DNA of 20,000 nt from an uncultured virus (IMG/VR IMGVR_UViG_3300020042_006808) (Duplodnaviria > Heunggongvirae > Uroviricota > Caudoviricetes > Crassvirales), in IMG/VR virus record IMGVR_UViG_3300020042_006808. The stretch is one strand, 5' to 3'. A model generated the notes under the pieces. That model had not been told where the DNA came from. It did no database searches and saw only the letters and a list, made by a program, of their open reading frames with translations. This document shows, in pieces, positions 1 through 20,000 of the stretch (position 1 is the stretch's first letter; the number at the start of each line of letters is the position of its first letter). The position numbers and the translations under genes were made by a program.

Positions 1-5
1 TTGCA

Positions 6-37
6 CTTGCATAAGTCTATTTCTCGTATTAAGTTAG
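6..37 (+). promoter_or_regulatory. Putative Bacteroidota sigma-A-type promoter (early arm)
   Basis: CTTG (6-9), 20-nt spacer, TAAGTTAG (30-37). Matches the Bacteroidota consensus TTTG-N19-21-TAnnTTTG with one mismatch in each element, and lies upstream of a long + strand gene run. Confidence 0.55.
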
Positions 38-62
38 CATATCATTAGTTCAACAACAAATT

Positions 63-88
63 GGGAGTACTCTCTAGGGGGTACTCCC
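63..88 (+). other. Strong GC-rich leader hairpin
   Basis: GGGAGTAC (63-70) pairs perfectly with GTACTCCC (81-88), extended by TCT/GGG around a CTAG loop. No U-tract follows, so it is not a classic terminator. Confidence 0.7.
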
Positions 89-139
89 TCAGTACATGGG
101 TGTGTGCCCATGCCGATGATTCCTAAAGGATGAAACTGA
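89..139 (+). ncRNA. Type III hammerhead ribozyme (variant core)
   Basis: Stem III TCAGT(89-93)/ACTGA(135-139); NUH triplet GTA (92-94); stem I CATGGG(95-100)/CCCATG(107-112); core CCGATGA (113-119, consensus CUGAnGA); stem II TCC-TAAA-GGA (121-130); GAAA (132-135). Confidence 0.75.
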
Positions 140-161
140 AACCCAAAAAACAATTTACAAC

Positions 162-437
162 ATGAAAAAAGAAATCATTTTCGACCACGATGCCAAGTCC
201 CTAGCGGGGGCACTTGGTGTTGAACCTCATGCATTTGCGAGCCAACTAGCAGCCGTGATGGCTATCTACGATGCCGTTAATGAGACTAAAGTCAGCAAAC
301 TAAGTGCTTTAGTACACTCATGCATCGACTACAAGATTATTTTATTAATGGCGACAACCCAACTTGTTGGTGTTGTTGAGCAGTTCAACAACTCAAATGA
401 CATTGATGAGTTGTTTGGCACTCTCTCACAAAACTAG
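162..437 (+). CDS. Hypothetical phage protein (91 aa)
   Basis: ATG in A-rich context (TTTACAACATG); first gene after the leader. Confidence 0.75.
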   Translation: MKKEIIFDHDAKSLAGALGVEPHAFASQLAAVMAIYDAVNETKVSKLSALVHSCIDYKIILLMATTQLVGVVEQFNNSNDIDELFGTLSQN

Positions 438-439
438 CC

Positions 440-577
440 ATGAGTCGGTTCATGTCAATTGCATGGGAGTTGGCCAAATTCTTTTTTGTGTCAGTACCCT
501 TGGCCATTGTGGTTTACATTGTGTTGCACATTGGCTTTGTATTTTACATCATTTATAAACAAATAAAATCCTTATGA
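440..577 (+). CDS. Small putative single-pass membrane protein (45 aa; not in ORF track)
   Basis: Manual translation MSRFMSIAWELAKFFFVSVPLAIVVYIVLHIGFVFYIIYKQIKSL. Starts 2 nt after the previous stop and ends in an ATGA overlap with the gene at 574. Long hydrophobic stretch followed by lysines. Confidence 0.7.
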   Translation: MSRFMSIAWELAKFFFVSVPLAIVVYIVLHIGFVFYIIYKQIKSL

Positions 578-798
578 AAGCATTCGAAATTAACACCACG
601 GCATGGGATGAGGAGAACTTTATCCTATTCACAAACTTGACCGATAGTCAAATAAAAAAAATAATCGAGCCAATCGTATTTTACGAGCGGGAGGGCGGTG
701 ACGAGTACACCAATGACTCACTAGTTGACGCACTCATAGATGCCTATCCAGATAATCAAATTTATTCTTACACAACACCTAAACGAATTGAAATATGA
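574..798 (+). CDS. Hypothetical acidic phage protein (74 aa)
   Basis: ORF with ATGA overlaps at both ends. Confidence 0.75.
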   Translation: MKAFEINTTAWDEENFILFTNLTDSQIKKIIEPIVFYEREGGDEYTNDSLVDALIDAYPDNQIYSYTTPKRIEI

Positions 799-959
799 AA
801 ATCACAATTGAGGTAGATGTGCCTGAAGACATGGACTTGGAGCATACCTTAGAGTGTGTCACAGACGCTCTCTTTTTTTCTGACTGCGTAACATCAAAGG
901 AAGAGAATTTTGTAATTGAATTAATTCAAGAACTTCAAAAACAATTAAACAAAAGTTAA
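795..959 (+). CDS. Hypothetical protein (54 aa; not in ORF track)
   Basis: Manual translation MKITIEVDVPEDMDLEHTLECVTDALFFSDCVTSKEENFVIELIQELQKQLNKS. ATGA overlap with the upstream stop; fills the gap before 973. Confidence 0.7.
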   Translation: MKITIEVDVPEDMDLEHTLECVTDALFFSDCVTSKEENFVIELIQELQKQLNKS

Positions 960-972
960 TCAAATTAAAACT

Positions 973-1215
973 ATGGAAAATTTCAAAGATTGGCAAGACT
1001 CTGGTCGTTGCTACACCAGAAAACACTTTCTATCCCTTTTCCCGACAGCTGAATTGCTAGGAGCTTGTGATGAGGTGATGCTATACGATGGTGATTACTA
1101 CATTCAAGGCTTGTTTGGTGGCTCGTACTACTTTAGCAACACGAATCGGAGTAAGCACATTGAGGAGGTGGAGAAAAATTTATTTTTGGAAAAAGTCATG
1201 CAAAAGATAGACTAG
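973..1215 (+). CDS. Hypothetical phage protein (80 aa)
   Basis: ORF with A-rich start (AAATTAAAACTATG) in a colinear gene run. Confidence 0.75.
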   Translation: MENFKDWQDSGRCYTRKHFLSLFPTAELLGACDEVMLYDGDYYIQGLFGGSYYFSNTNRSKHIEEVEKNLFLEKVMQKID

Positions 1216-1259
1216 TATTAAACATTTTATTATCTTTACAATTCATTAAATAAAATAAA

Positions 1260-1562
1260 ATGAAACAAGACGTTTTTAATCAATACGTGGACAGGGTCAT
1301 TGACCTCTTTGGGATAACCAAGGAGGCTTTCTTTTCCAAAACAAAGAAGCGAGAGGTAGTCGATGCTAGGCAATTGATTTACTACCTGTGTGCCAAGAGG
1401 CCGATGCAAATAACTTACATCGAAAGGTACATGAATGATGCAGGGTACGAAATCAAGCACTCGTCAATCATCCATGGCATATCTGCTGTAGAGAAAAGAA
1501 TAGCAGAAGACAAGGACTATGTGTCCGTAATTAAAGAAGTAGAAAGAGCAGTTTTTATCTAG
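1260..1562 (+). CDS. Stand-alone DnaA C-terminal (domain IV, HTH)-like DNA-binding protein
   Basis: FSKTKKREVVDARQLIYYL...KHSSIIHGISAVE parallels the DnaA domain IV pattern (SxxRxRxxxxARQIAMYL...DHTTVLHA). No AAA+ domain. Confidence 0.75.
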   Translation: MKQDVFNQYVDRVIDLFGITKEAFFSKTKKREVVDARQLIYYLCAKRPMQITYIERYMNDAGYEIKHSSIIHGISAVEKRIAEDKDYVSVIKEVERAVFI

Positions 1563-1570
1563 GAATCAAT

Positions 1571-1831
1571 ATGTATAGTTCAGAAGAGTTTTACGATGAG
1601 ATATTTGAGTTCACCTACGATGACTCAGACTACGTCTGGAAGGGCGACTACAGGGTCGAGTCCTATGATGAGGATGGAGACTACGACACTCCTCCTAGTG
1701 GCGAAACAAAGGTTAAGCTAATTCATACTACCGAGTTGCTTAAAACAAATGATGAGGGCGAGTACGAGAACATTGTACTTGACCATGATTTGAAGTACGT
1801 TATTACAGAACACATTAAAGAATCACTTTAA
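1571..1831 (+). CDS. Hypothetical highly acidic protein (86 aa)
   Basis: Very D/E/Y-rich ORF in a colinear gene run. Confidence 0.7.
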   Translation: MYSSEEFYDEIFEFTYDDSDYVWKGDYRVESYDEDGDYDTPPSGETKVKLIHTTELLKTNDEGEYENIVLDHDLKYVITEHIKESL

Positions 1832-1844
1832 CACCCCAAACAAA

Positions 1845-2468
1845 ATGGAAAAGAAAAAATCAGTATTCGACAGGCTAAGTGCCATCAACGTCAACGACCA
1901 CGTTGAAAAGAAAAGTAACCTTACCTACCTATCATGGGCATGGGCATGGTCAGTAACAAAGAAGGAGTGCCCTGATGCGACTTACAAAATTTTGCCTACA
2001 GATTACGATGAGGCACTTGGGTTCATGTGTCAGACAGAGGTGACCATCGAGGGCGAGACGCTAGGTATGTGGCTTCCTGTCATGGACGGAGCGAACAGGT
2101 CTATGAAGAAGACTGAGTACACTGGTAAGTACGGAAAGATAGTTGATGGAGCTACTACGTTCGACATCAACAAGACCATCATGCGTTGCTTGGTAAAGAA
2201 CCTAGCCATGTTTGGCTTGGGTATCTACATCTATGCAGGTGAGGACGTTCCTGAGGCAGAGACATCAACACCTACACCTGCTCCTGCAAAGGCCAAGGTT
2301 AGCACAGGGCTAATTGATTTGGAGGTTGGTGATGAGAATTGGAACGGAGTTATTAAGTATGCCAAGGACAACAAAGATTTGGGCATCAGTAAGATTGGTC
2401 AGCAGTTGAGCAGGAAGTACAACATGAGCAATGAAGTGAAACAAGCAATCGTTAACCTTATAAAGTAA
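1845..2468 (+). CDS. Single-strand annealing protein, Sak/Rad52-like (DUF1071 family)
   Basis: VEKKSNLTYLSWAWAW, MWLPVMDGAN, DINKTIMRCLVKNLAMFGLGIYIYAGED are characteristic of DUF1071/Sak-type SSAPs. Pro/Ala linker and helical C-terminal domain follow. Confidence 0.85.
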   Translation: MEKKKSVFDRLSAINVNDHVEKKSNLTYLSWAWAWSVTKKECPDATYKILPTDYDEALGFMCQTEVTIEGETLGMWLPVMDGANRSMKKTEYTGKYGKIVDGATTFDINKTIMRCLVKNLAMFGLGIYIYAGEDVPEAETSTPTPAPAKAKVSTGLIDLEVGDENWNGVIKYAKDNKDLGISKIGQQLSRKYNMSNEVKQAIVNLIK

Positions 2469-3238
2469 TGAAAAACCTATTGGAGACTATTGACCTTACA
2501 GCGGAGCCAAATATCTTGGCTCTGCTTAATGACGACAAGGAGTACTACAGCGGTATTGGAAAGAACTATCTGTCCAACTCGGACATAGGCACGTTACTTA
2601 ATAATCCAAAGGATTTCGGTAAGCCTAGAGAAGACAACAAGGCTTTCATGGATGGCAGATACTTTCACCAATTGATTTTGGAGCCTGAGAAAGCAGAGAA
2701 TACTCCATTCGTGGACGTGAGTACACGGAACACCAAGGAGTACAAGAACTACTGCGAGACAAACAATCTCCCGTTCTGTATGCTAAAGAAGGAGCAGGAG
2801 GAGGTTCAGCATCTAGTTAATATCATCAAGGGTAATATCACGTTCTACGATGAGATTTTTCGAGAAGGCAATCAGTACGAGGTTCCTGCTGTTGGAATGA
2901 TTCAGGGCATGATGTGGAAGGGTAAGGCAGACATTGTTGGTTGGGACTTCTTGATTGACCTAAAGACCACTGGTGACATTCAGAAATTTAAATGGTCAGC
3001 CAAGGCATACAACTACGATTCTCAGTGCTATATTTATCAGTATCTATTTGGAAAGCCTTTGGTGTTCTACGTAATTGATAAGGTCACAGGTGTGTTGGGT
3101 GTTTTTAAGCCCACCATGGACTTTATTGACTCAGGTGAGGCCAAGGTATCCAAGGCCATAGAAGTCTTCTCTAAGTACTTCGGAAACACTCCTACGGACA
3201 ACATCGAGAACTACTTCATAGACGAGTTCTTAATGTAA
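2468..3238 (+). CDS. PD-(D/E)XK recombination exonuclease (RecE/DUF3799-like)
   Basis: LSNSDI, GRYFH, E...KGKAD...IDLKTT and YDSQCYIY motifs. Translationally coupled (TAATG) to the SSAP gene. Confidence 0.85.
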   Translation: MKNLLETIDLTAEPNILALLNDDKEYYSGIGKNYLSNSDIGTLLNNPKDFGKPREDNKAFMDGRYFHQLILEPEKAENTPFVDVSTRNTKEYKNYCETNNLPFCMLKKEQEEVQHLVNIIKGNITFYDEIFREGNQYEVPAVGMIQGMMWKGKADIVGWDFLIDLKTTGDIQKFKWSAKAYNYDSQCYIYQYLFGKPLVFYVIDKVTGVLGVFKPTMDFIDSGEAKVSKAIEVFSKYFGNTPTDNIENYFIDEFLM

Positions 3239-3287
3239 GGTTAGGTTAATAAAATTAAGTGATGACAGCTCGGAAAGACGGGCACAT

Positions 3288-3408
3288 AGTCAGGTGGCGG
3301 AATTGGTAGACGCACTCAATATAGGGCATAACAATCAGGGTCGTGGGAGGTTGAGCTGCTCCTATGGCTGAAGGCTCACAAATGCAGGTTCGAATCCTGT
3401 CCTGACTA
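3288..3408 (+). tRNA. tRNA-Leu-like RNA with expanded anticodon/variable region (121 nt, no encoded CCA)
   Basis: Acceptor AGTCAGG(3288-3294)/CCTGACT(3401-3407) plus discriminator A; Leu-type D arm GCGGAATTGGTAGACGC; T arm GCAGG-TTCGAAT-CCTGT. Possible anticodon stem CTCAA/TTGAG encloses 31 nt instead of 7. Functionality uncertain. Confidence 0.6.
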
Positions 3409-3464
3409 CTAGTGCCTATAAAGACACTTACTTCTGGGAGGAGTTATATAACCCACACTAATTT

Positions 3465-4262
3465 ATGTTTGATTTAAAAAATGAACCAATGGTGAAAAAC
3501 AGTAACCAAGTTCACACAACAACAGATTACTTCCTATTCAAGCCAATAGAAGGTAATAGGAAAAAAAATCTGCTACATCTTAACAGATTAAAAAGGTCAA
3601 TTATTGAGAATTATTTGTTTACAATTATTATTGTAAATGAAAAATATGAGATAATTGATGGGAATCACAGGTTTAGTATCATTCAAGAACTAAAATTGCC
3701 ATTAAACTACATCATCTGTCATGGTTATGGTCTTTCGGAAGTTCATATACTTAATCAAAATGCAAAGACTTGGAACGCTGATGATTACTTAGAGGGATAT
3801 TGCGGATTAGGATATGAAGACTACATTAAGTATTCTGAATTTAAAAAAAGATATGGCATTGGTCATCTTGAATGTATGACTATATTGGGAGGCTATACAA
3901 TCAACATGGGAGTCGATAGAACGAAGATATTTTTTAGGGGAGAGTTTAAGATTAAAGACTATCAAAAAGGTTGTGATGTTGCTGATAAGATTGAAATTAT
4001 TGGCAAATACTATGCAAACTACAGAAGAAGAAGTTTTGTTTATGCTATACTTGGACTCTTAAAAAATAAAAACTTTGAATACACTGAGTTTATACAAAAA
4101 CTAAAAATACAACCTACAGCACTTGAAGACTGTACAAATACAAGCCAATATATTGGGTTGATTGAGGAAATTTACAACTATCGAAGACGTATAAAAGTAA
4201 ATTTGAGGTATTCATTTTTTGATAGTACCTATACTGATATTGACACCGATACTGACTCTTAA
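3465..4262 (+). CDS. ParB/sulfiredoxin-like N-terminal domain protein
   Basis: IIIVNEKYEIIDGNHRF is the ParB-type IDGxHR motif. Visibly more AT-rich than its neighbours. The start could be 3489. Confidence 0.75.
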   Translation: MFDLKNEPMVKNSNQVHTTTDYFLFKPIEGNRKKNLLHLNRLKRSIIENYLFTIIIVNEKYEIIDGNHRFSIIQELKLPLNYIICHGYGLSEVHILNQNAKTWNADDYLEGYCGLGYEDYIKYSEFKKRYGIGHLECMTILGGYTINMGVDRTKIFFRGEFKIKDYQKGCDVADKIEIIGKYYANYRRRSFVYAILGLLKNKNFEYTEFIQKLKIQPTALEDCTNTSQYIGLIEEIYNYRRRIKVNLRYSFFDSTYTDIDTDTDS

Positions 4263-4304
4263 CTTAGTCCTAAAAGTTAATGGTTAGATAAAATAGATTA
4301 GGAC
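4259..4304 (+). promoter_or_regulatory. H-type RNA pseudoknot in the ssb leader (putative translational operator)
   Basis: S1 TTAACTT(4259-4265)/AAGTTAA(4274-4280); L1 a single A (4266); S2 GTCCTAA(4267-4273)/TTAGGAC(4298-4304). All 14 pairs are Watson-Crick. Ends 21 nt before the ssb ATG. Confidence 0.6.
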
Positions 4305-4325
4305 AATAAATAAATTAAAAACACA

Positions 4326-4619
4326 ATGGCAAACGAAGAAAAAATCTTTGCAGACGGTTTCTCCTTCAAGAGAAACGAAAAGGCTCCTGAATTTGTAGTA
4401 GGGAGACTATCTTTAAAAGTTGATGATGCAGTTTTATTCCTAAAGGCGCATCAGAAGAACGGCTGGGTCAACCTTAACGTGAAGACCGCTCGTAGCGGTA
4501 ACCATTACGTTGAGCTAGACACCTACGAGGCTCCTACAGGAGGAAAGCCAACAGAAGTACAGGCAAAGCCTGAACCTGTGGTATATGAGCCTGTAGACGA
4601 TGGTGAGCTACCATTCTAA
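4326..4619 (+). CDS. ssb: Single-stranded DNA-binding protein (small phage type)
   Basis: Short beta-rich core, Pro-rich linker and acidic SSB tail DDGELPF. Lies near the SSAP/exonuclease and primase genes. Confidence 0.75.
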   Translation: MANEEKIFADGFSFKRNEKAPEFVVGRLSLKVDDAVLFLKAHQKNGWVNLNVKTARSGNHYVELDTYEAPTGGKPTEVQAKPEPVVYEPVDDGELPF

Positions 4620-4630
4620 TGGAGTTAAAT

Positions 4631-4658
4631 AGGGGGAGACAATCTCTCCCTTTTTTTT
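4631..4658 (+). terminator. Rho-independent terminator
   Basis: GGGGGAGA-CAA-TCTCTCCC stem followed by T8, 11 nt after the ssb stop. Confidence 0.85.
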
Positions 4659-4664
4659 GGCCTT

Positions 4665-4820
4665 TGTTCCTGACGAAAATGTCAAAAAAATTTCTCCTAT
4701 TCTCTGTATATATAATTTCTATTCTTTTATTTTTTTTTTAATTAAAATTTAAGAAGAAAATCGACATTATTGACAGTAGTTTGATAATCAGTACTTTAAA
4801 CGACATAAAATCGACACCCA
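4665..4820. other. Putative replication origin (AT-rich core flanked by short repeats)
   Basis: Extremely AT-rich core at about 4705-4760. AAAATCGACA at 4757-4766 and 4807-4816, AAACGACA at 4798-4805, TGACA/TGTCA copies, palindrome TGATAATCA at 4782-4790. Directly upstream of the primase-helicase. Confidence 0.5.
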
Positions 4821-4830
4821 TTTAACATTT

Positions 4831-7239
4831 ATGACACAAGACATAACCATCTTTAAAAGTATCAAAGATACTGACACTCCGTTCTTCAGGGACGTGAGGG
4901 TAATCCTTAACAGAATCAAGGAAGGCTCAGAAACAACTAGGGATTTGGTCAAGCGAATTCGCTCGGAGAAAAATAAACCTGAGCGGCAAGAACTCAAGAA
5001 GTTATTACCAGCAATATGCTTCAGTGGTACATTCAACAAAAGAACAGACGCATCCCTGATACAGCACTCAGGTTTGATATGCCTAGACTTTGATGGATAC
5101 AGCAAACAGAAGGAGCTACTACAGGACAAGGAGAACCTGACCAAGAACAAGTACGTGTTCTCGGTGTTTATCTCTCCCTCTGGAAATGGTCTAAAGGTAT
5201 TGGTAAAGATTCCTGCCGATGCAGAGAACCATACCAACTACTTCAACAGCCTAGAGAAATACTTTAACAGCCCGTACTTCGACAAGACTAGCAAGAACAT
5301 CTCTCGTGTATGCTACGAGTCTTACGACCCGCTCCTGCACATCAACGAGAACAGCAGTATATGGGACTTGATTGAGGAGCCTGAGTACACAGAGGTAAGC
5401 AAGACAAGAGACCAGCCTACTATCCCAATCACGGACGAGAATAAGATTGTGGACATACTTATTAAGTGGTGGACAAAGAAGTACCCTATGAGTGAGGGAC
5501 AGCGCAATCAGAACTGCTACGTTCTATCCATGGCCTTCAATGACTTTGGCATCAACAAGGGACTGGCATCCTATGTATTGAATCAGTACGCCTCTGAGGA
5601 CTTCTCAACCAGTGAGATTTCTACAACGATTGACTCAGCATACAAGCACACCGCAAACTTTGGTACCAAGTACTATGAGGACGAGGAGCGGATAAATAAC
5701 ATCAGAGCCAAACTCAGACGTGGTGTATCAAAAAAAGAGATTCGCATCCAACTGCAAGACTCCCACTTGGACAGCGATATAATCGAATCTGTACTCAATA
5801 AGGTAGAAGAAGAGAACTCAAAGCAAACCTTTTGGGACAGAAACGATAAGGGAGTAGTAAAGATAATTCACATTCAGTTCAAGCAGTTCCTTGAGGACAA
5901 TGGGTTCTATAAGTTCTGCCCTGAGGGAGGAAAGAACTATGTGTTTGTAAAGGTCACCAACAACTTGATTGACCACACATCTGACAAAGAGATTAAGGAC
6001 TTCGTATTGAGTCACCTGCTGGAGCTGGATGATATTGGCGTATACAATTACTTTGCAGACCAAACTAGATTCTTTAAGGAGGAGTTCCTCTCTTTACTTT
6101 CTACGATTGATATTTACTTCATTGGAGATTCTAAAGATGAATCATACCTATACTATAAGAACTGTGCTATAAGAATTACAAAGGATGGAGTTTCACTATT
6201 GGACTACATTGACCTTGGCGGTTACGTTTGGAAAGACCACGTGATTGACAGGACCTTTGTAAAGTGTAGCGTGTCTGAGTCGTTTGATTTCAAAAAGTTT
6301 GTCAGCAACATAAATGGTGGTGACGAAGGAAGGATTCAATCAATGGAGAGTACGATAGGCTTCTTGCTTCATGGATATAAGAACCTTGGCTTCTGTCCTG
6401 CGGTGATATTAAACGATGAGGTAATTAGCGACAACCCTGAGGGAGGCACAGGAAAGGGATTGATTATGAACGCCCTGAGCAAGATGAAAAAGCTAGTGGT
6501 GATAGATGGTAAGTCATTTGCGTTTGAGCGTAGCTTCGCCTATCAGCTGGTGTCAGCAGACACTCAGATACTTTGCTTCGATGATGTGAGAAAGCACTTT
6601 GACTTTGAGAGGCTATTCAGTGTCATTACTGAGGGATTGACCTTAGAGAAGAAGAACAAGGATGCCATTAAGATTCCGTTCGCTAAGTCTCCAAAGATTG
6701 CCCTGACAACTAACTATGCCATCAAGGGGGCCGGCAACTCATTCGCAAGACGTAAGTGGGAGCTAGAGTTACACCAATACTACAGCAAGGAGTTTACGCC
6801 ACAGGATGAGTTCGGTAGACTTATGTTTGGGGACTGGAACGATGACGACTGGTGTGAGTTTGACAACTACATGATTGGATGTTTAAAGTCTTACCTGAGA
6901 ACAGGATTAGTGAAAAGCAAATTCGTTAACTTGAAAATACGTCAGCTGTCAGCAGAGTCATCCCATGAGTTTATCGAGTGGTGTGGATTGGTTGACCGTG
7001 CAGAGCGTAACGTGATGCTACAGGTTGACACTAGGCTGTACAAGAACGAGCTGTACTCTAACTTCGTGGAGGAGTACCCTGACTATGGACCGAGAGGAAG
7101 GATGAGTATCAGCAGGACTAAGTTCTACAAGTGGCTAATTGCTTATGCAATTTACAAGGAAGGGACGATGCCTGAGGAAGACAGAGACCAACAGGGGAGA
7201 TGGATAATTATTAAAAGCAAAAAAGAAGATGAAGACTAA
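4831..7239 (+). CDS. Primase-helicase (VirE_N/BT4734-like AEP primase + PriCT + SF3/D5-like helicase)
   Basis: LPAICFSGTF, GLICLDFDG (DxD), SPSGNGLK and DKTSKNISRVCY are AEP motifs; EGQRN is PriCT-like; Walker A GGTGKG, Walker B ILCFDD, motif C LTTN, then ARR. Confidence 0.88.
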   Translation: MTQDITIFKSIKDTDTPFFRDVRVILNRIKEGSETTRDLVKRIRSEKNKPERQELKKLLPAICFSGTFNKRTDASLIQHSGLICLDFDGYSKQKELLQDKENLTKNKYVFSVFISPSGNGLKVLVKIPADAENHTNYFNSLEKYFNSPYFDKTSKNISRVCYESYDPLLHINENSSIWDLIEEPEYTEVSKTRDQPTIPITDENKIVDILIKWWTKKYPMSEGQRNQNCYVLSMAFNDFGINKGLASYVLNQYASEDFSTSEISTTIDSAYKHTANFGTKYYEDEERINNIRAKLRRGVSKKEIRIQLQDSHLDSDIIESVLNKVEEENSKQTFWDRNDKGVVKIIHIQFKQFLEDNGFYKFCPEGGKNYVFVKVTNNLIDHTSDKEIKDFVLSHLLELDDIGVYNYFADQTRFFKEEFLSLLSTIDIYFIGDSKDESYLYYKNCAIRITKDGVSLLDYIDLGGYVWKDHVIDRTFVKCSVSESFDFKKFVSNINGGDEGRIQSMESTIGFLLHGYKNLGFCPAVILNDEVISDNPEGGTGKGLIMNALSKMKKLVVIDGKSFAFERSFAYQLVSADTQILCFDDVRKHFDFERLFSVITEGLTLEKKNKDAIKIPFAKSPKIALTTNYAIKGAGNSFARRKWELELHQYYSKEFTPQDEFGRLMFGDWNDDDWCEFDNYMIGCLKSYLRTGLVKSKFVNLKIRQLSAESSHEFIEWCGLVDRAERNVMLQVDTRLYKNELYSNFVEEYPDYGPRGRMSISRTKFYKWLIAYAIYKEGTMPEEDRDQQGRWIIIKSKKEDED

Positions 7240-7396
7240 TGTAATCATTTGGAACTACGTGTTCCATTTCAATGAGTATACCAACAAGTGGTACGCAGTA
7301 CATAGGGACAATTACTTAGACTATTGGAGCGATAATAAGGACGGCTTCCTTAGTGACGAGAGCCTAGATGAATTGATTAAGAAGATAAAAAAATGA
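7229..7396 (+). CDS. Hypothetical aromatic-rich protein (55 aa; not in ORF track)
   Basis: Manual translation MKTNVIIWNYVFHFNEYTNKWYAVHRDNYLDYWSDNKDGFLSDESLDELIKKIKK. Overlaps the primase stop and ends in an ATGA overlap with the helicase start. Confidence 0.7.
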   Translation: MKTNVIIWNYVFHFNEYTNKWYAVHRDNYLDYWSDNKDGFLSDESLDELIKKIKK

Positions 7397-8856
7397 CTCA
7401 AGTTGTGGCAAGAATACCTGCATATAGTAACGATTCAATGTTGCACTATTGTGAAACTCTTCTGTCAATACTTTCTCAGAGCTACGACACTAAGGTTGGC
7501 AGAGGCAAGAAGGCAGATGTGATTAAGGAATTCAAGCATAAGCAAGACCAAGATGTCATTGATAGGTTAATCAATAGCATAGAACACTATGAAAAATTAA
7601 ATCAAATGGAAAATAAAGAAGGAGTAACCTTCAGGGACTATCAGACAGACATAATCGAGACTGGCTCCAAGATATTGATGGAGCATGGGTTCCTGTACCT
7701 TGCCATGGAGGTGCGTACAGGAAAGACCCTGACGAGTCTAGGTATTTGTGATAGGATACACGCAGAACGTGTGCTATTCATTACCAAGAAGAAAGCAATC
7801 AGCACAATTGAGGCAGACTATAAGCTACTCAGTCCATCATTTACAATTACAGTAATCAATTACGAGAGTCTACACTTGGTGATGGACAACGAGAAGTGGG
7901 ACCTTATTGTCTGCGATGAAGCACACAGCATGGGTGCTTTCCCAAAGCCCAGCAACAGAGCAGACTTGGTAGCTGATTTAATTCTAGCTAATAATCCAAA
8001 AGTAATATTGATGTCAGGAACACCAACACCTGAGAGCTACTCACAGATGTATCATCAGGTGTGGGCTATACGAAACAGTCCGTTCTTTGAGTACGCAAAT
8101 TTCTACAGATTTTGCGACAAGTATGTGAACGTAAAGCAGAGGATGATTAATGGGAGACTGATGAATGACTACAGCCATGGACTAGAGGCCATCATCGAGG
8201 AGATGAAACCATATACAATTAAGTACACGCAATCAGAAGCTGGATTTAAGTCTAAAGTAAAAGAAGAAATCCTTTATGTTACTATGAAAGACTCAACCTA
8301 CAGCATGATTAAGAGACTCAAGCGAGACCTAGTAATCGAGGGCAAGGAGGAGACCATACTTGCAGACACTCCTGTGAAGTTGATGATGAAGGTGCATCAG
8401 TTATGCAGTGGAACAGTTAAGTTTGAGAGTGGCAACAGCATGGTGATTGATACCACCAAGGCAGAGTTTATTAAACAAAAATTTCAAGGAAGTAAGATAG
8501 GAATATTCTATAAATTTAAGGAAGAGTACAACGCCTTGAAGCAAGTCTTTGGAGATGAGTTGACTAACGAGCTAAGTGTCTTTGATGACACCAAAAAAAA
8601 CATAGCTCTGCAGATTGTATCTGGAAGAGAGGGTATATCTTTACGAGACGCTGCCTTCTTAGTCTACTACAACATTGACTTCAGTGCTACGAGTTATTGG
8701 CAGAGCAAGGACAGGATGACAACCAAGGACAGGCTAGAGAATCAAGTCTACTGGGTGTTCTCAGAAGAAGGTATTGAACAGGACATATACAAAGCAGTAT
8801 CAAACAAGAAGGACTACACGCTTAATCACTTTAAAAAGAACTTATTTGACTTATGA
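7393..8856 (+). CDS. Superfamily 2 (SNF2-like) DEAH helicase
   Basis: FRDYQ (Q motif), MEVRTGKT (I), DEAH (II), SGTP (III), SGREGISL (V), QSKDR (VI). Confidence 0.88.
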   Translation: MTQVVARIPAYSNDSMLHYCETLLSILSQSYDTKVGRGKKADVIKEFKHKQDQDVIDRLINSIEHYEKLNQMENKEGVTFRDYQTDIIETGSKILMEHGFLYLAMEVRTGKTLTSLGICDRIHAERVLFITKKKAISTIEADYKLLSPSFTITVINYESLHLVMDNEKWDLIVCDEAHSMGAFPKPSNRADLVADLILANNPKVILMSGTPTPESYSQMYHQVWAIRNSPFFEYANFYRFCDKYVNVKQRMINGRLMNDYSHGLEAIIEEMKPYTIKYTQSEAGFKSKVKEEILYVTMKDSTYSMIKRLKRDLVIEGKEETILADTPVKLMMKVHQLCSGTVKFESGNSMVIDTTKAEFIKQKFQGSKIGIFYKFKEEYNALKQVFGDELTNELSVFDDTKKNIALQIVSGREGISLRDAAFLVYYNIDFSATSYWQSKDRMTTKDRLENQVYWVFSEEGIEQDIYKAVSNKKDYTLNHFKKNLFDL

Positions 8857-9113
8857 AACAGACAGCAGTAGATTGGGCATTTAACCAACTTGATAAACAG
8901 GTTTATAAAGTTGACTATGAAACGAGAAGGATTAGTATCTCAATATCATTTGAAGATATGATGACAATTAAACGAGAAGCTAAAGAGATGGAGAAGGAGC
9001 AGATGCTTAATTTTTATATGTGGATGAGGATGAATGAAAAAGCAGAAGAATATTTAGATTATACAGATGATGATATGTTTGAAGAATATTTAAAACAAGA
9101 AAAAGATGCCTGA
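8853..9113 (+). CDS. Hypothetical phage protein (MKQTAV...AKEMEKEQ type)
   Basis: ATGA-coupled ORF in the gene run. Confidence 0.75.
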   Translation: MKQTAVDWAFNQLDKQVYKVDYETRRISISISFEDMMTIKREAKEMEKEQMLNFYMWMRMNEKAEEYLDYTDDDMFEEYLKQEKDA

Positions 9114-9318
9114 TATTACAATGTGCCCGGGGACAGATTGTCCCCAGAAAGAAAAATGCTATAGGTTTACAGCAAAACCTGATGAGTATTGGCAATCATA
9201 CTTCATAGACTCACCAATCAAGGATGGTAAGTGTGAGATGTATTGGGGAGAAAACGCTGAAAGTGTTTGGAATCAACTAAAAGATATAATGAAAGATGAA
9301 AGCGAAACTAACATTTGA
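9106..9318 (+). CDS. Small Cys-rich hypothetical protein (possible metal binding)
   Basis: C-x4-C-x5-C plus a distal Cys (DITMCPGTDCPQKEKCYRF...KCEMYW). Confidence 0.75.
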   Translation: MPDITMCPGTDCPQKEKCYRFTAKPDEYWQSYFIDSPIKDGKCEMYWGENAESVWNQLKDIMKDESETNI

Positions 9319-9517
9319 TTTACCAGAGGAGAGCCACGAGTGGAAGAACGCCATCGATGGTTCGTCAATGCGCTCAACCCTATGGGAGTACGACCAATGG
9401 CTACGCAGCAAGATAAAGTATGAGGACCTGAACGATGAGCAGTATCAGGTGTACCAAGGGTGTCGAGACAAAATGAGAACATTACTGATTGAGAACAACA
9501 TAGATATAGACAGCTAA
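9296..9517 (+). CDS. Hypothetical phage protein (MKAKLTFDLPEE type)
   Basis: Overlapping colinear ORF. Confidence 0.75.
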   Translation: MKAKLTFDLPEESHEWKNAIDGSSMRSTLWEYDQWLRSKIKYEDLNDEQYQVYQGCRDKMRTLLIENNIDIDS

Positions 9518-9518
9518 C

Positions 9519-9752
9519 ATGGAATTTTACCTAAGAGAACAAGCCAAAAGACTATTCTATAGCAGGGATATTCCTGTTAATTCAATAGGAGTATTCCAAT
9601 CTCACGTTGGTGAGTGGTTGTATTGGTCATGCGATGAGCACGTGTATGACACAGGTTTTGCCGACACAGAGGCAGAAGCCTTACAAAAAGCTAAGGCACG
9701 CATCACATTAATTGATACAATAAAAAATAATGAAATACTCAGGGAGCTTTAA
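9519..9752 (+). CDS. Hypothetical phage protein (77 aa)
   Basis: Starts 1 nt after the previous stop. Confidence 0.7.
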   Translation: MEFYLREQAKRLFYSRDIPVNSIGVFQSHVGEWLYWSCDEHVYDTGFADTEAEALQKAKARITLIDTIKNNEILREL

Positions 9753-10092
9753 GCACGACCTAAAGTTCGGGGAACTAGCAGAAGATTGGGCTCAGAAATT
9801 ATTCACAGGAGAATTTAAAGTTGAAGTAAAGCTGGACTCAATGGCTCATACTACAGGGAATGTCTTCATCGAGTACTCTTCTAGAGGTAAACCATCAGGG
9901 ATAGCAGTAACAGATGCCGATTACTACTTGTACATAATAGCCGAGTTCAACCACGCTATCATATTAAACGTAGAGAATCTAAAGGAAAGGCTCAGGTATT
10001 ACCACAAGCACAAGATGTACATAAGAAAAGGAGGGGACGATGATACCTCAGTTGGCTTCTTAGTCCCTATACAAGAACTGTTAACGGTATGA
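9730..10092 (+). CDS. PD-(D/E)XK restriction-endonuclease-like protein
   Basis: DLKFGELAE...VEVKLD...TGNVFIEY...SGIAVTDADY pattern of small phage PD-(D/E)XK proteins. Confidence 0.65.
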   Translation: MKYSGSFKHDLKFGELAEDWAQKLFTGEFKVEVKLDSMAHTTGNVFIEYSSRGKPSGIAVTDADYYLYIIAEFNHAIILNVENLKERLRYYHKHKMYIRKGGDDDTSVGFLVPIQELLTV

Positions 10093-10349
10093 CCGAGCAA
10101 CAGATACAATCAAAGCTAATCAAAGAACTAGAGGGTAAGGGATACTATGTTATCAAGTTGATTAGCACCAACAAGAACGGAATACCAGACCTAATCGCTA
10201 TACCAAGAGACTCAGGTGTTGAGTTCTACGAAGTGAAAAGACCCAATGGTAAGGTGTCAAAGCTACAGGAGTACAGATTAAAAGAGCTACGTGCTCACGG
10301 AATTAAAGTTGAAATATATAAAGGAATCGAATCAAATGATATTACATAA
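10089..10349 (+). CDS. VRR-NUC domain nuclease (putative Holliday junction resolvase)
   Basis: TEQQIQ...GIPDL...FYEVKRPNGKVSKLQ, the classic VRR-NUC motifs. Confidence 0.88.
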   Translation: MTEQQIQSKLIKELEGKGYYVIKLISTNKNGIPDLIAIPRDSGVEFYEVKRPNGKVSKLQEYRLKELRAHGIKVEIYKGIESNDIT

Positions 10350-10857
10350 GCACACCAAGATGGAGACTCTGTCTCAGATAGTAAACAGAGAATTTGAAGC
10401 AAACATATTTAATTATTCAAAAAAACAAAACAACGTAAACGCAAGGAAAGTGTTTTGTAAAATACTAAGTGACATTGGATTCTCATGGGAAGATATCTGT
10501 GGCTTTATGAAAAAAAGTTATGGGGTTTATATGTACTACATGAGGGACGTGGAAAACCTTTTGAAGCACAACCCTAAAGTGAAAGAAAAATACATTGAGT
10601 GTAAAGATTTATTCTTCTTAACAATAAAAGAAGTTGTACAGGAACTATATGAGTATGTTCCTAGCAGAAGTTCAAAGATGGACTACTCTGTTTGGGACAG
10701 AAATAGTTTAGAGAAAGTTGAAGACAAGTACGACAGAGTAAGAAAGATTATCGAACTTGTTGACATCAACACTCCATTAGGTGAAGAGAATTTAGTATTT
10801 AAAAAACTAGTCCACGTGTTTGAAACTATGTCAGACAATGGAAATAAAACGAGATAG
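10336..10857 (+). CDS. Divergent DnaA domain IV-like HTH protein
   Basis: SKKQNNVNARKVFCKIL...FSWEDICGFMKKSYGVYMYY parallels DnaA domain IV but the recognition helix is altered. Start revised to ATG 10336 (10360 also possible) to avoid a long overlap with VRR-NUC. Confidence 0.55.
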   Translation: MILHKHTKMETLSQIVNREFEANIFNYSKKQNNVNARKVFCKILSDIGFSWEDICGFMKKSYGVYMYYMRDVENLLKHNPKVKEKYIECKDLFFLTIKEVVQELYEYVPSRSSKMDYSVWDRNSLEKVEDKYDRVRKIIELVDINTPLGEENLVFKKLVHVFETMSDNGNKTR

Positions 10858-11032
10858 AGAAAATGCTAGGGCAAATAGAATTGCCTCACGGGTTGGGTTA
10901 AACCACTGCCTGTTGGCTAGTATTTATGAGAATGTAGTAGACAGGGACTTCAAGAAAGCGGAGGTAGAGCTGAAAGAACTTATCTACGATTTAAGACTAA
11001 TGTTAAAATCAATTGAGGAAGATGATTTTTGA
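10838..11032 (+). CDS. Hypothetical helical protein (64 aa)
   Basis: Colinear ORF; ATG at 10838 (ACAATG) preferred over the track's TTG start. Confidence 0.65.
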   Translation: MEIKRDRENARANRIASRVGLNHCLLASIYENVVDRDFKKAEVELKELIYDLRLMLKSIEEDDF

Positions 11033-11420
11033 AACGGACACAGATATTTTAAGGGAAAAGAAAGCAATTGATTTGTTCGTAAGTATTTTTGGAGGGTCAT
11101 ATAAAAAGCTGGACCCTCAGGACGTTGACTACAAGTTGTCCGATAATAGAGGACAACTGATTGCATACGTTGAAGTGGTCGCAAGGATTAGGAGCATGAA
11201 GACATCATACCCTCTGCCAATAACTTTGAGCAAGCTAAACAAGCTCATAGAGAAGCGACTCAATCCTGTGATTGTGTGGGCCTGTGACGATGGCATCATC
11301 TACGCTGAAGCAACCAAGCTAGAGGGAGCAATAAAGTGGGGAGTTGCTCCTCCCCTTAATGATGAGATGATGGTCTACTACGATAAGCAGAAGACTATGA
11401 AGTACGTGAGGTACGTTTAA
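11022..11420 (+). CDS. PD-(D/E)XK-fold protein, possibly catalytically degenerate
   Basis: E...DVDYKL...AYVEVVAR pattern with V at the expected Lys of ExK. ATG at 11022 preferred over TTG at 11013. Confidence 0.55.
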   Translation: MIFETDTDILREKKAIDLFVSIFGGSYKKLDPQDVDYKLSDNRGQLIAYVEVVARIRSMKTSYPLPITLSKLNKLIEKRLNPVIVWACDDGIIYAEATKLEGAIKWGVAPPLNDEMMVYYDKQKTMKYVRYV

Positions 11421-14400
11421 TTTTTCTTTTTATATCCGTACTCCTTGTCTTCTCTCTGTCTAGTTATTCTAGTAAGTTTTTTTCTAACAGCATCTTCTGC
11501 CTTATACTTTTCATCCCATTCAGAGCCACGTCCAAATCTCTTTATGTAAAGACTTTTGTTATATCTCTCCATCTCAGTTTCATTGTCATATCTTACTTCA
11601 TTATCTGAGTCGTACAACAATATTTTTTTCTGCTCTTCTTTTCTTTTATTATAATTAGTTACCGAATCTTTCTGTTCGTCAGTGCCATTTATTTGAATTA
11701 TTTTTCTTCTGATAACTTTCAACTGTTCCTCATCAATTGTTATATCTTTAACTGCTCGAAGGTCTTCTAGATTTTCTCTTTTTTCCATTAAAGAAGCAGG
11801 AGATTCAGCAGCTTCAGTAGCTTTAGTTTTGACTTTTGCATTTTTTAAGTCTGCATAGATTGATTTGTTTACAGCCCTCCTGATGTCTTTATATAAAGGA
11901 ATAAATGATAAGTTACCTAGAATCTCTAAAGGTATTCTCTGTGTTACTACTCTTTTCTCCCGCTCTATAGCATCGGCTTCTTTCTTGGTAGTACCTCCTG
12001 ATAGTACAGCTTGTATTGAGCCTGACAATAAGTTTTCACCTACAAGTTTTCCTGTTTGAAGAGCAGGTCCAAAAGAACCTCCTAGTCTAAATAAGAAGTC
12101 ATCTAAGGTTGACTTATCTTCTTTACTTCTTGGAATGATTGAGTACGCTATTGCGTCTTCATATTGGTCATACTCTCCCTCTCTAAGGAATTCAAGGTAC
12201 TCTTCATTAAAGTATTCAAGACCCAAGTTAGTAACCATTTTTACTGTGTTACCAAAGTCTCTGCCAAAGAACAAGGACCCAACTGTACCTGTGATTGCCT
12301 GACCTACACTTTGAAGGAATGATTTTTCCTCCTCTTCTTCCTCATCCTCTATTCCAAACAATGGAGCAGCCAATCCTATTATGCCATCTGCAAGTGCCCT
12401 GCTTAGCATACTATACACAGTCATACGTGTTGCAACTGCTGCCAACAACATAGCTCCTTTAGTCCTACTCATAGGTCCATCTCCAACCATAGCGTGAATT
12501 CCAGTCCTAGCACTCATGAATTCAAATATCAAGAACCTAGTCATGTAATTATTAAAGTTGTTATAAGCCTTAGTCATTGGAGTTTGATTTGGCCTAGAAA
12601 CACCTTTAAGAATACCCATGAATGAGTTGTCTGTAGCTCCTGCCTGAACAGATGTTTGGTCTGCCGTTGCTCTTGCTTTATCAATGGCATCTTTGTTTTC
12701 TTTTAAATACGCCTCGTTGTTCTCTCCGATTAATTTGAAGTCAACATCTTTACCTGATGCTTTTTTAAATTCATTTGCAAATGAGCCAAACCAAAGGGCT
12801 CTCATTACAACTTTATCAGGAGTTGAAATCATGTTGTCTGCTAAAACCTCAACTGCATTGGTATATTTTTTGCCACCAAGATTCCATAGCTGTTGAATCC
12901 TATTAACGATAGGACTCTTAACTCTTGAACCACCCCCAACTCTTTGTCTCATGGCGCTAGTGTCCATGAAGTTGCCTGATAGACTATCCTCTGGGAATAT
13001 TCTATTTGTCTGCGTACTAGAAATGTTCTCCAATACCAATGGCCCCAGTGGGGACATAATAATGTTAGCGTACGTAGTCCCCTTGAAGAATGACTGTGGC
13101 TCAGCAAGTATAGCAAACGATATGTTCGATGTTAATTCAGCAGCAAATCTTCCTGTGCCAGCAAGAACAGAACGGTAACCCATTCTACTTATGTAGTTTA
13201 CAAATTCATCTGTTGCCGTATTATCCATGATATTATTGATAAGCAGATTATCTACAGCCTCATTGTATGCTTTTCTAAGAGCATTTGTTACCTGTCTTTG
13301 AAGCTTGGTTACATTTTTTCTTTCATCTAAAGTTTTTTCAAGTTGATTTAATGCTATCCTTGCAGTCTTTATGGGTCCTGTAAGATTGTAGTCCAACAAT
13401 ACATACTTGGCACCACGACTTGCTGATGAGAATATATCGAAGTTTATTGGCTTAGCCCCCTTAGTTCTTTTTTCTAATGACTTAGCTTTAGTTGATGGAT
13501 TCATATTTGCATTTGCAGCATTTGTAATGTCTGTTGCAGATTGAATGTCTGCATTTTTATCATCCCCTAAGACAATAAGGTGTAAATAGTTGTCTAACCC
13601 ATCAAATACTTGACCTCTAATAATGTTGGAAGTAAATTCTGCTTTACTTCTAAGGCTTTCATTTATCTTTCTAATATCATTAATGGCATCCTTCTCAGCT
13701 TGATTGAAAGAATCATATAGCTTCTCAATACTTATCTGACCATCTCTTTGAAACATAGCACGTATATATTTCAAATTCTCCAATTCTATTTTACCATATA
13801 TCTTGGCCTTTTCTTTTTTGATGTGCTCTATAGTTTTATCTAAGTACTCAATAGCAGGATTAACTTGCTCATTGCTTTGATTTGACTCATATTCAAGTTG
13901 TCTCATATAAGTCATCATCTTCATCTTAGATAAAGATATGGACTCTTGGTTAAAAGAAAATGACTGAGCAAGCTTTTGTTCTGCTTTATTTAATATTGAA
14001 TTAATTCTTTTTAGTTCTGCTTTGTACTTGGCTTCTGCCTGAGCTGTCTTTAGAAGTAATGCATTAAAAACATCCTTGCCTTTAAAGTTTCCTAGCGCTT
14101 GGTCAATATTAAAAAGAGGAATTCTCTTTATTGCTTCAAGCAATGCGCCTTCGTTGGTAAACAAATTTTTAATTTTTCCAATTGCGTTAGATATTATTGG
14201 CGGAGTGGCCTTAGAAGAAGAATCATCAAGAACTGCCTCGTCCCTTATGCCATCTATCTTTAGAGATACTTGATAAGCATAACTAGGAAGATAGTTGTTA
14301 TTAATATTATTGATAACCTTCAATAGATTTCTTAAATCATTTAGGCCCAGCTTCATTAAGTTCTCTGCAGAAACATTTTTAAGAAGCTCAGCAAATTTTT

Positions 14401-17400
14401 GAGCAAACTGTCTTTCTTCTACAGATGGAAGCTCATTAATACCTTTTATCTCAGCAGCTTTAATGCCTTTGATTGCTTCTTCTTTCTTCTCCTTTATTTC
14501 TTCCTCAGATAGCTTTTGTTTTTCATCCTGAGGGACAATCTCTTTCTTATACTTTCGCATAAGGTCAGCATCTTCCTCAGTTATTTCTCCCTCCTTAACC
14601 ATCTTTTTTATGGTAGCAGCATAATCTAACTCACCTTCAACAAAAACTTTATTGTCTGAATTTTCTAAGATATCAGCTAATTCATAAGCCTTTGATTGCT
14701 CTTCATCTACTGCTCGAAGGATAGCTTCAGTATCACTTTTGACCACATCATATTGCTCTAGCTTTAGCACCTGCTGATTAGCACCAAGCATCTCAACTAG
14801 CTCAGCATACCTTTCTAGGTATGAATCAGGTATTAGCGATGGATTAATTGACAGCAACTTATTTAAAGACCCACGCAACGTAGTAGCAATACCAATCTTA
14901 GATGCTATATTTTTCTTAGCCTTAGTTATCTTTCCCTTTAATCCATCAATTGTATCACGATATTCAGCGTCTGCAAATACCTTGGCCATGTAGTCAATAA
15001 AGTCTTTTACTGACTGCTCATTGAACGCATTTAGTTTAGCCAATCTAGTTGTAACACTAGTCACTTGTCTCGCTGTAAGCTTTCCTGATGCGTCTAATGC
15101 TTTAATCTCTTTTGCTAGGTCAGATGTTATTTTTCTCCACGCTTTTATCGCATCCTTTGCTCCTTCGGCTAAGTCTTTTATTCTTTTGTTCAGTACCTCC
15201 TTTTCAGTCATGGTTATCTTAGTGATATCATTAATGATACCAATAAGTCTACCTGCTCTTGGGGCTGACTTCTCTTTAACACCGCCCATCTTACGAACTT
15301 CACGTACTAACTTTTCCTTTTGTACGTCAGTAGCATCTATATATGTTTTTGAGTTCTTTAGCTTGCTTATGACCTCAGCCAGTGGCATTCCTTTTACAAT
15401 TAGATTCTCTAGTTTTTTCATTAAAGAATCATAACCACTAATAGTTTCTTCAGATAATGTTATTCTTCCTGCGGCAGGGATATCTATTCCCATTGCCTTG
15501 TTAATATCAGCTTCGGAAATACCTTTTCCTTGAAGGAATAATCTTATTACATCCTCAGAAAATCCCTGAGCTCTTGCTTGTTGTACTACCTTCTTTGCCT
15601 TACTATTAGTATCAAGTTGAGCCTTACCTTTAAATTCATTCTTAATCTCATTCAAATCCTGTTCAAGCATCAAAGAATAATTATCAAATAATACTTGGTC
15701 TTCTCTTCTTACATCTTCTGTTTCAAAGAGTAATGTTCTTTTTCTCTGCTCAGGAGTTAATGCATTTCTTACCTCAACATTTCTAGCTTCAACTTCCCCT
15801 GCTGCTCTTAAGTAAAGATTAAAATTAGAATCAGAAATTAGGTCTAAATTTTTTCCATAAAGCTTTTTAATATATTCTCTTTTATTATTTACTTCTTTTG
15901 AAGTACCTAAATCTTTTATTAATTTATAGTTTCCATATGCTAGTTTATAAGCTTCACGTGCTTTTTTTACTGCCTCTTTATTGACAAAAAACTTTTCTTC
16001 TAATTCTTTTAGTATATCCCTTGTCTTATTAACATCATACTTGATTACATTAATAATTGAATCAAACATTTTGCCTGATGTTGCTGGGTTTTGACCTCCT
16101 TCAAAAATTTCTACCGTCTGAATGTAATGTTGTATTTCATGTAGTGTAGTAAGGGTAGCTGCTTCAATATTTGTATTATAATAGTTTTTATTTATTAAAA
16201 TTTTATTTTCACTAGGTGTAAATCCGCCAAAGTTATTTGCTCCTAAATCTTTAAATACTACTTTTATATTTTTTGCTTCAGGATATGCCGCATATAAATC
16301 GGGTGCAGAAAATATATCCCCCAAGATAGCTACTCTAGATTCAGCATCATTATTTTGAATATCTAATTCCTTTTTTAAATCATTAAGGTCAATATCCTTG
16401 AACTTACCATCAGGAATTTCATATCTCCACTTTTTATCCTTGCCTTTCTCCCAACCTGTAGAGAATCTAATATCTCTAGGAGTCATATTAATCGTCTCCA
16501 TAGCCTCCGCTAAGTTTAAATTAAACTTAACTCTAGCAGAAAGATTAGCATTTTTACCAATTAACTGAGCCTTTCCTTTTATTCTTGGCTCAAGTTCTCT
16601 AATTACACCTGTCTCTGCTGCAATAACTTTAGTTTGCATTGGTTTGGTTTTTTCTTCTCTACCGCCAATTACATCCTTATACTTTTCTTTTATAGCCTCA
16701 GGCATGATATCCCAAGAATTAATCTTCTTATCAGGAACACCAACTACTTCACCAGTAATAGCAAACTCATAGGTAGAATGAGGGGCTTTGCCTGACACTC
16801 CCGTTGGTCTGCCAACAAGCATGATATCATTCTGATTGAAACTATTTTGTCTGTAGAACCCATCTCTTAATTCATTGTAGTCAATGAATGCATTGAATGA
16901 ACCCAGTAACTCTTTTAATGAGCCCGTAGGTGCAGTCTTCAATGCTCCAATCTCACCTATTGATATTAGGAAAGGTTTTCTTTTAGGGCTATCAGCCAAC
17001 TCTTTAAATGAATTTACTTCATTCAATGCGTCCTTGATAGTTCTTAGCTCTACCGTTTCTTTTTCAAAGTTGTTGATTGCTTCTTTAAACTTATTAAAGT
17101 CTGAGGTCTTATTGATTCTCTCAGCCAATAAGTCCAATACCCTCTTATTAAATAGCTTTGCCTTTTCAGGAGAACCGCTAATAAAGAATATGTAATCAGC
17201 CTGATTAATTTGATTTGTCAAAGTCTTCTCAGGAAGACCACTCGCCCAAAGGATTCCCTTGCTTCGGTTAGCCGGGTCTAGAGCAAAGCTTGGCCCTGCG
17301 TCTAGGTAATGAGTGTCTCCAACTACTTCATCAAAGTAATTCCCTCTACCCAATTGGTCTGCCATCCAAAACCAAATCTTTTGTTTCTTAGCAACAATAT

Positions 17401-19999
17401 CATCGATTAAAGCATTGATATCAATCTTGTCTGCTTCAGTTACAAATGATAATGGCAATGGAGTATTGGTAAAATTCAAAGAAGATTTACCTCTAATTGT
17501 TCCACTAATTGTAGTTGGGTTTCCTACAGGGACAGATAGGCCCTCTTGAATTGCTGTAATATCGTTAGGATTTATTCCTTCTCCCTTACGAATAGACTCC
17601 GATATATTTTTGAAAAATTCAAAAGCCTGTCTGTTATCTATTGCGCCTTGAAATGGAATAAATGCTCCATTAGTAAGTTTAGATACAAGCTCATTAATTA
17701 TTTCTGCAATCTTTTGATATGTACTTACAGCTAAGTTACCTTCTTGTTCTACTAAAGTAGCAGTTAATTCAGCAAGATACTCTTCATATGAATCAACCTC
17801 AGAATATTGGTTTGCAAACTGCGAAAGTATAGAGTTCTGACTTTGATTTAATACAGATGTAATCCTATTTTTAAACGTCTTAAATGTTTCAGGATTTTCA
17901 CCAAATGCTTTTAACATAACTCCGTGCGCAACTTCATGCGCCAAAGTTCTATTGTTAGCCTTATTTAAATTGATATCAATCCTGCCTACATAATTACCAT
18001 CAGGTTTTTGCAAATAAGTAAAGTACCCTGCTGAATCAAGTTTACCATTAAGGCCACGCATTGCCTCAGCATAACTGTTATCATCATCATGTAATATGAT
18101 ATCAAATTCAGGCAGAATAGACTTTAGAGTATTTAATGTTTTTTGAGCAAAGTCAACAATTGACTTCTTCTTATTATCTGTTAATTTATTTTTTAATGAT
18201 TCAAGTTGAATAGGGTCACTAACTAAAACTCCCTGAGATTTAGGAGCCTCTTGTTGTAACTCAGGTTGAGCTCTCTCATCTTCAGCAAACATCTGCTCCA
18301 TACTAGCCATCTGCTGTTCTTGAGTCAGAGGTTGAGCAGTAACTTGAGGAATTGTAATAGGAGTAGGATTTCTATACATAGAATCACGTATTGTGAAATC
18401 TTTGTTTTTTCCTTTGTTCTCAACAAATCCAAGTGACTTATAAAATTCAACTAATCTTTTTACAGAAGAACCTCCAAAAGATGTAGAAGGTGTTAGTATC
18501 AACTTCTTTCCTGCTCTATCTGCAAATTCAACAATCTCTTCCATGACCTTGGTACCAACACCCTTTTTCCTTTGGTCTTTAGGTACAACTATCTTAGGAA
18601 CAGATATTGAATTATCAGTTTCATTATCCTGAAGCTCTAGCTCTACTCCATATTTAGCGCTTAACTCATCAGCAAAAACTGATGTTGTTTTTGTTTCAGG
18701 TATTTTTGTAGTTACTTCTTCTTGGACACCTTCTTGGGCAGTGACTTGAGGTTCTGCTTGAGGTACTCCTTGCTCCACTTCTTGGCCAACTGTGGTTGTT
18801 GGCTGAACAGGTACTTGACCTGCTGCTTGCTCTTGAACGGCATCTTGTTCTTCTTTTAAGTCCTGTAATTGTTTTTCAATTCTTTGTCTCTCTTCCGTTG
18901 GTAGTTTAGTAGATAAATCAAGCTCTATCGCAGTATCGTCCTCTTCAACCGCATTAGTTAACTCAGCTATCTTAGCTCTTCTTTGAGCTGCTGCTTCATT
19001 TGTTTCTGATTCAATCCTCTGAACGTCTCCTTGTTCAGATATCTTTACAAGCTCATCATTAATTTCTGATATTCTATTCTTCTGACGAGACACCAATGCT
19101 GCGTCTTTACCATCAATGAATTGTTCTAAATCTTTTCTCTCCTTCAAAAGGTTCATCGCCTCCTTCTTTTGCTGAAGAGTTAACCCATCAGGGATTTGAC
19201 GATACACCCCAACCGCTGTACGGTAGTTCTGTAGTTCTTCCTTGGCGTCAGATGGGGATATCTTTCCACTAGCAATTTTTTCTTTAAGGCTAATTATATA
19301 TGCGCTCTGTAAACTGCCATCGTTGGCCATGTTTTCAAAAGTCTCAAAAGTGGAATCATCCATCTTGAGAAATCCCTTCTTGCTATATGCAGCTCCAACA
19401 GCATTAGGCACCCCTAATACGAAACCACCAACAGCCTCCTGAGCTCCTGCTATAGCTACATTCTTAACAAATTCATTTATAGTTTTTGGGTTTTTAAAAT
19501 ATTCATCCCCCTTAATCATGTTGTAAACGGCTTTAAATCCCGTCTCTGAAATTTCTTGAGCAGCGCCTGTCTCTGCTTCAGCAAGTCCTGCTGCAGTTAT
19601 AACTAATGCGCCTTTAGCAATTCTACTTTTTACTTCATTCTCTGCTAATTCTCTAAGTGATGTGTAACTAGCTCCTTTACCTGCTTTACCTAAGACAGAC
19701 ATAGTTATGCTAGTTACTATACCCTTACTTTTCAACACGTTTCTAAGCCCATAAGCCTCTAGAACAGATGATACTAATCCAATAGGAGCAATGATTGCAG
19801 CTTTTTCACTTTCAGATATATTAGCAAAGGCAGGGTCATTCTCCATTTCTACCATTAATCCATCTGAAACTTGAGCATACATTTGAGATGTTCTTTGAAC
19901 CCAACCCATAGGATTGCTTCTTCCTATCATAGCAGGAAGAGACTGTGCTAATCCTAATATAGCACCCCCCCAAAAACCTTCTTTTGTTAATTGCTGCCA
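11417..19999 (-). CDS. Giant polyvalent (probably virion-ejected) protein, 5' partial: GNAT + two zincin HExxH domains + LPD23-like region + unknown domains
   Basis: The frame stays open past the track's ATG to the window edge (WQQLTKEGFWGGAILGLAQSLPA-M), so it is at least 2860 aa. GNAT QRKKGVGT...FYKSLGF; HEVAH...EEYLAE; TGWEKGKDKKWRYEIPD...LYAAYP...HEIQH...GEVEARNV. Confidence 0.85.
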   Translation of the reverse strand, partial: WQQLTKEGFWGGAILGLAQSLPAMIGRSNPMGWVQRTSQMYAQVSDGLMVEMENDPAFANISESEKAAIIAPIGLVSSVLEAYGLRNVLKSKGIVTSITMSVLGKAGKGASYTSLRELAENEVKSRIAKGALVITAAGLAEAETGAAQEISETGFKAVYNMIKGDEYFKNPKTINEFVKNVAIAGAQEAVGGFVLGVPNAVGAAYSKKGFLKMDDSTFETFENMANDGSLQSAYIISLKEKIASGKISPSDAKEELQNYRTAVGVYRQIPDGLTLQQKKEAMNLLKERKDLEQFIDGKDAALVSRQKNRISEINDELVKISEQGDVQRIESETNEAAAQRRAKIAELTNAVEEDDTAIELDLSTKLPTEERQRIEKQLQDLKEEQDAVQEQAAGQVPVQPTTTVGQEVEQGVPQAEPQVTAQEGVQEEVTTKIPETKTTSVFADELSAKYGVELELQDNETDNSISVPKIVVPKDQRKKGVGTKVMEEIVEFADRAGKKLILTPSTSFGGSSVKRLVEFYKSLGFVENKGKNKDFTIRDSMYRNPTPITIPQVTAQPLTQEQQMASMEQMFAEDERAQPELQQEAPKSQGVLVSDPIQLESLKNKLTDNKKKSIVDFAQKTLNTLKSILPEFDIILHDDDNSYAEAMRGLNGKLDSAGYFTYLQKPDGNYVGRIDINLNKANNRTLAHEVAHGVMLKAFGENPETFKTFKNRITSVLNQSQNSILSQFANQYSEVDSYEEYLAELTATLVEQEGNLAVSTYQKIAEIINELVSKLTNGAFIPFQGAIDNRQAFEFFKNISESIRKGEGINPNDITAIQEGLSVPVGNPTTISGTIRGKSSLNFTNTPLPLSFVTEADKIDINALIDDIVAKKQKIWFWMADQLGRGNYFDEVVGDTHYLDAGPSFALDPANRSKGILWASGLPEKTLTNQINQADYIFFISGSPEKAKLFNKRVLDLLAERINKTSDFNKFKEAINNFEKETVELRTIKDALNEVNSFKELADSPKRKPFLISIGEIGALKTAPTGSLKELLGSFNAFIDYNELRDGFYRQNSFNQNDIMLVGRPTGVSGKAPHSTYEFAITGEVVGVPDKKINSWDIMPEAIKEKYKDVIGGREEKTKPMQTKVIAAETGVIRELEPRIKGKAQLIGKNANLSARVKFNLNLAEAMETINMTPRDIRFSTGWEKGKDKKWRYEIPDGKFKDIDLNDLKKELDIQNNDAESRVAILGDIFSAPDLYAAYPEAKNIKVVFKDLGANNFGGFTPSENKILINKNYYNTNIEAATLTTLHEIQHYIQTVEIFEGGQNPATSGKMFDSIINVIKYDVNKTRDILKELEEKFFVNKEAVKKAREAYKLAYGNYKLIKDLGTSKEVNNKREYIKKLYGKNLDLISDSNFNLYLRAAGEVEARNVEVRNALTPEQRKRTLLFETEDVRREDQVLFDNYSLMLEQDLNEIKNEFKGKAQLDTNSKAKKVVQQARAQGFSEDVIRLFLQGKGISEADINKAMGIDIPAAGRITLSEETISGYDSLMKKLENLIVKGMPLAEVISKLKNSKTYIDATDVQKEKLVREVRKMGGVKEKSAPRAGRLIGIINDITKITMTEKEVLNKRIKDLAEGAKDAIKAWRKITSDLAKEIKALDASGKLTARQVTSVTTRLAKLNAFNEQSVKDFIDYMAKVFADAEYRDTIDGLKGKITKAKKNIASKIGIATTLRGSLNKLLSINPSLIPDSYLERYAELVEMLGANQQVLKLEQYDVVKSDTEAILRAVDEEQSKAYELADILENSDNKVFVEGELDYAATIKKMVKEGEITEEDADLMRKYKKEIVPQDEKQKLSEEEIKEKKEEAIKGIKAAEIKGINELPSVEERQFAQKFAELLKNVSAENLMKLGLNDLRNLLKVINNINNNYLPSYAYQVSLKIDGIRDEAVLDDSSSKATPPIISNAIGKIKNLFTNEGALLEAIKRIPLFNIDQALGNFKGKDVFNALLLKTAQAEAKYKAELKRINSILNKAEQKLAQSFSFNQESISLSKMKMMTYMRQLEYESNQSNEQVNPAIEYLDKTIEHIKKEKAKIYGKIELENLKYIRAMFQRDGQISIEKLYDSFNQAEKDAINDIRKINESLRSKAEFTSNIIRGQVFDGLDNYLHLIVLGDDKNADIQSATDITNAANANMNPSTKAKSLEKRTKGAKPINFDIFSSASRGAKYVLLDYNLTGPIKTARIALNQLEKTLDERKNVTKLQRQVTNALRKAYNEAVDNLLINNIMDNTATDEFVNYISRMGYRSVLAGTGRFAAELTSNISFAILAEPQSFFKGTTYANIIMSPLGPLVLENISSTQTNRIFPEDSLSGNFMDTSAMRQRVGGGSRVKSPIVNRIQQLWNLGGKKYTNAVEVLADNMISTPDKVVMRALWFGSFANEFKKASGKDVDFKLIGENNEAYLKENKDAIDKARATADQTSVQAGATDNSFMGILKGVSRPNQTPMTKAYNNFNNYMTRFLIFEFMSARTGIHAMVGDGPMSRTKGAMLLAAVATRMTVYSMLSRALADGIIGLAAPLFGIEDEEEEEEKSFLQSVGQAITGTVGSLFFGRDFGNTVKMVTNLGLEYFNEEYLEFLREGEYDQYEDAIAYSIIPRSKEDKSTLDDFLFRLGGSFGPALQTGKLVGENLLSGSIQAVLSGGTTKKEADAIEREKRVVTQRIPLEILGNLSFIPLYKDIRRAVNKSIYADLKNAKVKTKATEAAESPASLMEKRENLEDLRAVKDITIDEEQLKVIRRKIIQINGTDEQKDSVTNYNKRKEEQKKILLYDSDNEVRYDNETEMERYNKSLYIKRFGRGSEWDEKYKAEDAVRKKLTRITRQREDKEYGYKKKN
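15614..16579 (-). repeat. Pair of KGKAQL-encoding linker repeats bounding the LPD23/zincin module
   Basis: KGKAQL is encoded at 16562-16579 and 15614-15631, and a related RGKSSL at 17477-17494. Confidence 0.6.
18332..18751 (-). repeat. 18-nt imperfect direct repeats (PQVTAQ) flanking the GNAT domain
   Basis: TTGAGCAGTAACTTGAGG (18332-18349) versus TTGGGCAGTGACTTGAGG (18734-18751), 16/18 identical. Confidence 0.65.
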
Positions 20000-20000
20000 T

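Follow-up and report, generated by a model that had tools for sequence, protein, structure and literature searches.

Organisation of the leader region

The window, by which the whole stretch of 20,000 nucleotides analysed here is meant (IMG/VR record IMGVR_UViG_3300020042_006808, an uncultured virus of the Crassvirales), begins with a leader that is read on the + strand and is composed of a promoter-like block, a GC-rich hairpin, a hammerhead element and an A-rich spacer, followed by the first gene. The promoter-like block is intergenic, spans positions 1–57 and contains TTG at 7–9, TAAGTT at 30–35 and TATCAT at 40–45. It is conserved, sharing 37 invariant columns with four relatives, and its identity amounts to 91% with relative G003 over 1–57 and to 77% with relative G001. 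As a strict scan for consensus sigma-70 promoters found nothing in 1–161, the promoter and the transcription start that are placed here near 1–57 are to be taken as putative. The genome does not end at window base 1, since the near-identical metagenome contig L035 extends further upstream, where a + strand open reading frame (ORF) ends just ahead of the corresponding position.

The GC-rich hairpin (63–88, + strand) comprises 11 pairs with a CUAG loop, is the minimum-energy fold, and directly adjoins stem III of the hammerhead (89–139), without a U-tract behind it; in the relatives, the gap between hairpin and stem III is 0–2 nt. Behind the hammerhead, an A-rich spacer of 22 nt without a Shine–Dalgarno motif (140–161, + strand), which is identical in the related locus L149, leads to the first gene (162–437, + strand), encoding a protein of 91 amino acids that was assigned to no Pfam family and has homologues in IMG/VR.

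This order (GC-rich hairpin abutting stem III, hammerhead, A-rich spacer, ATG) is shared by relatives on phage contigs and freshwater metagenome contigs. The distance from GAAA to the ATG is 22–32 nt in 19 of 23 loci, and the module stands ahead of at least four unrelated small proteins. On its upstream side, it is located directly behind the promoter block in the window, L035 and L029, behind one ORF in L036 and L149, and behind two ORFs in G001.

Downstream, the + strand encodes small ORFs, a Sak single-strand annealing protein, a PD-(D/E)XK-like nuclease (Pfam DUF3799), a primase-like protein and an SNF2 helicase. The conservation of block 1–57 and the replication genes downstream make the leader a putative part of an early polycistronic mRNA. 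RNA contigs from four metatranscriptome runs covered the early region in pieces (353–585, 886–1142 and 1220–3000), none of which spans 1–352.

Three further observations concern the remainder of the window. A Shine–Dalgarno-like motif precedes one of 22 starts, the leaders being A-rich; the scarcity of Shine–Dalgarno starts, the motif TTG ... TAnnTTnG in 1–57 and a BT4734-like primase domain together give hints of a host of the phylum Bacteroidota. Between two ORFs, at 4631–4660, lies a GC-rich hairpin followed by eight T, which was the runner-up match of covariance model R1 and is likely an intrinsic terminator. The minus strand carries an ORF at 11417–19999 that runs off the window (at least 2837 amino acids), with an LPD23 large polyvalent protein domain, a GNAT domain and weak tape-measure-like matches. 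The size of this ORF, above 2800 amino acids, had prompted consideration of an N4-like phage with hairpin promoters, which was rejected as Pfam shows a polyvalent protein and not a virion RNA polymerase.

Anatomy of the hammerhead element

All elements of the hammerhead were located on the + strand by direct reading. Stem III is formed by 89–93 with 135–139 (5 pairs), its 5′ strand corresponding to positions 16.5–16.1 and the pair U93–A135 to 16.1–15.1. The cleavage triplet G92 U93 A94 (92–94) is GUA, which satisfies the NUH rule and places the predicted scissile bond between A94 and C95. Stem-loop I (95–112) consists of six pairs (95–100 with 107–112) and the loop UGUGUG (101–106), and is followed by the core strand C113 C114 G115 A116 U117 G118 A119 (113–119; positions 3–9), which reads CCGAUGA and has C114 in place of the consensus U4. 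Stem-loop II (120–131) carries U120·U131 at position 10.1/11.1, where the consensus has G10.1–C11.1, then three Watson–Crick pairs (121–123 with 128–130) and the tetraloop UAAA (124–127). The element is completed at 132–139 by G132 A133 A134 (G12 A13 A14) and the 3′ strand of stem III from A135 (A15.1) to 15.5, the first four letters being GAAA. Window core positions 3, 5–9, 12–14, 15.1 and 16.1 correspond to the type III consensus; within CUGANGA/GAA, position 4 alone differs.

An earlier note on this DNA, made from the letters alone, had described a complete three-stem hammerhead with GUA, CCGAUGA and GAAA at 89–139 and a predicted cut after 94, 67 nt ahead of the first ATG; the direct reading bore out each of these elements, including the ATG at 162. 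It had also pointed to U as the first base of loop I and A as the last base of loop II, and both are present in the window as well as in all 26 rows of the family alignment. In the available text of Chi 2008 (PMC2553840), these two bases are the partners of a Hoogsteen pair that is conserved in natural hammerheads, and a loop I–loop II contact between them may also form in the window RNA. Such tertiary contacts are argued to offset core variants in the sections available of Perreault 2011 (PMC3088659).

For the 61-nt RNA 85–145, the three-way junction was the minimum-energy fold at −14.8 kcal/mol. This energy is unremarkable (z −1.51; 18 of 200 shuffles were equally stable), and the proof that the element exceeds chance rests on homology, described below, and not on fold energy. 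For transcripts with a start at 53 or further downstream, the hammerhead was the fold of lowest energy. With a start at 45 or before, positions 45–52, at the conserved 3′ end of block 1–57, can pair with 131–139 (G12–A14 and the 3′ strand of stem III), which is 1.2 kcal/mol better than the hammerhead; this pairing is probably coincidental, because G003, which is without a hammerhead, conserves these letters too.

Homology and covariation

The closest IMG/VR relative, G001, whose first-gene protein is 84% identical to that of the window, has the same element in the same place with a canonical core. Its counterpart of window 83–157 contains a GUC triplet, CUGAUGA, G10.1–C11.1 and a different but pairing stem II, and is matched by the Rfam type III hammerhead model RF00008 with 46.9 bits (E 2.1e-9).

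A covariance model, R2, was built from 22 relatives, with the window, L029, L036 and L031 left out. It matched window 88–141 with 74.8 bits and an E-value of 2.9e-20, the runner-up on both strands of the 20 kb reaching 9.3 bits. The window element is therefore homologous to canonical hammerheads and is the sole copy in 20 kb; a second hammerhead was found in the window by neither R1 nor R2.

The search with Rfam hammerhead models that the earlier note had suggested returned no match to the window copy, neither at the gathering score nor at E ≤ 10 over bases 1–400. At E ≤ 1, RF00008 detected 12 of the 20 family loci, with 32–48.7 bits, the gathering threshold of 48.5 bits being reached by one of the 20, and it missed all five loci with U10.1–U11.1 (U–U) among the 20 tested. 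As the Rfam type III model misses the tested U–U copies, standard annotation undercounts phage hammerheads of such kind.

An alignment of homologous leaders, likewise suggested in the note, gave covariation in all helices. In 26 distinct sequences, 96.2% of the cells were paired and 19 of 24 pairs were compensatory, with none of 500 shuffles as high, these being figures from an alignment fitted to a covariance model, which favours pairing. The compensatory pairs were distributed over stem I (5 of 6), stem II (3 of 4, namely its three Watson–Crick pairs), stem III (3 of 5) and the upstream hairpin (8 of 9 modelled pairs), and shifting the pairing partners lowered the paired cells to 35–47%. An earlier MAFFT alignment of 20 sequences gave 95.1% paired cells and 12 of 24 compensatory pairs. 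The G–U pairs are compatible with + strand RNA only. The best explanation for window 88–141 is descent from a type III hammerhead lineage that is found commonly in uncultured phages from freshwater and in others, and the initial classification, a type III hammerhead whose core is variant, is now backed by homology to canonical-core copies, by stem covariation and by the conserved U of loop I and A of loop II.

Census of relatives

Relatives were collected in several scans. In those that fixed stem I together with a portion of the core, all five matched stretches in viral contigs were hammerheads, as were 23 of 44 stretches in metagenomes, the remainder being chance, coding or tandem-repeat matches; among representative prokaryote genomes, none of 27 stretches was a true hammerhead (all coding or tandem-repeat), and no host or prophage was found there. 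A hairpin-anchored scan returned 32 stretches, four of which were true hammerheads, all with a canonical core, and the others coding. The exact 17-mer of the core gave eight stretches in viral contigs, all of them chance matches. Core-variation counts from several of these searches are biased by the fixing of stem I or of core parts.

An unbiased sample was obtained via homologues of the downstream protein, in which the module was present upstream in 6 of 9 viral loci. Ahead of the same gene, the module is missing in the relatives G002, G003 and L152, and is hence dispensable; no other ribozyme was found at E ≤ 1 in relatives without the module. Stem I is of different sequence in the copies of L149, L150, L153 and L154, and also in a second copy that G004 carries. 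The triplet is GUC in 16, GUA in 9 and UUC in 1 of the 26 family rows, and GAAA is present in all 25 complete rows.

In freshwater metagenomes, 14 DNA runs carry 0.66–0.75 of the words of the window sequence, one of which is possibly its source. Among INPHARED phages, megablast gave no match, and distant blastn gave just short matches to the Sak gene.

Variation at core positions 4 and 10.1/11.1

In the 26 family rows, U4 with G10.1–C11.1 (G–C) occurs 17 times, C4 with U–U four times (window, L029, L036 and L154), U4 with U–U three times (L028, L031 and L149) and C4 with G–C twice (L020 and L033). Wider scans of IMG/VR were anchored on loop I and GAAAC, with 10.1/11.1 left free, and the matches were subjected to a descriptor demanding at least 5 of 6 pairs in stem I, 3 of 3 in stem II and at least 4 of 5 in stem III. 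The scan for U4 gave at least 131 stretches, and 132 of the 139 matches listed passed the descriptor; among these 132 listed copies, position 10.1/11.1 was G–C in 80, U–U in 47, A–A in 4 and G–U in 1. The scan for C4 gave 13 stretches, seven of which passed (six distinct), all seven with perfect helices (6/6, 3/3 and 5/5 in stems I, II and III); here, 10.1/11.1 was U–U in four, G–C in two and C–A in one. The window lineage and the metagenome loci L033/L051 are further cases of C4. The share of C4 in the class is accordingly at most about 5% (7 versus at least 132), in counts subject to the ascertainment bias of searches in which core parts were fixed. Matches with A or G at position 4 numbered six, and none of these was a true member.

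Since U–U was found in 47 of the 132 U4 copies among the matches listed, it can be regarded as a normal state of this class of phage hammerheads, and covariation in all three stems was seen in the 21 distinct U–U copies. Natural U10.1–U11.1 hammerheads exist according to the text available of Perreault 2011 (PMC3088659), where this mispair is stated to support more cleavage than any other. With U–U frequent in the class and tolerated in print, G10.1–C11.1 is a consensus feature but not an absolute one. The earlier note had counted two deviations in the core, one of which, C4, is indeed unusual, whereas the other, U10.1–U11.1, is mainstream and no lesion.

For position 4, the same passages of Perreault 2011 (PMC3088659) report that U4C ‘considerably decreases activity in vitro’, yet leaves enough in vivo for viroid infectivity, and cite Ambros and Flores 1998 as the source of this viroid-hammerhead change. 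Roberts 2023 subjected a type III hammerhead to deep mutational scanning, in which activity was low for every single substitution in the CUGA turn, as far as the available part of that report goes. The suggestion in the earlier note that the variant core may slow cleavage is in line with both sources. No literature report of C4 combined with U–U was found, a search on hammerhead U4C having returned Perreault 2011 alone.

Every C4 copy stands at a tip beside U4 relatives, and the rarity of C4 is as a mildly harmful change would show. L154, whose downstream protein is 31% identical to that of the window, has the same C4 with U–U, and differs from the window by one compensatory pair in each of the three stems. 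Its neighbour L153 has a canonical core. Across the ribozyme, the window lineage (window, L029, L035 and L036) shows no differences, and therefore offers no evidence of selection after C4 had arisen. Owing to too few independent lineages, no association of C4 with U–U can be claimed from the counts, in which U–U is present in 4 of 7 C4 copies and in 47 of the 132 U4 copies listed. C4 is the real oddity of the window copy and probably slows cleavage but does not kill it. As both odd core positions recur in relatives, the copy is probably a working but slower ribozyme. Compared with the published variants, the present case is distinguished by the occurrence of C4 and U–U together, in a DNA phage and again in the distant L154, each alone being already known in nature with activity retained.

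Proposed mechanism and alternative explanations

Hammerhead self-cleavage yields a 2′,3′-cyclic phosphate and a 5′-OH. The reading preferred here, to which a probability of roughly 0.64 is given, is that the window copy is a real member of the type III lineage, set in a module of hairpin, ribozyme, spacer and ATG that acts as a self-cutting leader and is slowed by C4. The transcript would most likely start in or just after the conserved block 1–57. Its leader would fold as a hammerhead, with the terminator-like GC-rich hairpin 63–88 stacking directly on the short open stem III, and would cut itself co-transcriptionally between A94 and C95. The cut would free a short 5′ piece ending in the hairpin and a 2′,3′-cyclic phosphate, and the remaining mRNA would start with a 5′-OH on stem-loop I, beside the ribosome site. 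Co-transcriptional self-cleavage is the best-supported mechanism because of the abutment of the hairpin, the fixed distance to the ATG and the varied upstream contexts, and cleavage by the window copy itself is considered probable. The likely use of the module would be to provide an identical, hairpin-capped 5′ end for the downstream mRNA whatever sits upstream, the upstream RNA receiving a hairpin 3′ end. A role in mRNA stability or insulation is put forward tentatively, as somewhat less likely than not, and the 5′-OH end may change the stability of the mRNA.

A bolder version, which appears rather unlikely, is that C4 with U–U represents a selected slow core that has arisen or spread in unrelated freshwater phages, the module being a natural insulator whose cleavage rate would set the level or timing of early-gene expression. 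If the insulator reading is true, cleavage would be needed to provide the first early mRNA with a hairpin-capped 5′-OH end at a ribosome site without a Shine–Dalgarno motif.

Alternatively, the element could be a crippled relic of an active ancestor, in which C4 on top of U–U has cut cleavage below a useful rate, the remaining structure serving as stable hairpins or having not yet decayed. The low activity of U-turn single mutants in the available part of Roberts 2023 and the strong in vitro reduction by U4C in that of Perreault 2011 (PMC3088659) are compatible with this, as are the scarcity of C4 (7 versus at least 132), the identity of the window lineage across the ribozyme with no selection visible since C4, the lack of an Rfam match to the window copy and the absence of the module from some close relatives. 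A decaying element does not account as well for the perfect helices in 7 of 7 passing C4 copies, nor for the distant L154, in which the same C4 with U–U is accompanied by compensatory changes in three stems. Moreover, A or G stands at position 4 in no true member (0 of 6 such matches), the residues of the loop–loop contact are intact, natural U4C and U–U variants are reported active (Perreault 2011, PMC3088659, in the portion available), and the lineage is present in many freshwater runs. Loss of function is regarded as unlikely on this balance, with about the weight of a serious minority explanation.

It was further considered that the module serves the upstream RNA, with hairpin and ribozyme replacing a terminator and protecting the 3′ end of the RNA of upstream genes as transcription continues, and that it is in the window a leftover without a present role after deletion of the upstream ORFs. 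In G005, a hairpin of the same type stands by itself ahead of a U-run, resembling an intrinsic terminator, and L044 has a hairpin with a U-run ahead of its hammerhead; a stop codon precedes the module in L036, L149, G001, L028, L153 and L154, and the window, L035 and L029 are without the ORFs that separate promoter block and module in relatives. Against this explanation, loss of upstream ORFs does not separate the module from the downstream gene, its distance to the next ATG is constant (22–32 nt in 19 of 23 loci), and the spacers of the window and L149 are identical though their hairpins differ. As an exclusive explanation it is held to be distinctly improbable, and upstream and downstream roles are in any case compatible.

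A chance match or a DNA-level signal, such as an N4-like hairpin promoter for a virion RNA polymerase or a replication origin, to which the non-significant fold energy (z −1.51) and the very large minus-strand ORF had first pointed, is refuted by the Pfam result on that ORF (a polyvalent protein with LPD23 and GNAT, not an RNA polymerase), by compensatory changes and G–U pairs that fit + strand RNA, and by the score of the leave-out model R2 (E 2.9e-20), and neither hairpin recurs in the window.

Comparison with known self-cleaving leaders

Self-cutting as proposed here was compared with published systems, each being described as far as the cited text was available. The type III hammerheads of phages and prophages in RF00008 (clan CL00010) resemble the window copy in the three-helix junction, the open stem III, the NUH triplet and the intergenic location. 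Unlike the RF00008 consensus, the window copy has C4 and U10.1–U11.1 and falls outside what Rfam reports. For prophage hammerheads, Perreault 2011 (PMC3088659) proposed the processing of long phage transcripts, and Weinberg 2019 (PMC6765202) describes the function of bacterial and phage hammerheads as still largely elusive.

With regard to the tertiary contact, the sTRSV class (Chi 2008, PMC2553840) shares with the window a stem I of six pairs, a loop starting with U and a stem II tetraloop ending with A. The present family departs from that class in its tetraloop, which is for the most part AAAA, GAAA or UAAA instead of a strict GNRA, and the putative contact is deduced from the letters.

RiboJ (PMC7536230), a hammerhead with a hairpin placed between promoter and ribosome site, normalises the 5′ UTR, and its uncleaved mRNA decays faster. 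The window module is likewise a hammerhead with an adjacent hairpin between a promoter-like block and a ribosome site. RiboJ is engineered and has its hairpin downstream of the ribozyme, whereas the hairpin of the window lies upstream and abuts stem III.

The glmS ribozyme (Weinberg 2019, PMC6765202) is a self-cleaving 5′ leader whose cut alters the fate of the mRNA, as is proposed here. It differs in needing a metabolite and in destabilising the mRNA; nothing in the window suggests a ligand. The hammerheads that RNA viruses carry in their 5′ UTRs (Lopez-Galiano 2026, PMC13725137) are self-cleaving leaders too, but are linked to eukaryotic cap-independent translation.

The family offers a clean test case, in which a fixed architecture (hairpin, ribozyme, about 25 nt, start codon) is found in several upstream contexts and a natural allelic series at two core positions (U4/C4 and G–C/U–U) is placed in otherwise matched scaffolds. 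A comparison of these natural alleles would show the weight of cleavage speed in vivo, and whether phage hammerheads act as makers of mRNA ends or as insulators.

Further occurrences and multi-copy loci

In L033/L051, very large metagenome contigs (616 kb and 500 kb) that may stem from a cellular genome or a jumbo phage, the hammerhead has C4 and a UUC triplet and lacks the hairpin upstream. Arrays of tandem repeats, with periods near 50 nt and near 167 nt, were met in metagenomes (L025, L045 and L060) and in an Armatimonadota MAG (L101, L105, L116 and L117); their unit consists of a hairpin and CCGAUGA-like letters without the 3′ half of a hammerhead, and they form a repeat family unrelated to the ribozyme.

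Type III hammerheads of phages and prophages are present in one to several copies per genome in the available account of Perreault 2011 (PMC3088659), as they are in the family of the window. Multiple hammerheads of the class were observed in one IMG/VR contig (L328–L331) and also in L298, L311, L345, L299/L300 and L325/L326, the viral contigs with several copies containing either four or five hammerheads within about 5 kb or pairs 300–550 nt apart. This layout is the gene-punctuating arrangement described for prophages. In L153, two modules (597–686 and 1012–1094) flank a homologue of the window's first gene, and the pair would together free a single-gene RNA with 5′-OH and cyclic-phosphate ends.
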